Source: Pecten maximus (Eukaryota). From it: a stretch of 64,000 nucleotides of DNA. Below, piece after piece: positions 1 through 64,000 of the stretch. The notes beneath the pieces are model-generated. The model was not told the origin of the DNA. It was given only the letters and a program-made list of their open reading frames with translations, and ran no database searches. The position numbers were made by a program, and so were the translations under genes. The stretch is from assembly GCF_902652985.1 (NCBI RefSeq), contig NC_047019.1, positions 15,748,001 to 15,812,000 on the forward strand, written 5' to 3'. Numbering within the stretch: the first letter of the stretch is position 1; the number at the start of each line of letters is the position of its first letter.

Positions 1-129
1 TAGGGTATGATCTTTCAGAATATCACAAGTATATTTAGTAAAAACGTCAAATAAAGAAATTAAAAAATTGAAGAAAATGGATGGCTGAGGGACACTTTCG
101 CCAGAAATTCGGTAATGATATGAGAGAAA

Positions 130-291
130 AAGACTCTTTCATTATGTGTGTATGTAGGATAGGGATATTCCACCCTCGGGATCACAAAATGTGGTAAAAC
201 CCTCGGCAAGCCTCGGGTTTCATCACATTTTGTGACCCCTCGGGTGGAATGGAATATCCCTATCCTACATACACACATATGAAAGAGTCTT
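130..291. repeat. Long imperfect hairpin, probably the terminus of a non-autonomous hairpin-ended DNA element
   Basis: The arms aagactctttcat...gggatattccaccctcgggatcacaaaatgtg and cacattttgtgacccctcgggtggaat...atgaaagagtctt are reverse complements around a central cctcggcaagcctcgg. Same architecture as the hairpin at 55623-55760. Confidence 0.8.
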
Positions 292-810
292 ATAATCCCC
301 GAAACATAGGTCCAGGTAGGAATGGCTGTAGTGTTTTAAATTATTCAGCTTCATATATCTACTACAACAACTTTTAGCCGCCCAGTAAGTAGTGATTATT
401 TGTAATCGACCAATAAATACAATTAGAGATCGCTTTATGTTATTTGATCAATGAATACATATTACTTTTTCTGTATTGTGCTGTAAATAATATAACTGTG
501 GTTTTGTTATTTAATACAATGTGTGGTTTGTTTGTGTGCTTGTATGTTATTAGGTTGGGTAACCGAAACACTCCATCAAAATGTCATTGGCTTAATTTTT
601 ATTGATCGATAATTTATTAAGCTCCCACCTACCAAGTGCTTTTGATATGACTACAAAATAAAAATACATATATACATTGTAACGATATCGTTAGGTAGTT
701 TAAAATTCATAACAGCATACAGTACAACGTAGAGCCGGTGTACCACTACTTTTACAATCAATATCATTTTTTAGTATAAACACTCTACGGATATCTACAG
801 AGTGAAGACA

Positions 811-3800
811 ATGTCTATCGTAGTCATCATTGCTCGAGTGTTGTTGGGGTCAGTCCTCCTGAGTGGGGTAGTCTCTGGTCAATCTACGTCACTGACAAGG
901 GGGTCCACACTGGTTCCTAATACCGTCATCAATGCTATAATACAGGCATTGAATCGCCAAACGGTAAGTGTAATGCTATTTTCATTCAAAATAAGATGTA
1001 GTTGATAATGTTTGACCAATATGCGGATATTGTCCGTGATACTGAATATCCTATTCTAAGATTTTGTTCCATTTTTAGGCACGATTGTTTACATCGAAGT
1101 GCCTTTTTCTGATGTTATGAGACGTGTTAAACTACAGTTGAAGTCACAGTGCCTCTATCTAAGTGATAAATGCAATAGATGATACTGGAAGGTTCTAATG
1201 AAAATATGTATTTTCAAGAAACTTAAGTTTATGTCAAGTGTAAAAATGTGGATATCTTTACAGATAGCTAATACACTTACCAAAGCAGGTTTGAAGTTTG
1301 AATATGACTAACGGTTACTTTTACCGTCAACGCGTTCTAATATGAAATATCCATTGAGTGGAATCCTTTTCGTAATAACTTTCTCCTTCATAATGGCAAC
1401 GCGTTTGTGGTCATGACTGATTTTAAATAAAACCATGCAAATATCTGTCCGACTCTCCCTATAGGAACATCGACTCGACTGTATTCAATGTTGTATCAGA
1501 TAAGTACAGAAGCATCATTTTAGTTGGACGATATACAGAACGAGGAACACGGGGAATGTCAAACCCTAAATGACTATTAGAGATGAAACGTGGTACGGAC
1601 ATAGCATCTATTATACCTATTATATATAGGTTCATATCACGGAAGGCTCTGTAAGCTTACACATGATTTAACATGGTATGGTTGTCCCAAATCACATGTC
1701 CATACATGTATGTGAACTTTTTGTTTGATCCTTCAATTCTAATGAAACGTGATTATATAAGCAACTGATATTTAAGGTGATACCGTCATTCGCTTTATTG
1801 CTTCAAGAGTAACCTTGCAGATCTTGTCTTCTTGGACGCGCTTTAGAATGGCTAAATGTCGTAGACAATGTCTCCACGCAAGCATTTATTTGAAATGCTT
1901 ACTTTATATTGCAAGACCGATGACACCGGGTGTAGGTGGTACCTTTTGGAAAAGTGTGTGTCAGCTTGGTGTATGTCGCTGTAGATTATTTTTGTGTGTT
2001 TTCCCTTTATAATTGCATGATGCTTTGTAATGTAATAAAACCTGTACCTAACGGAAGATTACAATTTTCTATGCAAATTTGTTTAAAATTGTGTAGCTTT
2101 TCTTGCAAGACTTAAAACGTTTTGGCACGTAGATCGAAAGATCGAAGCATTGTCGCAGTAAAAATTGACAACGATAGATGAAATTACGTGTTATTTTATA
2201 TTTGCTAAAGAAGATCGAAATAGGGAAAGCGATCAAAATATTGTTGTTTAAATTTTTGAGACCTTATGATATTGTACGTTTTTTGAAAAATCATATTCGG
2301 TAAGCAGGTATGACATAACAAAATTACATGAATCGAATGTTTCTTTAGAATACATCAAAAAACTTGTACTGTGACCTGAAACGCATAGGTAGCCAATGCA
2401 AGGAATAGAGCTTCTGATACCCCAAAGATTAAAATATTACCATTGTAACAAGTGATTGTTTCATCCATTTTTCCTGGTTCAATTGATTTGGTTATAACAT
2501 GAGCATGCGATAGTCTTTACCTGTGCTGGCGCTTCTGGTAAGAAACAATCAGTTAAGTGTTTTCCTGATTATGCTTGAGCATCTTGGAGTTTATCCAATT
2601 ACTGATGTAATTTAAATATGCTTCATTTACAATGAACATATAAGTTATCAAACACGTTTTAAATGTTATATACAATGTATCAACGAAATATTATACTGTT
2701 TATAGATAAGAAGTAGCGGCAGACGAATGGAACCTGACCCGTTAAGGACCACCTCAAGAAATTTGCTGGTGACAGATGCATTTATACGACAACAACAGCC
2801 AATAGACGAAATCATTGAACAGGCCGAGTCAAGTTAGTTATATTTTCATTTAAGGTTATATGGATAGTGGGACCGGTTTCAGAATATACATGTACAAAGA
2901 TATCTGATGTTCTTGTTAAAATATACCTGAACATATAAGGAATTTCTTGATAAATGGTGGTTATGCAACCCTAGCCTATATTTTACATGTTAACGCCCAA
3001 TCATAAGGATTTCCATATTCATTGCTGGATTAGTACTTAACTCTACCATCTACCATCATTGATCTACCTGAGCATATATCTGACATTAATAGGGCTATTT
3101 TTTCTTGTGTATAATCCTTTGAAGAGGTGGACAATTTAAATTTCAAGGAAATTTAACTGCTTTCGCACTATATGTAATGCTACAGTTTTATTGGTCTAAT
3201 TGAATTTTCGTAATTTTAGCTTAAGTTTTTTTTATATATATTTTGTAGCGCCACCTCATTATTGCGCTGATATCTACATATTCAATAACTTTACTGTAAC
3301 TTGCATGTCATTAAAGATTTGTAGATACACAAGGATGTAATCTAGTGCCAGCTTAATTCGTAACAATACATAAAATCAATTAAATTACCCCATTTTTCAC
3401 TATTTAACTTCAGACTCTGCAATAATTCGTCTTGATGATCAGCGACAGATGAGAAGACAAGCAAGCACTGTTATTGAAGGCGATATTGTTCTAGATCAGT
3501 CAGAATTGGCAGATATAGACAAACAAATGTAAGAAAATAATCAATATTATCCATTAAACTTCAAAAATCAAACTTTTTAACCATACATGAATGTCATTCA
3601 ATAATGCTTCATAGTAATACCACGGTTCATGCTTTATTTTTTCATAGAAGTAATGATTCTGAATAAATACGTCGAAACTATTGATTTCCAGACGCTTTGA
3701 TATTTTGGAAGAGCAAATATTGAGAAGATTCCCAGCAGTTCGTCAGACTGATACAGCTTTTAGAGACCGAATCCGTGCTATACTGGAGCAAAGAGAAGCA

Positions 3801-6800
3801 ACAGTCCCAATGAGACGAAAGCGAGCTGCGAGACGGAGAAGGAGATGGCCACGAGCACAAGTAGGAGTAAGAATAGCCAGCTCTGGATTTAGTATGTAAT
3901 TGTTGTATATTTGCATTGTTTTAAACGTTTGGTAAATACAATTTCAGACAATGATCAGCAGAAAAAAGCAATACAGATTTGACGGGATCCATACAGGTGT
4001 CTCTTGAACTCCAGTAACACACAAAATAAATCCGAAAATATTACTGTAAACATGCTTAATTGAACGCAGTCAAATGTCAGCGTACAACCAAATTTAAACA
4101 GATTATTATTATTTTTGTTTATTCAAATTTGTTGTTGTCACATTCAAAATATACATTATGTATAATATATATTGATAGTAATAGTAATAGTAAAGGGCCA
4201 CTGTATGTCTGTTACTATATCTCAGAAACCAAACACATGCATCTCCATAAATTAAACTGCAACTGGTAGAAATATAGTACTTTTTTCCACCATTAATATA
4301 TTTTTTCATTTTACATAGTACAATGTTTCAATTATTTTGTTTTACAGTTCACTCATATATCCATATTAAAAAGTCTCTCAATGAAAATCCATTTTTGATT
4401 CACCATGTTCTGTTTCTTATTCGAATTTTCATATGTAATAGTACCACATTCTTCTACCTTTTTGTAAAAACGCATGTAAGTTTTCCATTCAGAAATTGTA
4501 GGGCTTTTACTCCTTAGTTTACACAAATATATGTAATATTTCAATATTAAAATTTAAAAAAAAATTGATTTCATATTTGTTTTCAGTTTCAAGTGTACCA
4601 AACATCATTATTATTGGGTCTTTTGATAAAACTATTCTACATCTGGATCTTAAGAGATACATAAATGATGACCAAAGAGACTGTACATGACAACATTCCC
4701 AGAATAATTGTAATAATGTTTCTCTTCCATCACTACAGAAAGTACATCTTTCTGTTTCAATCAATTTGCATTTCATTAACTTGGAATAAGTATATATAAT
4801 TCTGTGAAAGAGTTTGAATTTAAAATTCTGAAGTTTTGTGTCATCTGTAACATATCTTGGAATTAAATAAAACGTACACCAGGATTCATTGGGAATGTTA
4901 AAATGTAAAATTTCCTGCCATGCACTTTGACTTTTCATTGGTATCTCTATGACTGACTTTGAAAACAATTTATAAAAATACTTTGTAACTTTTTCATGTT
5001 TCTTCAAATATTGAATAAATTTACATTCTTTTATATCATGATCAATTGGCTCATTTCTTTGAAAAAAATTTAATTTCCATGACCTTGGTATTGTATCTAA
5101 AATTCCATAATATTCAACAAAATTCACATTTAAATTGAATTTCTCACAGAAATGTTGATGGGATAAAAACTTGTTATTTTCAACAAGGTCCCCAATAAAT
5201 AAAATACCATTTTCACACCAATGTCTATAAATAAAAATCGTATTATCAATTTTTATGAAGTTATTAAACCATATCGGCTGAGAAGCCACACTATCTGGGG
5301 TTGTGGAGAGTTCTTCACCAGATAAATCTGACCATGTAATGAATAATTCTCTCCAAAAACTAGTTAAAAAATTGGAAATTCTTTTTTCATTCTTAAATTT
5401 TTATCTCCACTATATGGTTCAATTCCGTCTAGTATAAGTGTCTTCCAAGGAGATGTATTTAATGGATCCAATATTTTTCTAATCCAGCACATTTTTAAAG
5501 CATGAAAAAATGTCATAATATGGGGTACACGTAAGCCTCCCTCGATATAATCTCCATACATAACTGTGCGTTTAACTTTGTCTATCTTTTCATTCCATAT
5601 AAATTCAAAAAAAAAACATTTCTGTAACTCCTTGATCAACTCTAATGGTGGGATAGGTAATGCAGTAAAAGTTTGAATAGAAATAGGCAAAGCTAAAGTT
5701 TTTATAACAATTACTTTGCCAATATATGTTAGATTTCTGAATGACCAATCATTTAGAAGTTTTTTAACATTGCTAAACTTTTGTCTGAAATTATCCTCAA
5801 AAATATTTTCCAATGGAAAAGTTATAAGTAATACCTAATAATTTAAATTTCCCCTGGTGATTCCAACTCAAATTCCTATCCGGAAGTAGTTCCTCTCCAC
5901 AACCCCGTTTTGCCCCAATCCATATGGCTTGTGTTTTTTCTAAATTTATCTTCAAACCAGACACTTTACCAAAATCATCTAAAATCTCAAGAACAGTGTT
6001 TAAGGAGTTTTCATCATCTGACAAAGTAAAGGAAGTATCATCAGCAAACTGATTGATCAAGAATTCTGAATTATTTATTATAATACCATTAATGTTGGGA
6101 TTTACTTTTATTGCTGAACTTAACAGATTAACTCAATGCTTAGTAAGAGCACTGAAAACGTTTGACTCAGAAAACAAAGACAGTGTCATTAGTACAGTTA
6201 TAATTGTCAGTATAATAAACACTAAATTAAGGTTACTCTGCTACAATAAAAAACGTTTAATCAACTTTGTAGGTACAGCACAGAAAAATAGAATAGCTGC
6301 AGCAATGAACGAGATTTCAGAGAGAACCTGCATCTGTTTCAACATTATCAGCAGGACGCAGGCTCTTCAGAGAGTCCCTCACGTACGAATTGTAAACGGC
6401 AACGGGTATGTTTTATTGTCATATTACATACATTGTGTAAAATATCTCATGTATAGATTATCATTTTTTGAAAAAGACAGAGGAATACTATATACACGAA
6501 ACCGTACTTCAGCTAAAAATTGTTAAAACGAGGGCAAATACGGATATCGCTTATATGATTTGCTACTGATCTACTATGGAACAAAAGAGGGCCAGTAAAA
6601 TGCATAGGGGTGAGGTCTAAGGCCAGTAAAATACATAGAGGTGAGGTCTTAAGCCAATAAAATGCATAGGAGTGATGTCAAGGGCTAGTAAAATACATAG
6701 GGGTGAGGTCTTAGGCCAGTTAAATACATAGGGGGTGAGGTCGAAGGCCTGTAAAATGCATAGGGGGCGAGGTCGAAGGCCAGTAGCAAACCATATGATG

Positions 6801-9800
6801 AAGTCATCACACCGAAGATATTTTCATATCCCCTTTTGATACGTCTGGAACATATTCTATCCTGTTCAATAAGTCTTCATTGCGTCCAGGTAGAAATGCG
6901 AAAGGTCTTCATCTAATCCACTAAAGTTCTCAAACCCTGCATCATGTCCATCATTTACTACAACGAATTCGCAGAATAATTGTTACAGCTCATCGCCTCC
7001 ACTACGTGCATCTTCTTCCCTTTTTTTTCGTCAATGTCTTCTCTTGTCGTCTGCCAAAATCGTACCATATTTGTCAACAAGCTTTTTTTTTTTTTTTTTT
7101 TTTTTAGTTCCAGACAAACATATACATCAATACTCTCTTAATTATGTACATGTAATCAATTTTTATGAATACTCCTACATTTTTGGTGTATTTTAAATCT
7201 ATTATAATCTACTATTACATTCTTAATTATTGGGCAGTATAGTGTATGTAGAATTGAAAACAATCAACCAATGAATATATTGCCTGGAGCTAATTGAAAA
7301 ATGGGATTGGGGGATAGTTTGGATAAAAAGTAGAAGCTGATTTTGAAAAGGAAATACAAAGATAAGAGAGAAAGGAAACATAAAAGGAAGAAGAGAAGAG
7401 GGAACGAGATTTCCGACGAAAGCAAAGGCAATTTCTGAAAGGGTGACAAAAAAATAACTGACTATTGCTAATAAAAACATTTAATGGAAAAGAAACGAGT
7501 CCAACAAAAACACAAGCAAATTGAAAAAATATAAAAATTAATTACGTTGGTAAATTGAAATCTATTTCATAATGAAAGACACTACCTTAATGTAATGGTT
7601 ATATTTATTTTCTAAAAGCTGAATGGTAAGCACTGAAATCCTCAATAAAAGTAGCTTCCTTGTCACATTTTTTTGCTAAGTATCTCTCGATGTTATATGA
7701 AGTTTTAAGGTTACTAATTAGAGTGGGTAAGTACAGAGCTTTACCTAAACACTTTTGACAATAAATATAGTGCTTCATATTTAGTATTATAATATTTTCT
7801 GCTCTGTTATTTTGGTGTGGGTTTTGTGCTATTTTACCAAAAATGAAATCTTTTTTACATACATTAAATGTCTCATTACAAGTAGCTTGCAACCAAATTT
7901 GGAAAGCCATAATTAAATTTTGGACTTTATTACATTCCCAAAGTACATGCTGTATTGTTTCTTTTTCTATGAAGCAGAAATTACACAAATCAGACTGAAC
8001 AAAATGAATCTTTTTCAAATAAGTGTTTGTAGCTAAGACATGATGATTAATTCTAAATTGCATCCATTGTAGTTTTGAATTTTTATTTGTCAACAAGCTT
8101 GGTCGCCGAGACGCTTAGAAGTAATATATGACGTCATTTCAAGCGGGAGGTTAACATTTTTCAAACGGCGTAGAGGAGGCAACTATTATGTTTTAAAAGT
8201 TATTAACAGGTACACAGACAAATGTTCGTTTCAGATATATCTGGGAGTGCTTAGTTTAGATTTGATATGTTTTAATTTCGAAGCGACAGACAACGGACGT
8301 CATATTGCCCCCTAATACACTTTCCTGGCCCTCCATTGTTACAAAGGCTGTCACCACGTGACCTGATTTTAACCAATCAAAATGCAACGATCCTGTTCTA
8401 GGTGCGATAATACCAGGTGATTAGAAAAAGGTTTCCTGCTTCATTGATCACACCTACCATTCAATTTGATATAGGTTCTTTTATCTGGTCCCTGTTTCTT
8501 GTCAATATTGAAGCTTCCTTTTTCTTGGTTTGTATTGTTCTAAATGAAAATTTATCATTCGACATTGAAACAATAATAATGATTTGGAGTTTTATAAACC
8601 TCTATATCACAGCAATACAGTCGGCCGTCTCAAAGCGGTTCACAAAATATGCTCTGTGGAAATGAATGAAAATGCAAACGGGCAGACGAACAGATAATTC
8701 TGACCATAACATTATATCAATACATTGCTTGTATAAATGTCTATTGTTATTGCATACATTTGTACGCAGATGTCGTTCTCGAGTTGGTAGAAATCTTCGG
8801 AATCAGGATGGCACCCGTTCTCAGGATCTTACCTTGGCACCAAGATGTAGAGTTGTGAGTACATAGTTTGTAAAAGTAAATCACCTCTATATTAAAATAT
8901 ACCAGTATCCGAGGTTAATCTGTATTGCACTGTGAGTTTGCTATGATTATGTGTGGTGTACTGTGCACATACTTTATTGGCGTGTTCAAATTGTATCGCA
9001 TTGTTGAATTTTATCAGATTGGCGCAATAATGAATATAGGCGCGCCAAAATTATTTCTTTATAAAAAACTGTTTATATTAAGTGCAAATAGCGCAAACAT
9101 AATTAAGCGTTATGCTTGTAACGTGACAAGCACTGAAATTTAATTACCGCTAAAATACTTACGTTTACAGTATTTGGCGAATTACACGAAAGCTCCAAAA
9201 TTGAACACACCAAATGATAACGTCATAAGTATAAAAATGTCGAATATTTGTGTAGACATACGATTCTCACGGTACCCATCGATTCTTTGGTCAATAAGCC
9301 GAAATGAAGCAATAATACAGATTTGCTGACACTAATATTAATAACTATGATATGTTTATATTAATTACTTCTTTGTATTTTAACAAAATGGGTTGGTCAT
9401 TTGTATGGGTCACAGTAGTTAGATCAATCGGCATGTGAACCGCCATGACTTCAAAAGCAATCACTGCATTTTTAAACAAAAGTGTGTATCTAATTGACAA
9501 GAAATCGTTTTTGCAACATTGACAAGCTGAAAATTTGACACAAGGTTGACGGCGATGCCAATTCTAGACAAAATTAACTAAAAAGTCAAAATACGGTAGA
9601 TTATGACGGCGCCATCAAAAAACTTATCACAGGAAATAACGAAAAGCGTTTTCTAACTGTATATTTTTTCTGATTAAACATCTCTGTGTTATTGAACTAA
9701 AATCAAATATAAATGAATAGAATACTTTGTGGCTTTCACACGTTTCCACCATCAATGACTCAAGATTAATGTATGTTGACGTAATATTAAGAAGAAAAAC

Positions 9801-12800
9801 AATGAAAAATGATGATGATTAATTATTCAATCAAACTTACTATTCGTCTTCTGAATAATTTATTCCATTTTTATCAATACGTATTTGTTAATCAGCATAA
9901 TGTTTTTTTCGTTTAAATGTGTATCATTACTTGAGTTTAACCTAGGATAATATCATCTTACCTTTTAATGTAGGTAACCGACATTTTATGCTCGGGACGA
10001 CAATTGTAGTTTTTCTATCTAATCGCTGTCAGTGTCTGTCTTCTGATTTGATTGATGACATTGTGATAAAATATGTACTTGTTAATCGCCAATGAATACC
10101 TTGTGATGTGATATTCAGAAAAATAATCAGTTTTCTTATCATCTTCAAGCCAATAATGTCTATCAACTATATGGCGATTTCATGATTTTATGAAGCGGAC
10201 CAACTGCATAGTTGATAACAATCGTGGGGGATATAATTCTGCTTTATCCGCTGTAATTAAATGTAGCGCGAAAATCAAAACCCAGCAAATATTTGTGTAC
10301 ATATATACAATAAAAAATATTTGAATTATTTTCAGGCTTTGCTGTGCAACATTTAATACAGCGACCTAGGTCAGATTGTGACAACCGCAAAACATAAAAT
10401 AAGTGAAATTTAAAAACGTTGATTTTGAATGTTACATACATGTATAAAGATACAATTTCATTTCAACAAATATCGATACTTTCATGTCTTGACAATTCAA
10501 GTAATATTCTTGGAGATCAATATTTTCCTGTGTGATACATTGGGATGTATCTTCCCTGAAGCTAAGGGTTTGGAAAGATGACATTCATACGCAGATATAT
10601 TTCGTCGTATTATTCAAGCGCTTTGGTGATGTTGCGATGCATTCGAAACGCTTTTACAACTTTCGGTATTATGCATTTAACGACAGAGAATTATATTTAG
10701 AAACGGTTTGAAATGGCCTATTTAGGGTGTAGTAAAGATACCTATATTTTGATATCCATATAATCTTGCGTAAAACATTCATGTACAAATTGCTGAAGCA
10801 TGATGCGATTAGTATTTTTAGATGATATTAATAGCTATCCAATGGCATTAATTTATAAATCGTAAGACAATGCCTGTTTGTTCAGGGTGTAACAAAGTAC
10901 ATGTAGTTTTAAATCTTGGGTGAAGATTCGGGATATTCAGTCCTCGATGGTTCTTAAGATTATACATTCAAGTATATCTCCCCTCGTTTTCGCCCCCTCA
11001 AGGTTGTGAAAATTATATTAATCTATGACTATATCAGGAGACCCTTTGCCGGTGTGTACAATTCTTTCTTTTTTTCGACATCAAATGCAATCGTAATATT
11101 GTTACATGAAACGAGCGACATTTAAAATCTCTTTGAAAATGCAGTTTACACACACCAGTGAACATGACGTGTGTCATGAAAAGGTGCCTCAATCTTGGCA
11201 AAATAATTTCAAAGGAAAATGAGTAACCCTTAAAATAGATATGTAGTAGTTTGGAATTCGTCCTTGATACTACCAATTGTAAAAATCTAAGCTGTTACTA
11301 ATGCACCATGAATTTAGTTGAAATGAATTCTCCTATTGATAAATAGTATACCACATTTCTGTCAACACTGAAAGTCTAAGGTTGGCCTACTTTTTCAGAA
11401 AAAAATATCAAAATAAATATCAAGCCCGACAAAACAATTGTGTATATAATTGGCAATCACGTTTGAGTGTTATAAAATTACTAGAAAATAAAGCAAGTAG
11501 ATCATAAGAGTTACGCATAGGAGCTTTCGTGGAGCTCTCATATCCATGCCTATAACCAGTGACATATGGACCATGTTTAATGAAAAGTACATCAGACATA
11601 AATGTCAATATATCTAAAACATGTTTTCTTCTTATATTCCAGAAACGTGTCGCTACGCACGAGTTACTCCACGCCTTAGGCCTGTATCACGAGCAGTCTA
11701 GACCGGACAGAACGAGATTTGTGCGCATATTCAGAGGAAATGTGGAGCGTGGCAAACGCGGAAATTTTAGGCGGTACAGCCGAGCAACAATTGACTCTTT
11801 AGAAATCCCGTATGACTACCGTAGCATTATGCACTATAGCAACAGAGTAAGCACAATTTGTATACAGTACGTGACGTAAATGCTCCAAATTCAAAGCATG
11901 CTTTTTGTTACCTATATTTAACGGTTAGTGTATGAATGTTTCCACGTGAAATTAGATTGGCCCACACCACTTTCGGCAGACTCAGAGGTTTTCACATGTT
12001 GGTCAATAAGCAGTCCGAAAACTATGCTGTCATATAATACCATTTCGATATACAAATGCATAATGCACGACACGTTTACCAAAGCGACACAACAAATATA
12101 AAAATACTCATTTTTATATAGGAAATATTATTTATGATTTAAGAAAGTTAAGCTATATTTTAAGCAGGTATATGTTAAGATAAGATTAAAAAATAATCAA
12201 ATAGGTCTAGACTTTTATAAAGCAGATATGTCTGTTTAAGGATTGCTCGTTAATTCTTTTTGTTCGCCTTGTGTCATGTTCATGCTTGAGGTCACATGCC
12301 CCACTATAAGACCACTTGTTTCAAGATAATGAATTGCCTGCATTCAAACATACGAGTATAGAATATTACCACAGGTTATTTTTATTCGTGATGTGGATAT
12401 ATATTAATGCAACGATTCTAATACACCTGTATGATATCATTGTGATAATATATTTTTATACATGCCCCAAACTTATTAAAGGCGATAACTAGTATTAAAA
12501 TTGTCAGCGTGTCCGCCCGTTAAAACGCTGTGCACAATATATGTTTGGTGGTCGTCGGTCAAGATTAAAGGTCAAAGGTCACACTATTGAAACCAAAACG
12601 TTTATATACAATATATATTTTGAGCCCCTGGACCCATTTGTTTTATATTCACACAATACCATTAGGGCATGACACTCTACACGTACTATTATGTTGGAGA
12701 ACATCTGTCAAGATTAAAGGTCAAAGGTCAGACTTCACCACTTAAAAAACTTGAGCCCCAGGACACACTCTATAAGTAGTAATATTTTGGCGGGTATTAT

Positions 12801-13469
12801 TCAGGAAATAAAATTAAAGGTCATACATGAGCTTTAAAAACATGAGGGAAACATTGGACAGATTTAGCTCACAACCGCACAATGAAAAGTTTAAAATTAA
12901 TTACCCTATTAGACTTTGGTGAATTTCGCTCAAGTTTACACTGACCAATATTGAGATCAAAACGTTTGTGTACAAGATAGATCTTCCATATAGATAGTTG
13001 GTTTACATTAACACAAAACAATCACAGCATGGAATTCTACTCCTTGTTATATTTCGGTGATTATCAGTCAAGATCATAGGTAAAATGTCACACTTGACCA
13101 CTTTTGATTTTTTTTTTATAATGTATCCCTGGTTCATATTCTTAAAAAACCATCATAGCGTGAAATTTTATATAAATGGTCAGATGTTCCTCTGTTAAAC
13201 TCCTTAACACATCTATTTGATTTATGAAGGGATTGGGGACTATTTGTTCTGACCTCAACTCACTATGCTTGTATTCCTGTATGTTTCAGGCGTTTAGCAG
13301 AAATGACCAGTACACTATCGTACCGCGACCACGAGGAAACAGAAGACGTTATCTGGATATAATCGGCAAAGCTACAGAGATGAGTGGGAACGACGCGAGA
13401 GCAATTAATGAGATGTATAGTTGTGCCACACCCATCATTCCGGGTAGATGTGCCCGACTATCCCTATAG
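811..13469 (+). CDS. Secreted astacin-family (M12A) zinc metalloprotease, ~398 aa, 8 exons: 811-963, 2706-2832, 3414-3528, 3692-3891, 6273-6405, 8770-8854, 11643-11846, 13290-13469
   Basis: Hydrophobic signal peptide (MSIVVIIARVLLGSVLLSG), pro-peptide Asp-switch IEGDI, furin site RRKR|AA, WP, TCxxF, GCRSRVGR, zinc motif HELLHALGLYHEQSRPDR, Met-turn SIMHY and terminal INEMYSC. All introns are GT-AG with compatible phases; total 1197 nt. Confidence 0.92.
4106..6121 (-). mobile_element. 5'-truncated, frameshifted L1/Tx1-like LINE (RT C-terminal half + Cys-rich domain) in astacin intron 4
   Basis: ORFs 5797-6060 (QFADD, GLKINLEKT, KLLGI), 5364-5813 (GGLRVP) and 4519-5289 (CTFC..ETLLQLFWEC). AATAAA and a (TAA)n tail lie near 4106-4122 on the minus strand. 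9-bp TSD aacagatta at 4097-4105 and 6122-6130. Confidence 0.9.
6591..6785. repeat. Minisatellite, ~31-32 bp unit x ~6
   Basis: Recurrent gccagtaaaat(g/a)cataggggtgaggtc(t/g)aag. Confidence 0.85.
6790..8410 (-). mobile_element. Degenerate relic of a probable Crypton-like/DUF3504-type (tyrosine recombinase) element, interrupted by a LINE
   Basis: The minus strand from ATG 7068 reads, with a frameshift and a stop, MVRFWQTTREDIDEKK...LFCEF...GFENFSGLDEDLSHFYLDA, resembling the N-terminus of KIAA1958/ZMYM/Crypton-type proteins. A ccaatcaaaat...gataa terminal-type motif lies near 8372-8410. Family assignment is from recollection of motifs only. Confidence 0.4.
7085..8083 (-). mobile_element. Heavily 5'-truncated L1/Tx1-like LINE 3' end in astacin intron 5
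   Basis: ORF 7605-8096 with CNFC..ETIQHVLWEC, a poly(A) tail seen as a T-run near 7083-7105, and a 17-bp TSD tatttgtcaacaagctt at 7068-7084 and 8084-8100. Confidence 0.9.
12450..13140. repeat. Degenerate interspersed repeat with internal ~170-bp subrepeats (Helentron/HINE-like)
   Basis: Repeated gtcaagattaaaggtcaaaggtca (~12558, ~12707) and ttgagcccc..ggac, a motif type common in bivalve repeats. Boundaries are approximate. Confidence 0.45.
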
Positions 13470-16400
13470 ATTTCCATGATGTCATACAGATCCGTAAATA
13501 ATTGTAAAATAAACAACAAAAATGTATTCTACATCAAAACATATCATACATAGATCGGGATCGATTTAATTAGTTTTGTGAATAGCTTGATCTGACTGGA
13601 GTCTCCAGATTTTCTTTCAGTCTTACTCAAGCATGACCTACAAATTTAAAATTCTGATTATCAAATGTCGGGATCGTTTTCTTTTGAAATTAAAACATGT
13701 ATGTTACCGTGTATATGATTATTTTGATGGTGAGTATTTTATCAAATTGATGTTTTCGTAATGTTAAGTAATGCAAAAATATAAACGTATATTGCTGTTG
13801 TCACTAGTCATTTGTCGGATGAGAGTGGCATTAAAGTAATATTGAAATCATACACTGGCTATGATGTACACAAGCCTCTTCACATTGTATTAACATTATA
13901 GTAACATTTAAATCATACACTGGTTGTGATATGCCTAAGCCTATTCAAATCATATTAGCGTTGTAGTAACGTTTCATGTTGGTAGATTAAACAATGATTT
14001 TCTTAGCATATTAATTGTATATTTCATTGAAGCACAACATATATCATACATTCTGTACCATAACGTTTCATTCGTCAACCAATACCAAAATAATTTAAGT
14101 TTTGTACTGATGGTCGACATCTGATATAATTTAGAAGAAAAAAATCTTGGTTAATATGAAGTCAGACGCGTTCGAGGCTTGATGAAATGCCTAGTGGTTC
14201 CTTTGGCATCGCCACCGTTCTCATATTGAGAATGAGATGTTATTTGACCTGTATTTGCACCAGGCGTGTTGTCGATGAGGAAGTAGGCCCTTTCTCTACA
14301 TCTGATCATATTATCAAGGGTCTCCATCCAATGTCTAGTATTTATTTGTGCTTTACGTGCTCTCGTTTTGTCGATTTTGAGGTTGCGATTTCGTTTTAAT
14401 GACGGTACCTTCTCTTGTTTTGCATACATTACCTACTCCTTGTTATACATGAAACACAAATATACTCATACATATACCTACATACACTTGATAATCCTAC
14501 ATACACATATATATATATATATATATTTACGCTTATACTAACACTTTACTGAGAGACGCATTTCCTGCATTATCTATTATTTCCTTTGAATTCATAGTTT
14601 TAGCAATTAATATTTTGAGTTCCAGTTGAAATCTTGTTTATTCCCCTAAATTAATTTGCACAAAATTTCTGTCATGTCGTATATTCCACGCCCCTGTAAT
14701 GTACTAAAGTATTCAAATGTGCAAAATAAAGCAACATATACTACTGACCGTAACTGCCTTATTCTGTATCAATAGCCTTCTTGGTTGATTGCACATATTT
14801 AACAGATATTGAGACTGCCCAATATCAACACAAAGTGAGATATGTTCTAACTAAGAGTTTTAAGCCAGCATTGAATGGCATATTATGTTCATATTGGACA
14901 GTTTGAGGCTAATATCCATTACATATTGAATCAAAGATGTGACCTGTGTATTTAAGCAAACATAGAGGATCAATCATTGACCAGACAGATGTGTATACTG
15001 CATTTATCTACTGTAAATTTAAACTATCACTGTCCATAACGAGATGTCACAGTAGTTTACTGTATATCAACAATGCCATATCTCACAATACCATCGTTAA
15101 CCTTCGTATGGTATTCCCGTCGACGGTTTTTAATGTTATCTAACTCATTAATATTACACTTATATATCAACTTTGTTTTCTTTCTTCGTTTTCTTTTTTC
15201 TTTTAAAGTTACAAAAAGAAAGCAATAATAATTAAAAATCAAATATAAATATCAGAACATACGTATCTCATAATAAAACTTGATGAGATATTGTTTTCTC
15301 TCCATAATCCACGATGGATTTATTATGTCATCACTGGGCACTCTATCGTGAAAGCTTACTCATATTTACTAATAATAGACTTCCTGTCATGTCTTTTTTT
15401 CTATATAAACCTTTCGATTTAAAACAGATTTAACTATTACATATAAATGTTATTTTTGGAAAGGCGTTACGTTTTTTTAAGTATAATCATGCGGAGCCTT
15501 TTCATACTACTTATGTCACTGCAGGTCATAGTTACGTCATTATTGAGCATACGATACTTCACACGGTTAACATATGTTATAAGGTATTACTACTTAGCCA
15601 GATATATAGCATATGGAGAACGCGGCCATTAAACGGGACACGATTACAGAGCATGCTGTTGAATTGCATCTAGTATTTTTTCCTCGTCGATTATGTCTGT
15701 TGCCTGCTTGAAGTATCGTTTTTCTTCGTGTGAGCGCATGCCTTGCATGATTTTCTAAAAATATACGAACATAGCCTTTAATCTCATTTTGATTGCAGAA
15801 AACTTTTTATGTTATGGCAAAAAATACTTTGTATCCTCTTCTGCACAAAAGAGTTGTGCTACAATTTGTGCATTTGATAACGTATGTAGATAATGGTGGT
15901 GCGCCCTTATGTACAGTCACTTGAAACGAGTGTGTTATTTGCTATTCTACTATAGACATACTATATAAACTCTATACAGCTGTCTTCACGTTTTAGAAAC
16001 TTGGGATTTTGATGGTATAGGACATGTCATGACTTGATGATCCCCAGACAAGGCACCTCCCGTCTGGATGCATGCGGTTTTTTACAAACATTACGCGGCA
16101 CGAAATGCTTTAGTAAAGAAATGGGTCATTCTTGTGTTCTCCCAGTGATAACAGCAAGGGAAATACAAACATACTTAACGAAAGTATCTTAAACATTTGA
16201 ACATTAACATATGTTTTTTTAATATTTCAAATATAGCTTATTAAGTTTATTTCCAAACAACGAAGGTAAATGTCATGGCTTCTTCAATGCAATGTAAAAA
16301 TTAAAGAGTGGGATTTCACAAGAAATATACACCAGATTTTAATCAAATATGCATTACCTTATGTCATATTTCTATAAACTAAACTGTTTATTTCATTACT

Positions 16401-17631
16401 TTCCACATAGACATCGGGGAACTGGTGGTGGTGGTGGCGCCGGTGGTGGTGGCGGCGGTAGCGGCGATGGGGAAGGGGCACCATAGTTTTTTTCTGCTTC
16501 TCTCGTTTACACTACTTCTCTCAGTTTGTATACTACGGGCATGTGTTCACCTAGGTGTTATGGCCCAGAAGTAGGTCACTCTTGCCTTTATTTTGATGTT
16601 TCTTTTGCACTTTTTTTAACTGGGTCTTCATACTTCGTATATACGTTCGCATAGGTAAGGCGGAGTGTCGTGATCCAAAAGTAGGTAACTCTCGTCTCTA
16701 TCTGGATTAGGCGGTATGTCATTTACCAAAATAAGTCACTCTTACTAACTCAAATGTATATTTTGACTTTTTACCTACATCGAAGTTAAAACTTGTCTTC
16801 AATAATGATGACGTCGTTTACGTATGAACGTAGACATGGTAATGGAAAAATAATAATTCCCCCTTTGGAAAAGCGACAGGGGCTCTCATACCTCGGGGTA
16901 AACTTGATCTTTCCCTCAGTTTGAAATATCCTCAAGGGGTGAAAGATTCTATAAGTACCAAAAGTAGGTAACACTGAACTATAATTTGACCTGCATGCGG
17001 TGTTTGATAAAATTCCTCTGTGTGGACCGTTCAGAGAATAATTTCCTTTCCTGCTTTGACAGCCGATTGCCTTTGATATACAACTATAACCTAATAACTA
17101 CTAAGGCACGGCAGGGTGTACGCAACTGTTTCTGCTCAGCATGCATCTCAAATTCATACTTCTACTTTAATCTTTGTGTTTTGGTGTATGAATACCTCTT
17201 AGGTTTATTACTGCATATAGTTCCTGTCATTTTTACAGTTATAACTTAGTATTTGGTATAAATGATGTATCAATACGATAAAATAACCGTTATCTCGTCC
17301 GTTTGACCCTAAACATCTGTCTTAGCTGGTAATAGCTGCTAAAAGTTTGCGACTCACGGGTTGCACTGTATGAACTTATGTAAACATTAGCGATGTAGAA
17401 ATTTTTCAAACTCATTCAAACTCTCTCCGGTTTATGGTACTTGTACTGTAACACACTCGATGAAATCGTACTTTTATCCGGTTGGTTGGCTATAACCCCA
17501 GTACTCTTCTTAGTTATGACTGAGATCCTGTCATCTTAAACCGACGAGTTCATAGATGACGAGATTGGATACTGCTCAACACATTTACGTATCGCAAATG
17601 TAACGGCAAGGCACCACGCGGTATCCTTAGA

Positions 17632-20600
17632 ATGGCTTTAGACGACATTTTGAGAAGTCTCGGTGAAGTTGGAAAATATCAGAAATTTGTTTTGGCTCTG
17701 ACATGCTTTAGTTCAATCTCCGCTGGATTGTATGGTGTGATGTCAGTAATATTTCTGAATACTCCTCAGCACAGGTAGGTAACCATGATAGTTTATTTAC
17801 ATTATCAACTACATAGCAAACTTTAACTAGTCCGATTTGTATGCAAGAAATATGAAAACGCTTAGTAGCAACCCTCAACTGTTAACAAACTTATGTTTTA
17901 TATCTAAAATAAGCATGATTGAACGATTCATATTTTACTATAATATTGGAAACATCTGCATAAAATTTAACATTATTTTATGGACTGATATTTTTAATAC
18001 TATACTAATATCCTGATATGTAAAGGACATGACAGAAAATCACTATTCCTGGGGGCACTCTCTGAATTAAGTCAGTCATGAAGAAAGTTTTAAAATATAA
18101 AGTAATCATATTCCTGACCTCCGTTTCCTTCTATAGATCGTATCCATAGCTCATATAGTCCTATTTCACGGTTGCCTGCATTTCAACCAATTCATCTCTG
18201 TATTGATCACGAGTCCGACTGACGTCTGGATGATTTTGAGTTCTCGCATGCCTATAGTGTTTAGATTTTATCATTATTATTTTGCTGGGCTTTGTTGGTG
18301 GATTTAGTATCGGTAGTTTATATTAACCAGCATATTCGACCTATTGTGTTTTCAAATATTATCCAAAAAAACCACTTCAAATATATATATCAAAAGGGAC
18401 AAGGAAATAAGAGGTGTCATACACAGTCTAGGATAATCACAAAGTCCTATTAGTATTAGCGTATAGTTCATTGAGTGGATAATGATGGGAGAAATAGTAT
18501 TAGTGAAAACATATTGATACTTTATAGTGTATAACAAACATATAAGCTGAAAATCATAAGAAATTTAGAAAAAAGCATAATTTTTTTTCACAAACTATGA
18601 TAAAGTTTTTAATATTGTGGCAGGTGACTAGGATGATCGACGGTGGTATGATGTGATGTTTACTCTGCAAACAATGTCATTGTTACGAACACCTGATCTT
18701 ACCCAGTTTATTGTTTCAATATTTTCATTGGTTAAACACATTTAGATGACGAATACAAATTCATTTGAGAGATAAAAGATAATACTGATAATAATTCTAT
18801 AATAGAAAGACTTATGCTCAAATTCATTTTGGACAGGGGACAGAAAGTTTAAAGGAATTCAAAAATCAATAATTATGAGAACGAGGGAGTTTTTTTTTAC
18901 AAACATATAAAAACAATACAATAAAGAAAAAAAAAAAAAAAAGAAAAAAAAATAAATCAACGGAAGATTATCCTAAAACATGAATAAGCATATAGTGTGA
19001 CCTCTTCATGTTAAAAATGAATCTAAATAAAACGAAAAAGCCTAGGAAATAACAAAAACAATCAGTAATTTCTACCAAAAATTAATGACAACTTAGATTG
19101 AGGTAAGCCCTAACAGTATTAAAAACGTAAAAGTAAAACGTCCCTTGACATATCATCACAGCATATATAGCACAATGAAAACATAAAACACAAGAACAAA
19201 CTTCTTATTTAAAAAAAGAAACGGATTAAAAGTGAAATTACAAGAACCCATGATATAATTGTGGAGAACGGGTATGTCAATAATGTAAATATTTTAAATA
19301 AATAAATTTCAAAAATAAAACTTGATATATGTGAAGTTGTATTAATGAAAATGTATTCCCCAAGAATGAAAAAAATAAAGTAAAACTTTAATATGTGAAT
19401 AAATAAAAAGGTAGCTTACAATTAACACAAATTATCAAAATAAATGGAACTTTTTAGTATCAACTAGGTCGTAAATGTTACACAAATACATAAAAAGATA
19501 TATAAAAAAAATCACTTATTTATGTTAGGAACAAATCACTGAAGGTTTTTCGTACAGTTTAAAGGACACACTAGATTTCAGTTTCAACAACTTACATGAT
19601 AATAGGGTAAAATTGTTCCGATTGAAGCTATTATAGACAAAGCCTACCAAATGTATTACTATTTAAATGCAAAATACCACCAATTCTTGTGTGTAACAAA
19701 TGTGGTACGGCCGGCTTTTTTTAGCAAATTATAACGTGCTGTGCCAAATTGTTCCAAATGTCTACTAAACGGAAACTCAAAAAAGTTAATTCTAATCGAC
19801 AACGTTTCTTGAATATTTTACTGTTTATGGCCTCTTGTTCTATTCTTGAAATTCATTGGAAACATAACGGACTTGACGCGATTGTCATTGGTGTTATGTA
19901 AATTTTTAATACGCTAATAAAATTATCTGTGACCCAGAAAATATGAAGATTGTAAGACCCGGTACATATTCCAAATGAGACCTAACAAGTGTCTTAAATA
20001 ATAGTTTGAAAACGTTTAAATTTGATATGTAAATGTCTTTTCATTCGCACTAAAGTTTGCCCTACAGAAGTTGAATATGTGCCCTGAAATTTAAATCGTT
20101 ACTCTAATGGCTGGTTCAGATGTATTTCCCGGTAATATTATATTTCTGTATTGCAGATATTGTAACAAAACAATTTCCCTGATTTTATTTATGTGCAGGT
20201 GTAAAATTCCTGACCTGGAGAATGACACTTACATTATACGTAGTCACTATCAACAGAACCTGATCAACAATTATATACCTCCCTCATGGGATGACGACAC
20301 CCTCGATTATGACCAGTGCCACTTATACTCGTTTGATCACCAAAATGTCAAGTTCGACAACTCCAGCAGACCAGTAAATGCCTCACTTGTTCAATGCAAT
20401 GAGTGGGTTTACAGTGATTCCGTATTTGATGAGACATTTACATCCAAGGTATTGTTTTCTCTATTAATTCTGTCTTACCTTTAGTATCTACATAGCATTA
20501 TCTTCTTTTAGATTTCCAACTTGATCTGTTCACCTTTTTTACGTGTTACTCCTTTAAATATCATACAATTGCTCCTTCTTCTTTAAATGAGTATGATAAT

Positions 20601-23600
20601 ACAGTTTTGTTATTATGAAGTAATTTATGTGGTCGCCACGGTCATAACATTGAGAATGTGACTTAACCCCGATCCGACCTAGAGTTATTTGGCCAGTTTC
20701 GTCAATGAAGCTGAAGACGCTTACTTCGCCGGAACAACTGGTTTCTTCTCCTTGTTTTTTTTTCAAGAGTATTCATGGAAATATCGAAAGAATTTTGCCG
20801 TATTTTTCCTCGTTGAGTTAATGTTAATTCAAATGGTGAGATTACCTTGTTTTTCTATCGAATTACAGTTGTCAGACTGTCGTTTGTAATTTTTTTTCCT
20901 ATGGGACTATAGTGTTCACACTGTCGTATGTTCTGATTAATATGGGACTACAGTGGTCACACTGTCGTATATACTTGATTTGTTTTGGACTACAGTGGTC
21001 ACACTGTGGTATATACACATGTACTGATTTTCTACGGGACAACAGTGATCACACTGTCGTATATACTGATTTTATATGGGACTACAGGGGGCACACTGTG
21101 GTATATACTGATTTTTTATGGAACTACAGTAGTCACACTGTCGTATAAACTGATTTTCTATGGAACTACAGTGGTCACACTGTCGTATATACTGATTTTA
21201 TATGGGACTACAGGGGGCACACTGTGGTATATACTGATTTTCTATGGAACTACAGTGGTCACACTGTCGTATATACTGATTTTATATGGGACTACAGGGG
21301 GCACACTGTGGTATATACTGATTTTTTATGGAACTACAGTGGTCACACTGTCGTATATACTGATTTTATATGGGACTACAGTGGTCACACTGTCGTATAT
21401 ACTGATTTTTATGGAACTACAGTTGTCACACTGTCGTATATACTGATTGTATATGGGACTACAGCGGTCAAACTGTCGTATATACTGATTTTACATGGGA
21501 CTACAGTGGTCAAACTGTCGTATATACTGATTTTATATGGGACTACAGCGGTCAAACTGTCGTATATACTGATTTTATATGGGACTACAGCGGTCAAACT
21601 GTCGTATATACTATTTTTTTATGGAACTACAGTGGTCAAACTGTCGTATATACTGATTTGTTATGGGACTACAGTGGTCAAACTGTCGTATATACTGATT
21701 TTATATGGAACTACAGTTGTCAAACTGTCGTATATACTAACTTTTTATGGAACTACAGTGGTCAAACTGTCGTATATACTGATTTTACATGGGACTACAG
21801 TGGTCAAACTGTCGTATATACTGATTTTATATGGGACTTCAACGGTCAAACTGTCGTATATACTGATTTTATATGGGACTACAGCGGTCAAACTGTCGTA
21901 TATACTATTTTTTTATGGAACTACAGTGGTCAAACTGTCGTATATACTGATTTTATATGGGACTACAGCGGTCAAACTGTCGTATATACTGATTTGTTAT
22001 GGAACTACAGTGGTCAAACTGTCGTATATACTGATTTTTTATGGAACTACAGCGGTCACACTGTCGTATATACTGATTGTATATGGGACTACAGCGGTCA
22101 AACTGTCGTATATACTGATTTTATATGGAACTACAGTGGTCAAACTGTCGTATATACTGATTTTATATGGGACTACAGTGGTCAAACTGTCGTATATACT
22201 GATTTTTTATGGAACTACAGCGGTCAAACTGTCGTATATACTGATTTTATATGGAACTACAGTGGTCAAACTGTCGTATATACTGATTTTTTATGGAACT
22301 ACAGTGGTCAAACTGTCGTATATACTGATTTTATATGGGACTACAGTGGTCACACTTTCGTATATACTTAGTTTCTATGGGACTACAGTGGTCACTCAGA
22401 TAAACCTGTTTTTCTTTGAATATAGTGCCGTATGTACTGATTGAAAAATGATTGTATTGCAACAGTTCATTATTTCTCTGGACACGTGTGTCCGAATTGT
22501 CCGACGTGAGGAAGTGTTTTATCACATCTCAAACAAAGCTCCAACGTATAACATAGAGTATAGTTGTTTTATTGAGTATCAATTTACATCAACCTTGTTG
22601 TTACTTTTATATATACTTCCTGCAGGTTAATTCGGCTTAAGATGTTTCAAATATATGTATCTAATATCAAGTGAAAATTTTGGAAATATAACTAGGTATA
22701 AAGATATACGAAAATAACATCCATTTTAATTGACATTGTTCTAAAAGACACCATGGTTTCTCAACAGTTCAATATCGTCTGTGAGGAGACAAATATAACG
22801 TCATTAATCAAGTCACTATTCTTCGTTGGCAAATTCATCGGTGCCGTTGTGTTTGGCACTCTCTCAGACACGTAAGTACTTATCCTATTTACCTCATGTA
22901 TTATATCTATTTATATCAATATGGCCTTGTGGTGTTGAGGTATGATCTTTTATCAGTTTGAGTTAAAAGGTGGTTAATACAGAAATAGCAAAGAGTAGTT
23001 TTAATCGTTTATAGATCGTTGTATATTTTAATTCAACAAGAAAAAGTACATACTATACGCCATCAACGCCCTCCAACAGTGTAAGTTCATTTTTTTATAT
23101 TTTGAATTTAAAGTGACTAAAAAGTAAACTGGTACATGAAGAAACTATTTCGTTCTTTAGTTCTATATTTAGTGCGTAATTATCTGTCTTACAATCGATC
23201 CTCTTAGAAGGTTATTTCTTTTTCATGTGATAAGCTTTGATAACGCGGATGTTATTTTATGATTATTTTATGACCATTGGTATTAACGCCGTCGGCAGTG
23301 CAGCATATTTAATGTTGATCATCTTACGTTATTATACTCTTAAATTTACTTGCGATAAACTTTGAATTATTTGGTGTTTTTAATTTCAGAATTGGCCGCA
23401 AAATGACATTTTATTTGTCGCTAGTTACGTATTTGGGAGCGACATTTGGTTCATCTTGGTCCTCATCCTACATCGTCTACGCTATCTTAACGGTGGCTAT
23501 TGGGGCTACAGCACAGGGTGTCTTTATTGTGGGGTTTGTCCTTGGTAAAATATGCATTATAGTTCATAAAGTATCAGTTTGTGATCCCAGCAAATGTAAT

Positions 23601-26600
23601 ATATATATTAAGCATGGTCGTTGAAGCATGTAATATATTCATGGTTCTGAGTAAAAACAACCATTATATTATAGATACAATTAAGATTGTCTAGATTTCG
23701 TCGATATAAATAATTATATATGATTTTGAATTTATTCCCTCAAATATATACTTTACTTATCAAATTGATAATGATGTGCCTTCCGAAAAAAAGGAAATTG
23801 TGTTTCTTACATTCTTATTCCTTCAAGACGATATAATTTAAACAGTGATCATTTCAGGAATAATGCATACAAATATACCCATTATGTTTATTTTTACATT
23901 TTACATTTTCAGGTGTTGAGATAGTTGGTCCATCAAAAAGGAAGTTAGCTGGTATGATTCTGCAGTATGCTTTCATCGTCGGATTAGCAATTCTACCCGC
24001 CGTCAGTTACCTGGCCAGACATTGGTACTACATCAACATTATTTGTTCAGCGCCGGCTTTTCTTTTCATTTTCTACTGGTGGTATGTACAATCCTTGTTT
24101 ATAGTACATTCTAGTGTGTCACATCCTACCAAGACGTGGTGTATTGATTCAAGACAACGTACTCTCGAATATTTTACCCGAATAAACCTATCGGTACATG
24201 ATACGTTTTGATTAATCTACAACAAGAATGTTAACTTGTTCTGCCGAGAACAACATAAATAAAAAATATTAAACGCAATTTCGAATACCGCATTACTTTG
24301 TTTTCTCTCTAAGAACGGTCCAACGACTACAAATAAACGTGTTTTGCAAATGATAAACGAATCAGAAAGGCTTAGCTTTAATGTATATTATTTTGTTTAT
24401 CTTTTTGTTATAATAATAGTGCTTAGTAAGGGGGAGGTACTACATTTTAACAAGAACCACTATCGTTATTATTCCATTTGATGTTGATGCAGCTTTGTCG
24501 GAGAACACAAGGCATTATTCAAAAATAACCTTTCTCGAAATTTATTCATATGTTGTGTTAGTTATTCTTTGTTGATGTAAAAAAAAACATTTGTTCAATA
24601 CGATTAACATTCCTGTTGTATTTTCGACTAGGTTTCTCCCAGAATCCCCTCGTTGGCTAATTACAAAACAGCGGTATCAAGAAGCCAACGTTATACTCCA
24701 GAAAATGGCAAAGGTCAACAAAGTGGCAATAAAAAGGAATCTGTTAGAAGACATGTATGATGAGGAGATCAAACCCGCCGGAAAGGTGTGGCACTTGTTC
24801 TCGTCACGTGTCATGCTAATGCGCACACTCGTCATCCTCTTCAACTGGTAAGTAATGATGAGATTTATACATGTGAATACGGACCATCATTTTGTTTCAT
24901 TACACGTTGATATCGATATAGCGTACAGTTATATAATAATGTGGTATTGTCTACTACGCGCATTAACTTGATTTCGCTGTTAACGGTGTGTGAAATGTTT
25001 CATTTTTTAAGGATTGGATTTCACAAGAAAAAAATTCCGCATTATAATCGCGTCCCATATTTTAATTAATTTCAGTTTCCATTTGGAGTATTTTGTAAAA
25101 TTGTAAATATATTCCTCATAATATCAAATTTGTAAGGCGGTTATTCATATCAATTCCAATTTTCTGAAACTTAGAATACTCCCAAAAAGGCAATTTCAGT
25201 ACAGTTGTCCTTACAACCATGTTTTTACAGACGTATTTTGAACTGGATTTCTTTCCTCTTTATACAGGTGTATAGCAAGCATGACTTACTACGGATTGTA
25301 TCTAAATACAGGGAACCTCGGCGGAAATTTCCATCTGAATATGTTCTTATCTGCACTAGTCGAGTTTCCAGCTATTACCGTTATCATAATTTTAGTGGAT
25401 AGAATTGGCCGGAAACCGCTTTACTGCCTCAGTATGATATCAGCAGGGTGCGCATGCGCATCGATAATAATTCCAACGATGTATGGTGAATTAGGTAGGA
25501 TATTGCAGAATTATCATTATCATTATATTATATTTTTAAAAAATGGAGAAAGATAAAGGCACTGAAAATAAAAGTGGTTACTATATACGGAAATGGATTA
25601 AGCAGATCACACAAATTACAATATGTTTTTCATTTTCATCACCCGATTAAGCATGTTTTTTTTTAATTCAGCTGACTTTACCTCTACATGTCTTAGTGTA
25701 TCTCACCTAGATTTTTACTTAGTGTCTTTGTGATATGTTATTTGACTTTGTTTTGTTGTGATATGTTATTTCGACTAAGTGTTTTTGTAATATTTTATTT
25801 TGATTTAGTGTCTTTTTAAAATGTTATTTCGACTAAATGTCTTTTAATAGGTTTTTGTTACTTAGTGTCTTTGTAATATTTGATATTTGTAATATTTAGC
25901 TTACTTATAGTAACAATTAATTTTCAGAGAACCAGACAGTAATTGTCATACTGGCCATGATTGGTAAGTTTGCCGTATCTACAGGGTTTAATACACTCTA
26001 CCTATTTTCTGCCGAATTATATCCGACCGTGGTAAGGAATGCCGGGATGGGTGCCAGTTGTTGTGCGTCAAGAATAGGAGGAATTGTGGCGCCATACATA
26101 GCGGATTCGGTGAGGATCAAACATTCTGTTTGGTGGCAAGTTACGCTGATATAATCCGTCACAACTTACAAAAGTAGTTATAATCTTATCGGAAAAAAAA
26201 AGAAAAACATACAGCTTTCCGCTACACTTTATGATTATTGTATCCATGTATCCCATTTCCCAAGATCTTACATATCAATGTTGAGTTATATTACAGGTAA
26301 AATACTTCATAAACAAGAAATGTATGAACTGTTTACCTATTGTGTGTTATATAATTATGCTTTATTTACAATCACTGTACATAATGACGCAATGTTGTAA
26401 GAATAGTACGCCTAAAACGCAATGTTTTATTTTTTTCAGTCCGCGTTTATAGGCGGTATGGTAGGTAAAGTGTTCCCTGTAGCTGTATTTGGAGTGATGT
26501 CCATCTTGGCCGGATTGTCGTCCCTTTATTTACCAGAAACATTAGATATGGCATTACCAGAGACGATTGAAGACGGCATTATGTTTGGGAGGTACGGTTT

Positions 26601-27201
26601 CCTTCTTATTTTCAATATTGCGAGATTCCTGCAGCAGTTCAGACTGAACTTGATTCGATTTATTATTAGATGGGGTTAAAATTTGAAAACAAAATTATCG
26701 ATATACTATATTTAGATGTAAAAACGTGTCATTATTACATAATTGTTTACCGTTATATATAAGCAGTTTAAATGATGTGTTTCATATATATGCATAAATA
26801 TATTATTTGGTAGAAATAGAACTTTAATCATTTAGACAAAATGTCTCAGGTACTCTGGATCGATTGTTACTTAATTCAAGTGCGTATCTCTGTTTAAACA
26901 AAATTCATAGATACTATTGAAAACGCTTACCCTGAATTAACACTGACATTTTAATCCAGGCAAACATATTTAAGACAACCAATCCATAAAGTTATAATCT
27001 TTTATTGATAATGAGTGATAATTTTGCTGAAAAGGTTGTTGACAAAGTTTGATCCTTGTTGTTTGCTTAATTTGTGTTCATTTTTTTAGACGGCGAAAAC
27101 AAAACGCTGAATGTGAAAACACACTCCTCCAATGCAATAAACGCGACAAATCAACGCCAGGAGATAGCCAAGTGTCTAACACGATAACGGATTGTATTTG
27201 A
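17632..27201 (+). CDS. SLC22-family (Orct-like) organic ion transporter, 569 aa, 10 exons: 17632-17774, 20199-20448, 22768-22871, 23390-23544, 23913-24081, 24632-24847, 25268-25494, 25928-26109, 26440-26591, 27090-27201
   Basis: MALDDILRSLGEVGKYQ start, HRCKIP, CNEWVY..FNIVC, LSDTIGRK, EIVGPSKR, PESPRWL, DRIGRK, AELYPTVVRN, LPET..LPETIED. Exons of 104, 155 and 169 nt are typical of SLC22. All phases are compatible; total 1710 nt. Confidence 0.95.
20900..22395. repeat. 42-bp minisatellite, ~35 copies, in SLC22 intron 2
   Basis: Unit atgggactacagtggtcaaactgtcgtatatactgattttat; it generates the 14-aa repeat ORFs in the track. Confidence 0.97.
25725..25880. repeat. Degenerate ~28-bp tandem repeat in SLC22 intron 7
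   Basis: Recurrent tgtgatatgttattt(t/c)gact..gtgtcttt. Confidence 0.6.
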
Positions 27202-30200
27202 TGTTTTTTGATATTTGCTTTTAGACAATGTAAATCATTTAAACAAATAAACATATAAAAAGAAAAGGAAATGCGGCGTTATATACTTCGTGTAAATATA
27301 CTCCTTGACACGGAAACAAAAATATGTCACTGGAATGTGCAAATTGCAACAATGTACAACAATGTAAATATTGATACATGGAGACATACATTGAGCAAAG
27401 GCATAGGGTGCAACATTAACCCTGATGCGCTTTGCATATATGTTTGCAAACCTGTTCAAGTTTATGCCTATTTATATAGAACAGACCCCCTCTCTACCGC
27501 CATCCCCAACACCTTATATGCTGTCTATTGACTCGGGAATTTGGGCCATCATATTCATCCGCGTAGCTCCAAACAGCACATGCTCTACTGATTCTATCAA
27601 AAATATTAAGTTCAATTAGCCTCTGGTTGAAATCAATGGAGTTGACAATATCAATTCACCACTGACTGTGAATATCACATCGAGACAATGCAATACAATA
27701 TTTTAGACTGTCATAGATAATGTTGAAAACTGACAAACGATGTTGACATCTATGATAGACCATACTGGAGACTATGAGAGATATTATTGGAGGCTATAAA
27801 AGATTAAAACTGGACCTAGGGAGATCATATAGGCCACTATAAAAACAATATTTGGACCTATATGTAAATCATATTAAATATTATGTGTTATAATATAGAT
27901 GTATTTATATAGATATAGATCACGTACATCCTTATTTTGAGAGCCAGTATTGCAAACTATCAGCGGACACTATCGGAGACTGGTAGGAAGACTACATTAA
28001 ACACATCTCTATATACATTTAACAGTACATTTATGTAAAGGTTTTGACGCTGGTGTTTAAAGTATAAAAGCTCGACAGAAAAAGACGCCATCGTCTTACA
28101 CGTTTTACATTAAACAGAAAGAACAGTTTTAGATAGTTCCTTTTTATATGTGTATTTTGTGCCATTACTAAATATACATATACTTATATTTCATACAGTT
28201 TCTCCCGATTTAGAAATATCGTATTTGTCAACTGCCAACAGAAATTCTAAAATAAGTAGAAGTACTCTCTTCCAATGAACAAAACAAAAAACAAAACAAA
28301 AACAAGTCCAATTATTTACAAACTATTTCTTAGAGTAGGGGTGATGCTTTGTAAATTGTTGTGATGACGCACAAAGATTGTTTCATGCAGACTTTGAACT
28401 AGGTGTGATAAAAGAATCGTGAAAAGAATTCTAATATGTTGATTTTTCACGTGTTCTTGGCATTGAAGGTATTTGTTAAAGATAATATTGTTCGTTGAAA
28501 GAATACCAAGCATCCCTCAATATCAAATTATAAAGCTCATTTAATTAATTCCATGTGACATAGTCACCAGTGTTAGATTTTATTTATCGTATGACTCATA
28601 TTCATGAGAAATCTATTTAGAGTCTGGATTTTTCATCATATAGTTATTGTGACGTGATTAATTATTTATGATTTCAGAATGATGTTATTTATGACTTAAT
28701 ACATAAAAGAATGAGGTAATTACGCGCTGAGAACAAGATTTTAAATAAGGCGACATTTCTTATACGATTTTTATGAAACGAAACATTGAAACTCGCGAGC
28801 TAATTTTAAACCTTTGAGACGAGCTCCATAGAATAACTCGTGAGATTAAAGCAAATAGAAGATATCTTTATCTCAGAACTAACAACACTTTCATATTGAC
28901 GTAGATTTACAGATAAAAATGACAGGGCGACCATCCACATGACACAGTAATTGAAGCGTAAGAAGAGAAAGAAGAACAAGTAAGCGTTGCTACAACTGAT
29001 AACAGCAGAATCTGCGGTATGATTATGTTATGATAGGGATTTCAGTGTTTAAAAATAGCAAAACAGGAAAACCCCATCATAGGCATCTGTTTACAGTATT
29101 GCACCGACAATGGCGTCATACCTTATATAGAATGCGTGAGTAATCGTTCTAAATTAAGAACCTTTTCATGGTGATTGAAGCTTTGTTTTATTGTCTCTTT
29201 CAAATTTTGTTGATATTTTAAGCGGTAATCTAATGCCCACATTGTAATCTATATATAGCGTTCTCGTAACAACAGTTGTCACATGAGGATAAAAATTTCC
29301 AGGTGGACTGCTTAAACTCATTGTGCTAGAAATATGCATTATTATACAGCATACTCTGTAATTTTCATCTTGATATCAAAAACGTTTTCTACATTCAATA
29401 TTTTTAATAGATACATTTGCATTTGATGTGAAACTATTAGATGGGGCAAAATATGTATTTAAAGAAATATTTTTTAAAAATGTAGCAACAAATATTGAGT
29501 ACATAAATCATATAACTGAAGGGAAAACCAGGCATAAAGAGTCTAATTAAAGTCTTTCGTACTAGGATTATAATTATATACTTTGTACATACGTTAACCA
29601 GGTGTTGGGTGTCAGGTCTAAATCAAATAACTATTTTTGCTTGAATTTATTTGGCAAATCGTCTTTAATCTTCTTCTAATGCCTGATATTTGTTTCGAAC
29701 TTTGATATCATGTACACAAAAATCTATTCGGCTCAGTCTTTCTGTTTAATCTTGTATATTGCCCCCCTCTACCGTAGGGCAGATTATACTTGGAAGGGAC
29801 AATTGAATTATAGCGTAGTATGTGTTAAGTGCCTTTGTTTTCTATAAAGAACTTTGATTCTGTTGATCAACACGAGTTATATTCAAAACATATATTGTCA
29901 GGCTAGGTAATAAATGTCTGGTAGAAAAGCTATTCCTGTGCCAAAATACCAGACTTAAAACATTTCAAAATAATGATTGTGTGTGTAATAGGCATATACT
30001 TTCGTACAAACATCAAAAGTTCAGTAGTGAAAGTCAATTGACTATGACACATTTACTTTTCAAGCCAAACAAAAAGCACGGTGTTAGCATGTTACAGAGG
30101 TTACATAAATGATATTATTTATGTTATAAATAAATGTCACCTGCCTTTTCTACTGTATATAATGAACGGATTTTAATAAATAAAGGTGACTCAATTTGGG

Positions 30201-32881
30201 GTACATTAACGCAAGTACAGTATAAATATATCCATATATCCAGGTTTTAATACACCACTACTAAAGAGATATTCGATATCAATGTAAATATATATAAATG
30301 ACTAGGCTTGTAACCTGTTTTCATAAACCTATTTGTATATTCTGTATTAATCACAAGTCTAAAAAAAATTGTTTTATCGTAAAAATAGTGGTATGGCTCA
30401 GAATACACACACAGATGCCACGTGCTTTTGACTGCAATACTGAAAATTATGAAATAAAGCGCTGTTCTCACTAATGCGTATGAGAGTCTCTATAAAATGT
30501 TATCTATCTTGTATATACATGGTACTTAGTTGTACGGAAAGGATAAACAATCTATTCTATAGTGGCCCTTATGGACATTTCTCATTTTGAGGTAGACCTA
30601 GTACACAGCAAGAAAAAGGAGACCTATAGCGTCAAATACAGGGATCATCTCAAACAATGTTTTGTTGACGTCTTATTTGATAAAGAACCCACACACCTTG
30701 GCCGGACTCCATGTGTATATCACAGGAAATACTATGGAGAGACATATCGGCATATCACAATTAGACCTTAGTTTTTGCGTTTTTCAAAGTTTTTGTATTC
30801 AAATATGTTTCATTCGTTGTCATAACTAGCCCAGGACTTGTTGGAAAGATGAAATATTTCTCTTTACGTTGATATATCATAAAGTTGGAATAGCGACTCG
30901 AACATATGTAACCTGATAAAAATCAATTTTAAAAGCGCTTGTTCGGCTTTCTCTTCTTGGGAGTTTAAAAGTGATGGGGGTGAAAAAACAGCGTACTATC
31001 CCCATTCTAATACGTTTACTGTTAAATTATTTAGAAACATTGTTTTACATCGCTGCCCTATCGACATATTTTGTGTGTTTGTACTCTAGGTAAATTCTGT
31101 ACTTTATTCGCTGCATTAGAAAAAGTCATTAACCTGTAGGGAGTTTGTTATAGGTTGGTCTAGTCTATTACCGTCCAATTGTGACACAAAGAGTAGACAT
31201 AGCGAAAATAGCTCTTGTCAGAACTTTTCGGAGGTTTGTGAAATAAACATTCTTTCTTTGATTTGAAAACAAAGTCATCATTCCACATTGAAAGTGTGTT
31301 TTTTGGGTTTTTTTTTTCCTTATGAATATTGAACAAGCTGTAGTGTTTCCATTAAAACCATGCATTTAGACCTTTCAAAGTTAAAGCACATGTACCATAC
31401 ATAGACGTAAAGTAAACAATTATTGGTATCTTTTGTCTCTTATGGGTAAACTTTCCAATGGCTTGTCGCACTCTCAGGAAGTATTAACTTTTTGTGATTC
31501 TTATTCTCAAATGGAAATTTCGTTTTTTATCGTTGCATTTAGTGAATACGGCGGATCAATATTTAAATCATGGATATATAAATTATATGTTATTGCTGTA
31601 TAAGTGTACATGATAACTAGTTCCCATCGAAGCAACCGCTAAACACGAGTCCGCGATTCTAATCAAATGTACAATATAAGTAGCTCTCTCAAGTCAGAAG
31701 TGATATTTGTTTACTCGGCTTTGTTAAAACACTTAGGAAAAAATGCTTTGATGTACAATACATATGATAAAACATTATAAGATGACTGTTTAATATCATA
31801 TTCTTTATCATCCCTTAGATTAAAGATTTGGTCCTTATATCATATCAAATAACAAGATTATATTTTCGCTATAAGTGTAGTACACAATGTTTATTCATCA
31901 GATTATATTATGTGGATGACTGGTCAGTTATATTTAAGTATGGTACAATTGCCTTATTCTAATGATAAGATTTGTCTATCATGATTCACACGACATTTAG
32001 TCAACAAACACTGGAAAACAAACATGACTCATCAAGCTAACAATTGCCTGCTTTTAACATGGACTGGTTCGTGTGATCTGCACATCTGATTCATCCGTGA
32101 ATTATGTAGATACCTATTCTTTGAAATATCTATAATCGATGACAGAGACTGGAAACATATTCTTTCGTGAAATGAATACAATTGTGGAACAGTTTATTCA
32201 CACCAGTGAAAAGGTATTGCTTATTTGTAAGTGTACCTTACTGGTATACCTAATATTACCGTACAGCATGTAATATTTGAGGGTATTTAATTTCGTGGTT
32301 TCAGGCAATTAAGATATTTTCATTGTACAAACTTTCGTGGATACTCCTTATCAAACAAATACGACTATAACGATTAAATTGTTGACATATTTTTGTCGTA
32401 CGTACCAACTAGGAAAATAACGGATGCTGATAAACAACAAATATTTCATGCACGTTACACAGAAATAAATACATTTTAACCAGAACACCTGAAGCAACAG
32501 CTTTAGGTACTAGTATTGCAACATCAATGTCTTTAAGACCAAGTTCAAGGATACTATACTGACACATCCTCTCATATCATACGAATGCTGGTGCTTAAAA
32601 AGGATAAAAACACTCAGAATAGTATCTGGCATTTCGTCAATTATTTGGCCACTTAACGTTAAAAAAACGTTTATAATCGTATCTAAACGTATTTAAAATG
32701 CCTGAGTATCAAGTCGTTTTATGATATCTTGTGTCCGTGTTCCCAGTGTGAGTTGATCCGTGGCGATGGGAAACATAACAGTTCGATGGTATTCTCGGAT
32801 CAATCGATTACCTGTACTGTAATGTTATTATAGTTGCTGGGACGAGGAGTACGTCAGAATCCTTCAGCGAGACATCGCAAT

Positions 32882-32892
32882 GGAAATTTCCC
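32882..32892 (-). promoter_or_regulatory. Candidate NF-kB/Rel site upstream of the IAP gene
   Basis: GGGAAATTTCC on the minus strand, ~4.5 kb upstream of the IAP coding exons. Motif match only. Confidence 0.3.
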
Positions 32893-35266
32893 TCTAAACA
32901 CAGGTTTGTAAACTATCTTCGTCTCATATCTGTATATAAACATATCATAAAGGTTAGTGATATACGTTGTTTGTGACCTAAACACATATTGATACTATTG
33001 TTTAGTATAGTGTTATCTTTTTGTACATTTATCTATTTATTCTGTATTCATTTATCTATTTACACAGATATTTTCCCAATCGTTCTATTATACTTCGACA
33101 ATACACATCGTTCAATACATTGTAGGTATTTATGTACGCCTACCTTTCCACAATACAATACACCTGTGTTACTTAAACACAGCCCTGCTGATATATATAT
33201 ATATATAAAGTCCTGGCATCAGAAAAATATCCTTTCCTTGATTATTTCTACTTCGTGATTTTTTTGATACTTTTTTTTTGGGGGGGGGGGGGGGGGGGAT
33301 TTTCATTTTTCATTCAAGAATGCATAGGGAATTTCTAAACGGCATAGAAACCACCACTACAGGTAAATTCCATATGTGTATAATTGTATAATTTATTTTA
33401 AATTCAAGTCATGTATATTTTAAAACAGAAACACAAAAAGAAACTAGAAATAAAAATAAACACACATTATTCTATATTGATAAACAAGTGTTATTAATAT
33501 AGGCTTAGCAAAAATCATATACGTGGATATATACTTCTGACACTGACACGTTTTTGTCAGATATTTATTGACGTGTTATGCTGGATTTTGAAACAAACCA
33601 TAGCATGTACTAAATCAAAAATAGATCAAAATATCAAAATTATAGCCTTATTAAAAACCTCAATACTACAAAGTTGATACTGGGACTCAAACAAATATAC
33701 TATTGTGATGGATATACTTTCCTTTTAAATAAATGTTGTTTTCTTCTACTTATTCTTTCATCTAAATTATCATTTTTGTCAGAATATGTTCATATGGATA
33801 TAAAAATTATATGCTCACAATACATCCAGATCTCACACAAGATAAACAAAATATACAAAAATAACGGTGAGATTATCGTCATGTGGCTATTTATAGCACA
33901 TGACGTATTGTCAGTTGAGTTTTCATATGTAACTATATATACATGGTCATCATTGGTCAGTAGGACCTCTGTTTATAAGTATAAAATAGAATATAGAATA
34001 GGTTGAATGCAAGCTATTTATAGATTTTAGTCACGGGGAAACCTCGAATCAAAATGAAAGTAATATTTTTTCAAACAAGCAATCTTTATGTTCTGCTGTT
34101 TACATTCTGTATTAGATCACAAGTACCAACACGCATTTCAACAAAGGGTAAGTAATTTGCAAAAACATGTTTTGATTATCTAATCGATCATCGTAGCTAT
34201 TTGTAATTTTCACAAACGTAACAACCAAAAATCTCTATATCTTCATTCTTTTATCATTTTGTACAAAAGTACATAATCTAGAGAATCACAATAAGAAAAC
34301 TTAAACAGTCAAATCATCTCTTAACGAGTTTAATGCTCTCAAGAAATCGACATTCTTGACATACTTAGCTGTCTCCGGTATCCAAACAATGTTGATAGTT
34401 TCTGCGATATAGGTTGCATCTGTTAAACGGGCATGTTGACATGCGGCCTGGAAAAAAACCCACCTACCACTCCTTCCTTCAGAGAGACCTTAGACTTTAT
34501 CGAAGTTGAAGAATATTAGTATTATTTTTTTCCTCTTGCCCTGACACCATTTACATATCATTGTGTACTCTCTACTTCCATTTCGAATCAATAACGGGCA
34601 AAAATAGATGCTCGAAAGGTCACGTTAAGCATACGAGATGAAATCTCTTTTGAAGTTTTAGAAACCGGTTTTCACAGCTATTTTTATTGATTTATTTTAT
34701 TGCTCTTGTCAAATACGCTATTTATATAAGTGGTTTTCCCAAACATTTATGTACATATATTTTACTCAGTGACGTGTGACCGGAATACAAGTATGCAGTT
34801 CTATTTTTCCTGTTTACGCTACATATGGTTTACTCAAAGGTGTTTAAAATTATACATGCTCTAATAACCTAGTTTGTTATTAAACAATATATATTTCACG
34901 GATTACAATACATATACAGTATGTAAAATATCTAACCCATGCAACTAGTGATTTTAGCTTTAGCGAGTGTCTTTTGTAACTTTAACAAATAACTTACCAG
35001 TGTGAAATAAATTCCATATCAAAAATCACGAGTCGTGTGACCTGTTTCTACCACAATAATATCGCCTTGAATCAAAGGGAAACGTGGCCAAGTCATATTT
35101 CGCGTATACAAATCGTATACAAATAAGGTGTACAGGTGACAACCAGGACCCGGTGGTGTGACGTCATTCGATTATTGATGACGTCAATAAAAATTGCAGC
35201 TCGGATCAGAGTTAGAATTCTTGACCAATCAAAAGACCAGAAGGTCATATTCCACTAGTGAAATAT

Positions 35267-36992
35267 AACATATGAAATTACCACGTTCTTCATGCTCGCT
35301 ATACTTACGTGCCTGCTCAGATCAATACACACATACACAAACAAGTGGCCAAGGGCCACGTAGTTCTCTGGGCATTGTATTAGTATTCAATTTATTGTTG
35401 TCAATTTTCTTGCATTTGGTAATTATAATTTGTTATATTTGATGCAAATTATATGGAATATTCGTAGTATGGAATTAAATAATGTAATATAAAAATGTAT
35501 GTGATATTGATTATATGTGAACCACATACAATAAATTTGCTATAAAAAAACTTTGTCAAATATATTATAAATTTGCTACATTAATTCTTCAATTAAATCT
35601 CATCATTTGATGATATAAAGCAATGCATTTGTATGTACCAAGGCAGAGGTATTTGTCCGCAAACACATTCAGGACTTGTCCCTTCACTACACTGTAGACC
35701 ACAGACAAACGTATGTGTTTTCCCCTTCAGTGTAAACTATACCTTAGGGAGCAGTGGTTGAAGGCCTGTCTGGACAAAATTAATTGATACTGTCAATGGT
35801 CCAGATAACACCAACATACACAAATTGCACTGAATCTCCGCCAAACGATGTCGCCTATTGGAAGGTATAGCTTGTGTTTCACTGTTGTTACTAAAAATAG
35901 ACATTAAAACTTTTTTTTTTTTTAAATTAAAAGAATTCCAGTTGATATCGAATATTGTGATTGTTATCAACACAGCAACTACACAATACCTATAATCTGG
36001 CATCTCAACATACAGCCATGAATGCACAATTAGGCTAAAAATCTGTTTACAGGGTGCAAAGCATAAATTTTTCGACCGCTGGCTATAGTTCTCGGGGCTA
36101 TAAATAGCCCCAGAGAACTAAAAATGATATGTACGCAGTTAATTCTGCTTGGGAATAACACGTAGAAATACACACATACATATATATAATACTATTCTGT
36201 AATGTATGTATGCATTTACTCTTGAAAAGAAAAAATATGTAATGTTTTTAAACATAGACTTTCGTATAGTTACGCAACAGTATTTTATATATTATAATAA
36301 TTTTCATCCTTTGATCTTAATAATATTAGGAAACAAAGACGTGATCAGTATCGCTTTTTGTTGTGAAATAAGGATAACAAGCGGGAAAAGTAAATCAGTT
36401 GATAAAAAGAAAGAAAGTATTTTTCCTTTTTCTTTATCTTGATGTAGAACAAGGTATCGCAAACGATACAGCTTCCATCTCGTATCCCGATGAATTATAG
36501 AGCACTTGATAAACCCTGATACAAACTCGTTCAAGTTGTTGTTTTGATCATTATAAGCAATAAGATAAAAATCCAGTTAAAGTCGCTAGAGCAATGACAC
36601 AGATATTCTAAAATGTAACAGCGACCTTGTCCTGGACCTTGGCAGCCTGAAATACGGACTTTTTTAAGTTGTCTTCTCAATTAACCAATGTCTGAAGTAT
36701 GATAGAAATTCGGTTAAAAACGAAGTCGCTAGTGCGCTGACAAAGGGTATACTTCAAACTGAACGCTACATTACCCATGCTCTGCATCACTTATTTGATG
36801 TTCTGTTTTTGTATAAATATAAATACCGGTCATACAGCTTTCTAGGTATATTGCCAACCAATGGATATGTCTACTAATAGAGCAATATAAATAGAACTTA
36901 CTGCGTAGATATCAGTTTTGGTATATGTGTGTATTGATCTGAGCAGGCACGTAAGTATAGCGAGCATAACGAACGTTGTAATTACATTTGTT
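35267..36992. mobile_element. TIR-bounded non-autonomous element (~70-bp TIRs), probably with a nested Helentron-like insert (~35340-36790)
   Basis: aacatatgaaattaccacgttcttcatgctcgctatacttacgtgcctgctcagatcaatacaca at 35267 is the reverse complement of ~36925-36992. The internal sequence starts aacaagtggccaagggccac, typical of bivalve Helentron-derived repeats. Confidence 0.75.
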
Positions 36993-37440
36993 CACAACCG
37001 TCAAAGAAATGATGTGATAAATGTATTATGTTTGGATATATCGTACGCATGTGACCTCGGAGTAATGTAGGTCAGCGTTCCTGATGAATACACTATCAAC
37101 ATTGAGGATATCATAAACATGTCTTGTAGTGTACGGACATATTGCGTCATGTTGTCTAAGATTGACAGGAGACCGTTTACCTGAATGAACACATATTATT
37201 TTAGAATTAATTTGGATAGCACTCCATCTGATTCCATTCATGACGAATATTCTATCAACAGTGGATGATATAGTAAACATGCGTTGTATAGTATACATAC
37301 ATATTACGTCATATTGTCTAGGGTATTTACCTGACATGTATTTTATAATTAATTTGGATAGCATTCCATATGTAGTGTTTGTTTCTTATTTCGTGCGGCT
37401 AATTTCTTCTACCTTTCTCAGAAGCTACTGCAGGATTGTC

Positions 37441-40400
37441 ATGAAAATACAGACATACTCATTAAGAATTCAATGTGCACAAGGTAACTTTTGTACCTCG
37501 ATTGGTAATCCAATATGGCCACCAGAGATCAATTCTAGTAGGGAGACTTTGAAATAAAGGCTGTTATAGGGGACCGATTTTGTTCCAACTTGTTTTAAAA
37601 TGAGCCCACAGTATCGAACATGTAGGTTGTGTTTCAAGGTGCTGATATTGTTTGCGTTTTGTTTACCCTACTTTTATAACCTATATGGCCAGCATAAGAA
37701 TATTCATATAATATCCTATATCTTATCTTAACATATCTGTATGCATTTTCCAGGTGATAATATGGAAGCCACGTTGCAATCCGCAATACTAAAGCTACCA
37801 GACAACAAAAGGACATTGAAGAGGTCCAAGTCAGATGGGTGTTTGTTTTTCTGCAATCATTCCTCGAACTCCTTAACAGTAACATCGTTGCGTGTAACGA
37901 AAATGACTAAGTCAATAGAAAATCTTACAATATCACACCATTGTTTGGGATTTCCTAAGTTTCCAAGTGATAACTGTGATAATGATAACAGCGACGTTAA
38001 ATCGCTGCCACACAGAAGCATTCGTACTGATAGTGTCTTAATACCAGTAAACCGAAGAGATGCGAAAGTAAAAAAAATGGACTCAGAATTAAACCTTCAA
38101 TTGACAGCATATGAAGTGATTGCAATCGCTTCACCATTGCTTAAACATGCATATGTGGGATGTATTTCCTTCTTAAAACATTTGCTATCCGTTGTTTTTA
38201 CTGAGAAAAGAAGGTTTGGGAAAGAGAACCGACATGTATGGACACTAAAATTCCTCAAATATTTTATAATTGTTACAATGATCGCTTGCATTATATCCAA
38301 CAGGAACCTGTGCTGTATCTTCTTACATTTTTGCATCATATCGGGTATTTTTAAAAGTGTTAAACTAAACAGTTTTACCTCAGGAAATTTTAATTTGGAT
38401 TTTAATGAAAATATGAAAACTAAGAATCTCAAGGAATATAAAGGATGCAAACCTTACCGTATAGAAAAGATATCTTGGCTTTTGAAAATGCGACCCCGAA
38501 AAGTGTTTTTGAATGTTTTTCCGTCCAGTCTTAAACTGTATTTTGAAAACGCCCAAAACGGAACCGGGGATGCATCACCGATGAATATCGAATGGTTACG
38601 GTTGAAGTCATTTGCAAGTGCGTCTTTGATTAACGCTCGACCTATTAGATTATCGAGAGCCGGATTTTACTACACGGGTACATCTGATGAGGTAGAATGT
38701 TATTCTTGTGGCATACGAAGATCTAACTGGGAGGTTGGAGACGATCCGGCTGATCTTCACCGACAAATGTCTCCCCATTGTAGGCATGTATGTGGCACCG
38801 ATGATACGAACGTTCCAATACCACGAAACGCCGAAAACATGCATTCTCCTACAGCGAATTCAGGTACCACTCAAGATATCAATAATGAGTCTTTTCCTCT
38901 GAGAGATAGTGATCTTTACAGTTCTTGTGAATTCCCAACGTCTGCGAGAGATGACATGGTTCAGCACGGTATCGAAAATCAACATCAAAATCAGCCTAAC
39001 ACACCAGTCCGGAATCTAGATATACACCAAGAGAATCCATCTGTGGAACAAACCGGAAACGGGATATATGCCCCTCCGAAGCATATGTCTAAACAAACTA
39101 AACAACATATTCCTGTGACATCTAGCCCTACTAGATCCCCACAGGAGACAAAAAAATCCTATGCCTTTTCAACGTCAACGCAGAGCTGTTCAAAAAACAA
39201 ATTACATGCTCAATGTCGAAATAGTTCGAGTCCTATTCCCGGAACAAGAAACCAAAAAAGAAATGCATTTAGACGAAGAGAGCTTGACAACGGAAGTCGT
39301 ATTGGTGATAATACAAACAGAAATTCTCAATTGAATACTCGTAACCCTTTGCCTATGAATCCGTCCAATCAAACTAGCACATTTTATACCAACAAAGTCA
39401 CTTCCGGCTCCGTTAGTGCTTCAGCTATGCAGAAGCTAGTCCCACTTGGTGTCAACTTCGATAAGCCAAAGTACCCGGCGTATGCAGTGCTAACAGTTCG
39501 GATGAGTTCCTTCAGTGGTTGGTCATGCTCACAGACACCAAACCTGATGGCTGAGGCAGGTTTTGTGTATGCTGGGTATGCAGATTATACTAGATGCTTC
39601 TTCTGTGGGGGCGGACTGAAAAACTGGGAGGATGGGGACGACCCATGGATTGAGCATGCACGGTGGTTTCCTAACTGCGCATACTTACGACAAAACAAGG
39701 GTATCGAATTTATACAGCTGGTACACGAAAGACTAGATGGTCAAGAACAGGTAAGACGCGTTATCACTATTTTATATGCAACCTTGTTAATGAATATATA
39801 TAGATAGATCATATACAGTATAAACTGTCCGCACACCTCGATATAGTTTCGGACTATCTCAATACAAAATGTCTTAATTGTTTTTTTCAGAAAAATATCA
39901 TATCCCTTTCTTATCCAGTGTAAATTATATATGGATGAGGTCCTTAAAACTTGAACAAATTCTGTCAAATTTGTTATGAAATCTTACTTTTACGTTCATG
40001 CCTAGTTGTTTTATGGCCTTTCAGTTATTCTTTGTTTTCTGTGTAATCTTTGCTCGATACCTTTATCAATTACAACATATTTGAAAAATACGCCGTCATC
40101 CACAGGTTAATGATTCCTCAAGAACCAGGGAAGAACAACAGGAAGTAGTCGGCGGAAGTTCCTCGGAGAATTTCCTGTCGGAGAAAGATACGGAGAACTT
40201 ACCAGCATTCCAAAAGGCCGTACAACAAGGACATTCCACGGAACTTGTCAGACAAGCGGTAAAACAGCTGGTGGATAAAGGTAAACATGTACTATCATAA
40301 TCATATGCTATTATTTAAGCTTTAATTACAGTTTTATTCTTGAATTGTAATTAATGAAGTGTAGAAAATGGTGTTAAAGGGGAGCAGAAATTGTTAAATA

Positions 40401-41195
40401 TATATTGAACATGTCATAAACACACTTTTTTTTGTCTCGCAATGTTACCATTCCATACTGTAACAAAAACAACTTATCAATGAAATGAAGCCGATGCGTT
40501 TGTCAAGTTAAAAATTGTCTTTGTAGGTATCAAGGATATCCAAAGTTCAGACATCCTCGAGGAAATATCAAGGCAGAACAGCGGAGAAAACCAAGGTGAT
40601 TGTAGACTGGGGTACACACAAAGAGGGAATGAAGGGAACACACGTATCACGGACACAGACGGTAAAATGTGCTAAATGTCAACAAATATCTCGTCCTCGT
40701 ACAACTTTGGATGCTAAGGGCGTACTAATCCTGCTAATCATCAAAAGAAACAAGCAATGGAATAATAATCACGCTGATTAGCAATAGATCTCGTTAGCGT
40801 GTTTTAATAGTTTACAAGCATTAATTGCTAGTTGTTCTAATTTGAATAAATCTGTTCATATGTGATATGGGATTTTCGCGAATAAAATTTACAGATGTTA
40901 CATCCTGAAAGATTAGTGATAGCTTAAGTCTAGCTTCAAAAATCCTTCAAACTTGAATACGTTTTAAAACCGTTTTTCATTTTTATTTTCAGAACGTGAG
41001 ATGCGACAGTTAATGGAGGAGAACCGTCGTTTGACAAAAGAAAAGACTTGTAGAATATGTGAGGAAGAGGATGCCTCAATTACGTTTCTCCCGTGCGCCC
41101 ATCTCGTGTGTTGTCAAGTCTGCGCCCAAGCTGTGAGACGCTGTCCTGTGTGTGGAGTCATCATACAGGGCTCCATCAAAACATGGCTCACGTAA
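37441..41195 (+). CDS. Inhibitor of apoptosis (BIRC/IAP) protein with N-terminal extension, BIR, low-complexity linker, BIR, UBA-like and RING; ~850 aa; exons 37441-37483, 37754-39750, 40106-40280, 40527-40661, 40993-41195
   Basis: Two BIRs with CX2CX16HX6C (RLKSF..AGFYYTG..CYSC..H..C and [40 protein letters not shown]), and a C-terminal [25 protein letters not shown]. Phases are compatible. The first mini-exon is inferred from an in-frame donor/acceptor pair; the alternative start is ATG 37762. Confidence 0.92.
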
Positions 41196-41445
41196 TCTGA
41201 CGTCATTTCTGTGTGTGTATCTAGCAGTGAACTACGTTACATTTACTGTTATTACATCCCTAAGATTACTGTTAGTCACGGAAGTGGCCTATTGATTATT
41301 CAAAAATAATACACGACATCAAAGCATTGATAATATATTTGGATTATGTCTATGAAGCATGTACAGAAACTACATCATTGATTTTTTCAGCTTGACCAAC
41401 AAAATAAGACTGTTCACTAGATATCTACTAAAGGAAATCCCTTTT

Positions 41446-42959
41446 TTTATTTCAGAAATATTTTATTAACAATACAAATATAAATAACTACAAAGTATTG
41501 TCAAAAGAATAAGACAACAGGCGCAATGCCTATATCAGTCTTCTTCTATTACTTCCGGTTAGGTTTGGTAGAAAGATGATATGTTTCCCTTTATTATTTC
41601 TACAGAAATTATATATCATTACATGTATAGTATCTAATTCAAAAAGGGATTACTGTAAGGAATTATATGTTCATCATGAAATTAAATAGAATAGGTGTTA
41701 TAATTATAGAGATAACTACTATTCAAAATTACTTAGTAAGAAAACAAAACTATTATTTGATAAAGTGAAGACACAACATATTTCCACCAAGCCTAAAATG
41801 AAAAGTTATATGTAATGTAATAAACAACAATAACTCACTCACACACATTCATTCATACTTTCATACTAGAATGTTATAAGGATGAGTATTTAACATAACA
41901 AACTTGCTATAATAGTTGAGTAAATGTATATAATTGTATTACTACTAAAGACAGTATTACATATAGTTTCTTATTTATACACAGAAAAACGTTTTGAGGA
42001 TTTAATATATAAGTTTACATGATATAGAATAGAGATATTTAAATGATCAGGAGCATTAATGATGCCACACACTAGGCATTGAAGATTTATATAACCTAAC
42101 AAGTTGTAGATGGATAGAATATGGTGCCTAGAATTGGAATACATGGGACATTGAAAGAAAAAATGCACTAAATCTTCACTAGGAGCACCACATACACAGG
42201 ATGGGTTATCAATCAGGTGATCAAAATGTTTATCATAATTAAGGTCACTTTTAAAATTTCTAAGTTGGCATAAAATTATGTTAAGTTGTCTGGGAGCAGA
42301 ATTAATGAAAAGTTCAGAAATAGTTATATCATTAGCAGTTTTTAACTTACATTTAAAAGAAGAAATTGTAATAGAGTCTCTAATGGAAATATCAAGTGAA
42401 TTCCACATAGTCATAGTTGAAGAAAAAAAACTTTTCATGTAGCTATTAGTTCGTGACTATGGTATATTAAATACTCTGTTATTTCTAAAGGTGTATATAT
42501 TGTTTACATTTAAATATGGTTGTATAATATTAGAGAGATACAATGGAGTATAGTTATTAATAATTTTGAACATTAATACAAGTTTATGATTCTGTCTTCT
42601 TTTACTTAAAGGTTCTAGTTGAGTTTCATTATATAAGCTATGGTGAGAAGTACCTCTTCTGAGACCTGTTATTATACGCATGGCTTCCAGTTGAATAGAT
42701 TCAAGAAGATCAGATTCGGCTTGAGTGCAATTGTCCCAAACTACATCAGCATATTCTAATATTGGTCTTATGTATGAAGTATATAAAGTTTTCAAGGTTT
42801 TCCTATCAACTAATTTTTTTAATACACGAAGTAAACTTAATCTAGAGTTAGCTTTTTGATACACATTAGAAATATGGTCCGCCCATGTTCCTTTACTATT
42901 AAAGGTTAGCCCTAAGTGGTTATGAGATTCATTTTGTACAATTAGATTATTATTAAACT
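41446..42959 (-). mobile_element. 5'-truncated CR1/L2-group LINE inserted ~250 bp downstream of the IAP stop codon
   Basis: ORFs 42457-42864 (YIRPILEYADVVWDNC) and 41971-42438 (CVCG..EDLVHFFFQC), an A-rich tail near 41446, and a 10-bp TSD aatccctttt at 41436-41445 and 42960-42969. Confidence 0.88.
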
Positions 42960-44514
42960 AATCCCTTTTAGTTCTTAGAGTAGTGCAAATCCCATTAATA
43001 GGACTTCTATATATTAATGTATGTGGGTAAGATAGCGCAAGTGCGTCTTTATATCTACAATTGAAACAATGATTAAAACTGATATGTTATGAACATCTTC
43101 CTTTGAAGATGACTTCATAACCGCTATTCTGTGTAAGTGGACCCGGAATACGTTTAGATCATCACGCCGTGTTGTCATAGTGGTTGTGTGCTTTACTGTA
43201 CTAAGTACTTCACCCATTTATATCCCGATAGACATAATCATATACAGGTCTCGATGCATCTGACGCATATTAAATGGCCTCATATATTTCAGAATTGATA
43301 TATAAAAAGATATTCCCTAGAAATAACTGTGTTTAATCTATAATCTCAGTATATATTGTAGCATTTCAACGAATTAACTATCCCATGACTTATAATCAAC
43401 AAGATTGTTTTTTTCTGTTTCCATAGATAAGGATTTGGACTTCATCATAACAACAGTCTCTAAAAAACCCTAAAAGTATTTTATAATGCTTTTTTACATA
43501 TGCGTTCGATTGATTGCAATAGTCACTAACAAACTGGAGTTTTCTCCCTTTCGCTGTTATACTGGATATGTGTATTTCATAAAGAGTGTGTGTTTTACCT
43601 GATTTCAATACAATTGTATTTAAGGAATTATAAATAGTTGAAGATGACATCATTACATGTTGTATATCGATTTGATGAAATTATTATCAGGAATAGCGTG
43701 TACTGTTGATAAAATAGTTTACGGCATTCTCATATCCATCCGCTACATAAAATACCAGCTATTTTATTTCATGTAAATGATGCCGCTCATTCCAGCAATC
43801 AAATTCAACAGTTTTTCATGATAAATAGCATATTCTGAGCTTTAATCAATTCACAGAAAAAACAATAATTGGTTAATAAAGTAAATGTAGATAAAATGAT
43901 AAAAGATTAATCATAAAACAAAATACAAGTATACATAAACAATACATTTGTGAACATCACTCAACAGTAAACATGTATATTTTGAACTTTCTATTTTGGA
44001 AAATTAACAAACAAAAATGAAAAAAGATGTTTGATGTCACTTTTCTCTCTATAAACTCATGGGCTACCTGCAGCTAGTAATGTAACGCTACCTAATCCGA
44101 AAATATGAAGACACATATTATTACAATATAATTTCCTTTGTGGAAAAATATGCATAACGTGGAGAAAATAAGATTATATCATACATCATTTTATCAATTT
44201 AGGGTCGACAGCAAGTATTGTAAAGATACCTCATCTAAGGAGATGACGACACACACTATAAAATTATAATTTCATATATGGAAAAAATAAAATAAAATGG
44301 AGAAAATTGGTTGATGTCATACATCAGTCCATCAATTTAGGGGCGGCCGAAAGTATTGTAAAGCTACTTAATCAGAGAAGATGAAGACACGCTATTACAT
44401 TATGGAACTGTCAAACAAAATCCTACGTTGCTGATTAGGTGTTTGAAAAACTCTCAAAATTACTTCAAGAAAAGTAAAAACAAAAAAAATATAAACTGCA
44501 CAGTTTCTTCAGTT

Positions 44515-45591
44515 TCAGACTTTCTTCGCATACATGACGTCATAAGCAGCACCAGATTCTTTATTTTTTGTTTTCTCTAAAGACACATCTCTAAATCCAC
44601 AGGCTTCCAAGGCATTCATGTATCGTCTTTGATCAATATCACCATACCGGAAGAGGCCTATATCTCGCATGCGTATTGAACGTTCGTAGTTCATAGTGGT
44701 AACCATAATGGCATCTGTTTTCATCACACGATGTAGTTCACGTACTGCTTTGTCCAAATCAGGCCAAAAATAGTAAGTGTTACAATGAAAAACACGGTCA
44801 AATTTGTTGGACTCGAAAAAGGATAAATCTGCTACATCACCGAGTATAAGTTTCACTTTTCTGTCGTTGACGTCTTGTCTTACAAGCTTTGTCGCCATGG
44901 TAACCATTTCCTCTGAGAAGTCAACTCCATAAATTTTTCCTTGGCCGCCTACAAAAGATCTAGGCTAAATCAGAAATTGTAATTAACAAATTTCTTATGT
45001 TGATCACAACTTCTTTATGATTGGAGGTCCCATATTATTGTCACATGTGTATATTGTAAACCATTACATTTGAATGAACAACACAAAATGATATACCATC
45101 GTCTTTAAAATTCTGATTATCCATTGAGTGAGTACATGTACTTAATGTGCGTATTATTTCCAAGCAAATTAAAACGACTCTTCCTTTATTTTTTTGTCTC
45201 TATAATCCTGCATGTATAATGATTCAAAATGATAAGCTACGACACAAGTAAATCTTAATATTCAACATTTCCATAAAAAAAAATATTTTGATTATTGATA
45301 TTTGAAGAAACATTTTCAATTGATAAAACAATATGATGTATCCAGGAATGAAGTGTGTTGAATATTTCCGAATAACAATGAAACATCTTTCATGCATTAT
45401 TAAGTATAAAGTTACTTTTTTAAAGGCTTGTTATAAAAATCATCAAGCACGGCACCTTTGACATATTGGCAAGCAGCTTCAATCCCGAGTCCTGGTCCAA
45501 AGCCGACCTCCAACACATGATGATCAGGTTGTATTTCAGACAAGCGCGCCGCTTCTCTCTCTAACATAGCACATTTCTTCACCAAAAATAT
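44515..45591 (-). CDS. Class I SAM-dependent methyltransferase, 3' exons 45591-45456 and 44948-44515; the first coding exon(s) were not located
   Basis: Motif I VLEVGFGPGLG, then GVDFSEEMV, GDVADL..FDRVFHCNTYYFWPD and ELHRVMK. The intron is GT-AG, phase 1. Confidence 0.88.
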
Positions 45592-45915
45592 CTGAAAATA
45601 TAATGCTCAACTTTTCTGATTGCTAGTCCTGAAATAGCTTGAAAATATATGGAAAAGAAACTGAATGGAATCTTTTTTGTTGGATAATTCTGTCAGAAAG
45701 CCTAAAAGTTTCATTCATTTTAGCCACTCAATCTATAATTGTAAGAGTATAAACATTACATCCAGCTAATTACGTATTAATGTGAAAGTGGTCTTAAAGA
45801 GGGTTTATACTGGGATGGACTTGACTGACCTTTGGCCATCAAGAACCGTGCAAATGTATAACACTAAAAATAAAACTTAACAAAGTACATTGTGGAATTT
45901 AATTAGGTATAACAG

Positions 45916-45992
45916 CAATACCTGATGATCAGACCACATTTCACAACAGCATGCCACTTCTCTCTTTTAATACCTTCATTAACCAAATATAA
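45916..45992 (-). pseudogene. Degenerate partial duplicate of the methyltransferase exon 45591-45456
   Basis: Minus strand tttcag|TTATATTTGG..AAGAGAGAAGTGGCATGCTGTTGTGAAATGTGGTCTGATCATCAGGTATTG aligns with tttcag|ATATTTTTGG..GAGAGAGAAGCGGCGCGCTTGTCTGAAATACAACCTGATCATCATGTGTTG. Confidence 0.6.
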
Positions 45993-46209
45993 CTGAAATT
46001 CATCTCCCGTTTCCTATATTTGTATTTACTTATAAAATGGACAAAACTAATTTTATACATAATAAAACTTATGATCGTCAGCTGATAATTCGAATTTACC
46101 TAAAAACACTAGGTATTAGCACATATTAGCATCGTAATAAATTGAGATTTAGATACAGTAGAAAAATAGCATGGATTTGAAAAATGCATCATACAGCTAT
46201 TCAATCTTT

Positions 46210-46380
46210 CTAGGACTCGTCAGTGATGCTAGACATCATCAAGCTGTTTCGTCCTTATAGGATTCGTCAGTGATTCTAGGGACATCATAATACTGTTTCG
46301 CCTGTCTAGGACACGTCAGTGATGTTAGGGACATCATAGACCTGTTTCGTTCTTCTAGTACTCGTCAGGGATGTTAAGGG
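46210..46380. repeat. ~48-bp tandem repeat x ~3.5
   Basis: Recurrent tagga(c/t)tcgtcagtgat..tag..acatcat..ctgtttcg. Confidence 0.75.
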
Positions 46381-46849
46381 CCTAGAATGTTGATACTTAG
46401 GAGGGGACTGAGAAACGCAAAATAGTTCGAAAGAAATGTCTTCCAAATATACAGTATCACTTGCTCGCAGAAACTGTTTGAAAATGTCATAACCTTGATG
46501 AATCTTCACCGTCTTTCCAATGAAAGTGTAACCGAGCCTCTGTAGGTCATTGGCAAATACGTTTACAAAGCTGCACTTCATCTGAAAAAACATTACAGTC
46601 ATATCTTAACTTCAGTCATTGCTTGCATTATGATAAAGGGATGCAACACATCATAAAACGTTCCCTAGATTCACCTTGAGTGTGTCGTCGATGAAACACG
46701 CCTCTATTCAGGAACACCTGGTCGTAATCCATTTTTCCATGGATCTCCATGTAAATCTGTATTTGTATGCTGGCCTCATTTTATAGATTTCGAGTTATAA
46801 TTACGATATCGTTTGAAAGTAAATAGTCTCAGTTGATTTAGTACATATA

Positions 46850-46950
46850 CGATGTAGGTTCAATTCTCAGATCGGACGTGAAAAGGTTTGGGATCATCTA
46901 CTCGACCATGTGGGATATATATGGTACTCCGGTTTCCTCCCACACTAAAA
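46850..46950 (+). mobile_element. V-domain SINE fragment
   Basis: A B-box-like ggttcaattc followed by ggtactccggtttcctcccac, the conserved V-SINE core. Confidence 0.55.
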
Positions 46951-47040
46951 CTCATAGATTAATATCAGTTGGTAGAACTTGTTTGGCGATTGTTTTAAAA
47001 TTAAAGAAGTCAACACCCTAGTTTGAGAATGAGACTTTTC

Positions 47041-47395
47041 CCTTGATTTGTATGGCGGGTGTCGCCGTGACCTAGCTTGATATGGCGGGTGTCGTCGTGA
47101 CCTAGATTTGTATGGCGGGTGTCGTCGTGACCTAGATTTGTATGGCGGGTGTCGCCGTGACCTAGCTTTATATGGCGGGTGTCGTCGTGACCTAGATTTG
47201 TATGACGGGTGTCGTCGTGACCTAGATTTATATGGCCGGTGTCGTCGTGACCTAGATTTGTATGGCGGGTTTCGTCGTGTCCTAGATCTGTAGGCGGGTG
47301 TCGTCGTGACCTAGATTGTATGGCGGGTTTCGTCGTGACCTAGATTTGTGTGGCGGGTTTCGTCGTGTCCTAGATTTGTATTGCGGATGTCGTCG
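47041..47395. repeat. 30-bp GC-rich minisatellite x ~12
   Basis: Unit tatggcgggtgtcgtcgtgacctagatttg. Confidence 0.95.
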
Positions 47396-47550
47396 ATGAA
47401 GCAAAAGACGTATACACGCTTAGTCTTATTCTTCAAATAATTCAGAATGATGTCCATACATGTATGTTCCTTCGTTTTATAAATTAAGTTCGAGTAAGTG
47501 ATACGGTCTCGTTTTAATGTCGGTATTCTCTGTTGTTTAATTAATAATAT

Positions 47551-47798
47551 TGTTACGAAAATATGTGTATTATTAGTCTACTGTTAGTGTTAGATCAGCT
47601 GATTGTAGCTCGCTATCTAAATTGTTGTTTTACTAATTATTTATTAAGTATTTACGCTATTCCTATGTATTATATCTAGGATAGTATCTAAACCTTGTTA
47701 TAACAACAATCGCTAGGTCATATTTACGTCTAAGTATCCTCTAATGCTGTCAGAAGTGATTTAATACGTCCTCTTCTGGGCGCTGACATCTTTGTCTA
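47551..47798 (+). repeat. Gypsy A 5' LTR, left part
   Basis: Matches 60895-~61136 (tgttacgaaaat...ctgacatct). Confidence 0.93.
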
Positions 47799-48203
47799 TA
47801 AAGTAACGTTGCTGTCTTACTACAAGCTAGTTACCTCGCTGTAGAGCACGTGGAATGGTTCACTATGGAAGTCACTGTACATTTAATATGTATATCACCA
47901 CGGGTCGCTGGACAGGTCAGGATAAGGTGATGATATAGCAGTCGAAAACATGTCCAATAGAATATACTGGCTTAGTGTCCTAGCTAAAAGCCCAGAGCAC
48001 TAAGGAAACTGGCACTACTAACGTAGAAAATACTGGCTCCGTTAAAAACAGAGGACGTCTTACACACGTGTGGTCCCGCGGCCGACCAGGTGTGAGCAGA
48101 CGCTTACACGGTTCACGGGGTTGATCTTTATCTGACACGGGCCAGTTGACCGTCACGCACTTCCGGCGTAAACATTCAGGTCAACTCGGCCCGAGACACT
48201 ACA

Positions 48204-50830
48204 TTCCTCCGAACTTTATAATGAAAGTCCTTGATGGTCAGAGGCTTCGTAATGGTAATATAAAGATCTTCCGAGTCCTGATCAAATTCCTATATAAATT
48301 GACTCTGCACACTAAAACCGTTGTGATGAAGTCACTCTGGGTACTACTGGTGTTTGGTTCCTCCAAAATGGAGGAATAAGTAGGGATAAAATCCCTTGCA
48401 GTAAAATCATGGATTAAGGTGTGGATTGTCTCTAATCACACACAACCCTGTAAAATACATGGGTGTAATCCTGACCTTGATGGCAATGATATGATAAAAC
48501 ACACCATCTGAGTTTACAAACTTTTCTATTCCACCAGTAGTACTTAGCTTCTGCGGAGGCTAGAAATAGCTCTCCTTGTCCAGGTTCTGATCCATGCAGT
48601 AGATATTTCCGGAGAAACTGGAGGTCTGTATCTTTTTCTTGTTCATCTTCGAGTTCACGGTAAGTGAACCCCCAACAAGATGGCACATTTCCTAACCTGG
48701 AGCTGGTTGTCTAGAAGCTCATATCGAAACTTGATCTATCCGTGTGATCTGTCATCTTTAAGTCGTCTGTCATGTCTACCACAATCAGGATGTGGATAGT
48801 CAAGGAAAACCGAGGAAGCCCTATTTACCTGATGACTCCCCGGAGTTTGACTCGCAGAAGGTGGTTGGCCAATACAAATGGCCCTGTCATCTTTAAGCCG
48901 ACTGTCATGGCTACCGCAATCAGGGTGTGGATAACTAAGGAAAACCGGAGTAGCCCTATTTACCTGATGACTACCCGGAGTTTGACTTGCAGAAGGGGGT
49001 TGGGTCGAACTGGCATCTTTAAGTCCACTGTCATGGCTACCACAATCAGGGTGAGGATAACCAAGGAAAACCGGAGTAGCCCTATTTACCTGATGACTAC
49101 CCGGAGTTTGACTCTCAGAAGATATTTTACTGGCATGCATGTTCAGGGGACACTCAAGGAAACTGGTAGGCTTATTTTCTATACCGGCAGAGTTACACAC
49201 GGAACCAGCCGTGGCACTTTCGTACGGGCGTTGATCGCTAGCAGGAAGACTGTCATGAGTACCTTGACATGCAAGATAGCTGTCATGTTCACCTGGAGGG
49301 TGAACAAGGTAACTCTAACCACTCAAGAATGAATTGACCCCTGGCATGAGTGTCGAGTTGATTGTCCATTTAGGAGGCTCTATAGGGTTAGAGTCCCCTA
49401 ACCGGCCTTGCGGATTCGCTAATGTGGCCACATTATTGGTACCTATAAGGTACCCCTTATCACCGCAAGTATTACTTCCCGTCAGGGCGGTTACGTCGTC
49501 TACTTCCAGTGAGAATTCGCCCCACTGTCTGTCAGCACGCTTCAAAATAACTGCAGCCTCCACAGGGCAAGTTTTCAGGCTTGATTCCAGCTATGTACGA
49601 TGGGCATGGAGTCAGTTCATCCGGGATTCTGGATAGCGCGTCCGCATTTCCATGTTTGGTTCCGGGTCTGTGCTTCACAATCATATGGTATTGAGAAAGG
49701 TCTTCCATCCATCGTGCAAGCTGTCCCTGCGGCTCCTTAAATCGTAACAGCCATGTTAGACTTGAATGGTCCGTCCTGACGGTAAACTGTCTACCTTAAA
49801 GGTAGTATTTAAACTGTCATGTAAATCTCACAATACTAAGCAGTTCCTTCCGAGTGGTGTAGTATCCTTTGTTCGGTTGTAAGAGGGAAACTGCTAAAAG
49901 CAGTGACTCTCTCAACCCTGTCTTGTACTTGATTCAACACCTCTCCAATTGCTACATCCGAGGCATCTCTAAGATGAATGGATCCTTATTTAGTATCGGG
50001 CAACGCTAAGATGGGAGGTTCTGTCAGCGCCTTCTTCTGTCTCTCGAAGGCCTGTTGCTGTTCCATGTCCCAATGAAATTTGTTCTTTCCTGTGAGATTA
50101 TACAAGGGTTGAGCTAACTCGGCGAAATCCTTGATAAAGGTACGGTGATAATTCACCTATCCGAGAAACCGCTCCATATCTTTAGAGGACGCTGGTAAAG
50201 GGCAATTAGCTACCGTATTGGTGTCTGTTTCCGACATCGCTATTTGGTCCTTCCCGACTATTCCACCTAAAAACTTGACTTCCGGTTGGAAAAGTAGACA
50301 CTTTTTTGGTCATGTTGTCTGAATCTTTCCAACGTTTCTCTCAAATTATCGAGGTGTTCCCTGAAGGTGTGTCCTAATGCTAGGATGTCGTCCAAAAAGA
50401 ACTGTTTTCCAGGGGAGACCCCATAAGACGAGATTCATTGCACGAGAAAATGTGGCGGGAGCGTTAGTCAGACCAAAACCCATACGAACATGTTCGGTAA
50501 TGGAAAGGTGTCCTTAACAGTGACATAATTGAGCGCCCTGTAATCACTACACCAACGCATTGAGCCGTCCTTTTGTCCAACAAATACAGGTGCCGGCGCC
50601 CACTCCGACATGGACTCCTGGATGACACCTGCGTCCAGCATTTTCTTAAGATGCGCCTCCTCCTCCCCGGCTAATGATGCTGGCGTACGCCGCATTCGCT
50701 GTTTTACAGGCTTGGCGTCGCTGGTGTCCACTGCATGCTCAATTTTGTCAAAAATCCCGAGATCAAATTCATTCTTAGCGAAAACGTCCGAATAATGACG
50801 GAGAAGTTCAACTAAGTCCTTATACTGTGG
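48204..50830 (-). pseudogene. Degraded pol (RT-RNaseH-linker-partial IN) of Gypsy B
   Basis: ORF fragments 50468-50731, 49315-49563, 48736-49200 and 48432-48686 (ELEDEQEKDTDL..YYW), with several stops and frameshifts. Confidence 0.85.
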
Positions 50831-51579
50831 AGATGCTCGGGTACCTTTCCAGTATATGACGAGGTTTTATTTTGGTCTGACTCGCCGACATTGCGACTTG
50901 TTATTCTATCATTTGTATGCCTCTGAATAGGTCTGGCGCTTATATCGGAGCGAATAAAATCCGCTGTTTCGGGTTAAAATAACCCCGAACCTCAAAAGCG
51001 TTAACTAGTATTTCCACTTTCTTATTATAATGGTCCTAAAACTGTCGCCTAAATTTACCAAACAAACGACGACTTAGTATTGGCATTACGAGCTGTACGG
51101 GATACTAGAAGATCCAGGTTCCCATTAGACTTACTGGAAAACAATTGGGTTGAATTTGTTTTTATTAAAAAAAAATAGGCATACAATAATCACAAAATTC
51201 CACCGTAAAAAATACTCCGTATTATAAAATAACACTGGAATATGTGGTTAAGAATAATGTTGTGCAATAAAATGATACAAAATTAATCCTCGTATTATAA
51301 AATAACACACGGGAACGGTATCATGAATCTGTGAACCCACGTGACTGCTGGCTGAGGAACAATTCGATAAAATCGTAATTGAAACCACAGAAAAATCAGG
51401 AAAACTGCGCGAAAATTGATAAACACAGGATTAAATGAATAAAGTGCATTAATTTATCAATTTCTAGCCAAGACTTCTGACACCATTAAAGTAACGTTGC
51501 TGTCTTACTACAAGCTAGTTACCTCGCTGTAGAGCACGTGGAATGGTTCACTATGGAAGTCACTGTACATCATGTATAT

Positions 51580-52442
51580 TAGCTGCGATAACGTAGCTCT
51601 GGACGACGGACGGACAATTTCTGACAGATGGTCGTCGTCAGAGCTACGATTCCCTCCCGTTGCTCGTAATGTAGCAAAACAGTGAACCTCGAAAATGCTA
51701 CAAATAGCGGATATCGTTTAATTTTGGAGTAATAGTTCGTATAATTAAACATTTCTAATACAATTTTGCAATGTATTAGCCTACCGTCTAATCTAGAAAT
51801 CTTTAATTCGCATATTCTGATATCTTACTGCTCGGAGTTGTCTCCGTGATCCGCCATGATACTTCTCGAAGAACTCTCGCGAGGATTCTAACCCAAATAT
51901 GGAACCCGTAATCCATATATGGATGAAGCTACTACGATAAATAAATACATAATCAGAGATATTTAACCACTCTTTTGTAACTCTTGTGAAGAAAGCGAAT
52001 CTTACTTTGCGTAATTAAATAATTTCAGAATGAATTGACCTTCCTTACCGAGATATATTACTCCGAATCTGTTTTTCTGTTGAAATCTCGCGTGAAACCT
52101 CATTAGCATCAATTTATTTTGATTTCCTTATAAGGAAATTGACCTTTACACTTGTATCAAAGATGGCGGTATGTTTGAACTGATATCTCCGTGTGTCTTG
52201 CTCGTTTTGGATTTTACTATTTATTGTCAAACATTTGAAGTAATGTGCAGGTTTGTTGCTTGAATATTCATAATAGATACCAGAATCATCAATTTACGTG
52301 TGTTTTTTTATCCGAGAAAAATTTTGCCACTGCTAATACTGCCCGATGTGAATCACATCGGGGCTTGCTACACTATCGGCAATGGGAGGGAATTCATACC
52401 CTGCCGGAGAGCAGTGTAGGCAGGGTATGAATATTCGTTCTA
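51580..52442. mobile_element. Non-autonomous DNA element with TAG...CTA ends and a 9-bp TSD (Academ-like), nested in the Gypsy B 5' LTR
   Basis: Absent from the sister LTR. TSD catgtatat at 51571-51579 and 52443-52451. Subterminal hairpins cgtagctct..gacgac / gtcgtc..agagctacg and ttcataccctgcc / ggcagggtatgaa. Confidence 0.8.
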
Positions 52443-52765
52443 CATGTATATCACCACGGATCGCTGGACAGGTCAGGATAAGGTGATGATATAGCAGTCG
52501 AATACATGTCCAATATAGAATATACCGGCTTAGTGTCCTAGCTAAAAGCCCAGAGCACTAAGGAAACTGGCACTACTTACGTAGAGAATACTGGCTCCGT
52601 AAAAAACGGAGGACGTCTTACACACGTGTGGTCCCGCGGCCGACCAGGTGTGAAGAGACGCTTACACGGTTCACGGGGTTGATCTTTATCCGACACGGGC
52701 CAGTTGACCGTCACGCACTTCCGGCGTAAACAATCAGGTCAACTCGGCCCGAGACACTACATTTA

Positions 52766-53462
52766 TCTGCCGCTGTGTTAAGCTACGTAAGTACATGTAT
52801 CTATCGCGTCGGGTAATTGGTCGGTCGGTTTTACGCTAGACCTCCGATGCGCATGTCTGTTGTCTCAGCAGTCGCATCGGGGAGTCTTCCTCCACTCCAG
52901 TCATCTGTGCGGCAGTATTATTGTTTCGCCAGATAGCAAGGTAATATTTTACCCCTTTGGAAGCTCCATAATTTTGTTAAATGTTTTAAATTGTTAAACG
53001 GCACCAGACACGTTACATTTATTAATAATTCATTTAAAGTATTATTTTTACTTCGTCTGCTAGGGGTTGCCCCTAGTAGAGCCCCGAATAGTCCCCCAAT
53101 CGGATGCCCCGAATGGGAGTGACGTATTAGGGGGATTTCCCCCAACATTCTCGGGGAAAGCCCTAAGTCCCCAACTTACGGTCCTCAACATTTAGGCCGA
53201 CCAGTGGCCCCGACTATATTATTTATGTAATCTGTACATACATATAAATACTACTTTAATATATAATAAACATTACACGATTATTTTATATAAATCGTTT
53301 GTTATTTCTTCATGAAATTCGGATTGACCTACTAGGACGAGGAAACTTTGTTTACACCGTTCATTGTTTACTTTCCTCCTCCCAGTGACATCTAGGAGAT
53401 TACAAACTCATTATTGTCTGCAGCGCCTCAGGGCTAGGTTCTAGACCCCGTAAAATGCAGCA
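52766..53462 (+). repeat. Gypsy A 5' LTR, right part
   Basis: Matches ~61137-61867 and ends aaaatgcagca. Confidence 0.93.
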
Positions 53463-53464
53463 AT

Positions 53465-53479
53465 TGGTGGCAGCGATGG
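53465..53479 (+). other. Primer-binding site of Gypsy A (tRNA-Leu-like)
   Basis: TGGTGGCAGCGATGG, 2 nt after the LTR, complementary to the 3' end of tRNA-Leu (...CCACCGCUGCCACCA) with one mismatch. Confidence 0.85.
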
Positions 53480-53617
53480 AAGCATTTTCTTTGAATTTAT
53501 AAACAAGTGTAAACTGACGCCTGGTGCTAATATTATTTATTTGTTTGTTATATTTACAACAATTTGTTTTGTTGAAAAGTTGTTTTTTTACCTGTGAAAC
53601 TGTGAACCATTTACAAA

Positions 53618-54616
53618 ATGGATGGGTCTGGGACTGTAAGTTTCCCTAATTTACACAATGGAGAGTTTTATGAGACTGTTGATGAGACAGATTCTTTAAA
53701 TGCAAGTCTTGATCATAATTATGATCAGAGTGAAGCTTCTCACTCCAATGGAGGTTTAGCTGGTATTGAACTGATGAATCAATTAAAGTCATTTGTTAAT
53801 GATGCAAAAGATCAGTTTGATGAAATTCAGTCCAGTATGACTGAAATGATGAAAAAACAGCTGTCTGAATTTGAAAAAGATATGGACAATATTCGTAGAA
53901 AGAAAACTTCTGTTTTCTGCAAAGACACTGATTCGAAAATGCAAAATTCTTCTCATCAGTCTCAACAGAACTCGCCACAGGTTAATTCTTCAGAGGTAAG
54001 CAGAAGTTTTGTTGTAGAACATGGTGTTGATAGAAATACAAACCGGCATGGCACCCATGAAATGTCAAATAGCACTCCACAAGGTGTTCGGGCACAAATA
54101 CATACTGATCTCAATAATGCTCAGAACAATGAGCCTTATATTAACTTTGGTTCACATGTAAGCCATAGAACAGAGAGACCTAGTGCCTCTGTGAAAAGTG
54201 TTTTGAAACCACAATCATATGATGGTAGAGATGATCTTGAAGATTATCTAACTCAATTTCAAATATTGTCTGAAATTAACAATTGGAGTTACCCTGTCAA
54301 GTCACTGTATTTGGCAGGTAGTTTGAAAGGTTCTGCTCGTGCATTACTTAGTGAGTTATCCTCAGCTCAGCAACGAGACTATGATAGCTTAGTACATGCA
54401 CTCAACAGTCGTTATGGATCTGCGAACAAAGCAGAGGTATTCAGAGCACAGTTACAAAGTAGAGTTAAAGGGAAGAATGAGACCATTCCAGATTTAGCTC
54501 AAGCAATAAAGAAACTTACAAGACAGGCATATCCTTTAGCACCATCATCTGTCATTGATGTTTTGTCACTGGATCATTTTATTGATTCTATCAAATGTCA
54601 CAATAATGAAACCTGA
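53618..54616 (+). CDS. gag: Gag of Gypsy A (C-terminally deleted)
   Basis: KPQSYDGRDDLEDYLTQF..NNW..LAGSLKGSA..L..RYG..FRAQLQSR..ETI..LTRQAYP..HFIDS. No zinc knuckle is visible. Confidence 0.85.
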   Translation: MDGSGTVSFPNLHNGEFYETVDETDSLNASLDHNYDQSEASHSNGGLAGIELMNQLKSFVNDAKDQFDEIQSSMTEMMKKQLSEFEKDMDNIRRKKTSVFCKDTDSKMQNSSHQSQQNSPQVNSSEVSRSFVVEHGVDRNTNRHGTHEMSNSTPQGVRAQIHTDLNNAQNNEPYINFGSHVSHRTERPSASVKSVLKPQSYDGRDDLEDYLTQFQILSEINNWSYPVKSLYLAGSLKGSARALLSELSSAQQRDYDSLVHALNSRYGSANKAEVFRAQLQSRVKGKNETIPDLAQAIKKLTRQAYPLAPSSVIDVLSLDHFIDSIKCHNNET

Positions 54617-57600
54617 AGTTTTCAAGAAAATACCAAATATTTCTGATATAGAAGTGACAGATGTTAATTCAACACTTGTTACTGCGACTGGTGAGTCTTC
54701 TCCATTCTATAGGAAGGCAGATATGTTTATAGAAATAGGAAATCATAAAATGCAACATTGTGTGTTATTAGCAGACATTAAAAATGATGTCATATTGGGG
54801 GTGGATTTTATGGAGAAACATAAATGTGATGTATTGTTAAGCAAGAACTGCTTGTCAATAAATGGTCATAAAGTGCCATGCTTTCAGATATCAGACTCAA
54901 ATGTTCTTACATGTTGTAGAATAGCTATTGACCAAAAGGTGACTGTACCTCCCGAGGCTCAGATGATAATTCAAGGTAGACCAATTGATACCTTGTCTAG
55001 TGGAAAGAGTGGTGTATTAGAAACAGCTCCTTCATTTAATGAACGGAGTGGGTTGCTGGTAGCAAAATCATTAGTTGATCCCTGTAAAGGAGTGGTACCC
55101 ATACGGGTAATCAATCTATCTGAACAACCTCGGGTTATTCATAATTCTACCATGTTTGCTATGCAACGCCAGTTTTGATTAGTTTAAAACCATGTATTAC
55201 TTTCCAATAACCCACGCTCGTGCCAATAATACACAGTCGTGAGTCACGGCTGTTACAATTTTATATATCTAATATTCACCCCTTTTATAAAAGGTAACTA
55301 TAGCCGAGTGGGCTAATGGGTTAGTCTTTCAATTTATTTTTATCACGACGCGAGTTCGAATCCTACGGAGGCCCCCCCTTTTTTTTCTTTTTTTCTTCTT
55401 TTATTTTTATCCTTTTTTTTTTTAATTTTCAAAATCAATGCCATATAATTGATGCTTTTGATCATAGTACTGTATTGCCTGTATATTTCATCAACAAATA
55501 ATGCAATACTCAAGAAATAAATTACAAGGTTTTCTTGGGGTTTCTTTGCTGGTTTTCTATTAGAAAGAGGTCGATCTCAGAACTAAACAGTACATGGTAG
55601 AATAGAAATAATCAACTTTGACTCGTGTATTGTTGCAGGATATACAACTTGGAATCGGATATTTTGCAATTTTAATTAATAACTCAGGCCTGCGGCCTTC
55701 GTTATTAATTTAATTGCAAAATATCTTCGTCCTCGTTGTATATCCTGCAACAATACACGAATCATCGTTAATTATTTCTTAAATATACAGTAGCTGCAGT
55801 CAGTGAACAAGTAGATGAAGATATGGTGTTCAGAACTGAAAATATCAGGAATATCAATATTAATGAAACCAGTGATATTAAACAATGTGGAAAGAAATTG
55901 CCAAAACATTTGGTAAACATGTATACAAAGAGTAGTGAAAATCTTGACACTGAACAAAGAGAAAAACTTAAGCTGTTGTTGGAAAAACATCAACATTCTT
56001 TTCCCAAGTCATCTACTGATATTGGTTGCACTAACTTGGTTGAACATACAATTAATACTGGTAATGCTCCCCCTATCAAGCAGAGGCCAAGAAGGGTTCC
56101 TCTGGTAAAAATGAATGAGGCTGAGGCTGAAATAAAAGATATGGCTGAGAGTAATATCATTGAACCTTGCTCTGGTCCTTGGTGCTCTCCCACTGTTCTG
56201 GTCCGCAAAAAGGATAATAGTATCAGATTCTGTGTAGATTATAGAAAGTTGAATGATATCACAATCAAAGATTCTCATCCTCTACCTAGGATTGCTGATA
56301 CACTTGTGCCCTCTCTGGCTCACAGTGGTTCAGTACCTTCGACTTGAAATGTGGTTACTGGCAAGTGAAAATGGCTGAAAAAGACAAACCCAAAACAGCA
56401 TTTTCAATACAAGGTGGTGGATTCTGGCAGTTTAATGTCATGAGTTTTGGACTTTGTAATGCTCCAGCCACTTTTGAACATTTAATGGAACATGTTTTAA
56501 GTGGGTTATCATGGAAGACATGTCTAGTATACTTGGACAATATCATTGTTTTTGCAAAGTCATTTAATGAACAGTTAGAAAGACTAGATGAGGTTTTTAC
56601 CAGACTTCATGAAGCTGGTCTCAAGTTGAGTCCAAAGAAATGTACACTTTTTCAGAAAGAGGTTGACTTTCTAGGTCATATTGTTAGTGGAAAGGGTGTT
56701 TCTACAGACCCTAAGAAAATAGCTGCAGTGAAAGACTGGCCAGAACCAAAGAATGTGAAAGATGTTAGAAGCTTTCTTGGTATATGTTCGTATTATAGAC
56801 GTTTCGTACGAAACTTTGCAGATATTGCCAAACCTTTGCATCAGCAAACAGAAAAGGGTCGTCCATTTTCATCGACAGAGCCATATCAGAAAGCTTTTGA
56901 CACATTAAAAACTGCTTTGACAACTTCTCCGATACTGGGATACCCAACATCTGAGGGTCCTTTCATAGTTGATACTGATGCAAGCAATGAAGGCATGGGA
57001 GCAGTCCTGTCTCAAGTTCAAGGTGACACTGAAAAAGTGATTAGTTACTTTAGTAAAACATTCTCAAAAACAGAAAAGAAATACTGTGTAACTCGACGAG
57101 AATTGTTGGCTGTTTTGGCCTCAATCAAACATTTTCATCATTATCTATATGGGAGACAATTTCTCGTGAGGAGTGATCATGGTGCCTTGAGGTGGTTGTT
57201 AAATTTTAAGAACCCTGAGGGTCAAATAGCTCGATGGTTCGAGGTTCTCGCAACCTATGATTTCAAAATAGAACACAGAGCTGGTCGTTTGAATTCTAAT
57301 GCAGATGCCCTTTCTAGAAGACCATGTTTTGAAAAAAAACTGTGGACACTGCACTCGTGCAGAAGCCAAAGAACAATTACAGTCAGGGGAGACAACTCAT
57401 ACACAGCTGTGTAATAGTGTTGAGTTAGTAGAGTCAGAACATCCTATTCAGGAAGTAGAGCTAGAATGTAATGGAAATAAAACAAATGAGGTGAATATTT
57501 CACCAGCTATACTTGCTACGAGGACCTCTCAAGATAGCATGGTTGATCAGAGTATTGTAGAATTTGTAACCTTTGACTTTAAGGGTTCTACTAACACTGA

Positions 57601-59178
57601 TTATCACCATGGAGAGGCAGCGGGTGGTGAAATTAGTCAGCAGAATATGGGCGATGTCATATCGCAAGAACCAAATTCATGTTGCAAAGGAAGTTGTCCT
57701 GATTCTCTCCAAACATCTCCAGATATTACTCTGGATTCTATTAATGACACAGAATCATCTAGTGATGACTCGTGTAATGTACATGTTTGCACTAGGCAAA
57801 GATCGAAACTTGAAAAAGGAGAGACAATAGATGACCAAACCCTTGGTTCATCAAAACAAACTCCACAGAATATAGATACCGATACAACAGGAAATTGTCC
57901 TGAACTGAACAGTTTGACAGATTTGAGAGAGTCTCAGTTATGTGATCCAGATATAAGTATTGTATACCATTGGAAAGAGAAAAATGAAAGACCATCATGG
58001 TCGTCTGTTTACTCTCATAGTGAGGCAGAGAAATTTTACTGGTTTAGATGGGATTCACTGCATCTACGGAATGAGATATTGTATAGGAAATGGGAAACAA
58101 ATGATGGTAAATCATGTATTTGGCAAGTGGTTCTACCACTGAAGCACAGACCTTTTGTACTTAAACAACTGCATGACAGTGTTACAGGTGGCCAGAACGT
58201 GGTTTACGTAAAGATGTCACCTTATGGTGTCGAATGTGTGATTCCTGTGCTGCAGGGAAAAGGCGAGGCAAAGTGCCACATGCCACCTTGCAAAAATATG
58301 GTGCTGGTGCACCAATGGAAAGGATAGCTGTGGATATATTAGGTCCACTTCCACGCAGTAGGAAAGGTAACAAATACCTTCTTGTTGTAGGTGATTATTT
58401 CACCAAGTGGGTTGATGCGTTTCCAGTTCCCAATGAAGAGGCTATTACAATAGCCAAAAAGTTAGTAGAAAGAGTGTTTTGTGTATTTGGAGTGCCAATG
58501 CAACTCCACACAGATAGGGGAACTAATTTTGAATCGCACCTATTTAAGGAAATGTGTCAGATCATGGGTATAGATAAGACTAGAATGACAGCTTATCGTC
58601 CCCAATCTGATGACATGGTAGAAAGAGCCAATCAAACGATTGTAAATATGTTGAGAAACTTTATTTCGAAAAATCAAACCGATTGGGATGAGTATATTCC
58701 TATGCTGATGACGGCCTACAGGTCCTCAGAGCATGAAGCCACAGGATTTAGTCCTTGCACACTGATGCTTGGAAGGGAGATCAATCTTCCTGTAGATCTA
58801 TGTTATGGCAGTCCTACGAAAGAGAATTATACAAATAAAACATCAGAGTACACTAGAAATATGTTAGATCACTTACTGAAAGTACATGAAGTGGCTAGAC
58901 AAAACCTGAATTTGTCACACACTAGAATGAAGAAACAGTACGACAGTAAAAGTAAACAATCTACACATAATAGAGGTGACTTAGTCTGGTTATACAATCC
59001 TGCAAGACATGTAGGTAAATGCCAGAAATTACAAAACTTATGGCATGGACCATATACTGTTACTGACGCTCTGAATGACGTCATATACCAAGAGACACCT
59101 AGGTCAAAACCTAAGGTAGTCCATCATGATAATTTAAAACCCTACCAAGGTGATACAGCAAAACACTGGTTGAAATGA
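54590..59178 (+). pseudogene. pol: Pol of Gypsy A (partial PR, RT, RNase H, long linker, integrase), frameshifted and interrupted
   Basis: ILGVDF (PR); PIKQRPRRVP, RFCVDYRKLN, FGLCNAPATF and YLDNI (RT, second Asp is Asn); DTDAS..ELLA..DHGAL (RH); DILGPLP..DYFTKW..TDRG..VERAN (IN) and a GPY motif. Several frameshifts and an insertion near 55143-55780. Confidence 0.92.
55143..55780. mobile_element. ~640-bp non-autonomous element inserted in Gypsy A pol, with tRNA-like Pol III boxes and a terminal hairpin
   Basis: Removing it rejoins RVIH-KYTVAAVSEQ in frame. A-box TAGCCGAGTGG at 55301, B-box GAGTTCGAATCC at 55352, T-run near 55379, hairpin at 55623-55760. Confidence 0.8.
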
Positions 59179-59580
59179 TATGAAATTGTTGTGTTGAACA
59201 ATTTTCACTTTCTTAATTGTGTTTAAAAGTTTTGTTTTATTAAATTTGTTGTTATGAGACACTATTCAATTACAATTACCTGAAAACAGGTGAATAAGTG
59301 TGATAAAAAGTTCACATGAACTTGATTTAAAATATAATGTGAATGAACATCACAGTTAGTTGTCAGGAGTTTTAATACTCAAGCAGCTTATATTGCTTAA
59401 TTGTCAAATCAATATTGTATATACTATACTATGGAGCAGATCCATACTAATGATAATGAGTATTTCCCTGTAATCAGATAAATATGTACTGTAAAACTAC
59501 ATATAATGGTATACATTGTATGAAAATTCCTATGTCTTAAGGAAAATATATAACTTACCCAGTCCCTCATCATCTTTCAG

Positions 59581-59988
59581 ATGAGACTTAAGTGCACCTT
59601 GTGCCCTCTCAAAACTTTCACAAAGATGGACCATGCCCGGCGCCATCTCCTGGAGCAGCACTCCATGTTGGGATACATGTGCCCAGTATGCCAAAGGACA
59701 TTCAATCGTCCATATGCCAACCAGGAGGGTTGCCGCAATGGCATCAAGCCTGCCAACTTGATTTTGTACTGCCGCCAGACGGGGAAACAAGGAGCAGAGG
59801 CGGGTGCCCTTTTGGAGGCATTCCGTAGACGCATACCATCTTTAAAAGCTAAGGAGCCAGAGGAGTTCCCAAAGTTTCCACAGCCAGTAACCAATCAGGA
59901 GATCACACCAGCCAAACGCCCTAGGACATGCACGGACCTTGAAGACATCCTTGAAAAAATTAGATATTTTGTGTTAGATCTAGGCTAA
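59581..59988 (+). CDS. Accessory ORF of Gypsy A: 135-aa C2H2 zinc-finger protein with NLS-like motif
   Basis: GC-rich island between the integrase stop and the PPT, with an acceptor ctcatcatctttcag directly before the ATG. Motifs CTLC-x13-H-x4-H, CPVCQRTFNR....C and PAKRPR. Confidence 0.7.
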   Translation: MRLKCTLCPLKTFTKMDHARRHLLEQHSMLGYMCPVCQRTFNRPYANQEGCRNGIKPANLILYCRQTGKQGAEAGALLEAFRRRIPSLKAKEPEEFPKFPQPVTNQEITPAKRPRTCTDLEDILEKIRYFVLDLG

Positions 59989-60894
59989 ACAGTTACATTT
60001 GGAGATACATACTGTACATATTTTTGGGAATTTTAGATTTAGATATTAGTCATATTGTAACATCTGGGATAGTCGGGGGATATTAAACTATACATAACAG
60101 GTTTAAACTACATTGTAAGCTACTCTGTTGTTATGTTAACTTACAGTACCTGTTATTAGAAATTCATTTGTTTTCTTAAATTCTTATGCTTGTCATAATA
60201 GTTTTATATATCTTGAAGTTGTGTTATTGTTAATTAACTTATTATCAGGAATGGGCAGAACATGTATTGAATACAACCTGTTCTTGTAAAAGTGTTATAT
60301 ATTAATTTAACTGTAATTTAAGAGTTCCAATGCTATTTTCTCTTAAACAGTTGAAGATATTAAATATCATTTGTTGTTAATGTTACACTATGCAATTGTA
60401 AACAGTTGGATAGTATCTATAGTAGTATCGAGATGTTATTGTTTGGTACTACAATGTTATTGTTATTGGTTAATTGATATTATTCGCAGCTACTGAAACA
60501 TTCAGTATTAACATTTTATCAATAGTAATGCTCTTTACATTATTGAATTTAATTATAATCAATGATATTGTTATTACAGTTGAAATTGAAGTGATCAAAG
60601 TTGTGTTCTAATATAAAGTTAAATGCTTCAATTTCCATATGTCCATCACTGCGTGACATTCATGGCAATGTTGTTACTGTAAGAAGATTTATGACAGTTT
60701 TTAAATATTCGTGTCTTATTTTGTCTCGGAAGACATTACATGCTATTAAATGTTATGCGAGTGTCGAGTCACGGATTCTTATAGGGCATACCTGTCGTAT
60801 GTACATCCATTATCGTTTTATAGGTAGATATTTTCGTCGTTATCTTATTATCCTCTTTAATTTGGAGACCAAATGTTGTCTAGGAGGAGGGCAG

Positions 60895-61867
60895 TGTTAC
60901 GAAAATGTGTGTATTGTTAGTCTACTGTTACAGTAGTGTTAGATCAGCTGATTGTAGCTCGCTATCTAAATTGTTGTTTTACTAAGTATTTACGCTATTC
61001 CTATGTATTAAATCTAGGATAGTATCTAAGCTTTGTTATAACAGCAATCGCTAGGTCATATTTACGTCTAAGTATCCTCTAATGCTGTCAGAAGTGATTT
61101 AATACGTCCTCTTCTGGGCGCTGACATCTCTGTTTATCTGCCGCTGTGTTAAGCTATGGAAGTACATACGTAGGATATCATTGGTTGATTGTATCTATCG
61201 CGTCGGGTCATTGGTCGGTCGGTTTTACGCTAGACCTCCGATGCGCATGTCTGTTGTCTCAGCAGTCGCATCGGGGAGTCTTCCTCCACTCCAGTCATCT
61301 GTGCGGCAGTATTATTGTTTCGCCAGATAGCAAGGTAATATTTTACCACTTTGGAAGCTCCATAATTTTGTTACATGTTTTAAATTGTTAAACGGCACCA
61401 GACACGTTACATTTATTAATAATTCATTTAAAGTATTATTTTTACTTCGTCTGCTAGGGGTTGCCCCGAGTAGCCCCAAGTAGGCCGAATAGTCCCCCAA
61501 TCGGATGCCCCGAATGGGAGTGACGTATTAGGAGGATTTCCCCCCAACATTCTCGGGGAAAGCCCCAAGTCCCCAACTTACGGTCCCCAACATTTATGCC
61601 GACCAGTGGCCCCGACTATATTATTTATGTAATCTGTACATACATATAAATACTAGATCTACTTTAATATATAATAAACATAACACGATTATTCTATATA
61701 AATCGTTTGTTATTTCTTTATGAAATTCGGATTGACCTGGGACGAGGAAACTTTGTTTACTTCGTTCATTGTTTACTTTCCTCCTCCCAGTGACATCTAG
61801 GAGATTACGAACTCATTATTGTCTGCAGCGCCTCAGGGCTAGTTTCTAGACCCCGTAAAATGCAGCA
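60895..61867 (+). repeat. Gypsy A 3' LTR (973 bp), uninterrupted
   Basis: Starts TGTTAC after the PPT taggaggagggcag, ends GCAGCA, and is followed by TSD atat. Confidence 0.95.
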
Positions 61868-62158
61868 ATATGTCAATATTGTATTACCTGATATTCCACC
61901 AAATATGTTCATCAAATCCCGTCATTTCTCATCTCTGTTTCTGTACAAAACATATGTGAGTAAACTGTATATACTCCACAGACGAGGCTAACATTCATGA
62001 AGAAAACCAAGAAAGTCTTCAGTGTAGCAGACCTTCCTAGCAGCAGGACGGAACAACTGAACGGTCAAGCGACCGCCAATCACCCAAGGGACACATTACT
62101 TTGTTATTGTTAGGAGGAGTTTCTAAGGATTTCAAATGAAAAATCTGCAAAGTAGATA

Positions 62159-62981
62159 TAGAGCAAGGGTACGTAATTTCGCACAGTACGTAAATTCGCA
62201 CACCTGACGATTTTTTGCGTTTTTCCTCCAAGTGGTCGAGGACTGTGCTTTTTTGTTTATATGTTGACTATTGCCAACCTTTAATGGAACATTTGCCGTT
62301 TTAAGTACATCTTTTCAGATTAAGTTCGTTTTGAAAACAAATTTTAACTGATACGACTCTCGTCCGATAAAATGGATACCGGATGATTAAATATTTTATT
62401 TAAAATAATCCCAGTTGTTGATTGGCATGTGAATTCGCAAATATTTAAGGAAAATACAATTTGATCAGATTATAAACAAAACTTATTACAAATCCACCAA
62501 GTATAACTAATAACAGCGCTGACCTGCAGACACCCCGTCATTTTCACCGCCTTGTTTACATTACCTTCGTAGGGAGCGGTCATTATTAAAAGCAAAAATG
62601 GCGGTAAATTGGCACTTTCCAATTTTACATTATTTTGTTTTTAAAGATTTTTTTTTTATTATGGCATTGGGCTTTATCTTAGTTTAGAATGTTGTTTGTC
62701 TACAAAATGACTGAAAACTATTTTTACCAACAAAATTAAAGAAGTTAGATGGGTGTGCGAAATTACGTACCCGATCGTCTTCAAACCCAGCAATAAACTC
62801 AAGTTAACAACAGCTCCCTTGCGCAGTGATACGTGTGCGCATATCAAGTTGCACACATGTATGTTACGAAGCATTTGTACATCTAACAATGTGACGTATT
62901 CTTTCTTGATTTGAAATTGATTTGACGGAAATGTATTTCAAAACATACCGAAAGTGTGCGAAATTGCGTACCCCCACTCTA
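62159..62981. mobile_element. MITE with ~28-bp imperfect TIRs and internal copies of the TIR core
   Basis: Left tagagcaagggtacgtaatttcgcaca, right gtgtgcgaaattgcgtacccccactcta. The core is repeated at ~62187 and ~62753. TA at both ends. Confidence 0.7.
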
Positions 62982-63159
62982 CATTTGTATATACATTGTA
63001 CAGTGTCAGTCAGGACCAGACAAAAGTCTGGTTCCAATGTGGTTTCAAGGAAGCGATTGACGTTGACGCCTCCAGCCCTGAAGTCAATCAAGACAAAGAA
63101 CGCCACACCCTCTGCCGCCTATGCCAACCTTGTTCGTTCACCTGACTTTGATATATTTA

Positions 63160-63826
63160 ATTCCCAGTCATGAGACTTTGGGACAATTCCGAGTCGTGAG
63201 ACTTTGGGATAATTCCCAGTCATGAGACTTTGGGACAATTCCCAGTCATGAGACTTTGGGATAATTCCCAGTCATGAGACTTTGGGATAATTCCCAGTCA
63301 TGGGACTTTGGGATAATTCCCAGTCGTGAGACTTTGGGATAATTCCCAGTCGTGAGACTTTGGGATAATTCCGAGTCGTGAGACTTTGGGATAATTCCCA
63401 GTCATGAGACTTTGGGATAATTCCCAGTCGTGAGACTTTGGGATAATTCCGAGTCGTGAGACTTTGGGATAATTCCCAGTCACGAGACTTTGGGATAATT
63501 CCGAGTCGTGAGACTTTGGGATAATTCCCAGTCATGAGACTTTGGGATAATTCCCAGTCGTGAGACTTTGGGATAATTCCGAGTCGTGAGACTTTGGGAT
63601 AATTCCCAGTCACGAGACTTTGGGATAATTCCGAGTCATGAGACTTTGGGATAATTCCCAGTCATGAGACTTTGGGACAATTCCCAGTCATGGGACTTTG
63701 GGATAATTCCCAGTCATGGGACTTTGGGATAATTCCCAGTCATGGGACTTTGGGATAATTCCCAGTCATGATACTTTGGGATAATTCCGAGTCATGAGAC
63801 TTTGGGATAATTCCCAGTCATGAGAC
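63160..63826. repeat. 26-bp quasi-palindromic minisatellite x ~25
   Basis: Unit gagactttgggataattcccagtcat; three units give the 26-aa periodic ORFs in the track. Confidence 0.97.
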
Positions 63827-64000
63827 TGAAAACCGCTTAGCCTGTCCCCTGTCAGTAGGGCTGCAGAAATCGCCCGAATATCAGGCGAAATCTGTTTAAC
63901 AGGTATTTTCATAGCAAAAAACGACAGACATGTTTCAGTTAGGGGCTGCTGTGTTTCATTATCCATTTTTATTTTGATAAATAGTATCCTTATAAAATTT

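Follow-up and report, generated by a model that had tools for sequence, protein, structure and literature searches.

Regulatory accessory genes tend to be associated with complex retroviruses; foamy-virus Tas and HTLV Tax are transactivators. HTLV also produces antisense transcripts, and micropia a non-coding antisense RNA. The env gene of errantiviruses is a third ORF behind the integrase, expressed from spliced RNA. ZBTB transcription factors have an N-terminal, dimeric BTB domain and a C-terminal array of fingers joined by canonical linkers. In plants, LTR elements carry additional ORFs, including an extra gene between pol and the 3' LTR (PMC7264820, available text). Among the animal Gypsy examples we found, CERV of Cer1, a Ty3/Gypsy element of C. 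elegans, alone has been characterised; according to the available text, it is a non-env ORF at the env position, expressed from a spliced mRNA whose upstream exons are known and in the gag frame, with a Cys finger, a candidate NLS, flexible linkers, a ring predicted to have at least five subunits, and a regulatory role (PMC10309623).

The gene described here, ORF3, is by description similar to CERV in its position, Cys finger, candidate NLS and flexible linkers, as well as in its proposed multimeric state and regulatory role. Unlike CERV, it is built from a C2H2/C2HC finger pair and a host-type BTB domain, and its splice donor was not found. ORF3 also resembles errantivirus env in lying behind the integrase with a splice acceptor, here a sequence signal only. 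It differs from env in lacking a hydrophobic segment in 23 of 23 proteins (hydropathy scan, maximum 1.52), and no env domain was matched in Pfam by the window, sister or wider ORF3 proteins. Full-length ORF3 shares a BTB_2 domain with the KCTD proteins (KCTD5/17/9 and KCTD1/15). These are host genes with an N-terminal BTB followed by a substrate domain, whereas the ORF3 BTB is C-terminal, behind fingers, and resides in Gypsy elements. ZBTB factors likewise combine BTB with C2H2 fingers, and the ORF3 finger pair resembles those of ZBTB20, ZBTB7A and HIC2; however, ORF3 has the reverse domain order, a potassium-channel-type BTB, two fingers only and a non-canonical linker. By these differences, ORF3 is an assembly independent of ZBTB.

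The window, the whole 64-kb stretch of scallop DNA analysed, contains a Ty3/Gypsy element in which ORF3 sits. It covers G000:C5:15748001-15812000, and proteins identical to parts of it are attributed to Pecten maximus. The element has paired LTRs (5', split, 47551–53462; 3', 60895–61867), a 4-bp target-site duplication (47547–47550, identical to 61868–61871) and a polypurine tract directly 5' of the 3' LTR (60882–60894). The two parts of the 5' LTR, 47551–47799 and 52762–53462, differ from the 3' LTR by 8 mismatches in 254 columns and 20 in 740, giving 28 mismatches over about 990 aligned columns for the pair. Between them is nested a second, broken LTR element on the minus strand (47800–52761), with its own repeats and a minus-strand pol-like ORF at 50468–50866. 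All parts of the main element lie on the plus strand. A primer-binding site-like motif is placed directly 3' of the LTR (53465–53478). The gag gene (53618–54616) is truncated and contains two candidate phase-0 donor-like sites (53636 and 53996), and pol (54540–59178) is frameshifted. The pol domains follow the order PR–RT–RNase H–IN, as they do in relatives, with RVT_1, RT_RNaseH, rve and Integrase_p58_C above the Pfam cut-off and a weak protease match (E 0.094). An insertion of ~600 bp between protease and RT (near 55180–55780) carries a 68-nt inverted repeat (55604–55779) and a T-rich run. The long spacer between RNase H and integrase (57293–58327) is partly acidic, has no Pfam match and is kept in sister copies. 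Tandem arrays of 26-bp and 30-bp units flank the element (63028–63951 and 47011–47428), and no tRNA was found in the 64-kb window.

The original prediction described an intact zinc-finger gene in the env position of a damaged element, and most of its observations were reproduced. The ORF spans 135 codons (59581–59988) between the integrase stop at 59178 and the polypurine tract, has a GC content of 0.53 (59600–59899) against 0.26 and 0.28 in its flanks, and lies in an element whose gag–pol is broken into six ORF pieces. It encodes the predicted C2H2 finger (finger 1, 59593–59661) and a KRPR basic motif (59914–59925), a candidate NLS of which similar versions occur elsewhere in the proteins of relatives. 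It has no hydrophobic segment (maximum 19-residue hydropathy 0.29). Its ATG is immediately preceded by a pyrimidine tract and CAG (59563–59580), the sole strong plus-strand acceptor in the 7.4-kb internal region by our filter. The gene is not intact, however. A deletion of ~404 bp has its junction at 59955–59957, where four of four aligned sister copies hold ~404 more bases; in these copies (L014–L017) the additional bases code for the remainder of the linker and for a BTB_2 domain. Accordingly, the window copy has no Pfam match to BTB_2, the true ORF3 remnant (59581–59955) comprises the finger module and the first part of the linker, and the final 8 residues (59956–59988) are an out-of-frame reading up to a stop codon. 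The second finger (59680–59733) had been called degenerate. For the family this does not hold, as finger 2 is a C2HC finger with four ligands invariant in 10 of 10 aligned families; in the window copy, the ligand position at residue 48 is substituted. The window ORF is more than a chance open frame, given its low dN/dS against four sisters (below); it is a truncated remnant, the front half of a real third gene of many mollusc elements. A protein search of the 918-Mb scallop genome (13 matches) revealed at least five window-family copies with fingers, and since none of the five has a fully open ORF3, the window family looks dead in this assembly.

The full plan of ORF3 is seen in divergent relatives, where an N-terminal finger module is followed by a variable linker and a C-terminal BTB domain. 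Its length ranges from 336 codons (L018 and L019) to 505 (L021). An AlphaFold model of the L018 protein, from a sister family, shows two confident domains and a disordered middle, and the finger module modelled alone reaches a pLDDT of 90. With one row per family, all eight zinc ligands (C2H2, then C2HC) and two arginines are invariant across 10 families at 27–48% identity. One arginine sits at helix position +6 of finger 1 and the other at −1 of finger 2, which we take to be usual guanine-reading positions; the second aligns with an arginine of the Aart fingers. Most of the top structural neighbours of the module are DNA-bound finger pairs, at only Z 3–4. Fold searches with the module yielded generic matches only (best Z 5.6), and no viral match at E ≤ 0.001. 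A K-K/R-x-K/R motif, the candidate NLS, is present in 18 of 23 ORF3 proteins, at varying places, and missing in the other five. In the Atlas, the window ORF falls into unnamed clusters at 0.94, and scans of metagenome and viral contigs returned no relatives of ORF3.

The BTB_2 (T1-type) domain scores above the Pfam cut-off in full-length relatives. Among solved BTBs, KCTD17 is closest by sequence (E 4e-12), followed by KCTD5 and KCTD9. The fold matches isolated BTB domains with a target TM of 0.81–0.85, and KCTD1 and KCTD15 are among the closest folds, while sequence likeness is greater to KCTD17/5 than to KCTD1/15. Complex prediction of two L018 BTB domains with residues 15–152 of scallop Cullin-3 gave a score of 0.01 in a run that, unlike the calibration run, did not use alignments, and it speaks neither for nor against binding.

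To determine how far the gene is linked to Gypsy elements, we searched the scallop genome for Pfam BTB_2 (99 matches) and examined 87 loci (88 matches) together with L020, leaving out 11 matches; loci L063–L101 were read with only 3.5 kb of upstream sequence. The finger module is present at 38 of the 88 loci, all with the BTB domain. In 33 of these 38, an integrase on the same strand lies no more than 1.1 kb upstream; at L050 the distance is 6.3 kb, and the remaining four show no integrase. Among the 50 finger-less loci, only one has an integrase, and it is a window-family copy that carries a deletion; the remainder are host genes of the KCTD or channel type, or fragments of elements. Several carriers are recent, the two LTRs of L018 differing at 1 base in 1514. 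The same family groups appear in the integrase tree and in the finger tree of 21 copies, with a deep split that is weak in the finger tree. In the BTB tree, element BTBs stand apart from 20 host rows (100/98), and nine other host-like rows fall within the element clade. We can only infer a single capture of the domain, because host KCTD-like rows share its clade and the tree has few columns. A tandem array at G000:C12:31752958-31777407 (L049 and L050) holds five BTB matches that belong to a single family; four are spaced ~4.3 kb apart, and the unit is composed of the integrase end, ORF3 and flank.

The module extends beyond the scallop. A profile search listed 150 proteins, from which 44 new single-stretch matches were kept and multi-finger matches dropped; of the 44, 15 score at or above the BTB_2 cut-off and another lies slightly below it. 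Among the 20 that were looked up, the named carriers include three species of Mytilus, Crassostrea/Magallana, Pinctada and the gastropod Gigantopelta; a separate search added Argopecten. Three Mytilus gene models (P0049, P0126 and P0165) fuse integrase or pol to the finger module, which shows that their adjacency holds there too. Several element ORF3 proteins have been annotated as genes of the scallop or oyster host (P0009, P0171–P0173 and P0004), and the annotation names on ORF3 proteins include 'trichohyalin-like' and 'putative potassium channel regulatory protein'.

We examined 20 further integrase loci beyond the BTB_2 set, 13 of them outgroup. The module is present at three of the 20; a fourth is a window-family copy with gaps, a fifth yielded no usable match, and two are relatives without ORF3. 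The latter, L123 and L124, are near-identical, have an open 1332-codon pol and group near the BTB clade by integrase, indicating that ORF3 is dispensable in some lineages. In the outgroup, post-integrase ORFs with other tandem C2H2 fingers occur at L130, L132, L133, L135, L139, L140, L141 and L142, with a broken one at L134; L131 is a near-copy of L130, and L138 keeps the tail domain only. At the C-terminus, these ORFs have domains of two or more further types, without Pfam match. One, rich in Trp and Pro and matched in neither Pfam nor Atlas, is common to L133 (5875–6924), L139, L141 and L138, while L130, L132 (5026–6171) and L135 join two C2H2 fingers to a third type of C-terminal domain, also without Pfam match. 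Sister clades swap the BTB for unrelated domains and keep the fingers, which are the constant part. L136 (5673–6230) and L137 (5735–6262) have in common a post-integrase ORF of ~180 codons that is helical-looking and lacks fingers.

ORF3 moves together with its element and evolves under purifying selection. All 13 within-family pairs gave a module dN/dS of 0–0.41, and the BTB domain gave 0.04–0.42 in the 11 pairs with a measurable ratio (dS < 1.3); no pairwise ratio above 1 was found in ORF3. For the window finger module against four sisters, the values are 0.08, 0.07, 0.016 and 0.042, well below a value of about 1. In several pairs ORF3 shows more synonymous divergence than pol, and for the window against L014 dS is 0.32 in the finger module and 0.045–0.048 in RT/IN, a ~7-fold difference. 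L035 and L032 differ by 0.0–6.0% mismatches in gag–pol and 0.5–4.9% in the LTRs, compared to 28–37% in ORF3. This divergent ORF3 on a near-identical backbone shows that the gene was swapped as a cassette, by recombination. No divergence step at ORF3 was seen in the pairs L055/L037 and L022/L048.

A potential splice acceptor precedes the module throughout. In 13 of 13 families, the best YAG lying within 48 nt of the first Cys is in phase 0 and scores 9 or more pyrimidines out of 14, counts that are not fully independent because the families share ancestry. Among control windows, 40 of 195 hold such a site, and their phases are evenly distributed (11/13/16). An in-frame ATG before the first Cys is missing in nine of the 13 families, which would therefore need a coding exon further upstream. 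A conserved donor for it was not identified, as gag-start, leader and capsid-motif donors are not kept across 10 families; phase-0 gag donors exist in the window family and are not conserved. Conservation across many families and species, purifying selection and the in-frame acceptor together bear out the original view of an element-encoded accessory gene at the env position that is neither an env nor a one-off capture of a host gene.

Splicing was examined in contigs of four runs, X1–X4, presumed to be RNA, on L018:1-8615. No sense junction into the acceptor was seen in these contigs, where absence is not evidence of absence. Instead, X1 and X3 contigs cross the acceptor unspliced, joined by minus-strand introns, and seven of the eight listed joints, from X1, X3 and X4 (three studies), have the CT..AC ends of canonical minus-strand introns. 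L018, a recent Gypsy element, is thus crossed on the minus strand by a multiply spliced antisense RNA (L018:1338-8452; G000:C5:19724137-19731251) with at least six exons and an alternative exon. Contigs end at 1338–1342 in three runs and cover parts of ORF3 between splice sites 7947 and 6944. No start of this RNA was seen in the contigs on L018, and it may be driven from a host promoter. One antisense donor lies 22 nt before the ORF3 acceptor, in a motif that also resembles a sense branch point; this motif recurs in the window, equally far from the acceptor (59553–59558). The antisense RNA was rejected as a coding gene, its longest ATG ORF of 62 codons being no longer than the shuffle median of 63. 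It is in this respect like that of micropia. Compared with the additional ORFs and antisense RNAs known from other LTR elements, the ORF here is sense and the antisense RNA is multiply spliced along the entire element. Conservation of its splice sites was also discounted as support, since the AG/GT kept in other families fall within conserved codons. L018 has 15 strong acceptors on the minus strand against 4 on the plus strand, so that antisense splicing may be incidental to an A-rich plus strand.

What might ORF3 do? We tentatively favour, at somewhat less than an even chance, an oligomeric DNA-binding regulator, activator or anti-silencer, acting on element DNA. A subgenomic RNA would arise by splicing to the conserved phase-0 acceptor, joined in most families to a short coding exon further upstream, and the protein would enter the nucleus. 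Oligomerisation through the BTB is proposed to present several finger pairs at once, allowing the protein to bind the element's own DNA (LTR or provirus). Bound ORF3 may then recruit host factors, such as a Cullin-3 ligase or host KCTD partners, and perhaps keep the element transcribed. Such a mode would be comparable to that of Tas or Tax, built from a captured host domain. The mechanism is shaped by the KCTD-type BTB, a second domain that the original prediction had missed. The regulator reading is supported by the architecture, integrase linkage, selection, tree agreement and phase-0 acceptor, and the two invariant arginines at guanine-reading positions, with the DNA-bound finger pairs among the neighbours, favour DNA binding. 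It is weakened by the unseen sense junction, the lack of a conserved donor, the absence of the basic motif from 5 of 23 proteins, and the ORF3-free L123 and L124. Two short fingers with a non-canonical linker would also provide little specificity for the element's own DNA, and the divergent ORF3 of L032 and L035 would be as compatible with a target in the host as with one in the LTR. KCTD2/5/17 are pentameric Cul3 binders, but overall likeness between BTBs does not tell Cul3 binders from non-binders, which weakens the case for Cul3 recruitment by the element BTB (PMC10856315, available text).

Several other functions would use the same domains. The fingers could bind unspliced genomic RNA and the BTB ring multimerise, exporting intron-containing RNA in the manner of Rev or CERV. 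The available text on CERV describes a spliced, env-position ORF needed for gRNA export (PMC10309623), and an element with a strong internal acceptor faces the same export problem as Cer1. However, the invariant arginine positions suit DNA reading, and L123 and L124 manage without ORF3, though possibly also without the acceptor; we consider an export role fairly unlikely. ORF3 could instead be directed against the host. Vif and Vpx are viral proteins that hand host proteins to ligases for destruction, and ORF3 fingers may similarly grip a silencing or restriction protein that the BTB passes to a Cullin-3 ligase. That the nearest solved BTBs are those of Cul3 adaptors would agree with such counter-defence, as would the cassette exchange between L035 and L032 and the ~7-fold excess of dS in the finger module over RT/IN. 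It appears unlikely nonetheless, given that no pairwise dN/dS exceeds 1 and that the fingers, not the BTB, are constant across sister clades.

ORF3 might also restrain its own element by repressing the LTR and, with the spliced antisense RNA, limiting copy number. In favour of this, families are small, the window family having five or more finger-bearing copies. The RNA seen over parts of the L018 ORF3 is antisense, and KCTD1, which has a close fold, acts as a repressor (PMC7618933, available text). Yet the antisense splicing may be a by-product of base composition and the BTB sequence is nearer to KCTD17/5 than to KCTD1/15, leaving self-restraint distinctly unlikely. A tether, targeting integration or associated with the particle, that guides the integration complex to chosen DNA would account for the position next to integrase at 33 of 38 finger loci, the DNA-reading arginines and the oligomer domain. 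We judge it very unlikely, because ORF3 comes with an acceptor of its own and none of the genomic copies read shows it fused to pol. Finally, ORF3 could be a passenger, a captured host gene fragment without function for the element, as the broken ORF3 of all five window-family copies and the host-type family of the BTB might suggest. Selection largely refutes this: dN/dS is far below 1, the eight ligands are invariant at 27–48% identity, several mollusc genera carry the module, and no finger module was found at 49 loci without integrase. The chance that ORF3 is such a passenger is close to negligible.

Beyond the favoured regulator lies a wider picture, improbable as a whole, in which this mollusc Gypsy radiation consists of 'complex' retrotransposons. 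Their modular, exchangeable regulator would find the element's own DNA with the fingers and carry an effector domain of one of three or more kinds. In the BTB form, it would dock a host Cullin-3 ligase on the element's proviruses and so remove silencing proteins, and the overlapping spliced antisense RNA would switch the gene off, a Tax/HBZ-like circuit evolved independently of retroviruses.

In the available text of a review of additional ORFs (PMC7264820), neither 'zinc' nor 'BTB' occurs, and BTB and zinc terms are likewise absent from the main text, as available, of PMC13524379 and PMC6238403. We found no publication that describes a Gypsy element with a BTB or finger-BTB ORF, although supplements, Repbase or subscription journals may do so. 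Finger-BTB ORF3 is a real and widespread gene family, apparently undescribed so far. Accessory regulators of Gypsy elements are a known kind, within which the finger-BTB architecture is apparently new. To CERV, these results add a large, recently active mollusc clade with a conserved finger-BTB gene, and sister clades with related finger genes and other tails. Because 38 of the 88 examined loci, nearly all picked as BTB_2 matches, are transposon genes, counts of mollusc KCTD genes would be inflated. The clade provides a testable system for how lophotrochozoan transposons regulate themselves or counter host silencing.
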